From: Klebsormidium nitens
Lineage: Eukaryota; Plantae; Klebsormidiophyceae
Direction of reading: 5' to 3'
DNA: 64,000 nucleotides
NCBI GenBank assembly: GCA_000708835.1
Contig: DF236992.1
Location: 204,513-268,512, forward strand
Under the pieces are notes generated by a model. That model was not told where the DNA came from and made no database searches. It was given only the letters and a program-made list of their open reading frames with translations. The position numbers and the translations under genes were made by a program. How positions within the stretch are numbered: position 1 is the first letter of the stretch; every line of letters begins with the position of its first letter. This document shows, one piece after another, positions 1 to 64,000 of this stretch.

Positions 1-314
1 TGGAGTAAACCTCTTTCTTCTTTGGAATTGCGTGCGACATCACCTGATCAAAAAGGTGGTTTGCCTGAATTGTTAGACTGAAGGAGCTGGAACACTTGTT
101 CATGTTGAATATGTTTGTCTTTTGAGCATTCTCCATCCGAGTTGATAGTCAGTTGCCTTCGTGTTATTTTTAGAACCTGTCCGAGTTGATAGTCAGCTGC
201 CTCTGCGTTACTTTTGAAACACATGGTTTCGATTCGTTCACGTCACTTTTCTTAGTTCTTGTACTTCTCTGAAGTGCGGGATGGAAATCTAATGAACTGC
301 TGCTTTTGGAGCAG

Positions 315-3300
315 GCGGCGCTCATTCCAACGATTCCGTCTTCGAGAAGTCCCTATACAGCAAGGATGAGTCAGGTAAGGAGGAAGTTGTGTCTATTCAA
401 TTGTATGTACTGTAGCATGTATAGAATTTGATCGTGCTAAGACAGGTTTGAAATCCATTTAGCATCTACTGTGCTAATCTCGAATTTCCACCTAGGCTGT
501 TAGGTGTTTCCAGATTGCTTCAATGTATCCATGCTAAGTCCTGCGGCAAGCGTTGAAAATTCTGATGCCCCTAGCACTTTCTCTGCCTCGACAGTAATTC
601 GTTTTTCATCTGCAACGCTTTCTGAAATCCTCTGTAACGCTTTTGCTTTTTGTATTTTGTTGGTCTACTTCGTTCAGATTTTCTTCCATCGATTGGAAAC
701 AGTTTCCAGATGTTAACACTGGTTCTTTTCCAGTCCTTGCAGCCCCGAGGACTGCTGCCGACAGCTATTCCTCTGGATCCAGCTCCGCCTACAACAAAAC
801 CGCAGACACTGCTTCTGACCTGAGCTATCAGGCCCGCGACACGGCGGCTGCCACTTACGATCGTTCTGCTCAAGCCGCCTCCGACTCCTACCAGAAGGCT
901 GCTGACACCGCCTCTGATGTCAGCGCGCGCGCCGGCGAGACTGCATCCACTGCCTACAACAAGACTGCCCAGGCCGCTTCGGACACTGGGGCGTACGCTT
1001 CGGACACCACCAAGTCTGCGTACAACAAAACCGCCCAGGCTGCGTCCGAAACCGGGGCGTACGCTTCGGACACCACCAAGTCTGCATACGACAAAACCGC
1101 CCAGGCTGCGTCCGACACCGGGGCGTACGCTCAAGACACCGCCAGAACGGCTTACGACAAGACCGCCCAGGCTGCGTCCGAAACCGGGGCGTATGCTTCC
1201 GACACCGCCAAGTCTGCTTACGACAAGACCGCCCAGGCTGCTTCCGACACCGCCGCCTACACGTCAGACACCGCCAAGTCTGCTTACGACAAAACCGCCC
1301 AGACTGCGTCGGACACCGGGGCGTACGCTCAGGACACCGCCAAGTCTGCTTACGACAAGACCGCCCAGGTTGCTTCGGACACTGGGGCGTACGCGTCAGA
1401 CACCGCCAGGTCTGCTTACGACAAGAGCGCCCAGGTCGCTTCCGACACTGGGGCGTATGCTCAGGACACTGCCATGTCTGCTTATGACAAGACCGCCCAG
1501 GTCGCTTCCGACACGGCTGCTTACACCTCGGACGTTGCCAAGTCTGCTTACGACAAGACCGCCCAGGTCGCTTCGGACGCTGGGGCTTACACTGCCGACA
1601 CGGCGCGGGCCGCTTACGACAAGACCGCCCAGGCTGCTTCCGACGCCGCTGCCTACGCCTCCGACACTTCCCGGGCAACTTACGACCGGGCGGCGGAGAC
1701 GGCGGAGCCGTACAAGCAGAGCGCGGTGGATTCGCTGAACCAGACCAAGGAGACGGCCATTGACAAGACGGAGCAGACCACCGGGGCGTCCGACCTGCGG
1801 AGCGAGCAGAAGCCTCTGACGACCAAGGCGTACGAAGTCGTGACTGGGGCGGCGGGCGCGGTTGCCGGCGCTGCTGCAGCCACTGCGGAAGCCGCCGGGA
1901 ACGCTGCCTCGTCTGTTGCTGCGCGCGCCCAGCCTCATGTGGAGGCGGCGAAGGAGTCGGCGATTGACACGACGGAGCAGACCACCGGAGCCTCGGACCT
2001 GAGGAGCGAGAACAAGCCGCTGACGTCCAAGGTCGTGGAGGTGGCTTCGGGCGCCGCAGGGGCGACCGCTGGTGCGGTGGCAGCGGCAGCAGCGGCGGCG
2101 AAGCAGGCCCTGTTCGGCAAAGGTGAGACTGCCGTGCATTCGTCAGTTCCTACGGATCGTGTCTCATGGTACTCTTGTGCTCGCGAAGATGGTTGAGCTG
2201 TGCGAAAGCTGCAAGTCCTCTCGTTCTTTCGTGTTGCCTTCAAAGGTTATAGCGACGATCGGATAACAGATTGGGAGTTCTGCGTACATCAAATCATTAA
2301 ATATTTCAACGTCTTCAGTTTTTTGCTATCAGATTGCTGTTGTCTTGGACGTGCTCAGAGCTTCCCGACTTCGTCGTTTTTCCCCTCTCCTGCGCTTTGC
2401 TCGTCCGCTTTCTGGCTGCTTGTGAAGTCCTCGTTTCTATTTCATCTATCCGAGCACTCCGCTTGTTGCAATTCTATTCTGACGTGAAATATGCTCCTCT
2501 TCCCTGCACAGGCGCCACCCAGCTGGACGACAAGACCATCGCCGAGTCTAAGTACGTGATCGGCGGGGAGGGCCTGACCACCCCAGAGGGCAAGACCACC
2601 TCTGCTTACGCCTCTGACGCAAACCCCGCCGCAGTTGCTGCCGGAAACGCCGCCCGCCAGGCTGTCCTCAGCCCTGCCGCCACAGCCGCCGGCCAGGCTG
2701 CTCGCGACGCTGTCCTTGGTGGGTCGCAAAGCACGGGCACGGGCATCCACAGCGCGGGAGCAACACGTGATTCCAACATGGCAACCGCCATGATGGTCAA
2801 CACGTCCAACACGAGTGAGGGCCTCGATCATGCTGGGTCTCTTGAAAGTAATCGATCTTCGTTGGGACTTTGCACAAGTTTGGAAGTTTGCAGTCGGTTG
2901 CTATCTGAGCTTGATATCTTGCTGACTCTTGGGGTACGGAGAAGTATGAGTCTCCAAGAATTCTATGTTGTGAACTTTATGGCCACATCCCGAACTCCCG
3001 GACTTTGTAGGGATGGAGAAGAATCTTTCCTAAGATCCTCTTTTGTACTTTTTATGGCCACGTCTCGATATTGGCATGTGAGAATCGACTTGTCAACAAT
3101 TTACAGGTCTTTGCTCTGCTTCCTCAAGCCGAAGAAGAGTATCAGCAACTTTTTTGTGGCATTCGTTCTTCTTCGACATTGTTTGGTTTGCGAGGCTGCC
3201 TGCTCACAAATCGCTCCCCCAACTGCAGCCCCCGAGTCCGGCAGCCTGCTCTCGTCCGGGACCGCCCCCCTCTCCTCCGGCACCGGTGCCACCCCCATCA

Positions 3301-5270
3301 GCACCGGCTCTGACTTCAGCGACACGTCAGCAACCTCCGGCGACGCGCGCACCATCTACCAGAAAGCGGTGGACGCTGCGACTGGCGCCAAGGAGGCGTT
3401 CTTCGGGCACCCGGTTGGGACGCCCCAGGCGGTCGTGGCCCAGCAGGAGGAGGCCGCGGGAAGTGTGCCGCCCCCGAGCCCCAGGACGCTCGCTCAGAAG
3501 GTGGCGGACGCTGCGACCGGGGCCAAGGAGGCTTTCATGCACGGCATCGTGAGTGTCGCGATGATAAGTTATTTTTTTTGTTGGATACGTGATGGATAAA
3601 TGTGCGTCCTTTTTTTGTCTGAATGGTAGTGATTTGCACTTACTTCGTCGACCCAGGGATTCCCTACCCCGAGGAAGCTGTAGGGATGGAAAGAAGAATG
3701 TTTCGATGAGTAAAAAGGCTCCGCCATCTACAGCGTCGTATTACGTCCTCGTCCCCAAACTTTTGTCGGAGCTCAACGAGCCTACGTACAGAACCCAACG
3801 GCGAAATTTTTGATTTGTTTGCTTTGAATCTTCACCTTTTCCTAGACCTTTAGATAGACTTTTGAAGGCTCGGCCTCGGTTGAGGGGCCAGGGAGGAACA
3901 TATGCTGATTCCGACAAGTTGGCAATCCCATTCAGTCTCGACATCTAATCATCTCTTCCCCTGTGCAGGTCATGACACCCGAGGAGAAGAAGGCGGCGGA
4001 GGCCAAGGAGCTGCTGGTTGCCCGCATGCAGGATGCTTCGCTGGTGGATAAGCCGGTCACTCAGGTTGCCGGCGAGGCAGCCGTGACGACCAAGGAGTCC
4101 GTCTTCGGTCCCCCGGAGGCGGCTGCCAGGCACGGGTTCGAGAAGCCTCTAGCGACGCAGGCCCAGGAGGCTGTGATCCAGGCCAAGGATGCGGCGGTGC
4201 CGTACGTTCAGGCTGGTACGGCCCCGAACTTGATGCTGGTTTTCGCAGACTTGGTAATTTTTTTGGTCTGTACTGCTGACCTACTGGGATCGTAGTGGGA
4301 CGTAGGAGAATGAACATGCAGAAATGCGGAAAGGTTTTGACCGTACTTGTCACGTTGTCTTTAGCCAGCCGCATCAATTCGGTGAGGATCGATGAAACCG
4401 AATCCCGCCTTTGCGTGACGGTGCCAGTCTGAAAATTATCGCTTTGCTATTGAAAAATCTGTAATAATGTTTCGTGGATGGTTCGGGCTCTTGACGATCG
4501 AGGAGACCTCTTTCATATTTGGTGCTGTAATGTTCGGGACTCTAATCTCCCCATGAAGCTCAGTCGACGAGCCTTCCCTTATCGTCGGCAGACACATCGA
4601 TTAGCACCTAAGTTTGTTCCCCACCCTGCCTCCTTGAAAGTACTTTCGTTCTGCAAGGCATGTGCGTTTTCGATTTGGCCCCATGGCTGTGTTCCTAATC
4701 GCTTCTGCCCAAGTACTGCCCGGCTCGTTGTCTCAACCAGACCTTCGACACAGTTTCTAAGCACGTACCTCCTCTCCGCCTTCAGGTGTTCAAAATGCGA
4801 CCCCGTACGTCCAGGCCGCAGCCGACAAGACCGCCGAGCTGGCCGCCCAGGCCCGCGACACCGCGGCCCCCTATGCCGCCCAGGCACGTGACACCGTCGC
4901 CCAGTCCGCGGTCGCCGCCAAGGACGCTGTGGTGGGCGCTGCGATTACTGCCAAGGACACCGCCGCAAATTACGCCGGCCAGGCCAGTGACGCCACCTCC
5001 GCTTACGCTACTTCAGCGAAGAACGCAGCCGCGGATTACACCGGAGCCGCCCAGCAGAAGGCGAGCGATTACACGACTAGCGCCAGGGACACGATGCAGG
5101 GGAGCGGCACGGGTTCGGCGTCCCAAGGATATGACAATGATGCGGCACTCAGGGCCGTGAGCGGGGGGTCTGCGCTGTCCGGGCAGGGGGAGCACAAGGG
5201 CGGGATCGCGGCGGTCATTCACACTGGCGGGAAGGGTGAGTGGGTTGCGGGAACGCCCCCTGCCGAGTAA
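315..5270 (+). CDS. Large LEA (group 3/LEA_4-like) protein, >930 aa, 5' end probably outside the window. Exons 315-374, 734(or 743)-2122, 2512-2814, 3229-3548, 3969-4215, 4786-5270
   Basis: GT-AG junctions join in phase throughout. The protein is Ala/Thr/Asp/Lys/Gln-rich with 11-mer periodicity (TAQAASDTGAY/ASDTAKSAYDK). The 3' end is uncertain because a possible donor (G|GTGAGT) lies at 5236. Confidence 0.8.
952..1680 (+). repeat. Coding tandem repeat, 66-bp (22-aa = 2 x 11-aa) unit, about 11 copies
   Basis: Repeated gcttacgacaagaccgcccagg...gacacc motif encoding AYDKTAQxASDTxAY. Confidence 0.9.
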
Positions 5271-6780
5271 AGATGATGTTTAGCCTGGAGGTTTCTGAGT
5301 GTGGGTACGATATGCTGAGTTGGAATGTGCTGAGTTGTACAGTATGGGACAGAATGAGGAGCCAGCAGTTGCAAGACGGTCTTGTATGCTGGTACCACAG
5401 GATCCCTTTGGATAGGGAGAGACCAAAGCTAAGATAGTGTACGGTTTGTCCCGATTTTGGCAGGCGTTATCATGAGGTTGGGAAGTATCTTTTCTGTAGG
5501 TCTTGTATTTAACTCTTCACTTAGTGCACGTCGTCTTGGTTACATTTGAGGCAGTGACTAGTTACCATAATAGAATAGGATTTGCACAGCAACCGCTCTT
5601 GTATCCACACTGAATGGCTATAATCAATTCAGCGTCCAATTCTGATCTAGCATTCCATAGTCCCGGATGATAAATATTGTTCCTGTAGTTTCTGCAAGTA
5701 TGCATGTCGTGTAATTATATCTGAGCCTTGATATCACTGGCCCGAACTGTCGCACTAAACACTGCAGATTTTAATTTTCTATATCAACCCCTCGGATTGT
5801 TTCATACTTTCTCGTCAAGCACAACATCTGGAAATGCTGTACACATATATATGCCTAAGTGCTGACAACGATATACTACTACCACGAGTTGGGGCTGGGT
5901 TCGAACATTGAGAATGGTGCACTTCAGTGAGTCGCCTTTATAATAGTACACCCCTACTGCTGAGTCTAATACTACATGCGCTCTTTGCTAGCTGGGAGAT
6001 ATAATATAAAGCTTGCAGCGTCACATCGAGACAATTACTGCAGGATGGAGCATATTGCTCCTAGTTAAACGTCTACAAGCGTATTTGCACAAATCGACAT
6101 GGTAAACCGGACCATGTGTGCATCATACGCGCGCTGGTTGTGTGCGAGTCGAATATACAAAATTACCATGCTTCTGATGAAAAACCTGCATGCGCGCACC
6201 TGATCGTATTTATCGGAATCGACCCCTTCAACTCAAATACACATAGTGCCCATCCCAGATGCGAGCGAGGTTTTTGTTGGAGGTGCCCAATAGTGCATAT
6301 GCCCCTTGAGTCTTGAGTATATAACCATGATGGGCGTGCGGCTCAACGAATATATGAGCATGTATAAAGTCTTCTGCGTGGAAGCTTGTCAGAAGATGTG
6401 GACCATACCATTGCATGCATGGTCCTGGGGCCATGCAATCCAGCTAGCGGCTTTCACATATGATGCCGTCGCCCACGCACAGCATTGCATTCGCCCACTC
6501 AAGTTCGAAAATCAAAACAATGTTTGCTTCTTAGATGGACCTTATGACCAGATAGACGGGCAAGGCCATATGGCCGTGACACTTGAATGCAGACTGAGTC
6601 CCTCCTACGAATTTGTCAACGCAGTACCTTTGCAGCTTTACACAAGAGCAGCGAGCTATACGATTTCGGTGAGTAGGATATCAAGCGTATGCACAGCGTA
6701 CGAATCGTTGGGCGAAAGGTTTAGGTTTAGTTCCTGCCCTGAGGTTCCTACCTTACCTTTCGTACCTAAGGTGTATTGCG

Positions 6781-9700
6781 TTATTGCGGAATATGCACTG
6801 CGGATTTTAATTGTAGATTGGAGACCCTGACTGCGCCCAGTAGTTCCTCAGGAAGCTCGCTTGCAGTGTTACCCTGCGTGAGGAATGAAAAGATCTCTGC
6901 TAAGATAGGTGTGACCATTTCAATTGAAAACGGCCTTGTCTCGACCCACCTCGAAGTCTTTTGTGCATCCATTGCTTTGAAACACAAGAGCGGCCTCCCT
7001 CTATTACCTAACACAATGTTCTCACCGCAAGGGCATAGGGACACTCTCTGAGAGAGGGAATGATACCACATGTATCCACTTCCTCCGTTCAACATTGGCG
7101 CCTAACCCTTATTCTTCTCTTTTTTCTGAAGCCGCATCCGGCTTTCAGAAAGTGGAAGCTGAAAAAGTGTGTATCTGAAGTGCTAAAATCCGAGCATTTG
7201 CGAACTTCTTCGTGGGCTCTGGACCCGATTTGGGCCCAATAACAGCGTCAAAAAAGAGCGCTTCAGACTGAGATACGTACCTGCACCAGGTAGGCCATGT
7301 CAACGGTGAGGTAGGGGAAATAGCCCATGGCCAGCCCCAGGATTCCGTTGGCCACCACGGACGACCCAATGTCGACGTCGATCTGAAGGAGACGGAACCA
7401 CAGAAGTTTTAGGCCCTTACCCATGGATGGTTCTGAGCAGCTTATGGGCTGGTTAGAAAGTGTTTTATATGTTCGATAACCAGACTTCAGCGGTGAGTGG
7501 CCTTGGAACAAGGTCAAAGCCCGGTTCCTCGTCCAACAACCTAAGACGCAATATTAGTTATCAGCCTGGTTAGCAGCCAAGATCTTCAAGTGAAAAGGCG
7601 GCGCGCAATCAGCTAAGCACAAATCAAAACAGATGGTTGAACAACTAGACCACGCACTGCGCTCTATCCGACTGTATTCTCATCGTTTCCTCAAGAAGGG
7701 AGCCAAATGAAGCGTCTCAATCGTCCAAGGACCCAAAACAGCAAGAGGGTTCTTCGTATGACCCTGGCAGATCTTTTCCCTCAACCACTCTCCAATTTCA
7801 GAGGAGTAAATAATCATCACTCAACAGGACCGTTGTCCAATAGTGTAGAACGGCCCATCAACAGCCCGACTCGACAGAGCAGCCGGTGGCACATGTGACG
7901 AATGGGTGTCAGCCTCGGAGCCTGCCCCCAAGCGGGCCATGTTTCCTTTCTGTTGCCACGTCAGACGATCTTATCCCCTCAGCCACTGAACGGACAAGCG
8001 CGCGGAGAGGGTCTCACCTCCAGGTAATTGGCCCCCTGGAAGTATGTACATTCGAGGGCCTTGCCGAGCAGGCACGGGGTGGAGCCGACGGACTGCTTCA
8101 CGATCCAGCTCCCCTGTGACAAGGCCCCGGACACGTGTCAGTCTGAGAGCAGCAACCGGAGGTTGCATGCAGTTTGTTGTGATTAGCTTCGTTCCGCTCA
8201 AAGCAAGGCCTTTACTGTGACCGAAGGCTCAAAGCAAGGTCTTTACTATGACCGAAGGCTCTACTTGTGTTGCACTCGAACACAGGGTATCATTTTTCGG
8301 GCCCCAGGTCAAAGCCAGAGGAGTTGAAGGAGATTGAGCTTGGCTTTCCAAAATCCTCTGACTTTCGGTCCTTTGCTATCATGTCAGGGCCGCCCCAGCT
8401 TGAGGGATTCAGGGAACTTGCGGCAAAGCCACGCTTCGCACAAGGCCCACCTTGGGAATGGAGGGGATGAGCTTGAGGCGGCTGTTGCGGAAGCTGTCGT
8501 CTCCGTGCACGAACCGATAGAGCAGGCTGCCCGGCGCGAGCGGCCGCTCGTGCGCAAAGTAAAACACCATGCTGTAGTGGGTCACACCGGGGACCTGCAC
8601 GGGACGTTGACTCGGTTCATGTCTAAGAACTTTTGATCGACTGTAAGAACTTCAATAGCCTTGCAAGTAGGGAAAAAGGTATGGTTCAGTACAAGCCTGC
8701 CACAATGCTTTGCCTTGAGGATTGGTGTGCCAAGCCAGGAGAGTGCAGAAGTCATCTCATCTTCGGGAATGGTTCCTAACGTCTTCATCGTAGGCAGAAT
8801 CCCAAAACTCTGCCGGTACTGAAAACGGGTTGACTACCGACGAGAGAAGCTTCCTTTTTCTCCGAACCTTCAGCAGTTTCTTCCATACAAAGCTGCAGCA
8901 ATCAGGCCGCCGCGAGCTTTGAAAGTCAAACATCAAAGTCGGTGTCTTGACATAAAGCTGCTGGCATCTGACGACGTTTTCGAGCACATGAGACCGACTT
9001 TCAACGAACCTGCATGTTGACCACAAACAGAAAGACGTCGCCCCCCGCCCGCGCCGCGTGCTCAACGACCCCTCCCTCGCGTAGGGCAACGTGGTCGATG
9101 CGCTTGTTGGAACGGTACCAGTCCGTTGCAACGAGCCGGCACAAAGGGTCCCCAGCACGAATCTGCGAGGTTTGAGGGGTATGTTAAATTCTTGGCCCCC
9201 CGGCAGATTAGACGCGATTTGAAAGATCTGCCAAAGACAAATGCGGATGTTTAAGGTTGAATGTTGAATCACGAGAGGGGTTTCAAGACGGCTAACGATC
9301 GAAGTGTGGACAGGCAGAGTCAATAGCAAGTGATCCCGCTGTTGAACAACCGTTCAGACATGCGGGTGCAACACGAGTATCAACCTTTTGAGCAAGCATT
9401 GTGATCTCCTCCAGATCGCTCATGCTCATAGGTCAGTGGAAGGCTCACCTTTCGCCGATCCATGGTAAATGTCTTCCCGCGCACTTTGAACGGCCGCCCC
9501 CCGGGCTCGGACCAGCTGTCCTTGCCCTTGAGGAGGTCCCCCCGCCGGTGCGTACCCAGGTCTTCCAACTCCTGGAAGATGCTCGCGCTTGACGGCAGCT
9601 CTTCCGTTTCGAGCGGGATCTCCGCAATGGGGGATTCTGCAGAGCCGGGGGGGTTTTCAGTGAGGTTCGGGCGTTCGGGCGTCCGGACTTTAGTTTAGGG

Positions 9701-12700
9701 CACGTGAGAATGCGATTGAGCGCTGCATAGGTTTCCAGAAACCGGATGTCGAGGTTGCCCCTTCAAGGAACCGGTAGTCGAGATCGTCTTTGCAGGAACG
9801 AGGCAGAGGACAGCAGTCAGAAGCGAGGAAGGCGAGTTTCGAACGACTTCGATGCGTTTGGGAGCTTATTTTACGGCTCTCAGCTCTCAAGCATTGCCCG
9901 AGTTTATTTGACACCAAAAACTGATGGAAGACTGATTGCACCTCACCAGTCTCCCCCGTCGACACCGCAGTGTCTTCCCCGAGATCCGTCGCTGCCTGCA
10001 AATCCAATTCCGGGTCGTCCTCCGAGCTCGACGCCTGGTCCTCGCCGCTGCCCTCAACACTCCGTCGAACGACGCCGTTACCGCCCATCTCAATACCGTT
10101 ACCGCCCCCGTCACCTCGCCATTCTCCCCCCTTGCGCCGCCAGGGCATCTGGCAATTGTGAACTAGGCGCGAGGGGATCTTTGGACGGTGTCCCGATGGC
10201 ATCCGGACGCCCGTGTCTTCGTCCTCGTCTGCATCGTTGATGCTTGCAAAGTTGATCTTGAACGTGGGAACTTCGGTCGCCGAGGCAAACATCTCGCGCA
10301 GACCTGAAGAAAAAGCGAGGGGGCTCTGATTGAGCGAAGAGATTCGAAAGAATATGTTGGGAAGAGACAAATCACGGGAAAGACAAAGCAAAGTCGATGG
10401 AATGTGGAGACGGGGAAAGGAGCTCGAGATGATCAAACGGAAATTGGTTAGCTTTCGAAGAAAAAGGGGGGCGACGACAGTACTCAATCTGAAAGATGGG
10501 CCCGAGGACACATGAAATCAGGTCGATTGTAGAGCCTCAGGAGCAGTGGAGACTTTGCATATTGCGTTTCGACAAGTTGGCAAGCAGAGCCCGAATCGAA
10601 CCAACACACTACAGGAGCAATCCCAACTGATATGTTTCCCCAACCGGATTTTACGACACCAAGAGGACCCCCGAATGTTCCGGGTAAGCAATTCTACTCG
10701 CCTTTAGCCCTTACATCAGCAGATGAGGATCGCCTCTGAATTCCATCAACACCTTCATATTGGAATTTGGAGGCGAAGCAAGCAGGAAGGCGTGGTGCAA
10801 GCAACGGGAGACTTAGAACCGGCAATTGAAATTCAACAGCCCACAAACGCAGAATCAACGAAATGGGACAATTAGAACACAGGCACCGAACGACATGACC
10901 CAGAGATCGACCAAGGAGCTTCTGAAGCAGCGACCACCGCGGAAGGCTAGAGTGCATGTACAGTTGTCAATTTCGTTTGCAAGCGTTTCCCCACGATGGT
11001 CACTTGTTGAAAATCGTACTCAAGAGCGACTTAAGCACACAACAATAAAACCTCGCGCCCACCTGCAACGCGCTTGAGCATGTTCCAGGTAAAGTTGCGC
11101 TGCAGGATGCAGCGGCCGAGCGGCATGAGCCAGCCGCGCACGTCCAGCTGCAACACGTGCTCCACGCGCGACCGGCAAAAGGCCACATCCTGGCCGGCGC
11201 GCGGCTTCACGGGGGAGATGATGTAGCCGCCACCTGCAGGTAAAGCGCTTTTGATACTAAACGAATAGCCCAATTGGATGATATACGATTGACTCCGAAG
11301 CTGTGAGAGGGTGAGAAGACAACGAACCGGCTACCTAGAGGGGAATAAAGGATTAAAGCGGGAAAAACGACGGGGGCAATGACTCGGCCGCGGGCTCGAC
11401 TTCCAGGTCTTGAAAGGATAGTCGGGATTTTGAACGGTCTCCAATCCTGGCTTTCCCGAACCGTCTTGCATGAACCTTTGACGAGTTGACCGCAACCACG
11501 GAAGGGTGACAGCAACACGCTCAACGCCACGTGGTAACTTGTTCTCGGCTGATCGAGTCCCCTTTTTTATCGCAGGACAGCACACCAACGCCACGCCTCA
11601 AAAGAGCGAAGGCCGTGAAAGACGCGACTGGATTAGCTCGCTGCGAATAAAGAAACTGGGGGCGCTCACTGGTCATGTTCGCTCTGACGTAGCCCGGCTC
11701 GGGCGGACAGTCCGGGTGCTCGCACGATTGGTACAGCACCTCTGCACACGCAGATTCAATCGTTAGTGTGCGTGAACCCTGCATAGACAACTTAAATGGC
11801 ACGGTGCTAAGACCCTCTGATGCTATCCGAAGTCATGGCCGTCAAGATTAGACGCCGCTAATTCTAGCTGCGGAAGTCAGGCAAGCCGCGACGCTTAATT
11901 TTACCCACGCTTCTGCTCAACTCGTCCGAAGTGCGGCATCCCACGAATTCCGTGGTTTGCCTGGAGGGGTTCGGTTCATCGCCAAGGCTGAATGCCAAGT
12001 ATTGCAGATCGTGACGCAATTGGTTCGCAGTCCACGTGGGGTTCTGGGCTCACCGTACGAGCCGTCATCTTTTCGCCTCCAGTAGCGCGTGTAGCACAGG
12101 TCCCGTTGCCAGATGAGCCTGCGCACAATGAAAAGCTGCCGTCATGTGCAGTTCGGGGCGGCACGATGCAGTGGAAGTCAAAGGAAAAAACGTCTGCTTC
12201 TGTTCTACGCTGCCAGCTTCCACTGGCAGACCATTTTGCCGATTCGGTTCAACAAACAGACAATGCTGACTGCCTGCACAATGATGCATGAAGAATGTCA
12301 ACGGGAGGTCTTTTGAACTGGGCGTTCTCTCGAGACGTCCTGCATTGCAAAGCATTACAAGGGCGAACGAAAGATGCGCAATGCTCACCAGGGCAGAAAG
12401 TCTTGGAGCAGCGTCTGGTGGATGATGTCGGTGTGGCCGTCCACGTGCTGTACCACGCGCGACTCGCCAAAGGTGGCGTCCCAGCTGAGGAACGAAGGAA
12501 ACGGTTTCGTCAGCTTCTAAGAGAAACGAGGAAAAGCAGGACTTATTGCTGAAGAGAGACCCGGTGCAAATCCCGATGGTTCTCTAGCAGGGAGGGTATT
12601 GAAATCTGAGCGCAAGGATGCACTCCAGAACAAGCGGGAACGAGCAATGCCTTTGTTGAGTTCTGAAAGCTAATTAAGCAATTGCGTCCAGAAGCTCTTT

Positions 12701-15700
12701 GTCCTTCCAGGCTCAGCATAAGACAAGACTTTAACGGCTCCCTCTTGACTCAATGCTGCAGCCCTGACATCGAAAAAGTATGGATATAACGCTTGCTATT
12801 GAAAATCCAAGTGCATGACTTTTTAACCGAAAATCTCTAAGCTCGAGAGCCCTCACTCGTAGCGCGTCTCGTCGAGCGCCATGATGGCGTTGAAGATGAG
12901 GTCGCAGGACGCCTCCACGAGCCCCACCGCCTTCATCGCCTTGATCCCCATCTGGCGCAGTGGCAGAGGCAGGGCATGAGGTCAGCAAGCGCTGCTTGAG
13001 AAACTTTTCCTTTGCTCAGGTTCTTCTCGAACGGAGCTGTCGGCCATGCGCTCATGATAGAAGGCTCGTTGTCAAGTCGAGTACAATAAGCGAACCGACA
13101 CGTCTGACCAAAAAGCAGATCTTATTACTTTGGAAGCCCAATTAGAGAGTAAGCCTGACTGACGATGTCAAGCAAGGAATGTTGGCGAAACATGAAACAT
13201 CCATAGAAGCAGGACTATACGTTTTTGTCACTGCTTTTGGCATCGCTGCAACGATTCAGCCGGTCCCCCTTTTGATGCGGTGTCAATACTCAGGCCTCGA
13301 GTCACTGGTGAGATTGATGTGCCGTTTCGTCAGACCGATCGTGGCTAAGGGCAAAAGTCCGACAGCAAAAACGAAGTGCCTGGACCTTCAATGGTGAGTC
13401 CTGCCCTTCACTTTCGAGTCCAACAGCCATTCTGTAACGTTTCGCTCGCTTTCTTGCGCCAGTACTCGGATTTGAACAGCAAGCTTTGCAGTTTCTTATG
13501 TCCAGTTACCAAGCAACTGGACCCATGCCGCAAAGAGCCTGATCAAAAGACCAAGTAAACCAAGAAGAGGAACAGGAGACAAAACTGAGAAGCAAGGGCC
13601 GTACCTCGGAGTCCGGAATCTCCTCGTAGAAGCGCAGCCCGTTGTCGCACGCGAGCAGCTTCCAGTGGCGATCCGGGGCGCGGGATGCCGCCTCCTGCTC
13701 CGCCGATGCCCAGTCCACAAACGTCTTCGGCAGGCCTGCGCAACGGGGGCAAAATCGCTTTCAAGAGACTCTTGCTGGCACCTGAAAGAGTCGATGCAAT
13801 CGCCATGAAATGCCCATCCTTTACTGTGTTTTGTCTGCATGTGCATCAGCAGAGTACGTGTGCTGCTCGCAGTTCAGCAGTCGTTGAAGAAAAGATGGAA
13901 ACTTGCAAATTCCGACTCCAATCTCGCTCAAACAAGTGGTTGGTTCATATCAGATAATTCCATGTGAGAAGCCCCAAACGACGATCCACCATGCAGAGGG
14001 CAACTCTGCACCTCCGATTGGTGACTAAACCTTTCTCACGATCAGCATGCCGCGGGTGATTCCGAACAGAAGAGACCGCTTGAGGAAAAAGCGTGCAAAG
14101 CGTGGGATTTTCAGGCTCACCTGGCCCAGTCGACTTGAGCCTGCGCATGGGCACCGGGGGCCGGGCGTCCTCCTTGCTGCTGCGGAAAGAGTCGCCCATG
14201 GATTCGCTGTACGGACGAAAAAGCAGGAATGAGACCACGCACTCCTGAGTCGTAAACGAATTGATTTGCAGCTTTTACTTTGTAATGCATCTTCAATGAC
14301 CCCTTCTCGACAAGTTGATTATCCAGTTGGTGGACCATGCAAGGAGGGGTCGTGCATGCGCTGAGGAGAGACTATTTTTAGAACGGGACTTCGTGCCGCT
14401 TATCAATTTTTATGCACTGAGGCATGGCTCCTGTCCCGTCGCCTTTGCCCAAGGGGAACCGTTCTTTGATGACTTTACTAACTTCCGTGCAAAACGCAGA
14501 TTGCGAATTGTTCCCCTTTCCGCAACATTGGTCCTTACACCACCTGAAGATCTGCACAACAGCCCTCGCCGATTGCACCTCCAGGCAAACCTGACCGTCG
14601 AACCATCAATGTACAATTTTCCAATTCGGCCAATGCATCAAGCTCAGATGTCAACACAAGGCAAACAAGAGGTTCGATGGATCCAGATCCTTGATGGAAG
14701 AAGGGGACAAAGAAACTTACGAGCTGTCCCAGTCAGCATCGGGGGAGCCAATGGACGGGCCCGTCAGGCTGTCGAGGCCGCTTGCAGTGAGCGCGCGCTT
14801 GATGAAGGATCCCGGATTCTGCTATGAGACAGAGACAAGGGCTCAATGCCCATACGTGTAGTGACTGGGGAGAATATGTGCATAAGTTGATGGTCATAAC
14901 CATAAATCTAGGGAGTCAACAGACCTGAGCCTGATGCCCCAGAAACAAGTGTCTGATTAGCAAAGCGGGAAGACGCAAAGTACTCATGTCAATCGAAATT
15001 TGCCAGTCCTTTGAGACAAACAGCAGTACTGTGCTTGCACCCGAAACTTCTCGAGCTTTTAGGACGCCCCAGGAAACTGGTTGTTAATCCAAAGGAGTTG
15101 GAAGCGACCGAGCCTCAATCTGGGACACACTCAGATAGCACGGGCCTGTCCTCCACAGCTCGGACACAATGAGCATAAGATCCCATGCAGCTCAAAGCAT
15201 CTACTCACGTTGCTGACTTTCTCGAGGGCCTCCTTCCAGACCGTGATCTCTTCCGGGCTTGACGCGCCAATCTGTACAGGGACAGAAAGACATGGGGAGT
15301 TTGGGTGGGGCTGCCGCACTGATTTGAACGCAGGATTGTCCTTTGAGAGATGCAAAAAGGTGGTGCCAGACCCTGCCTTAAACCCGCTCAACATCCGAAT
15401 CTGACCACTGCAAGCAGCCCCAGAACTGCCGAATCTCGCCGAGAGGGATCAGATATACAACCTAAGTTTAGGCTGTTGTAGGGTCTCTATCACTTTGAAA
15501 TCTCACAGACAAGCTCATCGTTGCTGACAAGCTTTGCTTGAAAGGGGGACAACGCACCTGTATCTGCTTGTGCCCCAGGGACTTCTGATAGAGCTCAATG
15601 CAATAAATTGCCTGCACAACAGGGCGGGCAAAATTGAAGGGGGCTTAGCACAAATGCGAGGATCTCTGCGGAATGGAAGTTTGAGGGGGGTCCAGAATGG

Positions 15701-17122
15701 CATGAGACAGAACTGTGAATTGAGACCCTTATGCCTACTGGTCATCTCTGTGGCACCATTTTACAGGCTTGAAAAGTTTCGGGGGTCCAGTTCATAAATG
15801 GAAAATGACCTGCACCACTGCACTGACGGAGAAAGACCTGTAACAGAGCAAACCAGACAGGTTGGTCATATCAACGAAATAATGGATGAAAGTACGGTCG
15901 CGTTCTTGGCCCGATTCGCAAAAATGATCGCGGGGGCCAGGTGCACTAAGTACATTTGCGCCAAAATGCAACATGTTTGGAACTTCTCTTCAAGTGTGTC
16001 ATATGGTGCTTCACTTTTTCCCTCCAGAAAGTGGCAAGAGTGACATCTGAACCTTCCACAATCCTCTGCAGCCTTTCTTCACACTACTTTTCCAGTAGAA
16101 TAGCGGCGTACTGCAATGCTACAGTCCGGTCTTAGCAAAGTGCAGAGAAGCAAGTGAGGCCAAGGACTCACATGGCCCTTGCGCATCTCCAGGCCCTTGT
16201 CATCAATCCGTGTGTCACCCTCAATGAGAATTGCTCGAATGGGAACCTGCACAGAAACAATGGGCAGACTTCCTGAGTCTTGCTTTTTGTCCTTCCTCTC
16301 TTGCGGTTGACGTAGGATCCTGAATGAACTTTCTCTGGCCCACGGCCGACTGCTCTTCTGAATCATCATCAGGAGGAGAAAAACAACGAAGGGCAACCAC
16401 CTCCTGCACTCAGCGGACTGGACACTGGTACATAGTCAGTCCCCAACCCACCTTTGATGCAGCGTTCGCAGGCGTTGAGCCATAATGCAGCAAAGCCAAG
16501 AGACGATCAACTCGACATGTGCTTGCCAGACCACATTGCGATCTGCATTGTCCAGAGCAGAACCAGGACGATCAGACTGGGTAGCATTGCACCTCATTAG
16601 CAGAGAAGACGCTCGGGGTGTTCTTACCTGCTTTCCGCTCGGCTTGTGCTTCCAATACGACAGCACCCGGCCCTCCAGGCAGAAGTAGCGCTTGTGCAGG
16701 TACCCCTTGCCGAACGAGCGGCGGCCCATCTTGAACAGCCAGCCCTCCAGCAGCCGCTGCGTGTGGGGCACCGGGATAGGGCTCGGCCGCTTGGGAATGT
16801 CGATCGACATGCTCGATGCGAGCGAGCCCCCCAGATCGCTGGTCAGGTGACGCAGCTCCCGAGGGGGGGGCATGCCCGCAAGAGACAGCGCTCTGTTCGG
16901 GGCCCCATTTGTTCTGTCCCCCCTTTTGTGTTTTGGATTGTTTGTTGGTGATGCGGTCGTGCTCTGGGGGTTAGGGGTTGTCGCTTTGGGGGGGCTGGCT
17001 GCGGGGGACTGGATCTTGTAAGGGGATCTAGCGGCGGCCAGCAGATTGTCCGGGTTGCTCAGTGTGCGGTTGAGCTTATGCTCCCCAAGTGTCTGCCGCT
17101 TGCCGCCCCGGCTGCTGTCCAT
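6781..17122 (-). CDS. EDR2: EDR2-like protein (PH + START + DUF1336/EDR2_C), about 18 exons
   Basis: PH: EGWLFKMGRRSFGKGYLHKRYFCLEGRVLSYWK. START: WKLLACDNGLRFYEE, MKAVGLVEASCDLIF, RDLCYTRYWRRKDDGSY, VEHVLQLDVRGW. DUF1336: WSEPGGRPFKVRG, NSRLKLIPSI, GSWIVKQSVG, IDVDIGSSVVA, ELPEELLGAVR. ATG at 17122, stop at 6781. Confidence 0.92.
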
Positions 17123-18866
17123 TGTGGCGGGACAGACGGGGGGAGGAGCTATGCCCACATTGCGAGAGCGCCCCGCGCAATCATTACGGGACTGCAGCCT
17201 CGGTCCCACATTCTGAATGCTCCAAAAGGATCAGTGCCCTTGAAGTAAGCGAAACAGGTGCCCGCTGAAAAGGACAAATGAGGGGCTAGACTGGCTGTGT
17301 GTCAGGAAACACGTGCACTTTGCATGTGGCCTTATGCAGACATGAAAACAGCCTGCATGCGCTGGACAACTTTGTGCCAATGCCTTAAATGCTGCCCTGT
17401 CTCCTGTTTAGAGCTTCCTTTGATGCAGCTAGGTTGAGGTTCCTGCTTCGCCCCTGACAGCATCAAGCTCAGAGATGCCCTGTAATGACTACATTTACCT
17501 ATATCGGCACTAAACCATACCCAGATGGTGCCCCACTGACTACAACCTAGAAGACAGGCTTTTGGGCTAAGGCTGAGACTTCCCTCTGACCGCAATACTG
17601 TCCACAAGAGGAGTGAAGCAAGATCTTTCAACCGATCTGCTCAAAACACCAACTGAAACAGGGGCACCTCCTTCTGGGCAGTTCGATCCACCCTGATTGC
17701 TGATCCTTTTACGCACCCCAAGGAGAGTTTTTCGCTGCAGCTCCGCAAAGATTCCCCAGGCTTTCTGCTCGGCCAGAACTTGTGTCGCTGTGGCGAGCTC
17801 GTTGCCCCTGAACCACCCCTGAACAGGCAGAATTTTAAGGCGCTATTTAGCAGAAAGCCCTCTCTCTAGCTCTCTCTCCCATTCATACTTGCACTCGTGC
17901 AAGCCTCGACTAGTGTGGAGCTCACTGGAGCATGATTGAGCAGGATTTCACCTTGAGAAAATGTGCAAACGACGAATGCGTGTAGGTACGCTGCAAGAGG
18001 ACATATAGGTAAGTGTATGGGCCCCAGCGAATCCATTTGGGCCCCACTGCGCAGTAGCTCTTGCTTATGCCAATGTTGTATGCATATTTCGCCGTTCGAT
18101 CATGGTGATGGACGGTAAGTAAGGAGTCAGAGCGCCAAAATCATCTGCTATTCGAATTGGGGGGGTTAGATTCGGGAGATTAATGATCAATGCCCTCAGG
18201 AAATTCAAGTCCAGAATTCCATGCCCGTATGCATTTGAATTTGACTGGTACCTTGATGCAGCATCAAGCAAGGTGCATGAGAAGACAAACAAACTTGAGC
18301 AAAGCACTGCACTGCACATGCAGAGCAAAGCATTGCACAAGACTCCCCATTCACTTTCAAGCTGACCAGAGCTAGCAGAGCCTCAGAGAGGAGCAGAACG
18401 GGCATTCTTCTGGTCTTTCCTTGATAGCTCTTTCTGTGTCCTCGAGTTGTGTGGCCAGGTCACCCGTAAGGTCTTCTGTACTACCTCGATCATCGGTTTC
18501 TTTAGCTTGATAATTGCGTGTCACCAACTGCTACAGTGCTAGCTGACGCAATGTGCTAAGGTGGGGCTGAAGCTGAGGGGGTTTAAGAAAAGGGACTTTC
18601 TTGCCTCATTCAGTCAACTCACTGACATCTCACTGAGACCGCCATCTCAGGAATCAGGACCTGGACTCTGGAGAAGCCACGTTCGACCTTACCACAACAT
18701 TAGCTTGCTGAATTGCTAGACTGTGAATGGTTCTTGTGCTCAAAAGTGAAGCACTTTCAGATATACAGTTGCCCAATCACCCCCAATAGATCGTAGTAGA
18801 GTTGTGCGGAATAGGTTATTTTAAGTCTCTTCCTATCATGAGGTTCTGAGAAGCGAAGCGCAGCAA

Positions 18867-21800
18867 ATGTCTGGTTTCCACCACCACCACAATGAGCACC
18901 ACGGCCACCTGGACGCCCTCGTCCACAGTGCGCTCGACGTGGGGGGCGTTCTCACGCATGATGACGAGTCTGAAGACAACGCGGACGATCATCGCGAGCT
19001 GCAGGAAGATGTCCCACACCGGAGCGTCAACAGGAGGGTCCGATGCGCGCTCTACTATGGGAGTCTGTCAGGAGACAGCTGCGTGCGCATCCTCAGCTGT
19101 GGGGATACTTTCGAGAAGGTGAGGGGATGGGGGAACTTGTTTGGAACCCGGTTGGTTGGCTAGATGCGTATGATTCGTGTCAGGTGCTGCAGAAGCGAAT
19201 TGTCATAGGTGCTACGCTGCTCGATCTCTCTGGCTTTGTTGGGAAGCTGTGGAAATAGGGCAAAGTAATTTGCAGTATCTATCTTTATAAGGGTGGGCCT
19301 TACGAGCCTGGACCTAGCTTGCAGGGGGATCCCTCGAGAGCATTGCAAGATATTGGGGGGCAAACGTGTCGCTGAAACTCAGTCTTTGCTTTCCTCAAGC
19401 GGGACCTTGTACTGCAGTTTCATTCTGCGGTGACCAAGTGGGTCGAAACAAAATCGCTGTCAACTGGCAAGTTGGAGCAGTTCACGATGCAGTACAGGGA
19501 CCCCATTGAAGCAGGTGAGGATTTTCACACTGATCTCACTGTTTCAACATTCAAGCCAAGAGGGTTATTGCTTTCGTTGTTGACGTGTTTCTCTGTTGGA
19601 TATTACACCGCAGTCTTCAAGCCTGCGTCTTCATTCCATGGGGCAGTCGTACAAGGTTGTTCAGTATCTGTCAGAATTGGATTTAAATTTTCTGATCGTA
19701 CTAGTGATTGCAAGGAGCAGAGGCCCCATTAAGTGCGTAGGTAACTTCGGCTGTCCCCAAGGTGGACCGATATGGTGCGATAAAACACAATGTTTAGACA
19801 GAAACTTTCGTCCTCCTGTCTGCCCTCCAGTTCAATACTACGAGGCACACACCATCTAGAAAGAGACGTTTCTTCCTGCTGTCTACACACCCCGCTTCTT
19901 CCCGCTGTCAGTAGAACGCTTCCTTGCCACGCAACCATGTTTCGGAGAATCCTTCAGAAAGGCAGGTTCGACATTCCGCAAACCTCAATCCTCTCCTTTT
20001 TGCAGTCAGAAGAGGAGGACGCCCCCTTGCCCCGCACCTCTTCTCGGAGGTTCCTCAAAAAACTCAGGGTCAAACTCTTGAATACTCACCCCGCTTGTTC
20101 CTGCAAGTAGGAGCGGAGGACGCCCTATTGTGGTGCAACCTACGTCGAAAGACTCTCACAAATCTTGATTTGAAACTCTAGATCCGTAACCCTCCCCTCT
20201 TTACACCAGGAGCGGAGGACGCTCCCTTGCTGCCCAAGTGACTGCTCGAAGGATGCGCCAGAAAAACGAAGTCAAATTCGGGAAGCTCAGCCCGCTTCTT
20301 CGTGCAACTAGAAGTGGAGGACGCCCCCTCGCTGCGCAACCTGTGCTCAGAGTAACTCTTTCCAAGTCATGTGGTTTTGATTCAAGGTGGGCATTGTGCA
20401 CTTACCCCGCTTGTTCGTGCAACTAGGCGCCGAGGACGCCCCCTTGCTGCGCAACCTGTGCTCGGAGGACGACTGGGATGCAGCCCTCCAGGACTTGTAC
20501 ATGCTTTCGACCATGGAGGAGGGGCGCGCCGCTGTTGGAGCCGTTGGGAGCATGCTCGTACGGCTAGACGTCCTCGTGCGGGCCGCGGACGACGCCGAGG
20601 CCAAGCGCTCGGGGAAGGCGAAACCGGCAAAGTGAGGGGCTTGGAAATGGTCTTGTATTGTGGTTTGGTCGAGTGTCATTGGTTCGTTCTCGTGAATGAT
20701 TAGTTTGAATTTGGCTGATAGCTGAGGCCTAGGGGTGGAATATCGGCTGCATGTTCACTACACGCACTTCGATTCTAGTCGAAGGTCTGTTTATCGACTT
20801 TCATGCAACGCATCGGGGTCTGTTTGCATTGAATGGTACTTTTTCTCGCGGCCTTGCAATATCCAAACTGACACGTGTTCAGGTTGATCTTTCGTCTCTG
20901 ATCCTGGCTCCTTGTCTTTGTCCTTCGTGCCTTGTCGGCTTGCCGCATGCTTTCTTCTTTTCTTTCGCGAAGGCGATCAATGCTTATTATCAGGTAGATT
21001 TATGCAGATGGACAATACCGTTTAGTGAAAATTCAAATATCAACTGATCAAGCTCATACCTGCCCCGCCAGCCCTCGTTACGTTCCCCCAAAGGCGCCTG
21101 TGCAGAACCAGTTGCAAGCTCAGACGTAAGGCATTCACTCTGCAACCTCCTTTTGCCTTCCGCCCACTTATGCCTACCTTCCGCAGGCTTTCCAGCTACG
21201 TCCCGCGGAAGACGCACCCGGGGGATCCCCCCGAGGAGGAGCCCCCCCGCAAGCGCGGCCGCCCGAAAACGGAACACCCGGGAGAGGAGGTCCTGTCACA
21301 GCTGCTGCCGGCGAAAGAGGTCTACAAGGTCCGTCTTGATTTCAGCTTGACGTGAGCCAGATTAAGATGCGAAATGGCCTGCGGAGGACCGCAAACACTG
21401 TCCTCGATACAAACTTAAGCGCTCCGCACCCGACAGCCCTAAAGTAGAGCTCACCATCACCTGGGCGCTGACCTATCTCAACCTCGCTATATCTCACTCT
21501 GAATGGCCTCACAGATGGTTTGGCTCATTTTCTAAGGTTGCCTTTCTAAACAACAACCCGAAACTATTTTCTCTGATTCGATTCGCTTCGCTCCTTTCCT
21601 CATGTCCCAAAACCGGAAGCGTATTGACGGTCGTATCGACGCTTCTGTCTACAAGGTGTTCAGCAAGCGGCTGCAGCCCGAGGGCCCCGAGAGCCTCCCG
21701 AAAGCGTGCCTCCTGGTAGAGCGCATGACGCGGCGCGAGGTGGCGGTGTTCCTGGAGTACAAGCACATGCTGCACCACGTGCTGAAACTAGAGCGGGGGG

Positions 21801-23529
21801 ACCTGGCGGGGTGAGCCTGCGGCCCTACTTTCTCGCACTTCTGGTATCATATGCGAGCAGAGCTTATACAGGGGACTTCTAGAAGAGTGAAGGCGGGCTA
21901 TGGGATAAGAAGGTGGTGCGAGGGTGCTGTCGAGGATGGTATATGGTGCACCTGCTCGAATCACGTCTACTGTTGATGAAGCTTTGGGTACGACGGATGC
22001 TCTCAAAAGGGACGAGTGCCACGAAGGAGCTTCTTCGTCCGGTTCTTAGAAATTGTTGGGGTACACCGTTTCCCAGGTTTTGTCCTCCTGGTGAGAGGGG
22101 GTTCCCTCATATTGTGCGTAAAAGACTTGCTCTAGCGCTCTGCTAAGCTTGTGGTCTGCTGCCGTTCTGCATACATGATGATCGACATCCAAAGCCCTCC
22201 GAGTGGACCTGGACAGTGTCTTAAAAACCCTCAAGGAAAAGTCGAACTGTCGCTCTTTCGAGTGTCCGGTCTCCCGTTCTATGTGTTCTGCCGCACCCCC
22301 CCTTTCCCACATGAAGCCATAGCGAGTGAGGCGAATCTCCACTTGAGACGATAATCTGCATTGGACGACTCCTCCCCCAACAGATACGTCGAACCGTTTC
22401 ATCGGGGACAATCTTCACTTGAGACGACAATCTGCATTGGACACTCCTCACTGAACAGATACGTCGAACCGTTTCATTGGGGACAATCAAAAAGTCTGCT
22501 CACATTTTCACCCTCCCCCCTCCTCTGCAGGAGCCGCGGCGCGGACTACCTCATCAGCCTGCAGCGCATGGCGTGCCCCATCTGCGGGCGCATCTTCGCC
22601 GCCAACGACCTCCAGTTCGCTAACCTGTGGGGGGCGCGCCGCCCGGGCGCCGACAACAAGCACCTCAACAGCCACACGAAAGACGACTCCCCGCTGCACG
22701 AGCGGGAAGCCGCGCAGCGCGTGATCCAGCGGCTGCACGACTGGAAGCAGAACGAGTGCAAGATGACGGTGCCCGGCCCTGCGGTGCTGCTCGAGCCGCC
22801 GCGGCCGGAGGCGCGGCCCGACTTCTTCTTCCCCGCTGGTAAGTATTTTGTTGAAGAGTTCCAGGGCTTCGAGTTGTCTGCAGGTGCGTGTGTCTACCGG
22901 GTCATTTGGCGGATTACGTCTTTCATACGCATTCCCCGCATCCTGTGTCTTTCTTTGAGTCTTGTCATGTTGTGCCTTGTTGTCCGTACCATCTTGTGAA
23001 ACGGAGAAATGCGCCGTGGTTGGTTGGAGCCCTTGTAACTCAGTGGAGGCCGTCTGTGTTTGTCTGCGGTGCTCAACCATCTTTGTCTCTGTGTGCGCTG
23101 CACGAGCCTGTCGTTTGCTTGCGGACAATTCTTTCGATCGAGCTTCACACCGAAACCCTGAAGATGGGCGAACGTGCTCACGTTGTCCTTTGGTGTGCAG
23201 GCATCGTGCCCAACGTTCTGCCGACGGGTGAGCCGCTGCCGGACGTGGGACAGCCGGGAGTGAACAGTGTGCGGCATGCCCAGTACGAAGCCGAGTACCA
23301 GCAGCAGATCCGGCGAAATCCAGAGCGGACTGCGGAGCGGAATCCGCCCCGACGAGAGCCTAAAATCATCTGGGACCGGAAAGTAGTCCTCCAGATTGAG
23401 GCTGCGCACCCGACGCTGAAACGGCTGGGGGAGCGGTATGAGGAGTTGGTTCCGCAGGGGATGTTTCTACGGCTGTCGCCCAATCTGCAGCAGCAAATGG
23501 TCACAGTGGACGTGCCGCAACTGCCATGA
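18867..23529 (+). CDS. Uncharacterised nuclear protein: His-rich N-terminus, PB1-like segment, AT-hook, atypical C2H2-like finger. Exons 18867-19118, 19418-19514, 20427-20631, 21196-21328, 21656-21810, 22531-22838, 23201-23529
   Basis: All seven exons join in phase. The apparent stop at 20635 lies within the donor AA|GTGAGG. Motifs RKRGRPK and CPICGRIF...KHLNSH. High GC3 in the exons. Confidence 0.75.
19889..20468 (+). repeat. Decayed tandem array (six units, ~100-115 bp period) of the 3' splice site plus start of exon 3
   Basis: Acceptor-equivalent AG positions at about 19911, 20009, 20110, 20209, 20311 and 20426 (functional), most followed by a variant of gcgccgaggacgcccccttgctgcgcaacc. 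Confidence 0.85.
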
Positions 23530-24824
23530 AGTGAGAGACCACGAAAGCGGTGTGTGGGCTTCCTGAGTCGCCAATAAGATGCCGACGGTCTGTCGTGGAA
23601 CCGTCCATGTTAGACAGCTGTACTAGCTAAGCGAGCAAACCAAAGCCCCGAGGTGATGGTTTTGATCCGTGGACTGACTGGGAGAGATCATTAGGATGAG
23701 CATTGGCGAAGAGTGCCAATTCAACGTTCGACTTTGAGGAATCACTAGAGACCACAATGAAAATGATGCTTCTGGGCTGACTCGGCAACTATCAGATTGT
23801 AAAAAACATGCGGTTGCTTGAAACGGGATCGTTACGAAAAGAGACCATCGTTCCAAAATCATATGAGGTCTGCACTTGAATTAAGTTTCAGTGTGCTATC
23901 ATGGTTTCGAAACTGCTGACCTTCTTAGTTTTACGAGAGAGTACTAACTTCTATATTCCAAAGTTCCCTTAATGCACTAATGAGAGCTAGAGAGCTAACA
24001 ATGCAGCTCATTGGTATACTAATGAGCTGAGTCAGCATCAGTGAAATTAAGAATTTGTGCCGGGTATAATCTGGCCTGCATGAGCATATTGGATTCATGG
24101 CGCCCCTTGTAGTCCACAGATCAGATCGTTTGGCCAAGATTGCGTACAGGACTCATCGTCGATCTGATCACTATATTTGTCACATGTGCATGCGCAGCTC
24201 CATACGTACGTACATCTAGATAGGGTGACCAGTAATACTTAAGCCGCTCCAGCTACATGGGAGTATTTACGGCCGCCACAGTTCATGACATGCAATTATT
24301 TACTGGCCGGAGTTACCCCAGTTGCCTCGGTGATCGACATGCATAATCCAAATTAGCTTACATCTGATTAAGTTATGCATGTACATCAAGCACCTAGAGT
24401 CAATTTATTAGAGCTTTGTTGAACGTCCTCAATTGGGATAATTACTGTGTCTAGAAATCCTCGATAATTATTATCGGGTACCTGCAGATTGTATGCCTCA
24501 ACCGCTTGGTGTAGCGCTTTCAACTACTCCTATGTACATATGTGTCTCAAACACTCAGTTGTAGGGGGGTGTTCCGTAAGAGCTGGCGTACTATGAGGCA
24601 ACTCGAAACAATCAGCCAACGGCTGATGCACATGGTGCAAGACAGGACTCTGGAAGAGCCTTGCACATAATGCACATAATGAATCCAACTTCACTTCAAA
24701 CCCAGATGCCTCTACAATGCGTGAGCGCCAACATGCGCGCACCCCTGTCTAATTGGGGTCACCAAACGGGCTCCAGCGGATGCACTTTGCTGCTCAGCCA
24801 AACCCCCTGAGCTTTTCAGCTCTT

Positions 24825-26734
24825 CTAGTCCATGGCCCCCAGGCAGCAGCAACACGCAAGCGCCCCCAGGCTGCAAGATGTGATGCAGGCAAACAAATCA
24901 ATACAATGCCTATAGATCAGTTGCTGAAAGTCGTTGTTGAAAGTCCAACACGATGAGCAATCCCCGTCAACAAAAATCAGACTTGATGCTCACGGCAAAA
25001 CCAAGAAATGGCAAGCCTGTGCTTTGTTCACAATCGTCCTTCACAGAGAACAATCATGCCCAAGTTGAGAAGCAGTGCGGAATCCAGGAAGACATCAGCC
25101 ACGAGGCCCAACAAAAGGTTTATTTCTCAATCCACAAAGACCAAGAAATTTGTGACAATCACAGAGCAAACTCAGTCCCAAACGCAGAGCCCTCGCGAGG
25201 ATCAAGGATACTCGCTTACCATCCAAGCATCAGCGCGTCGCTGTTATTCTTCTGCGGCTTCTGGGGGGGGGGAGCGTAGCCTGGCTGTCCGTACTGCTGC
25301 GGCTGTCCATACCCTGGCTGACCATACTGGGGGGGATATCCTTGCTGTTGCTGGCCAGGATATCCTTGGGGGGGGTACCCTTGCTGACCTTGGTAGCCCT
25401 GGGGGGGATACCCCTGAGGATAACCTTGCTGACCCGGGTAGCCACCTAAAGCAAAAAGGACAAGGATGAAAAATGGCTCTCCAACAAAAAAGAGAAGGCA
25501 ACCCACACAAATCATCTTGAGTGATGCACCGGCAGCAGACCTGAACAAGGCATAGTGGGCGGAAAAAGGATGAAGAGAGCCAAGGTTACTGATTCTTTTG
25601 CATAGCAGCACGTCAGGAATGATCTGTTGACACAAAACAGAAAGATGCACGAATGATCCACTTCGCAACTTTATCACTTTGGGGCGGACTCGGTAAGAAA
25701 GGTGGCCACCCTTCTTAATAAGGTATGGCAATTGTTTTGTTCTTCACCTTCAAATTCAGCTTTTCTTTTAATGGATTGGTGTCTGTTAATAAGCACTACT
25801 GTGTAAGATGATCAAAAAACCGTTGCTTCGAGATCATTATGAATTATGACAACATTGTTTCTCTATGAGTGAGACCCCATGCTGGCACGGTTGATCCTCC
25901 AACTCATCAGGGCGAATCTCCACATCAACCAAACCCAATCAGTTCACGCTTCTCCTGATTAAATCACCAATCGGACGAGCACCATACACTCATGAACAAC
26001 GACCATAAAAACCAACGGCTGTTCACGACATCTGTGATTGGTTTCTGACCATATTTTTGGGCTTTAGGTTTTTGGGGCACTGACCTGGATAACCTTGCTG
26101 CTGTGGAGGGTAGCCAGGCTGTCCGTATGCTTGCCCTGGATACCCTTGTTGGAAGCCCCGGTCGTCCGGCTTCCCTTCAATGTTTGGGGGAGTGGTGGTT
26201 GTGGTCCCTGAGAACAGAGCAAGGGAAAACTCTGAGTCTTGCTTATTTCTATGATGAAATGGATAAACTGAAAGCGCTTGACATCAGCAGCTGTTGGAAG
26301 CGACAGTGCAGGGAACAATAAAAGCGCAGGCGCCTTGGTGAATACTACCAGCCCTGGTGTCACAGATGCAGCCAAGAGAGTTCCTGGGCCTAATCAACAT
26401 GATACTTCGAAAATGCAGTCAAGAGAAACTCTGATTGGCTGAAGCAGAAGACAGCAGCTCGTGCAGCATGTGCACGGATGTCTACAGGCAGTTCTGACGC
26501 TGAATGCTGAACAAAGAAGGCAATCAGGAGATACAAGTTGTTTAAAAAACAAAGCGGGCTGAAATAAACTCCGGAGCATAGCATCCAACCCCAGACAAAC
26601 AGCCTGCTATGAAGCAATTGCAACGTTATCATGAATTTGAAAAACTTGCCTCCCGGTTGGCTTCCAGCCAAGTACGGGGTCGCCACAACGACCTCTTCCT
26701 CCTTCCTCCCCGTCATTTCTGTTTCTGTCGGCAT
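24825..26734 (-). CDS. CYSTM (cysteine-rich transmembrane module) protein with Gly/Tyr/Pro/Gln-rich N-terminal region. Exons 26734-26650, 26207-26085, 25445-25220, 24870-24825
   Basis: [15 protein letters not shown] repeats and C-terminus [19 protein letters not shown]. The first intron needs a GC donor (GAG|GCAAGT). Confidence 0.85.
26268..26471 (-). repeat. Dispersed ~204-bp repeat, copy 1 (CYSTM intron 1)
   Basis: About 90% identical by eye to the reverse complement of 61407-61609. Confidence 0.9.
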
Positions 26735-27598
26735 GACAACAGGATGCAACTGCCTGATGCGAGGCGGGGATGCGCGTAACTAGATCTGCAGTGCAGATCG
26801 TTGATAGCAGGAAGAAGTGGTCAAAAACAACTCCTCAACACCACAATCTCCAGCCGCCCTGGGCGACTTTGCTTGATCCGCCTCTGCAGTAGGACCTAGC
26901 TGGGCCTGACCGCCGTCGCAAGTTGTCAAAGCAATGACTGGGAAGCAGCCAGCTCGATATCAGCGTGTTGGACGAGGTTCGTTCTTAACCACCTGGGTTG
27001 AATCATGACCCCTTAGAAGTCGGGACCCATAAGAAGTTCCGAATTACGGCCTGGTATGCTCTTGACTGCCCAAACCTTCTCTCTTGAGGTTCTCCCGTAT
27101 CGATTTGTATACCCACACTCCATGGGTCGCGGACCAAAGCCCACAACCATGCTTTGCTGAACTCGAAGCAGGGGAATGCGCATTCCATGAGACTTCTGAG
27201 ACAGTAGTACCAGGGGTAGTACCAGGGGTAGGTGGGAAGATAGCAGCCGGCACCTGCTAGAAAGTCCGTTCACATTGCTACCAGCACGAAGGTGGTACGT
27301 CTCTGGCAAGTGTGGGTTGAGGCACGTGCCGCCCGGGCAGCATTCGCAATGCTGCGAGCAGCATTAATCTGGAAGGAGTTACATCTTTGCCTGCGGGGCA
27401 GAGAAGGCAGCCATCGGCTTCTCTTGCAGCTTATTCTTCATTGAACGCTGGTTGTGGCAAACAAATGCTCTTCTAACCAGAGAGGTTTGACAGGCTAGCA
27501 GGACAATTATCATAGAACTCTAAACTTTGTGCACTTCTTCGAATCTGCTTTGAGTCCAGTCATGTGATGATCAGGCAACGGCTTCTCTTTGGTAGGAG

Positions 27599-30500
27599 AT
27601 GATTCGGGCAACTGTTTTGCACCCCCATGCGGCGGCCATTTGCAGCCCCCTCCGGTGGATTACTGGCGCACGCCCCTCTGAGACAAATTGGCAGTCCTTT
27701 CAGAAGGTGCGCCTCCTAGGGCGTCTCTCTGCTCGCTTCCGCTCCGCCTCCGCTGTCAACCAAAACATACAGAAAGCACCTCCTCAACATCGGGAAACTG
27801 CACCACCCTCGCAGTCCGCACACAGTGCAAGTAATGGATGTCTGCAGACGTCTCTAGAGGCCACTCTACAGGAGATACAAGCATCCCCCTCCTTTAAGGA
27901 TCCGGACATTGGGGCTCAGGTAAAAGACCCTGCCTCGGGTCCGATCATTCACCTCCCATCTGATCCCAGGCCTTGGGAGAATGAAAGGGAGTATTCCAAG
28001 TACCGGATGAGAGTAGCATACGATGGGACCAACTACTGGGGGTGGCAAATTCAGCTGCAGAGCGGCCTGCCGACGGTCCAGGGAAGAATTGAGGTGAGCG
28101 CTCCAACTCTCCCCTTCAGCGCTACATGGTTTTGGCAGCGCTTCTTTGTCATTTGCATGGTTTTGGCAGCGCTTCTTTTTCATTTGCACTCTTGTCCAAC
28201 TTCTTAGAGGGTTTTCAACCTGGGACTGACAAAACATTCATGCTGGTGAGATGGTCTAATGATCTGGTGGTGGTGTTGAATGTCCTGCTTGTTCTGCGAC
28301 TGGGGTGAAGAACTCCAGTGAACAATTTCTTTCTTCCAGATTGGATTGCATGGTGTCTTTTGTTATGTAAGGTGTTTTAAGTGTCAACAAGCATATGGTG
28401 GTGAAGCCATCCAGTGTTATTTTAGAGAGCTCGGATGCTTTTGAAGACACATAGACGTAGTCTTGAAAAGTCCTCACCACCCAGGACTGAATACTCCTGC
28501 TGAAAGGCTATTCTTCTGGAAGCTAGCTCCCTGAGAGTTTGCGAAACAATGTCCAAGTAGTCCGTTCCCGCTGTTCGCTGCAGGTTGTTGCCGTCTATGA
28601 TTCTGCCTGCCAATCTCATTGGAAAACTGGTTGTTCACTTGGACACTACTTCAGATTCGCAGCAAGTAAAGAAGGCCCGCCAGAAAAGGCCTCACTGCTG
28701 AAGAACCTGCTAATACTTCAAGGGAGAACTCTTGAGCAGCGCCAAGTTTGACAAGGCTTTGCCGAGTTGGAAAACAGGCTTCCAGCCCTTCTGAGAGGAC
28801 ATATACGGCATCATTGACTCGTCCAATGCAGGAGGCTCTAATGACCATCACCCGGGAGCCGCGTGGGGTGCTCCGAGTGTTGGCGGCCGGCCGCACCGAC
28901 GCAGGCGTGCACGCGCGGGGGCAGGTCGCGCACTTCTTCACGAGCTCTCCGCTCGAAGATCTGGAGTCTATCCACCTCAAACTGAACGGTGAGCAGCCAG
29001 ACCGACCCGCCAGTCTGAGGCCAGCCAAGCTGAGCTCCTGACTTGCCATCAAGTTGTTTTTGACGACTTTGGATCGTTGCGTGGTTTCAGGGAGTGTAGT
29101 TGCCTTATATCAGGGGACGAAACCTGCCAGGCTAATGATTGAGTCTGTACGGACACTGCTGAGAGGATTGTAGGTCGGAAAGACCGCAGATGGCGCGTGC
29201 TGTTTATGTTCATTGAGTGCTCAGTTGCCTCATACTTCGAGAAACGTCACTATAGTTGAAAACTGCCGCAACAGAGTAAAGGCTTTCCTGCGTGAGACCC
29301 ACGGCCCTTTGCTCTTGGGGATACGAAGTTTGATGGTGCTGCGGAGCTGGGGACAATTGGCGATCTACAGACGGGATTGCTACAAGAGTCAAAGTCGAAG
29401 ATGCTCTGAAATTGGCTGTCTTCGGCGCCCTTGGCTTCTCTTCCACGAAACGGCTCCGACTCGACTTCTATCCTGGGACGAGTACTCTGTGGAAAGGCTT
29501 GCTAAGAATGCTCGAGTCTCCCCAGTTATTTGTTGCCACGGACAAATCTCACTTCGATTCTTTCGACACTCCACTGGACCCTTTGTTCGTAGACTAATCG
29601 GACTGAGGTATCCGTGGACTAAAAACAGCTGCTGCATCAGGAGTACGGTTCAGGGCAAAGCAGTCTTCGAGTGTACTCGCACGCCGATCGAAGGCCAGTC
29701 AAACGAGCGTCTTCTTGCCCCCTGATTTCCGGATGGCGAACTTCCATAGGTACTGAGAGACAGTCCGGGGACAGTCCCGTCAGCTGTGCTGCTTACTTTT
29801 CCCTCCGAGCCCCCTTTTCTTACCTTCACTATTCCCGATGTTTCATCTTAGGTTCCGCGTCGACCGAAATGGCTGAGCGCTCATCTCTGGTCCTCCTTAC
29901 CAATGAGAACGCTTTAATTGGTCACGTGGTACGGAAAGTACAGACCTCGTACTGATGTTTGCTAGAGAAACAGTGTACACAGCTGTACGCGGACCGGAGA
30001 CGCGAAGCTGGTGAGCCCAACAGTTTTCGGTCGACGCTGAACCTTACAACCCGAGGTGTGCAGCACAGCTGACGAGACTGTTTCTCCCGCAGGCAAGAAC
30101 ATTGTCGAGTCCCCCTACTCGTCCACTAAGCTGAGGCCCAAAGGTCAGTCGCCGCCGGGCCTCTTGTTTGCCGTTGTGTCAGGAGTTTGCTCCTCATGTG
30201 GTCGAATTGCGGCGCAGTATTATTCTTTGCAGTCATATTGTCCGATAAGCAGCGAACCAGAAAGTGCTTTAAGCGCAAGCCACCAGATGGCCGATGGCAG
30301 CACATGCTTGCAGGAGACGCATATAAAGAGCTTGTGTTGTTTCGGCCACAACTGTTGGAGCCTGTCTTTGCTGCGCCCCCCACCGCGCCAAACTTTCCAT
30401 GCTCAGAAGGAGCCTTGTCTTCACAAGGCCTGATAATCTGTAGGCACTCTGAAGCACATTCCCCCTCTTTGTCGCAGGCGTTTTACCCGTCGACATCCGG

Positions 30501-32061
30501 ATCCTAGAGCTGGCGCCGGTCACGCATGACTTCCACGCTAGGTGAGAGCCAGTCCTAAGGTGGCGGGCGCTTGAATATCCAAGCGACGCGAAATGGATCT
30601 CGCTGGCGTTTGGTGAAGTTCAGACTATGTCGCAACGACAAGTGCCGAATTTGACAAACGCATCGTTTATCATATTTCTGCGGTGTTGCGGATTGAATGT
30701 GGCGGTGTACATCTGAGGTGGTGTTTGTAGAGGCTTTGTTTTCCGACGAGCTTTCTCTTTGGATGGACGCGCTATGTTTAAAGTTCGGCGGAAACTCTCG
30801 CAGCGGCGAAGCTTCAAAGCCGGAACCGTTCCTGCTTTGAATTCAGAAGGGATTCTGGGACTCTCGCTTTTCCGGCATCCCTCAACTTGAGCATACATAG
30901 TTGCCGAACTTTGTTCCTGTCAAGCCAGCATTTGCAAACTAAACATAAACCTAAGGACCAAAATGGTGATCATCTGGTCTTACGTCGTCTGAATGCAGGT
31001 TTAGTGCCATCAGCAAGATCTACCACTATTCAATCGCGACCAAGCCGGTGATTGATCCGCTCAGCCGCTTGTATTCAGCGCACGTGTTCTATGAGGTGAA
31101 GCCCTTGGACCTGTTTCGACTCGTTACGTTTGCGATGAAGGCTTCTGCTCCGCTCCTTATGTGGATCGAGGAAGTCAGCCTTCGTCCGGCTATACCGACC
31201 GTGTCAGGGTGTGAATCGGCCTGTCGGACTGCTTGACGCATCACCTGCGATGAGCTCTTGGGTGCGCGCACTGTGGGGAAGGAATGTGTAGGTCTCCGAA
31301 GTGGTTGTACGCAATTTTTTGTTCCTCGTTCCGCTTGTCACGTGTTTTTGTGGGAGCAGCCGACACGTCGACGTTTCCGCTCTTGGTTTCCCGAGCAGTG
31401 GCAAGGTGAAGGATGCTTCTCCGATTCTTTATAACATTGCTCCAGAGTGCTGATCACTTCGGAGCGAAAACTTCTCAAGTACGCTTCGTGTGGACGGAAG
31501 GGATTTGTTGCCTGCGAACGTTGTGGGATTTGCTAAAGATTGCGAAATATCGGTCTACGGATAGCGATAGGACGACATCTCACCGTGCTTTTTTGCGGAC
31601 TCCAGGTTGACATTGACCGGATCAAAGAGGGGGCGCTCCACTTCGTTGGGGAGCACGACTTTGCAGCTTTTGCCAACTTCTATCCAAAGCCGCGGCGGGA
31701 CGTGAATGCCGATACCGTCCGTACAATTACGCGGTTCGACGTTGTAGACACGGAAGAAGGTGTTCGACTAGAAATCGAGGGGACGGGGTTCTTGTATAGG
31801 CAGGTCCGCAATATGGTAGGACTTTTAGTCGAGATAGGCAGGGGTCAATACGAGCCGTCGATCGTACCCAAGATTATGGAGCTGAGGAACCGACGGCTCG
31901 TTCCTACGTCGGCGCCGGCGCACGGGCTCGTTATGCAGAGCGTCGCGTATCCTGAGGAGCTCTTGAAGCCGCCCCCAGGGGCCAGTGCAGCCAGCACCGG
32001 CCGCTTGGTGCGAAAACCATCCCAGAAGTCAAAACTGGAGGCTCAGCTCGCTGCAATCTAG
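27599..32061 (+). CDS. truA: tRNA pseudouridine synthase, TruA/Pus1 family, probably organelle-targeted. Exons 27599-28093, 28832-28988, 30478-30541, 30999-31095, 31606-32061
   Basis: Motifs VAYDGTNYWGWQ, AGRTDAGVHARGQVAHF (catalytic Asp), LPVDIRI, FHARFSA, GEHDFAAF, GTGFLYRQVRNMVG and SAPAHGL. Exons join in phase; long N-terminal extension. Confidence 0.93.
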
Positions 32062-32431
32062 GATAGCATCTCGGAACTTCGGAAGGGCTCGGGTTGCTAG
32101 CGGATAGGGTCTGCTAGCGCTGCTCGTGCGGACAATCAGAAAGGGAACCTACAAGCGACTAGTCGCGTGAAGATATGGTACACACTATTATAGATCAGTC
32201 CATTTCATATACCGGAACAAGACTGAGCATGTCATGGTGGGGACGCAAACATGCAGTCCAACCGAGCATCTGTCCACTTGTGCATATGTCCAGTCGCGAG
32301 CGCTCAATGAAATGCAGCTGATGATGGAAGTTGAATTTGTAGATGTTTGCTGCCGCCGGGCAGATTCTGGGCATGGCAGGCTGCAAAATCTATATATGAT
32401 TGTTTGGCTTGCTCGTGCACCGGATCTGATA

Positions 32432-32781
32432 GGTTGTTCACACTAGCACAAAATTTTTGCCGCCGGCGCCGGCGGCCACTGTACTCCGTCGAAAATCCAA
32501 AATTTCCGTCGACGGAGCATCACCGGCGTCGACGGAGAATTTTGGAACAACTTTCCTCCGGCGCCGGAGATGTCCGTCGCCGGATTGCTCCGTCGATATC
32601 GAAAGCCTGTGGAACCGCGCGGCCAGCTTATTATTTTGGCACGTGATCTCGATTCCGGCACCGGAGAGCCCCGTCAAAAGCGCAGTGCGAACAACCCTCG
32701 TTTTCCGTCGAAAATGGCCAACTCCGGCGCGACGGATTGATCCGACGCCGCCGGTAGAAAATAAATCAGGTGTGAACAACC
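32432..32781. mobile_element. Non-autonomous DNA transposon (MITE), 350 bp
   Basis: Perfect 12-bp TIRs GGTTGTTCACAC (32432-32443) and GTGTGAACAACC (32770-32781), flanked by TA on both sides. The CpG-rich interior repeats CCGTCGA and CCGGCG motifs and has no credible ORF. Confidence 0.85.
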
Positions 32782-33644
32782 TATGAGTCTGCATATTGAA
32801 TATGCAACTAGGGCGATCCTCATCATGAATTTATGGTTCCTCGACTCACTCTTCAATGCAGGAGCATACCGTCGTCTTCGTGCAAGCTTGACCTACATGT
32901 CATGTGTAAAAATTTGAATGTACTCGCATATTTTCTGGGCAAGTCACACCACATGCCATGATGGCCACCACCGTGGGCCGGCGGCAGATTGCATGACCAT
33001 TCCGAGGCAGCGACTTATGAAGCGACATACAGTATTAAGCAGAGAAGTGCGGCATGTCAGGCGAAGATATGCCCTTACCGATTGTTAAGTTGAGGCAAAC
33101 AAGATTGATGATTAGTTCAAAGAGGAGGTCCTCTAATAACCTCCCTGAGCAGCTCGCCGCTTGGACTCAATTGCAAGGCAATCGTAGCAAATGCTAAGCA
33201 ACAATACACTGACCGTCATGCAACATTAACATCTGCTCACGACTACGCCTAGCGTTGATATCCTTGACAATAAAAGCAGGACTAGCCTAGATTACGTTAC
33301 AAGGGCCCGTTATTCGGGCTTTCTAAGCTCTCCGATGGGTTGCTGCAAAATGCTCCTGATTCATTACTATATGCAACACGTGTTCTACGCGTAAAACACG
33401 ATTTCATGCAAAAGGAATGCTAGATCAAACAAAGCTCCTGCGCTGCTTGTGTTCAATCTCATGCTAATGTACTAGGCATGCCATAGTACTTCTAAATGCA
33501 GAAAGAAAGCGCGGGCCCCGCATATCTGAAAAGCGCGACTCGTAATACTCAAAGTAAGGCAACATAAGTTGGACGCTCAATAAGCAAATTCACTTCTGCA
33601 ATCCAGGCTTTGATAAGCCGCCGTCATGATCGTCTGTCGGTTCT

Positions 33645-36600
33645 CTAGGAGACTGCCCGTTTGCCTTTGTCGGATTGAAACGCAGTCACGACGTCCATGA
33701 ACCGACTGTTGCCGAGCGAGCGGGCCTCGTCCAGCGGAGTGCTCCCGCGGTCGTCCTTGCAGTCGAGCCGCGCGCCGTGCTCCAGCAGGAGCTCAGCAGC
33801 GGGGGTGTTGCCGCCGATGGCGGCCACGTGGAGGGGAGTGCGGCTGCAGATTGGTTATGAGAGGAAGAATCAGCAGCGGACGCCAGCATTCCAAGCAAGG
33901 CAGTACGTTGCACAGATTCTTGGTGAACAAGGGGTACAAGGTCGGGCTGTCCAAGATGAGGATGACACCAAGGTCCCCCCTGCTTGTCCCGCATCACCTA
34001 ACTTCTCAATGATGCCTGAAGTTCAGCCCAGATCCACCCCGCAAAGCCACAGGGGCTGTTGGGATCTTGACTTGAGAGGCAAAGGAGACGCCTTGGGTCC
34101 TCGACTTCTTGCCTATACCTCTGCAGACATTGTCGTCGCCCGGGCGTCTGACTTACCCGACGTAGTTGGTCGCGTTGGGGTCCGCCCCGCAGTCGAGGAG
34201 CAGCTTCAGGAGGTCCAAGTTGCCGGTCAGCACGGCGTCGCACAGCACGCTCCCCGGCTCGCGCAGCTCCAGCGCCGCGCCCTCGGCCAGCAGGACCTCC
34301 ACCGTGCCGCGGTGGCCGCCGCGGACGGCCTCCAGCAGCGGGGTGCTGCCGGCGTCGTCTGGACGAACCAATGCGAAGTCGACACGTCAGCGCTTATGGT
34401 TAGAGAGCACTCAATGTGTGATTCGTATCCGCGCACCCGGCAACGAACGGCAGTGCTGATCGAGGTGTAGGAAGGAGATACGAAGAGCTCAGAGGAAGCA
34501 AAGGTAGTCATGTCACAGGGCTTTTTGTGCTCGAACCGAGAGCAGATGTCGCTTCGACGCTTTCGTACCAGCACCAGAGCTGCACATCCTCAGTCCCGGC
34601 CTGTCGAGAAAATATCTAAGCAAACGTTCAAGACGATGAAGAGAAAAGTAGAGCTACCTTGCGCATTGACGTCGGCGCCCTGCCCGAGCAGGAACTCGAC
34701 GCAGGCCGCGTAGCCCCGGGCGGCCGCGAGGTGCAGCGGGGTGCGCCCGTCGTGGTCCGTCACTTTGGCGAGCTCCGGGTCGCAGAGCAGCTCCTGCAGG
34801 CGCGGCAGGTTGCCCGCGGACGCGGCGCGGCACACGACCGCGGACTGTCCGGCGTCTTGCTGCCAGATGACGTCAGACAGGTCGTGCGCCATCTCCTGGA
34901 GCTCGCGCTGCGACGCGCCGTCGCGCTCCTTGACGCGCTGCGAGAGCAGGAGAAGGGGAGGCGTCAGTCTTGAAGTCGTTCGAGGCGAGATGCCTAGCGT
35001 CAGTGACCAGATCGTTCTTGAGCGCGCAAATGAGCGGCCGGAAACTGGGGAGCGGTGATTGGGAATGGCGCGGATTGCGGTTCTGTTTGAACGCTTTGAA
35101 CGAAGGAGTCGGTAGAAGAAGCAGGCGGTGGATCATCGAAAAAAAACGTACGACCAGGGTAAAAGTGTAAGGAAAGCAACTCTGTAGGCTCTTTCAGGCG
35201 CACCTTCTTGCTCTGGTCAGACAGTCGGCAATCAAAAAATCTCGAAGTTGGACGAGAAGCGTCAGAAACGAAAGCCTCTTCCCGAACGTGTCTGTCAATC
35301 TTACTCGTCCGGACCGTTGAGGCTCCGAAAATCTCTCCCGAGCAGCTGCAGATGGGACCGCGCGCGCTCACCCGCTTGAGGTTGTCGAGCATCTGGCGGC
35401 TGTCCTTGGGGTACGCCTGCAGGATGCGCGCGAGCACGTTCTTGTCCAGCTTGAGCAGCTCGCACACGTCGCGCGTGCGCACGGTGAACAGCTGCGGCAC
35501 GTTGCACAGGACCGCCACCTTGCTAAACACCGCGCCGGGGCCCATCTCCACCAGATCCTGCACGGCAAGGCATCGCGTATTGTGCTAAGCATAGCTTACA
35601 AAGATGGCATAGCAGATTGCGAAGGTATGTGTCTTGACGCGATCTGTCACGAAGATTAGCAGAGACAGTACGCTAGAGTGGTCATCAAGTCGTATGCGAC
35701 AAAAGAAATGGGGAGAGGACGTCAGGAATAGAATAAAAGAGATTGCTTCTCGCAAGATCAGAGTAGCTCCGAAGGGGCCCAGAGCAACAGATGAGCATTC
35801 AATTCCGGCGTACTTCAAGTCACTTCCGGTCCTGGATTGCGCAGCTTTGTCAAAGTTGAGGTTCGTTCCTCACGGTAGAGTTGCTGGAGCCGTCGTCTCT
35901 GACAGGGTTCTCCCTGACCACGGTGCCGCTGGCGACGATGAAGAGGCTCTGGGGAACGTCGCCCTCCGTCACAACCACGCTGTTAGGCACGTACAGCTCC
36001 AGCTTCATTTCTCCTACCTGGAAAGCAGAAGCAAATGTGCTTTCAGAGATACTCTTGGAGATTACGTCCCTCTCTGAAGCGCGACCCCGGCCGCTTTTCG
36101 CGAGGTTGCTTCACCAGATTTGACACCGAGCATGAGCAAGCCGAAGGTGCTGGAATTTATGAGATGACGACTCATCTTTAGAAAGTTGAAGCAAGCAGTG
36201 AAATACGATTGACCGCCGAACAGGAGCTCTCATACTCTCTTCCAGATGCACGTGGAATTCACCAGCCACCCATCTTTCAGATGGCGACTTTAAGACGATC
36301 AAGCAATATTTTATACATGACTTCCTTGCACGCAATAACCTTTTCCGCGTTATCGATCAGAAGCACATGGGGAGTCTCCTCACGATCTGGTCGAGGAAGG
36401 CCGGGGAGCAGTCCTTGAAGATGTAGGTGCCCTCGACGAGCGCGCGGTACTGGTGGCGCAGCACCTGCGCGCGCAGGTGGTGGGGGAAATCCTCCAGGAG
36501 GTCGGGCCGCTCCTTGTCGACGCGCATCTCGAGGGCCACGTGTCCCCCCAGCTCGTGCTGCAGGTGCTTGGGGAGGCCAGCGCGGTGGGAGAAGGAAGTA

Positions 36601-39600
36601 AGCAGCCGCATCTTGTCGTGCTGCAACGGACACGAGGAATGAGATGGGGGTGGTTTGTAGATTCTGTTGGAGGGGTCCATTGACGCATGCCAAAGACAAT
36701 CAGAGCATGTGGCAGAGATGCCTGTAGAAGGTAAGAGAACCGACAGGGATTGGAAGGGCTGTGTCAGATGAAGCTGCAGATACTTCTGTACTGGATTTCT
36801 CAGATTTGCTCCTATACCCACTGAAAGCGAACAGCTGCAAACTAGAGATTACAAAGGAGTGGCTTACGTAGCGTGCGGTGCGGTCGTTCTCCCTTACTAG
36901 CATAACAGTCATGTTGCCCAGAGCGTAGGCCAACTGGAGAGGAAGGAGAATCGTGTGAGCAAGTGAAAATCGTCTGGAAAGTCTCGAGAAAGAGCGTGAC
37001 AGGGTTCCGATGCAGGTGGCAGGCTCATCGCGTATCCGACAACCATTCCGAAAGTCGTTGACTCTGAAAATGGCTCTTCCACTCACCATTGATCCAAGGA
37101 TAGGTTAAGACTGCGGTTTTTGAGTTCCAAGGGGCACCGAGTTACTGGAATGCAAGCAAGACTCTTTGCACGCTTCAAACACAGGCAGAATGTATGGCAG
37201 ATGGCAGCTTACCAGGCCCATGGACCACACCCCGTACAGCGCCACAAAGGCACGCTCAAGGACGGTCACTGGCAGCAGGTCCCCATAACCGATGCTTGTT
37301 AGGGTCATGACGGACCAGTAGATGGTAACCACATACTTCTTCAGGATCGGCCACTGCTGCCAGTTTGGCGACCCTCCAAAGGATCCAGCGCCAAGCCAGC
37401 ACCCTGTTGGGTCTCCACTTATGGTGGTCTCACGGCGCGCAAGGAACACCATGACCGAAGCAGCGATGTGGCCAGAAAGGACGATGAGCTGGACAAAAGA
37501 AGAGAGTTTGATGAGGAAATTAGACTGAAGGTGTCATGTGCAGAGACAATGTACTGGTTACCTGTTTCGACATGCTACTGGCGATCAAAACTTCGCTTTC
37601 AGACAAGAACAAGCTCAAGTTTCTCAGGTGTTGAAATTTGGATTTAGGAACACCCGCTCCTCACAAAGACTGATCTGCAATAAGTAGTTTGCAGCAACTT
37701 GGAACTTACCAGGACGAGCTTGGCCATGCGTAGTAAGAAGTATGTTGTGAAGTTCTCCTTTTGCAGCCTGCATAGATGAATACGCTCCCTTCTATACGTG
37801 TTCCTTCGTTGCCTGTCTTTCAGAGACAATCCATATAAATTTGGCACAATTGGGAGCTTTCAGAGCAAAGGCCGATCTGGCATCTCCATCAGTCAACTTC
37901 AATGATAAACATTTCGAAGGAGGCTTACAAGGTACTGTGGTTGATTCTGATTGGCTGCCAAACATGGAAGAAACATGACACGTTTCCAGCAGGGTAGAGG
38001 AGAGGAGAAGGGCAAGATCAAGAGGGGTAGCTTACCTGGACATGTAGTGGAAAGCTCCTTTGAGGCGATACATCCTGAAGACCGGCAGAAAGCGCACCAC
38101 TTCCCCACCCCAGCCAAGAGCAGGGTGGCGGACGGCAAAATACCAGAAAAGATTTAGTGGAACACTGGATATGACGTCCGGGATGAATCCGTGCACAAGG
38201 TACCTGGGGGAAAGTCAGGAGCTTCAATTGAAGGTATTCAGTAGTACCTACATTCAAAGGCCAATCTCTCAAAAATTGTCCAAGTTTTGCACCAATTGGG
38301 GGGCTGGTGAGAAGATGTTGCAGTGAATTTCGAAGGAGACAAATAGGAAAGAAGTTGAGCAGCAGGTAGCTGAAGGTCAAACTATCTAAAGAATGGAAGC
38401 TCGTTTCGAATGAGAGGCTGATTGGGTGTCCTTTAAGATGGCCCTATCTCTGGGCATACGAAATCTTCTTGCAACTAGGACAGCAATCAGTGACATGGTC
38501 TCAAAACCGAAAGGGAATATACCTTTGCGCAATTCTCTTTCGATCTTGCACCAACTTGAATGTCAGCGGATCAACGAAGGCAGTCCGGAACTTGAGGCCT
38601 ATGTCAATCATGAAGATGATGTCGATGATCGAGTGCACCATGACCAGTGGGAACGATGGCCTGGGGACAAAGCCCCACACAAACCAAGCTGCAGTGAGGA
38701 TGTATGTAAGGTTTGAATTAGTGATGAGGAATCTGCAAAGTCAGCCTCAGTGATGGGAATCTGCAAAGTCAGCCTTTGATCTGACAAGGATGTGCAAGTC
38801 ATCGATTAGTCATCAACAATCTGACCTTGCTGAACAACAAAAAGCGCGTGCTTTTTCTCCCACTAATTTGCACCAGGGGAGTGAGATGGCCAACAGGTTT
38901 TGATCAACTCACATGCAAATGTTGAGTACCACACAAGGCAGGCCAGCAAGCCAGCCCATTTGAGGTACCTGCGAAGACGTTGAGATCAGCAATCAGTCTT
39001 TCAGCATCAACCACTGTGAGGCACCAACTCAATTCCACACTCCTGGAACAGTCTGACAGTTGATCCATATACAATTCAGCTGTCTACAAATGACAGCCCT
39101 TTGTTCGCTCAAACGTATCGCAGCAGAATCAAACGGATTGACTCAAAGCTTACCTTCTTCCAAAAGGATGAAGAATTCTCTTGCTCATAGGCACTGTGTG
39201 CGAGTCACCAGATGGATCAGTTGTTATTATCGAGTGTGTCCATGCTAGGGAGTCACTTGTTGTCCCATGACCAGCTGCCGCTGAGCTATCTGAAGCAGAG
39301 GTTGGCTGGATGGAGCTGCTCTGATTGTCCATGTTGACCTTGGACACTTTCTTTGTGCTGAGAAAGGAGGAATCCAAGCACTAAAGAAGTTCGCAGCAGA
39401 CACTTGCTCAGAAGTGTGGTTCCAGGGAGGAACAGTGGTAGGTACTTTTGCACATCAAGAGCCTCTATGGTGGGCGGCTAATGCAGATCAAGCGGCCCAT
39501 TTTTACCCTGCTAGAAAAACCAGAGAAGCTTGGTGCTTGGTGGTGCTTCTCAAAGAAGAGCCGGTTGGTGCTTTGGAGGCATTTGCAGCACCTTCTGATG

Positions 39601-39608
39601 TATTCCAT
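33645..39608 (-). CDS. Plant Shaker-type voltage-gated K+ channel (S1-S6, pore, CNBD, ankyrin repeats); 5' exon tentative
   Basis: Motifs IDIIFMIDIGLKFRTAFVDP and S4 RFLPVFRMYRLK. Pore YWSVMTLTSIGYGDL; CNBD VLCNVPQLFTVRT; ankyrin GRTPLHLAA, GSTPLLEAV and TPLHVAA. Stop at 33645. Putative first exon 39608-39507 is in phase with the exon starting at 39380. Confidence 0.9.
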
Positions 39609-41685
39609 GCTAGGTACAAGGTTAGTCAAAAACAAGGCTTGCCAGTGCCGTGGCAGCTCCTTATCTGTCGCCCTGCTGACCTTCCATGTTTGCCCAGTAG
39701 ATTGCGACGTCTTTTGAGCCAAGGGCCAATACAGCAGAGCAAAATGCAGCTCTGATGCAGACACATCAACTTTCAACGAGTCAGAGCTTGACGAATTCGA
39801 AATCAAAATAGATGTGGATTCGTTCTGTGCTCATGTCTGCAAGTGTGACCGCTTGGTATGAATCCCGTTCAGCAGATTCAAACCTGATAAGGATAAGATA
39901 CCTAAATTACTCCTGCTTGCTGTTCAGGGAGTTGCCAGTCACCTGATGAAAGCAAGTTGTCAGAGTCCCAACTGCGTGCTCTTTCTCTTCACGTGATGGA
40001 TTGCATCAGTGAACTACCTACGGTAGTGCACGTCTTGTACCTAGGTACGTAGGTGCACGATGAGGTATCCCTGCCTGGCTGCCAGTGGTTTGCATGCTGA
40101 TTGCAAGTTTAACTTGAAGAAGGAAGGACAAGCATCGTTCATGACGCTGGACTTATGATTCGCCGAGCCGTTGGAGGCCCTGGCCATGCAGGGCCTCCAA
40201 CAAGTTGCCCCGATACCGGGTATGATACCCAGTAGGTACGCCGCAGGGCTTGGTAGGAACCGAGGTACGGTACTCGGGAGTCGGTCCCTCGAGTCTTGGT
40301 TCACCGCACCTGGCCAACAGTACCGTGTACTCCGGGGACGACCGATTTCATGGTCTCGGACTCTGCCGCGTGTTTAGCTGGTACTTGCCGACTCCCCGGC
40401 TCTACCTCCCGACTTCCTCCGAACTTCCCGCACTTGCGGCGGCTGGCCTGTTGGCATGCAACATTAGGTAGCATACCTAAAAAAGTATTGGCCCTTGAAA
40501 GTTGGGGGAGGACTTGCAAGACCGGGGATTGGCGGAGCAAGTACCGGGTTCACATGCACCGTTCGGGTTTGTCCCTATTCCGCAGACATTGCTTTGGCCG
40601 GGCCAATGATTCAAGAATTCGTCCGTACATCCGATGCATTGAACCGGGCAATACAGTGATTTCTCTAAGTGGCACCGCCGACCGGCCTGGATCCCCCGTG
40701 GCAGAGCTAGAAAATCTCCGTATCTCTCATCAGGTCTGCTATTGGGCGATTGGTGCTACAACGAGCAGTTGCACGACAACTGTCCGTATGTGAACACGCC
40801 AAGCAGGCTACACGAGGCACCTGACACAGGTACCGGTATGTCAACTGCACCATCACATGACCGGAGTCAGTGCCGTCGAACAGTTGCACTGGGCATGATG
40901 TCATGTTGGAGCATAGGATGAAAATTCATTTGGAATAGGATCTGCCCGGGGACGGCTAGATTGCAAGTGGTTAGGCTCACGGGTCACCTGTAAATTGGGG
41001 TACGGTACGCACATTGGAGCGCTTCCTCACATTTGGTTGAATTTGGGTTAGGACTTTGCACCGGGCACTTACCTTTAAAGATTGTACAACTTACACTTCT
41101 ACTACGGTAGGACGTACCTATTTTGTTGAACTGCACGGTTGTAATACTTACCCAATGTCAGGGTCAACCGTCACAGGGTGGTCTCCCGGGAGCTTCACGT
41201 GTTGCTGACGTGAACCTCGGGCCGGTGGAACTCGGCGTGCTCAAACTGTGGGAACGAAGAGAGTGCGCCGTAAACTGTAACACGGCATATGTACCGGTAC
41301 ATAGCCTCGGCGGCTTGGTACTAGTACGACCGGGGAGGCATGCGGCATGCCGATCAATGAAGCGGCGGCATGATTGATCCTTGCAACCCGGCTGGGTAGG
41401 TGCTCCGTACCGTCATTCTGAGTCTGCATTGTGCAATGCAGTGCAACCGGTTTGGGTACCTATACCTATGTGCAGGATGCGCATGGCTGCCGCTGGCTGG
41501 CAGCCGCTCAGCTCTTACAGCTCTAACACAAGCAACTAGAAAGTGACAAGATATTCTGATGCCAGTGAATGGCGTAGGTAAGTCGCGCATCAGGCTTATC
41601 CAGTATTCCGGCTTAATTCACTTCGCACAACGCGCCTTCAATTAGTCGCCTTCTTCCAATTGCGTGTGCAGTAGCCGCCGGCAGC

Positions 41686-44679
41686 ATGGCGCGGATGCTT
41701 GTGTTGACTGCGTGCCTCTTTTTCGTACTGTCAGCTGCCAGCTGCGGTGCTTCCCGCAAGCTCCAGGAAGAGCCGCTCAATGGAGGCCTCCCGATTGATG
41801 TCAGGGCGGCTGTAGGGGAAACTTGGGCTGTCGCGAAGTCCGCCGTTGCATCGGGTGACCACGAGCTCTTTTCCTCCCTCTTTGCCCCAGAGGCCAGGCT
41901 GAATGTTCCAAACAACCACCCCATCACTGGAGCTGTGGGCAAGGCCTGGGATAAGCTCCTGTCCTTCTTCTTCAAGGGCACCTCCCCTGTAAGTTGTTGA
42001 TTTCATGAAGCATTTTCCTGCATACACTTGGTGAACATACACAAGTCTGGCAAATACAGTGGTGGACCCTTCTGATGATTTGTACCTTCAGCCGCTTGTC
42101 TCTGCTCTGTTGTGAATTGTAATTGCCTCAGCTGGGTTCGTACTCTCATAGCAGCAATGTGTTATAAGGCGCCTTGTTGTAATCACATCTGGCATCTAAT
42201 TGTAACATGTTGCTGTGCAGTTCTCAGGAAACATCACGACAAGCGACGCCATCTACCTGAAGAACAAGCACGCCGCCAATGGAAAGGAGTACTTTGTGCT
42301 TACACGCAATGCGTACAACTTGACAGAAGATGATGCGAATGTGAGCAGGCTAACCGGCTTGTTTGCGAGGGGTCCTTTTGACAGTACGAGGCCCAATGGT
42401 AGCAAACATTTGGCATCATATGAAACGTGCTTCCATGTTCAGCTGCAGGCAGAGATGCTGTAGATGGATCAAGGCAATCCCTACGGAGAAACAGACTCCT
42501 CAATGAAGCCAAGAAGCATCTTCTGAATGGGCACTGTTGGTTGTTTACCTGGGAAGATCGTATGCATGCAGCAACACCTGCTTCCATTCAGTTCCACTTT
42601 CCAAACTGCAGGTGCTTGGAGACACTGGCGCCTCCATTGCCCTATTCCAGTGGCTGCCTTTGCCTGTTTCTCCAGCACAGCAGATTGTAGCTGCCCTCGG
42701 GCTCACTGATCCTCCCAAGCTCGGGCAGCTGAAATTTAGGTATTTTCTGCTTTTCTTAGGCCAATGCTTTCATTGATGTGTCCATTGGTTGCTGAAGATT
42801 ATATGGATCCTTATCCTAACCCTAGCTGTCCCTTCGGACGTACTGTCTGACATGCAAGGCATTCCCATGGCTCATTGCAGATTACCAATGATAGCACGTG
42901 TTTATAATCCACCAATCCGTTTGTGAGCAAAAGAATGCACCTTCTCAATGTGCATCACACCTGCTAGAATAGCCTCGTCCAACTTCCGCGTATCTCCTCT
43001 GCAGGTGGTTTGCATCCAACAGTGACCAGGATGAGGAGGGCTCTGCCTACGCTAGCCTGGACAATGTGTTTGATGCTGAGGATGAGGACGATCTGCCTGA
43101 GGCTGAGGTCGACGCCATGTTTGGTGCGCTTGGAGACCCCCCCCTCTCCGTGCGCCTCGCTCGGACTGTTAATGCCACATGGAACCGCTTCCATCAGTCC
43201 ATCCTGGCCAAGGACATCCACGGAGTGGAGAGGACTTTCTCAGATGATGTTCACCTGTACCCACCCTTTGCCAGCTCCATCTCTGGCCTTGGCGAGAAGC
43301 TGGAGGCGGCCCTTGAGAAGCTCTTTGGAGGGGGCTCGAGCGTGAGTCTCTCTCTTGATTCCAGTTGCTTGTCCTTTCAAAAAGTAGCACAAGTGCATTC
43401 TGCTCCTGCTTCAGTTAAAATTCTGCTCCTGCTTCAGTCGTACTCATGTGTTAAATCAAGGTCATACCTTTATAATGCAACCAATTGAGTTTGAGACCCC
43501 CGCTCTGATAAACTTGGTGCTTGAAGCAGGCAGAAAATTCTTGCAATCTACTATCAGAGGGGTGTTGCCTGATACTTCCTGATAGGCGCCTGGGTCCATT
43601 TGAACATTGCCTTTTGTCAAGCTGGAGCCCCACATACCATTTGCCAACCACTTGCTGTAGCCTATTGGTATATTCTCTCAGTAATCTCTACCTTTTTAAG
43701 CTGTTGACTGGTTGCCTTGGCCTCCATAATGCGATACACGCTCAGAGGATCTGCATTTGATGACCTCCAGAATTGCATGTGACATCACTGCCACCCTTCT
43801 TAGAGAAAATGTACGAGTAAGCATGTGCCATCCCATCTACACTGGACCAATGACCTTGCACAAGTGGTCAGAGTCCAGCTTGAGGAGCGATCATGGCTTT
43901 AAAGGTAACTAGTTCCAAGTTGGAACCCCTATTTCATCTGCAGCTGACCCCGCCCACCCGCAATTTCAACGAGCTCCTGCTGTTGAAGGGGAAGGTCAAG
44001 AGGAAGACCCACGGCGTCAAGACCAAGATCAAGCACTTTGTGCTTGAGGAGAGCGACTATGAGCACCCCTCTGACGACAGTGCCAATGGCTGGTTTACTA
44101 GCAAGGTACGATCATCACCTGACATGGAAGGATGGATTGGTCAAGGGGAATTGAGCACTTGCATCAAGCTCAGGATTTGAGATTATAAAGGATGGAGCTG
44201 AAATGGGTGCGAGACAACAATCGGTTTTCCGCTTCGCTCCAGTGCTGGATGCTCAAAGCATTGCAAGGCGCAGCATGCTGCGGCAGCCGTCCTCTGGCAA
44301 CAGAAGCTCCTTCATATCGATGGATCCCCAAAAGAATCTCCGCTGGCTGGCTAAGGTGGAGTGCTTCCATCTGACGTCGCCTTCTGTTCCTCTGCAGGGC
44401 AAGCAGATGTGCCTCTGGGAGCTGCAGAAGCCCAAGGTCGCCCCCGCTTTTGTTGCAGAGGAAGTGGACGACTACCTGGGCGGGTCCGTTCTCAAGAAGC
44501 TGGACCTGAAGCTCGGCTGGGCCATGTGGAACGGCAACCACGCGTCCAAGCACTCCCCCAGCCCCGCCCCCGCCCCTTCTGAGGAGCCGACTGAAGCCCC
44601 TGCTCCTAGGCCTACTGAGGCCCCCGCCCCCAAGGACGCTCCCCAGAATGAGGTTGATGCTGAGCTGGCGATTGCATAA
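41686..44679 (+). CDS. Secreted protein with two NTF2/SnoaL-like domains and a Pro/Ala/Glu/Thr-rich tail. Exons 41686-41988, 42221-42340, 42612-42739, 43005-43341, 43944-44105, 44398-44679
   Basis: Hydrophobic signal peptide MARMLVLTACLFFVLSAASC and in-phase exons. Two related units: AVASGDHELFSSLFAPEARL..P...PITG and SILAKDIHGVERTFSDDVHLYPP...ISG. The fold assignment is inferred from the pattern. Confidence 0.72.
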
Positions 44680-45908
44680 GTGGCACTCCGCACGAGCTGT
44701 GGTGCTGCTCAGAATGCTACTGAGTAGGATAGTCCGCATGCTCGGAATGCTACTAAGTAAGTAGTCCGCAGGATGTGGAGAGTCGGACAGGAAGTGCTGC
44801 AGGATTCAGGAAGCAGCCGTAGAGTAAGTGCAAGCGATGAGAGCATCCCTGTTGCAGGGCTACACCGTAAGTTCTCGTCGATCAGTCATGTGGACGATCA
44901 CAACCTGTCACCGGCTTTGTTTCTGCAGTCTGTGCAAGTTGGTACCGTCAGTTTGTATTGTTGTAGGCACGTCTTTTACTTCTTTATCCTGCTTCACTTA
45001 GTCTTCGAAGGTGTTCGGACTTGCGAATCGATGAATATTCGATCGACCTTTCGGTGCCAGGCCTGCCATGAATCCAATGGGAAAGCATGTTACTAATTGT
45101 CCCGTGTAGAGCTAGAGGCAGCTCAGTGATACACTTTGCGCCAGCAGACCATCAGATTATGTTACACAGATTACCTAGCTCAGCAGCTTTTCTGCGACAA
45201 TCGAGTCGGTTATAGCGTACAAAATTTCTCTTTAAAGAAAAGCACTGCAATGGTCGCACGCATGGCTATTCTAAGCCTATGACTGCCCGTCGTACACCTG
45301 TAATTGTCGATCTATTTGATGTCGTTGAGGTACTGCTGTTGCCCTGAGTCGCTGTACATGTGCTTTGAGCGCTGCAATCATGTAATAGCTGAAATAACTC
45401 GGAGTAGTTTTAATTCAAGCATGCAGTATCTATCATATACACTGGCTCATGCAGCATTGAACAGGGTCATTTGCCAGAAACGCTGGCAGAAAGCTTTTAA
45501 GAGCATTCTTGCAAAATGTTGCATGCATGCTGCATTTCGTGATCAAATGATACATTAAACGTAGCCCAAGGGCTGATTCAATTATCCAAGCTGATGACAT
45601 GAATCGCGCAATTGGCCGGACCAGAATGATGCTCATTGGCTGCAAGAGTATCACATGATCGGCAGCATGCGGCGCAGACTTCTGCATGCACCGCGCTATC
45701 TTCGTGACCTCCGTAAGCACTCAGGCTTCGTATGTGTAAAAAGGAGCGGAACGCTGTGTAGGTACCTTACGGGCAAGTCAATATCATTTACAAGCGAGCA
45801 ATTTCAGGTGACAGCCGTTCATCGGACTGATAGTCAGATCGGATCACCGAACCTGAATTCAAGACTCGGCTAACCGAAGCTCGGTCAACATCAATGTCAT
45901 CCCGCAAC

Positions 45909-48900
45909 TCAGAACAAGGTGGGGTCCCGGTACCGCTTGTAGACCTCAGCTATGTCGTCATGAACCTCCTGCAGCAAGCATGAAAGAACGTGTTGAATAT
46001 CTACGGCAGCCACGCCAGGCCCTACTGAAGAATGGACACTCCCCAAACTAGATATTCACTACGTCAACTCTGGACTTGCCTTGAAGAAACTGCCGCTTGA
46101 TAGCGGTCGTCGTTGAGAGTTCATTCACTCTGCGCACGGGCATGTCGGATTCGTTTCGGCGCACTTACGGCAAATATACTTTGAAGAGAATGAGGTTCGG
46201 TCCATAACTACGGTTTCGCCTGAGTTAAGAGTAAACGATGGCAAAGAAAAGAGAGCGAGAAAGCCAGGAACAAGGCCAACCGAAACAGACTCTGTCCGGT
46301 CGCGTTCTTGGGTTCTCGACTTCACCACTTTGGTTATGCCCGAACGTGTGTAGCATTCAATTTATAAAATGGCAAACAAGATCACGAAGACACCGACGAC
46401 TCTCGAAGCGAAAGGAGCGAAAGAACGAAGGCACATGGTAAACGACGACTGGAAGCGACAAAGAGATGGATGTCAGCAGCCCTCGCGCACCTGCGGCAAT
46501 GGCCGCGGAAGCGTCCAGGCGGAGAGGTTCTCCTTCAACTGGGCCATGCTGGTCGCCCCAATGATTGCGCTGGTCACATGGCTCTGGTCACGTGCCCAGG
46601 CCAGCGCCAGCTGCGTCGAGGTGTACCCGTGCTTCGCGGCGACGTCAGCATAGGCCCGGATGGCTTCCTGGAAACGAAGAAAAATCTTTAGGATTTCCCA
46701 GCCTTGTGCGAGCGGAATGCGGGAGTTAAAAAGGGTCCCGGGCTTGCTGAGGGCGCATTGAAGAGCCCGCGGTTCTCGAAAAGAAGGAGGAGGCGTAGAG
46801 GTGCCGAGTTTCCTGATGGTAAGTAGGACAGCGCCGTGACTCTTCGAAGTGGAACGCAGGATGTGTACGGTTTCGTGGCTACCCTCTGTTTTGGCTACAA
46901 TAGCACCGGGACAGCGATCGCTATGGGGTCTTCATAGTGCGGTAAGCGCCTACTTGAGTATTGAGAAGCAACTCACTCAGAGGCCTATTAAGAGCAGCAA
47001 CCGTCACCACTCACCTTGCAAAGCCGCGTATTCCGGACAGCAGATTCTCATTATGAGCTTCGTCGGGCCTGGTTTGGCTTGTAAGGGTTTCCGAAAGAGG
47101 TCTGGATCTCACCGATACTACTTGGTAGATAACCGGTTCTGGTACTCAACCACGACCATCGGAAGCCGCGTGCATGAACGTTCCAGTCATTGAGGTCAGC
47201 AGTCGTCGTCCCCGCGATGCTGCTTATGCAGGTCAGTAGTAACTTTACGGTTTGCTTTTGGCTCGGGTCTTCGAGAACGGTTGGATTCGTACCGTTGCTA
47301 GTTGGTTGATGTACCGGTTCTGGTACCCGGGGAAGACCTTGAAGCGCCCCTTCTTGGCGGCGTCGCTGGAAGGCTCCAGATATTTGCCGCTGAGCGCGCC
47401 CCCCGTCAGCGGGGAGTACGCGAGCAGGCCCACGTTCACGTCCGGCGCCGTGCACGTCTCGACCAGATCCGCTGCGGAAAAAGGCGGAAATGTTTAGCGG
47501 AGGATATGCAAACAGGCCCACGCGTTTTGGCAGTCACTCAGGGGCCACTTTTCAGCACAGACTCTTTGAAAGAAACGGATGCTAAACAATCGGTCACCCA
47601 GGAATGTCTAGCGAGTACAGTTGAGTGCCCACCTTCGAACTTGCTCCGCACAAGGAGGGAGTAATTATTTTGTATGCTGACGATGCGGGGCAACCCGTGC
47701 TGCTCGGCCGCGTGGATGAACTTGAGGACGCCGTACGAGGTCTCGTTGGACACGCCCACGTATCGCACCTGGGGGAAAGCCACGTCTCAGGTGTGTCTCC
47801 TTCAGATGCGTTTAAGCAAAAGTAGCGGCAAGGAGGGAGACGGCAGCACTTTCTTGCAGCAGATCCATAAACCAATCCGTTTCCGAATGAAGCGAGGCGG
47901 AGTGCGCTCTATCAGCATATTACGGTCCAAGGTATGGGCAGCCGGGAAGTAGAGCGAGGAAAGAGCGAAACATAAAGGATTAGTCGCGCAGTTCTGGTGA
48001 ATGGAGTCGATTTCTATTCCTGTCAGGACTCGGTGCCTGCAGTTCAATGAGCACCCAGCTCTCATCTGTAGACCTAAGAGTGGTATCCATTAGTCACACG
48101 ACTTCTAACGGTCAGAGGCACCTCTTGTGAACTGCACCCGGCATTTGAGGCTATGGGCCTGGTTACAAAGGCGGTTACCTTCTCCCGGGTGCTCACCTTG
48201 CCTTCCTTGATCACCTCGTCCAACGCCCGCAGCTGCTCCTCGAACGATACGGCTGCTCGTCGCTTGCTCGGGTCAAACTGGTCCTCTCCAAACAGTGCAA
48301 CGTAGCGATCGGGCCTGGCAGGCAAGCGGGCGGGATTGCTGTCGAAGTGGACCGATAAGGAGCCCCATCGGCAGAGAAAGAGAGCCAGTCTGACCACGCA
48401 GGCTTTTAAAGGTGTCAGTGACAGGATGTTGTCATCTGAGCCAAAAGTCTAAACAAACAAAAAGTACTTCCGAGTCCCTACGTCGATTCAAAGGATGGGC
48501 CAACTTTCCTCGGGAGCCGTGCGGCAGAAGAAAGGGAGAGTGTCGAGTGAACCAGAATCAATACGCCTGCACACTGCTGCGGTATCCTTGATCACGCAGG
48601 TTGCATCTCCTCGTATGCTTCCCAGACAGTATCTGTTCTCACTTCCTCCCTACAGCGTCTTGGCATTCTTGCACTTCTGACGTTGACGTCAACACAATAG
48701 AGGGGCTGACAGAACTCGACAGGTCGATTGGCTTGATGTCCTTCGACGTCAACACAATAGAGGGGCTGACAGAAATCGACACGTCGATTGGCTTGATGAG
48801 AGACTCCTCCATGCGATAAATTGCGAGCGGCGCAAACCAACCCAAGAGACGAATCGAAAGTACAAGAGACAGGAGGCCATAAGAACCAGGCAGAGTCAGA

Positions 48901-51900
48901 GCGCAACCTCGACCAGGTTCTTGCATTAGGAGATTTGTGTGAACGCTCGATGAGAACCTCTGCTGAATGGAAGTCCGTATATACCTCGCCGCTCGCTCTC
49001 GTTTGTCTCACCGTACCGTAAATGGGGCACCACTCAGCCGAGCACCAGACAAGTAATGAGAAGGTACCATAACGAAGGAAAGACATGGCAGAATAAACCG
49101 CAAGCGGCAGCAGGAACACAAAGAGGGACAAACGAAAGCGAAGATAAGTGGCACACGCATCTTAGCAAATCTGACGCCGATTCTGGTCACCAACGCTCAC
49201 TACATTAAGTGTGACCGACAGCGACAGAACGAAAAAGGCAAAGGGACGCGGCTGTCGCGCGACGCACAGCGAACCTGCTGCAGGTCGTAGTGGTTCGTGT
49301 CTAGGCGGCGCAGCCGAATATAAAGCGGTTTAGAGAAACGGAATAAGGGATCAGAGAGAAACAACCGAAAAAAGGGAAATGACAGCGACGGAACGAGAAA
49401 GTCACGAGTGTGCTGCAACGCCCCAGTGGATCTGCAGAAGGTCTAAGTACTCCATGCCCAAGCAGAAAGATCACGCACAAACAACAGAAATAGGCACAAA
49501 GAGAGACAGAAACGAAGGCACAAACATTGCATTCACAAAACGAGGAACTCAGAGTGTTCTGCCACGCACCAGTGAATTTGCAGCAAGTCAATGTGGTCGG
49601 TGCCCAGGCGGCGCAGGCTCTTCTCCACGCTCTCCTTGACGTTCTTGCGGTCCACCGCCGGGACCTCCCCGCCGTCTCGGAGCCAGTTGATGCGGTCGCT
49701 GCGGCCGGCGACCTTGGTCGCTACAATTACCTGTTAGAAGGGGACGGGGTTACGAACAACCGTTGAGGAGCGGTCAAACAAAGGGTCAAGGTTGTGGATT
49801 CACGCAGGTACGGAAACGGGCGCTCGACTGACGTTTTAGTAGTCGATTGGCGTCTTCGTTTGGAGACGGAAGTTGGTTTAAGAACGGGTTGGAGGCTCGG
49901 TTTGCAGACTGGTCGGAACTTTTGTCGAAGGCATTGTAAGGAAATAGTTGATCCAGAGTCGAGCTGAGTTGATAATTCCGAACCGGAGGTGAGTAGATTC
50001 GACAAGAGAGGTGGAAGATCAGTCCAGAATTTGTTGGAGGGCTCGACCAGACTATCTATCCATGCCCGCAATCGTCCGAAAAGGAGCATCGGCGAGTTGC
50101 TTCCCGAGGATCATCAGCAAACAAAGGAAAACGGAAGGATGCTTTGAACGGTCTCCCCTGCAGATCGGAATACCTAATGCTCGTAGGCCATATGCTCACG
50201 TCAAGTATGACAAATCTGATCCAGACTCTTATTTGAAGGAAGGGGCAAAAACGTAAGTACACTCCACAATGTATAACCCCGAGCTCAAAGACTATTCGGA
50301 CTCGGCTAGATCCACTTATAGACAGGTCGATCAAAACTACAATCAACAATAATTGGCTGGATAAACCTTCTGAATATCCAGATTCCCACCTTGTCTCTAG
50401 GCTGCGACTTGAGCCAGGTTGATATGTATCTGTCTGTGCTCCCCTGGGTGTCTGGACCGGGAGGAACTGGGTACTGTAAGAAGAAGGTCGTTGATTGGTC
50501 GCACTTGTCAAACAGAATGTCAATGGGATGCTCAAAAATGCAGTATCAGCCAATGTTAGAATGAGGAAAGTTTCGTGGCCAGTTCCCGTCCCCTAGCTGC
50601 TGCAATATCACTGGATGGATAACAGGAGAAAAAGCAAGAGCCTTAAGGTTACTGTAAGGCATATGTTGACAGCTTCGAGGACTCTAGTGGTGACAGTGTC
50701 AGAGTACTAGAGTTTCCATTACAGTCCCAGGCGGACACCCCATTAACGAATCAATCTCAAGATGCCACTGACTATTCTCAGTGCCTTAACATGAAGTCAG
50801 TGCTCTTATCGATTTCATACCAGCACGCATTTCTCCACAGTTTTATGACACAACCGTTCTCACCAGACCTGCTAGCCCCTTTGTCAAAGGTTTTGAAAGG
50901 TGGTCTGTCAATGGCACTTAGTTCAGAAACTGGTCAATTTGGACTACCAAACAGACCACTTGATGAACCTGAGGGCCAGGAACTCTTCACTAAGAATACA
51001 GCAGACTGTCAGAGAATTGCAGGTAGATCTTGCACAGACAGGCTCCACTGCAGTAGATGCCAACGAGACCTAGCCTAGAAAACCTTCAGCAAAGAGAAGT
51101 GTGTTGAATGTGCTTTTACTTGATGAAACTTGAGCTGACACAGTGCATTCCTGGAGAAAGAGAGAGAAATCTTACCATCTCTGCACTGTCAAAGATGTTG
51201 ATCCCCTGGTCAAATGCATATGACAGCTGCTCGTGTGCTTCCTTCTCCGTGTTCTGGTTGCCCCACGTCATCTGCACCGGCTTTCAGTCAAGGCGAAATA
51301 GCAAATTGCTGCCAATATAGACTGCACCACCGATGCATCATGGAAAACACTCTGCTCCCCATACCCGGTCTGATACATCCAGAGTCACCGGACGTCTGAT
51401 ATGGTGGTATAGCAGTGGCTGCAGACAAAACTGATCAAAGCGACCAAGTCACCACTACAAAGAGATCTATGCAGAGCGCCACGTGTGGCTGCCAGCCTCC
51501 ACAAGCGCTGCCCAACGGAGTGTCAAGCGGAGACAAGCGCTCGACCAACTCCGGGACTGACACCGCATGCAGAGTCTACCCAAGGAAACTGAGTGATGCT
51601 GTGAGGATACAGTCCCAAGCGTGATCTCGCTGATCATCAGGTCCGACTCCCCCAGCTTGTTGTACTTGAGCGCCTGCTTCACCCCCACTTGTTCCGCCAC
51701 CCTGGCCCTCGGTGTGGCCCTTTGCGGACCACTCCTGGTTGCAGCATTCTGTTGAAGACTGAGACGCCGCTGGCTTTTCAAAAGATCGTTGTGCAGGAAA
51801 TTTGAAGAGGGAGCTGATGATGCGCTGTGGTATCGCCAGGGTGCAATGCTGCCAACGGCGTTCACTGACGCGGTGCATGCTTTTGGGGCTTGACAGCTGC

Positions 51901-51952
51901 TCTTGATGCCGCCTGGACCAACAACATTGCAGAGCGCAGTAGTGGAAGCCAT
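45909..51952 (-). CDS. tas: Tas-like NADP(H)-dependent aldo-keto reductase with N-terminal transit peptide
   Basis: Motifs LGESDLMISEITLGTMTWGNQN, GINIFDSAEMYPVP, VATKVAG, LRRLGTDHIDLLQIHWPDRY, GVSNETSYG, IQNNYSLL, LLAYSPLTGGALSGKY, IIGATSMAQLKENL and YRDPTLF*. Confidence 0.92.
49200..49616 (-). repeat. Decayed tandem copies (at least three, ~150 bp period) of an AKR exon 3' end plus donor and intron start
   Basis: Functional junction at 49570. Copies at about 49418-49465 and 49262-49313 align at roughly 73-75% by manual count. Confidence 0.8.
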
Positions 51953-53244
51953 CCTGAAAGATCTAAACTGTTGTCTGCTGGAGCTGGCTTTTTGAATGGA
52001 TGATGTGTTTTTCGATCCACCTCCTAATATGAATCAATCAAGTTCTGAGCCCAGAAGAGCCCTGGAGGTACCTACTTTACATCTTTAATACACTGGTTCC
52101 GGACGCCTCCAGGCTCCAGAGTCCAGGGCTGTCGGACACTTCCGAGACCGATTGAAGTGCAGAGCTCAAACTGCCTCTCACAAGCGTCCGATTCGTCCGG
52201 AATCCTGTCCGACGAAACCGAACTCTAGCCAGCTAGAGCAACTTGAACAATTCATAGCCGTCGCGACCGGCCGCGCCGGCTCCGTGCGCGCGCGCAAGCA
52301 CCAGTACTTGCTGCATTAGTCAATAGTCAATATAGTTTCCATGGTACGTCGTGAGTTCCTGCTGGCCGCTTGTTGGATCTTGGAGTTCATCACGGCTTTT
52401 GCAAATTTGAGCAGAAATACCGTCGGGAAGGAAATGATCCATTCAAGCGAGGAAAAGGCGCACTATCTCTCATCGAGCTAGAACTTCGAATCTATTAATC
52501 GAAGTATCTAGATTGTCGGAGGCGGTCATGTTGACGTCCTTGTCCAGCGGCACGCTCAGGGACTGCATGTCAAGCAGAACTCCTTCCCATATCTCATCCC
52601 ACCTCATATTAGCAATTGCCTCCTCCTTGACACTAGTACGTACTGCTTGTCTCGCTTACATAAGCTGACAAGCATGTGCAGCAACGAGAATCAAAAAGGC
52701 TTTTCCTCCTGTTGACCAAGAGGAACGATGAAAGGTGGTGCATGAAGCACTCAGCTGATACGCATCGTATCGACGTGTCGAGTGACAATTATCTACATGG
52801 AAATCAAAGTGGGCTTTATAAATCATCACTAGTAGATCCGGTAGCGTGCATCCAAATGACTAACTAACACGTACCTTATTCTCTTTCTCAACTTTCCTTC
52901 TTGCTCAACCCCTCAACTGTGACTCATACGGTCGAGGAGAATTTAAAGATGAAAGTTCTTGTGTCGAAGGAAAAGCTTGCACCCCTAAGTCTCAATTACG
53001 AACCACCTTGCGCTCTCCAAGGCGGAAGTTAAGACCCGATGCAAAGCTCCGCCCCTTAAACAAACGCTGCACCATTACATTCCTCTTCTATATAGCTTTA
53101 AACAGTAAGCCTAGTCTTACTTGACTGGACGCCCTAACTGCAACCCTACTACCTACAGATAACCGAGTGTAGATGCACTAAGGCCAAGTCCCAAACGGCC
53201 ATTCTGCCAAATGTATTACGGACTGATGCCCGCAACCCGGCCCT

Positions 53245-56200
53245 TCACTCCCTCGGTTTCACCAACAGCTTTGGATTCGGGAGCGGCAGGCTCACGAAGC
53301 CTTGGACCTTCGACTGGGGCGCCCCTTGCCCCGGGCTTAGCTCCACTTCAAAGTTCTCCAACAAATGCGACAGGATCGTCCGTGCCTCGAAGAGGGCGAT
53401 GTTGCGCCCGGGGCACGCCCGCAGGCCCTGCCCGAACGCAAGCACGAGGCGCTCCTTTCCAACCGGGCGGACGTCCTTCGTAGCGACCACTGCGCAGAAA
53501 GCGAGGGAATAGATTTGGTGGGACGTCATCACCGGGGAACAGGAGCGATGAAGTGGCTGACGCTACGATTGGGGAAACGAAACGACTGTAGGTCGCCGCG
53601 ACTCTTGCAAGACAGTAACTTCAGAAAGCGCGAAGGAAAGTTGGTCCTACGGAATATGTGCAGAACTCTGCAGCACTGTTTGGTGGCTGCAACGCTCGAG
53701 CTGACCATTGTGAGTTTCCGGCCCTTTCACGTAGCATCGAGGAAGACTGCCCACTACAGCCAAATACAGCAGATCAAGTACGACATGGTCCATCAGCCCG
53801 AAATAACTTCCACAAATCAGTCCTTAAAGGCTGCCATCCGCGTCCGCGGACAAATGAGCAGGGGCCTCGAAGACGGGCACAGGGCTCGAGTACGTAAACG
53901 ACCCAAGGGCCGACACCGTACGCAAACCGGACCTAGTCTAACAAGCGAAGTCAGCACAACCTCAAAGGAACCGATGGTAAACTCGGTGAACTCACCCTCC
54001 GTCTCGTCGGACGAACGCGCGGGCGCCTGGCGGACGAAACGCTCAGGGACGAAAGACGAGGCGTCCGGTCCCCAGACCTGCGGGTCGCGCTGCATCGCAC
54101 CAACCGGGATGACAACGGTCGTCTTAGCCGGGATGACGATGTCCCCAATCTGCAGGCGCGTTACGACAGTGTTAGGAAGGGAGCTTTGGAGTTCAATTTC
54201 CAATTTCCGAAGTGCCGTTCTAGCAGTGCTGCAGGACTTAATGCGGGCAGAATGCTACTTTGCTTTGATAGCCAATTGATATGCCGGACAAAATTTTGAA
54301 GGCATGGCACGAGAGATACGGATGCAAGATTTTGATGATGTTGGAACTGCAGGAGAACGAGAAGACTGCCACGTCGACAAATGCTTCCGGACCACGGATC
54401 CGCTTCATCCCTCCCTTGCGGTGTTGCACGGCTCTCAGAAAAGGGCGGATGCGAAGGGCCAGAAAGGAAAAGAACTGAACGGAGCCGAGACAAAGTACTA
54501 AACCATTCCGTCCACCAGATTGAGCTTAATGGAAGCAAACACTGGCTCTGCTAGGCGGACGCAAGCGAGAACCTTCACAGACCCCGGTCCAGAGCCATGG
54601 CCCGCCAGCGCTCTGACCTTGAGCGGCGACTCAAGCTTCCGGTAGATGTTCGGCTGCGGCGGGTGCAGCCGCAGCGTCTCCCAGAGCACCGCGGCCAGGT
54701 AGTCCGCATTCCACACCGCGTCTTCCGTCGAGGCCCCGTCCTCGCACGCGGCCTCCACGTCCCAGGCTGCCTTCGTCTGTGCCTCCGGGTGCCGCGCCAG
54801 CTCGTACAGGGCCCACGCGAGAAGGCTCGCGACCGGTGCGAGGCCCCCGAAGACCAGGGCCGTGACCTGGCCGGAAAGATTTGCATTTTAGGAATAGTAC
54901 GCTTTGAATATCGTAAAGTAACCAGCCGGCGAGGGGTGGGGTTGGTTAGAAATACCCGAACCCAGTACAGGTGTGGAGCAGGTGCAAGTGTCAGGGTTGG
55001 CTTTTCCGGCTTACGGTGGAGCTTGCTACACCTAAAGCTCATCAAACTTGAATTAGGGACATACCTGGTCCCCCATCGCCCGCTTGGAACCGATGATTGG
55101 AAAGCCTGACGCGGTCCGCGCGTGTGCCACGTTGCCGATGAAGTCGAGCGCGCGGCCGCCGGAGTAGGGCGGCTTCTGGGCCGCCTGCCCAACGGTCGCC
55201 TCGGCGCGTTTCTCGGTCTCGGCGCGCTCGACGGCGGCAATCTGGAGCCGAGAGGGTTTTGCAGATTCCGTACAAAGGAAAGTTCGGCGGTCTCAATGAA
55301 GGCCAACTTTGACGAAAGGAGAGAGGCCTACCGACAACCCTGCCAACGTTGCAGCTGCTCGAATCGGTTGAGACACTGCTTCTGCACATATCAGTGTCAG
55401 GTGGCCAATAACCTGGACTTCCGAGCGCGCTGGGTCATATTTGGATATGGTAAAAGATGGCACTTTTCACAAGTCCCTAGGCAATTTCACCTGGAGCAGC
55501 TAGGATAGCGTCCAATCTGTCGATAAACATGGTCTTAGCGGCTCTCTCGTTGTGCTTGATACATGGGCTTACGATGTCACAACAAAGAACGGCCTCCTCA
55601 TGAGGTTGGGTCCCTTCCCTGGGTGACCAACTCAGCACAGCGGTAACCAATATCACCATTCTCCAGGCACAATGCCTCTTCTTTATACAGTCCGCCAGAG
55701 AAGGCAAAAAAGAGACTGAAACTCCTGCGAACAACACGCTAAAACGGGTAGACCTCGACATCATTCAACATCAGCCTTTGCAAACAGCAAGCCACGTCGG
55801 AAGTCGGACAGTGTTTCCCATGCCCTCAGCGGGTTCACTACATCCCCTTACACAACTGTCCAGCAGATGCAAGAAGTACAGTTCTCAAATCAAACCGGAC
55901 GAACGAAGCAAGAAGAAAGAAGAAGAAGCAACTCAAAAATGTCCAAGTCCAGCTGCAACGTAAAAGACAATCGCTTGGGCCGCTCACCAGGTTCCACGAG
56001 ATCTCGCTGAGCCGGAAGATGCTCGCCTTCCAGAGCCAGTAGCTGGGGAACAGCAGGCGCAGCGGGAGGCTCCAGCGGCGCCAGCGGTCGGCCCCCGCCG
56101 CTGCGCGCAGCAGGTGCTTTGCGTAGTTCTTCGCTTCGTTGGCCGTCAACTTCGAGCCGAAGAGGGAGCGGAGGAGCGTTCCGGACGAGAGGAGAAGCGA

Positions 56201-57972
56201 GTCCGCTAGGGCGTCCACCTGCAAGCAACATGGACGTTTAGATCGGTCGGTCGTCGTTGGGTGATGAATACTGGAGGGAAAAAGAGAGGGGGACGGGTGG
56301 GGCAGAAAAGAAGTTAGTGGGGGAGCCGAAGCCGAAAGCTTGGTCCTGATCCTATGCCTTTCGGAAGCACGTGAATGCTGGCGCCCTGAAGAGGAACAAT
56401 TCAGCATGAGCCAAGCGAGTGCTTCTCGTTGGACACGCAGACACTTGCATGGAGTCTGAGATTATTGTGGCCCGAGTGCTATTGATTACTTTCAGTACAT
56501 GCATTGACTGTTGCGGATTTGAGTCGAAGTGAGCCGCGTCAAAATCCTCTTGTTAACGATTGAACGGACCACTGCTCTTATCACGAAGCTTAAAAACAAC
56601 TGAAGCGACCAAAGGAATGCGAGCACTGCAAACGGGCACCTCAATTCTTCACAGTGAATGCGGCTCACCTCTTTGCCCCCCTCCACTGCGGCATGCCAGC
56701 TGTCTGTGACTGGCCGGACCCCCTCGTCGGCTGCCTCCGCAACAATAGGGTAGGGGTTGCTGGCCCCTACTTCCCCAGAGAACAGTTTGCGCAGCACCAG
56801 ACGGAGGTGTCTGCAAAAGAAGCAGAGGAGATGAAGAAAAGCAGGGGGCAAAGAAGGTGGGCAAGGGAAAAGAGGAAACTGAGCCTACAAAGAACTGGAT
56901 AGAAGGTGAACGCAAGCATTTGCGTAAGGCTTACATGTCTCGCAACTGATAACGTGCAATCTTCTTGGCGCTGCTCGTTCAGGATACTAATGGGAGCTAC
57001 CGTTTAGGGAAGGCATAGTAGGAGGCACGAAAAAGCAGATGCGAAGGCCGCCGCCCTTACTTTCCGTCGTCCGCTTGCTTCAATTGCATGGCTTCTGAGT
57101 TCAGGACGGACTTGAGAGATGTGTCGACAGCGGCGGAGGAGCCAGGCACGGTCTCCAAAATCGCCGTTGCATACACAGGGTTGGCAACGGAGACCCACAG
57201 GTGCTGCAAAAGGCAAAGACACTTTGCTGTTTCTCGTCTGATCCCACTTTCCTTTCTGGAGTAGAGCCTTTGAACCTTAAAATGCCCTTGTGTCAAGAGG
57301 CACCTGGAAAGGAAGTAATTTGACCTCAGCCGAAGCAGATTATTGCAGCCATTGGGCTTAATCTTCTGATAGACTTAGTGAAGAGGAACCCAAACACAGC
57401 CAATACCAGCATGATTTTTAACAACAGTCAGAATATGTGAACATGCTACCGTCACCTCCAACTTCTGGTGTAAGTCCTGGTGTATATGCAGGTACCAGTC
57501 TGCATGATAGGATGAGGGCCTCACAACTCACCACCCACAGGTAAGCTCCGTTATTACCTCTGACACTATGAAGTGGAGGTCTATACTTTGAAACAGAAAG
57601 GCAGTGCCTGCTGATTGCTGGTGGTGCAAGCAAAGGGCAAGAGCATACCTTTCCTATCCAGAACCTTGCAAGGAGTCCGTACTCATGGTGGAGCGCCGAC
57701 AAGAAGGGTGTCGGGTCACCCACACTACCACCCCCAGCCATAAAGGCCTTCTTGTGACTCTTCCGCCCCCATCTACCCCTCGAGTCTGGCCCTGGGATGC
57801 GTTCCCCCAGCTTGTGATTCTCAATCCTATTCAAAATGGTGCCGACGATGGTGGGTAGGATGACAAGCAGCAAGAGGAGGGTTGCAGAGATAGTCAGCGC
57901 CTGGGGAAGCTCGGTTGAGTAGAAGTAGTCGACTACGTCCGAGAAGCGGAAGGGTTCGTCCAAAGGCTCCAT
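53245..57972 (-). CDS. Cytochrome P450 with non-canonical I-helix (possibly CYP727-clan-like); middle exons only partly resolved
   Basis: N-terminal TM anchor followed by IPGP, K-helix ETLR, FVPERF and heme motif FGQGLRACPG. The I-helix reads VFGGLAPVASLL. Confidence 0.88.
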
Positions 57973-59370
57973 GCTGATGTGGTGCACCTGGAGCAAGAGC
58001 AATAGGTCATTTGCAAAGGCGTAGCCAGCATGTTTGTTGAGGGTGTCATAAAGATACGTAGAAGGGCTTTGATACTGCTTTTCAAGAGTGCTTGGCATGA
58101 CAAGTAACAGAAACTGCAGTATGCTACCAACTGCCTCACAGGGCCTTGCGGTAAATCTCCAAAGGGCCCACTGCGATCACACTCATGTACTTTGATTTGG
58201 ACCGACGTAATGTTGTTCTGCATAATACATGTCACATTCTGAATTCAAGTTTTGTTGCAGGCCGTATATATTAGTACACGGCAGCATTGCAGCAATTCGT
58301 GTTTGCCAGTCTGACACTGATACACGACGTTCTTGCTTCATTGCGTCTTTGATCTTGGTTACCACCGCAGGTGTTTTTGGCGGCCCGCTTGTTGTTGAAA
58401 ATGGTGAGACTTACCTTCAACTATAAGATCAAGGAATGGTCTCCAAAACCGCTGCTCATTGCATCTGTGATGATGACTCAAGCCGCACTTGATCGTTGAC
58501 TCTTCAGCATCAATGAATTGGTCTCCTTGCAGCCAGATGGTGCCAACCCCTTTATTCCCCAGCCACCTTTCTGTTCCTAGCTAGCCACGGCGGTCTCAGC
58601 TGCGCCATGTTCTGCACAAAAGTGGTAGAATCGCATGATGCATCATCTCGACTCGTATTACGAGTCGTATAAAGGCCTGATACATGGATGCAAAGCCGGC
58701 AATGCAGCCAAATTGAAATGCAGAAGCGGGGCAGAAGCGTGCTCTTCTCTAATTTGGCAAGACGGTTGTCATCGAAATTTAGGGCTGGATCTTGCGGTCA
58801 TCTTCATGGTTCAGAATAATGTTCATCGGACGACGCAGATAAGCTTCATGAAGCCCCTACTACAGATCGACGACTTAAAGTAGCGTAATACGTGTTCTCA
58901 GATCTCGCGACAGGGAATGTCTTATCTGATGACCGAATCACATGGTGGAAGACAACGCAGCGTGCACGCCGTAATATCTGCCCTGTCGCCGCGAAACGAA
59001 GATCACGCCGAGAGGAAGCAATCATTTTGGCGCCAAAAGCTTGTCCTGTAACGCACAGTCGATCTAAAATCAGAAGCTTCGAGAACGTTACAGCCGGAGA
59101 GTAAACCGAAGCACCCACGAGCCGCCAGGAGCGGCGACCACGATTGAATCAGCTCTGGATCTGATGTCAGACGATCATTCATGAGGCATTCCCTTGCCGG
59201 TCCCGGCATGGCTTCCTTCCAACGTTGATACGCAAGCACTGGCAGTGGCATGGCAAGACGGTTGAGTGGACCTTACACCAGCTGGAGGTCTGGGATGCGG
59301 TTCTGCATGCTCTGAAGACCGCCTTCAGCAGGTTGTTAGATAGCAAGACACACATGGGCTTACGTGAAGT

Positions 59371-62300
59371 ATGCCGCAATTGCGGAGCAGCGGACGCCAA
59401 CTTCGTGCTGCAGCTGCAAAGGCTTTGGCCAGAGGCTTCGCCGAGCCCAAAGTAAATTCTGGTGACAAGAAGCCACCTCAAGCCCCGCCTAAGAGACAGA
59501 AGCAGGGAGCGCCAATCCAGGAAGACCAACAGGAGAAGAGGGACGGTTGCAAGGACAAGAACGAGTTGCATTGCGGTCCTGCTGCTGTTGTGCAGCTTGG
59601 CTTGCCTGAGACTCTAGATAGTGAAAGTCCAGCCGCAGGAGAAAATCAGGAGTCAGCTGGAAACCAAGATCTGCTTGAAAGATCTCATAGCTCGCAAAGT
59701 TCTTCGAGAGAGTCGTCCTCTGAGGCAGGAAGGGAAGCCAGTGGAAGCGAAGAGAGGGAAGAAATGGAAGAGGAGAGCGAGAAGAAGAGTGGGGACAAGG
59801 CTGCAGCAGGAGAGGAAGAAGGAAACACTGCGCCTCTACCAGAGAGGGTATGTGGCATCCTTGCTTCTCAGTGTGGCATCCTTGCTTCTCAGATTGTCCA
59901 ACCTTTGGAGGCAGCAGGATGTAGCATTAGGCACTGTTTCAATGATAGGTTGCTGTCAACTTGGTTCTTCTCTATATACGGCTCCTAACTGGGCTTGTAC
60001 TTTGGGTGGAAGCTGTCGTGCCACAGTTAATAGGTTCTTGTTGTTGTTGGCTGCAACCTAATCTACATTCTGGATGCAGGTGCAAGTGGGTGGCTCTCCT
60101 GTCTACAAAATTGACAGGAAGCTTGGTAAAGGTGGCTTTGGACAGGTCTATGTTGGGCGGAGAATAAGCGGAGGAACAGAGCGGATAGGTCCTCAGGCAG
60201 TAGAGGTGGGACCCTTTTCGAAAGAGCTCGTATCTTTTGAGAGCTAATTTGTGGAGGAGAGTGTCATTTTGGTGCGCGTTCATGACTATCTGCTTCAGAG
60301 GTTCTGGAAGACGTTGCATCCAAATTTCTCTGTGCAGCAGAGCACTTGCCTCGAGGAGCGCCTCTCGGTGGTCCCCCTGACTTTCAGGGAGGTCGTTTCT
60401 TGCAGGTTGCTCTCAAATTTGAGCACAGGTCGAGTAAGGGGTGCAATTATGGGCCACCCTATGAGTGGCAGGTGTATGAGTGAGTCAGCTTACGCTGGTT
60501 ATTGGTAACAGTTGCATAGCGCGCTGCATGTTGGCTTGTCTCTGTGACGGGTGCATCATCATAATTGGTATGGCTCATGTGGGCATGCTTTTACATTTCT
60601 TCATGTGGTCATAAGCCGCTTGAGTGCAGGGTTCCGGCTGCTGTATTTTGGACCTTTTCTAAATTGTCTCTACGGACTTCGTGCAGTACTCTTGGAGGGA
60701 GCCATGGGGTTCCAAGGGTGCACTACAAAGGTCGGCAGGGAGATTTCTACGTCATGGTCATGGACATGCTTGGCCCAAGTCTCTGGGACTACTGGAACTC
60801 TGCAGGGCAAGCGTAAGTTTCTCTGCCTGCAAGCAATTTCATTTATCTTACGAGTACTTATTTTGCTGCGGCCAATTGCAGACTGTTTTAAGTGACGCCT
60901 CCGCTTCAGCTCAAGCTAGACTGCTGTCAGGCTACTTCTCTGGCAGCTTTTGCAGCTGTTGACCGGCCTTTCTTTGCTCCTTTGGTCAATCGCTTTTAAC
61001 CTCGTGGCCTGCGCGGAGTTCCAAGCAGCAGCATTCCATCTTGACCCCAATGGAACCGAAGAGCATCGGAACCCAGCAGTGCTATTACAGAAAGTGCCAC
61101 AGCATCCACTATTCAGTGGTGGTTTTGCCGAGCGGAATCGTCTAATTGTCTCTTTTCTGGTCGCAGAATGTCGACGGAGATGGTTGCGTGCATAGCCATA
61201 GAAGCCCTTTCCATCTTGGAGAAGCTCCATTGCAGAGGGTACGTGCCGCTCTTTTTCACGTTTGCCTTTGCGCTGGATTTGGTTCGCTGTCAATGCCTGA
61301 TCTGCGTCGAGCATGTGTTCTACTTCAAGTAGAAGACATCGTGCAAAAAAGCAATCATACAGTGCCCTAAATTTGGTAGGAACAAGATTCAAGGATGGGG
61401 TTGGTGACATGCTGCACGAGCTGGTGTCTTCTGCTTCAGCCAATCAGAGTTGCTCTTGACTGCATTTTCGAATAATATGTTGATTAGGCCCAGGAACTCT
61501 CTTGGCTGGATCTGTGACACCAGGGCTAGTAGTATCCACCAAGGCGCCTGCGCTTTTATCGTCCCCTGCACTGTTGCTCTCGACAGCTGCTGATGTCAAG
61601 CCCTTTCAGAGCTGGCATTGGGCTGTGTTGCATGATGCCATCAGCTGATTTGTGCCTAGTTTTGAGCTGCACGTACTCCTTGCAGGTACGTGCATGGTGA
61701 CGTGAAGCCTGAGAATTTTCTCATGGGCACGCCTGGCACAGTGGATGAGAAGAAGCTGTTCCTGGTAGATCTGGGGTTGGGTAAGTTGGATGTAGGATTT
61801 AATTTCTTTATTCATCATTCGTGGCTTGTCAACAATGTAGAGGCTTTCAAGCCTAGCTGAAACTCCAGTTCTGCGCTTGCAACTCAATTTTGCTGTATTC
61901 TTAAGAGATGTGGCTGATGGGTATGAACATGTTCGCTTCATCCCTTTTCTGGTTGCAGATTGATGCAGGGCATGATTGTCTTGATTGGTGATATGCGATT
62001 CGTGATGTTTGATTTTTCTGAGGTTGTGGCCAACGTTGGAAGCGTGGGTAATCTTGCAGGCTGGAAGGCTAGTTTTCTGTTGCTCTGACTTCATCCGACG
62101 TCTCGTGCGTGCAGCAACCAGGTGGCAAGACGAGTACACGGGGGAGCATGTCCAGTATGATCAGAGGCCCGATGTGTTCAGGTACTGCGCCCCGCCACCT
62201 GCCCTGTTGACAACTCTCCCATCTTTTGGCTTGCAGCAACCAAGTGGAGAGACAGCATTGGCGGGGGTCATGTCGACTATGACCAGCGGCCCGATGTGTT

Positions 62301-63718
62301 CAGGTGACTCCTCGAGTCTCCGTGGGGTCCGCATTCGTGCGGCCTGCTGTCGTATGTGTGCTGTGTGCTGCAGGCGCGATTCATTGTGCATGTATGAGTG
62401 TTGACGCTGACAGCTAAGCTTGACTCTGCAGGGGGACCGTGCGGTACGCCAGCGTGCACGCGCATCTGGGGAGGACGGGGAGCCGGCGTGACGACCTCGA
62501 GTCGCTGGCCTACACTCTGGTATTTCTGTTGCGGGGCAGGCTGCCGTGGCAGGGCTACCAGGTAGGCCGACTGGAGCAGAGCCCGTTGGCGTATTCAAAA
62601 GTACTGGAGCGAGTTTTGTTGAATCGTTTGCTGGGCATGACCATGTTGTGCAGGAAAAGCACCGAGGGCTGCCCCAGCTTATGCATCTGCGAGTTTTTCT
62701 GGATTTGTGTTCGGCACGTTTGTTTTAACATCCTGATTTTGCAGGGGCTTGTAACGGTGACTTGACAAGGTTGCAAAGAGACGTTCGGTTTCAGCGATTG
62801 AATCACCTTGGTCTTTGTTGAGCACCCTCTTCTGTTGCTAAGCGCACAGGTTACCAGCTTCTCAGAGCAGGCAGTCGAGCTGTTCCCTTTCTTGCAGACA
62901 CACCCAAGTGAGTTCCTAATGTGTTGCTCACGTTATCCTGTACCTCCTCCAGGGCGACAACAAGGGCTTCCTGGTCTGCAAGAAGAAGATGGCCACCTCC
63001 CCCGAAATGCTCTGCTGCTTCTGCCCCGCCCCCTTCAAGACCTTCCTCGAGTACGTGGTCAACATGAAGTTCGATGAAGAGCCCAACTATGCTAAGATGA
63101 TTGCCTTGTTCGACCACCTGTGCGGCGCCAACATGGCGCTCCGGCCCATCAACACGGACGGGGCCGCCCGCGTCATCTCGCAAAAGGTGCGTCGGTTCTT
63201 GCAGCTACTGTGTTTTGTGCTTCATGAGTTCTGCACAAAGCTCCTGCTGTGGCTTGCGTTCGGGTAGTTCTGCTACTATGCGCAAAGCATGTCCATTGTT
63301 TTAAGTGAGCTGGGTTTCTCTTACCATAATTAGATGCCTGTCCGGATTTTTAGATTCGTTTGATGTTTGTCCAGCATAACTGAAACAGCATCCGGTATAC
63401 TCAGCTTGAATATCAGCTTGTAAGGGCATATACGATAGCAGCCCTTCAGCCATGACCGATGCACCATCTTCTGGAGTCTCTAACAGCAGGGATCGGCTGT
63501 ACAAAGATAAGCCCCTAGCACAAAGTGTGGCGCACTTTACTATGACTAAATGCTGGCTTTGAATGCATCTTTTCTTTCTCTTAGGTCGGACAGAAGCGGG
63601 CCCGGCTGGCGGTGGAAGAGGAGGAGGACGACGACCAGCCCAAGAAGAAGATCCGGCTAGGCATGCCCGCCACCCAGTGGATCACGTGTTACAACGCCAG
63701 GCGACCAATGAAGCAAAG
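59371..63718 (+). CDS. MLK: MUT9-like/PPK/AEL casein kinase 1-family kinase, continuing beyond the window. Exons 59371-59847, 60080-60205, 60406-60479, 60687-60812, 61167-61238, 61686-61780, [62115-62181 or 62237-62303], 62432-62561, 62953-63186, 63585-63718
   Basis: Motifs [92 protein letters not shown], and [25 protein letters not shown]. Confidence 0.95.
61407..61609 (+). repeat. Dispersed ~203-bp repeat, copy 2 (kinase intron 5)
   Basis: Reverse complement of 26268-26471. Confidence 0.9.
62115..62181 (+). other. Alternative activation-loop exon 7A (67 nt): (A)[21 protein letters not shown](R)
   Basis: tgcag acceptor and GTACTG donor, open in the phase required by the flanking exons. Confidence 0.85.
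62237..62303 (+). other. Alternative activation-loop exon 7B (67 nt): (A)[21 protein letters not shown](R)
   Basis: ttgcag acceptor and GTGACT donor, same length and phases as 7A. Confidence 0.85.
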
Positions 63719-64000
63719 GTGCGTCCACAAGTGCTTCGCTTAGTAATGTCTGTGCCTAGTCAGCAGATGCTTCTGCTTATGCGAAGAGTCTCACAGTCGG
63801 CATTATTCAGTGCTGTCCTTTGGGCTCAGTGGAGTTGGTTGTTGCTTTACAAACTGGGTTGCTTTTTTGGGCTCAGCTTCTCTTACTGCATAGTTGCTTA
63901 TGTCACTGCCGAATGACCTGGACTGTTGGTTCAGCGGATAAGCACTTGCACCAGAAGGGGTCAGTTTTTCAACTTGTGCGTTGCAATCGCCTGTGGCAAC

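Follow-up and report, generated by a model that had tools for sequence, protein, structure and literature searches.

Either/or use of twin exons encoding the activation segment of a predicted MUT9-like kinase in Klebsormidium nitens

Mutually exclusive exons within a kinase domain are known from animal MAP kinases, in which exons 6a and 6b of JNK1/2 and the exons that distinguish CSBP1 from CSBP2 of p38alpha are used as alternatives; the isoforms of these kinases reportedly prefer different substrates or partners. Exons 2 and 3 of alpha-tropomyosin are the example of mutually exclusive splicing by steric hindrance. In the green lineage, intron retention prevails and, to our knowledge, few cases of mutually exclusive exons are well documented. 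In land plants, the substrates of MUT9-like/PPK kinases include histone H3 (H3T3), cryptochrome 2 (CRY2), PIF3 and regulators of flowering time. In the kinase CK1delta, the activation loop's conformation and the binding of anions at Site-2 (R127, K154, K171) shift substrate selectivity (PMC7012598).

We analysed a stretch of 64,000 nt from Klebsormidium nitens (hereafter the window; all positions are given relative to its first nucleotide and all features lie on the forward strand). Near its end, positions 59371-63718 contain the in-window part of a MUT9-like/HD16-type kinase gene, which runs on beyond the end of the window. Apart from the region described below, its exons are constitutive: E1 (59371-59847), E2 (60080-60205), E3 (60406-60479), E4 (60687-60812), E5 (61167-61238), E6 (61686-61780), E8 (62432-62561), E9 (62953-63186) and E10 (63585-63718), the last one in the window. 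E6 encodes the part from the HGD catalytic loop to DLGL, the equivalent of DFG, and E8 the part from GTVRYAS to WQGYQ. All constitutive junctions were recovered as GT..AG joints in four RNA runs, and the spliced translation is open for 511 amino acids, with the catalytic motifs HGDVKPEN and DLG intact.

The initial annotation had placed the gene in the MUT9-like/PPK family, and two lines of evidence agree with it. Angiosperm casein kinase 1-like HD16 proteins show 79-82% identity to the spliced product over approximately 380 amino acids, and E10 matches the N-terminal end of DUF7477 (PF24289) with 57.3 bits, relative to a Pfam cut-off of 27. Further DUF7477 open reading frames are found downstream of the kinase region at the orthologous loci L001 and L082. 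A homologue belonging to the family (P0013) matched CK1 structures with E values of 1e-54 to 1e-58, while Pfam searches with single kinase exons gave no score, the exons being too short. As judged from these similarities, the gene product is a CK1-type kinase of the HD16/EL1/MLK/PPK (MUT9-like) family.

Between E6 and E8 lie two homologous exons, 7a (62115-62181) and 7b (62237-62303), of 67 nt each. Exon 7a is preceded by gtgcag and followed by gtactg, exon 7b is preceded by cttgcag and followed by gtgact; the donor of E6 chooses between the two, and the acceptor of E8 is common to them. The exons are identical at 49 of 67 nucleotides, and the repeat unit, with 8 nt of acceptor flank included, measures 122 nt. 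Both are stop-free, entered in phase 1 and left in phase 2. The intron between them (62182-62236) is 55 nt long and begins with the donor GTACTG; relatives show conservation of its first 11 nt (62182-62192). The coordinates, exon lengths, phases, AG/GT sites, lack of stops and intron length recorded in the initial annotation were all reproduced on recomputation. A third, decayed copy of the exon was sought in the flanking introns, where local alignments were no better than those of shuffled sequences.

The 23-residue peptides of 7a and 7b are inserted between DLGL (end of E6 at 61780) and GTVRYAS (start of E8 at 62432), and either exon alone keeps the frame DLGL/A..FR/GTVRYAS. They differ at 7 of the 23 residues, all of which fall within the activation segment's N-terminal half: the 7a peptide is more acidic by 2 charges and carries a Tyr-Thr pair (motif EYTGE), in place of which 7b has Ile-Gly-Gly-Gly. 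The C-terminal half of the loop, YDQRPDVFR, is identical in the two. As 67 cannot be divided by 3, transcripts with both exons or with neither acquire an early stop; inclusion of both leads to a stop inside 7b, and skipping of both leads to a stop in E9. The twin-exon arrangement is due neither to chance nor to an error of assembly, because the same layout is present at three independently assembled loci of relatives (L001, L082 and L096) and the sampled words of 62100-62320 were all present in DNA runs of the organism. Some further DNA runs and metagenomes contain 20-68% of these words.

To follow the use of the two exons in RNA, we employed Logan contigs (k=31 assembly graph) from four public runs, X1, X3, X5 and X9, that belong to four studies; at least 18 RNA runs of the alga, in 5-6 studies, are public. 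The depths given here are k-mer depths of contigs, not counts of raw reads, and rare forms are dropped by the assembly; sample conditions are coded, and differences in ratio are differences between studies. The joint E6>7a (61780>62115) was present at depths of 652 in X1, 349 in X5 and 251 in X9, and the joint E6>7b (61780>62237) at 112 in X3 and 427 in X5. The joint 7a>E8 (62181>62432) was present at 531 in X1 and 380 in X9. X1 and X9 thus showed both joints of the 7a form, X3 showed mainly E6>7b, and X5 contained the two forms at similar depth. Exon 7a was represented in X3 only by a contig of depth 12, joined to E8, that retained intron 6.

The contigs of E8 reflect the same distribution. 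In X1 and X9, the E8 contig reaches back 65 nt into 7a. In X3 and X5, it starts at the 16 nt that the ends of 7a and 7b have in common, and contigs that end in 7a, like those that end in 7b, carry on into the first 14 nt of E8; the junction 7b>E8 (62303>62432) is seen as an exact match of these 14 nt where the contig ends. The break at the 16 shared nucleotides is the signature of a two-isoform bubble in a k=31 assembly graph. Neither a 7a>7b joint (62181>62237) nor an E6>E8 joint, in which both exons are skipped, was found in the contigs of the four runs, from which rare forms are dropped. Either/or use of the two exons, as proposed from the genomic sequence, is seen in spliced RNA for both forms. 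For each exon there is at least one run in which its form dominates. Clearly, both spliced forms exist, and the ratio of 7a to 7b differs strongly between samples.

In principle, these differences in ratio need not reflect regulation: the popping of bubbles during assembly of the contigs, which keeps one branch, or the use of different culture strains could have produced them. Logan contigs do drop minor variants, and the four runs come from four studies with hidden conditions. However, popping would not invert the major form, and an inversion is what was observed: 7b exceeds 7a in X3 (112 versus 12, the latter in the intron-retaining contig), 7a prevails in X1 and X9 with depths of 250-650, and X5 holds the two at 349 and 427. 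All RNA contigs match the window without one differing letter; because of this 100% identity, the runs are of the same genotype. We consider an origin in assembly or strain improbable.

The relatives L001, L082 and L096 belong to one sister lineage, and dS between L001 and L082 is approximately 0.1, so that they provide effectively one deep comparison. All three loci keep both exons, their AG/GT sites, the donors gtactg and gtgact and an inter-exon intron of 56 nt, and the flanking introns are unalignable with those of the window. Over the kinase region, dS relative to these sequences is approximately 0.70 and dN approximately 0.009. Exon 7a showed dN of 0 and dS of 0.40-0.54 in comparison with L001 and L082, and exon 7b showed dN of 0 and dS of 0.24. 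In 7a the three relatives show 5, 4 and 7 nucleotide differences, which do not alter the peptide in L001 or L082 and result in one conservative E>D substitution in L096. Exon 7b differs at 3 nucleotides from each of the three relatives, all of them synonymous, and its peptide is identical in all three. Synonymous divergence was lower in the alternative exons (6.0% versus 11.2% of sites), which is a trend only (p = 0.07).

As indicated by these substitution rates, both exons are under purifying selection, since dN is 0 in each of them relative to a sequence at dS of about 0.7. This bears on the possibility that one exon alone makes functional protein and that the other is a decaying duplicate included by splicing noise. 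Such a duplicate would hardly contribute to the dominant form of any run, nor would it have kept its AG/GT sites, exact length and amino acid sequence over a distance at which introns have become unalignable. We regard decay of either exon as extremely improbable.

We propose that a 122-nt unit, exon plus acceptor flank, was duplicated in tandem in the ancestor of the alga and the sister lineage. The donor of E6 would be joined to one of the twins, 7a or 7b, and this exon then to E8, to give one of two kinases. Exclusion may be enforced in two layers. In the first, splicing of the 55/56-nt intron is probably inefficient on account of its shortness, as some 29-34 nt separate donor and branch site. 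In the second, the early stops that follow from inclusion or skipping of both exons would direct the transcripts to nonsense-mediated decay (NMD). Choice of the exon is probably regulated at weak splice sites, namely the alternative donors without a G at +5: the donors of 7a (GTACTG) and 7b (GTGACT) lack this G, which is present in those of E3 to E6 (GTAAGT in E6) and E8 to E10. A hairpin is predicted at the donor of 7a.

The candidate branch site within the short intron is TTGAC at 62207-62211, whose A is the 29th base of the intron, in accordance with the distance of about 29 nt estimated earlier. The motif is not conserved; the relatives have CTTAAC 5 nt further on, with the A at position 34. 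The length of the intron is conserved, with 55 nt in the window and 56 nt in L001, L082 and L096, which is less than half that of the next shortest intron (128-154 nt) in each of these sequences. Elsewhere in the gene, introns measure 128-447 nt, and their lengths differ among species by as much as 190 nt. Because the length is held at 55/56 nt, it is plausible that a short donor-to-branch distance enforces exclusion.

It might be argued that the exons are alternative but the short intron can be spliced, in which case exclusivity would come only from the frame rule together with NMD of transcripts with early stops. The indivisibility of 67 by 3, with the stops in 7b and E9, is in line with this, many eukaryotes splice introns of 50-60 nt, and the candidate branch motif has changed between species. 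On the other hand, the intron has kept its small size in four sequences, in contrast to the remaining introns of the gene, all of which vary, and no 7a>7b contig was present even in X5, in which both forms are deep, although contigs drop rare forms. An origin of exclusivity in frame and NMD only is possible but, in our view, somewhat doubtful. Taking all parts jointly, we are rather confident that 7a and 7b are genuine mutually exclusive exons, derived by tandem duplication and probably kept apart by layered exclusion, and that they yield loop-swapped kinases.

Other known means of exclusion were considered and rejected. Pairing between docking and selector RNA elements would be conceivable at 62361-62379, which can pair with both acceptors, but it has no counterpart in the aligned intron of L001 or L082, and folding of the whole region was no better than that of shuffled sequences (z = 0.77). 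Incompatibility between U2 and U12 sites does not apply, as none of the donors of E6, 7a and 7b is U12-like in comparison with RTATCCTT.

Outside the sister lineage, 82 land-plant-type loci that span the loop (72 + 10) each contain only one loop exon, whose boundaries are the same. The 72 loci came from a search of metagenomes with E9 for a close relative; none was found, land-plant DNA dominated, and all 72 had the single exon. A search with a Cucurbita HD16 protein limited to the loop region returned only angiosperms among the best 120 matches, and a search of representative proteins with cluster look-up gave angiosperm outliers as full-length matches and no named streptophyte alga. Relative to the 82 single-exon land-plant-type loci, the twin exons appear in sequence comparison to be lineage-restricted.

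Literature searches for a description of this exon pair found no publication, in agreement with the earlier remark that no description was known for the family. Within the plant lineage, the pair is an uncommon example of an either/or exon switch with good support, which combines spliced RNA for both forms, large shifts between samples and deep conservation, and does so in the activation segment of a kinase. As a broader and rather speculative proposal, which we think unlikely to hold in all its parts, 7a and 7b might be a switch controlled by environment or clock that retunes substrate choice or auto-regulation of what is possibly the sole MUT9-like kinase, with splicing in the role that four paralogues have in land plants, and at the same time one case of an undescribed, genome-wide programme of animal-like tandem either/or exons in Klebsormidium. 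The locus bears on how early streptophytes diversified signalling proteins ahead of the expansion of gene families. It also provides two natural versions of the activation loop in a CK1-type kinase that is the same elsewhere, with which the relation between loop and substrate preference is directly testable.

In comparison with the animal MAP kinases, the algal exons are likewise of equal length, duplicated in tandem, used either/or, and replace a short stretch of the catalytic domain. JNK1/2 and p38alpha are CMGC kinases of animals in which a C-lobe segment is exchanged, whereas the algal protein is a CK1-like kinase of a streptophyte with exchange in the activation segment, and the origin is independent. 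The distance of about 29-34 nt from the donor to the candidate branch site resembles that of alpha-tropomyosin exons 2 and 3 and could block joining of 7a to 7b, for which it is a candidate here; different from alpha-tropomyosin, the alga has a second safeguard in the 67-nt frame rule.

The swapped segment aligns to residues 153-174 of CK1delta and the variable residues to 155-166. Judged from this position in the CK1 fold, the two loops may alter regulation of the kinase or its substrate preference. CK1delta changes conformation within one protein, whereas the alga encodes two loop sequences, and the switch at residues 168-175 of CK1delta lies outside the algal variable positions (PMC7012598). 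K154 and K171 of CK1delta correspond to T and P in the MLK/PPK/HD16 family. The closest relation is to that family itself. The plant MUT9-like kinases, PPK1-4, AEL and rice Hd16-EL1, show approximately 80% identity to the algal protein in the kinase domain, and the loop signature HV[ED]YDQRPD[VM]FRGTVRYAS, the boundaries of the 23-codon loop exon and the C-terminal DUF7477 are common to the alga and the plants. In land plants, this family has diversified through gene duplication, as the numerous HD16-like genes of individual species show, instead of through twin exons.

RNA joints and translation gave a gene model that starts at an ATG at 59371, runs through exons 1 to 6, exon 7a or 7b, and exons 8 to 10, and continues past the end of the window. 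The encoded product, 511 aa long, shares about 80% identity over some 380 aa with proteins carrying the name 'casein kinase 1-like protein HD16', a family that includes Hd16/EL1 of rice, MLK/PPK/AEL of Arabidopsis and MUT9 of Chlamydomonas. The C-terminal DUF7477 domain of the HD16-type family begins in exon 10. The identity and the start of DUF7477 together uphold the MUT9-like/PPK assignment made in the initial annotation. Reading of the DNA before the kinase gene suggested a neighbouring minus-strand gene (57040-58420), with the intergenic and promoter region between the two at about 58500-59300.

Exons 7a (62115-62181, plus strand) and 7b (62237-62303, plus strand) are each 67 nt long, have AG on the 5' side and GT on the 3' side, and are identical at 49 of 67 nt. 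Either exon alone encodes 23 residues and keeps the frame between exon 6 (ending at 61780 with DLGL) and exon 8 (starting at 62432 with GTVRYAS). Both double inclusion and double skipping shift the frame and lead to early stops, within 7b in the former case and in exon 9 in the latter. The twins lie in a direct repeat of 122 nt start to start, which includes 8 nt of acceptor flank, and are separated by a 55-nt intron, in which a TTGAC at 62207-62211 has its A at the 29th base. No additional decayed exon copy was found in the introns adjoining 7a and 7b. Reading of 60400-64000 and a script check confirmed the coordinates, exon lengths, splice sites, frame behaviour, 55-nt intron and TTGAC as first described.

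Use of the twins was followed in Logan contigs from four RNA runs, each belonging to a different study (X1, X3, X5 and X9), aligned to 59300-64000; in such contigs, depths are approximate and rare forms are lost. The contigs represent spliced RNA, because all nine constitutive introns showed GT..AG joints in all four runs, and every contig matched the window with zero mismatches. The joint of exon 6 to 7a (61780>62115) was present in X1, X5 and X9 at depths of 652, 349 and 251 and not in X3, and that of exon 6 to 7b (61780>62237) was present in X3 and X5 at depths of 112 and 427 and not in X1 or X9. The joint of 7a to exon 8 (62181>62432) had depths of 531 in X1 and 380 in X9, in which the exon 8 contig starts 65 nt back into 7a. 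It was not listed as a joint in X3 and X5; there, the exon 8 contig starts at the 16 nt common to both twins, and the contigs that reach 62181, like those that reach 62303, extend into the first 14 letters of exon 8, the exact break pattern of a k=31 graph at a two-isoform bubble. Neither a 7a-to-7b joint (62181>62237) nor an exon 6-to-exon 8 joint (61780>62432) was listed in the contigs of the four runs, from which rare forms are lost. The either/or use proposed in the initial annotation was borne out by spliced contigs for both forms. The 7a:7b ratio varies between samples (four runs, four studies). In X3, 7b was dominant; 7a occurred only in one contig of depth 12 (61751-62182), versus 112 for the 7b joint. 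This contig retains intron 6 and is already joined to exon 8, which hints that the regulated step is the joining of the exon 6 donor to the 7a acceptor.

Relatives of the gene were reached by three routes: L001, a contig of 68 kb from a JGI metagenome, via a fragment match (P0082); L082, from the same metagenome, by an N-terminal exon search, which also returned L083, too short to reach exon 7 and left out; and L096, from a Logan run, by cluster look-up. All three usable loci hold the orthologous gene with both twins (7a and 7b at 5117-5183 and 5240-5306 in L001, 8527-8593 and 8650-8716 in L082, and 3055-3121 and 3178-3244 in L096), separated by 56 nt in each. They represent a single sister lineage (dS about 0.1 between L001 and L082; L096 91-96% identical to L001). 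Between relatives and window, dS is about 0.70 and dN about 0.009 in the kinase region, and the introns are unalignable. Exon 7a differs from that of the window by 5, 4 and 7 nt in L001, L082 and L096, and 7b by 3 nt in each; the 7a of L096 has a single E>D substitution, and every other change is synonymous. In this check on relatives, suggested by the initial annotation, neither exon was absent or degenerate, and both are under purifying selection. Divergence from L001 was 6.0% in 7a plus 7b versus 11.2% in constitutive exons 2 to 10 (Fisher p = 0.07, not significant), and extra constraint on synonymous sites of the alternative exons is possible. Across window and relatives, 7a clusters with 7a and 7b with 7b, indicating that the duplication is older than the lineage split and was followed by no gene conversion.

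A search with exon 9 yielded 80 metagenome loci, 72 of which contain the loop exon, each in one copy of the same 23-codon extent; 10 of 12 further loci from ORF-fragment matches span the loop region, again with a single copy in every case. Judged by sequence, the single-exon loci appear to be moss- and angiosperm-type, and, within this sampling, the duplication occurs only in the window lineage and its sister lineage. All sampled 31-mers of 62100-62320 were present in the organism's own DNA runs, and 20-68% of them occur in about 18 further runs, which carry other organism labels or come from metagenomes of rock, sediment, freshwater and plants. Several additional close relatives that have the twin-exon region at least in part are therefore expected in public data. 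One GC-rich relative (L084:480-1150, JGI metagenome 3300050203, GC 60%) has a single loop exon of 72 nt instead of 67 and one-base shortfalls in G runs of exon 8; the cause is either false indels in a long-read assembly or decay of this gene copy. Two annotated angiosperm proteins, P0151 from Artemisia annua (760 aa) and P0152 from Gossypium australe (1108 aa), scored 471-566 bits in a comparison with the loop region of 146 aa. These scores are 1.4 to 1.7 times the self-score of the query (P0006, 331 bits), which suggests two kinase regions per model, via tandem gene fusion or mis-merged annotation.

When a member of the family was aligned to CK1 structures, the alternative exon fell at CK1delta residues 153-174, the activation loop from directly after DFG to directly before GT.RYAS, so its original placement in that loop holds. 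The twins differ at seven residues (CK1delta positions 155-166), all in the N-terminal half (12 residues); the C-terminal half is the same. The 7a loop is two charges more acidic and has Tyr and Thr, and the 7b loop has a Gly-rich stretch, presumably more flexible. In CK1delta, the activation loop and anion site 2 (R127, K154, K171) balance two classes of substrate site (PMC7012598); the 7a and 7b loops may likewise differ in function. Neither twin is clearly ancestral, since each shares about 70-80% identity with the loops of land plants. Compared with the seven twin differences, the loop differs by only about 3 residues between moss-type and angiosperm-type loci (taxa inferred from sequence), which suggests that the twins diverged after duplication and then became fixed.

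Exclusion may operate at several levels. The short inter-twin intron would sterically prevent joining of 7a to 7b, as supported by its conserved length and by its being under half as long as any other intron in the gene. It is constant at 55/56 nt, its first 11 nt identical across species and the rest diverged; the remaining introns measure 128-447 nt, with length differences of up to 190 nt from one species to another. Out-of-frame products would be cleared by nonsense-mediated decay, and the choice itself may be regulated at weak splice sites. The donors of 7a (GTACTG, 62182-62187) and 7b (GTGACT, 62304-62309) are without the +5 G carried by the donors of exons 3 to 6 and 8 to 10; both are unchanged, and the +5 G still absent, in L001, L082 and L096. 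RNAalifold gave a potential hairpin (62150-62192) in all three sequences folded, in which the interior of 7a (..GTCCAGTATGA..) pairs with the 7a donor (TCAG|GTACTGC). The relatives, which amount to one deep comparison, gain a further pair through a synonymous C>G. A docking/selector model was tested and found unsupported, and U12 incompatibility was ruled out by the donor sequences.

In agreement with the initial annotation, which knew of no description for the family, literature searches returned no account of these twin exons or of either/or exons in MUT9-like/HD16 kinases. The arrangement itself is of a known kind, and the assignment of 7a and 7b to tandem mutually exclusive exons is well supported. 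A comparative study tied exon skipping in Klebsormidium, unusually, to short introns (PMC6142364), an association that fits the twin-exon architecture.
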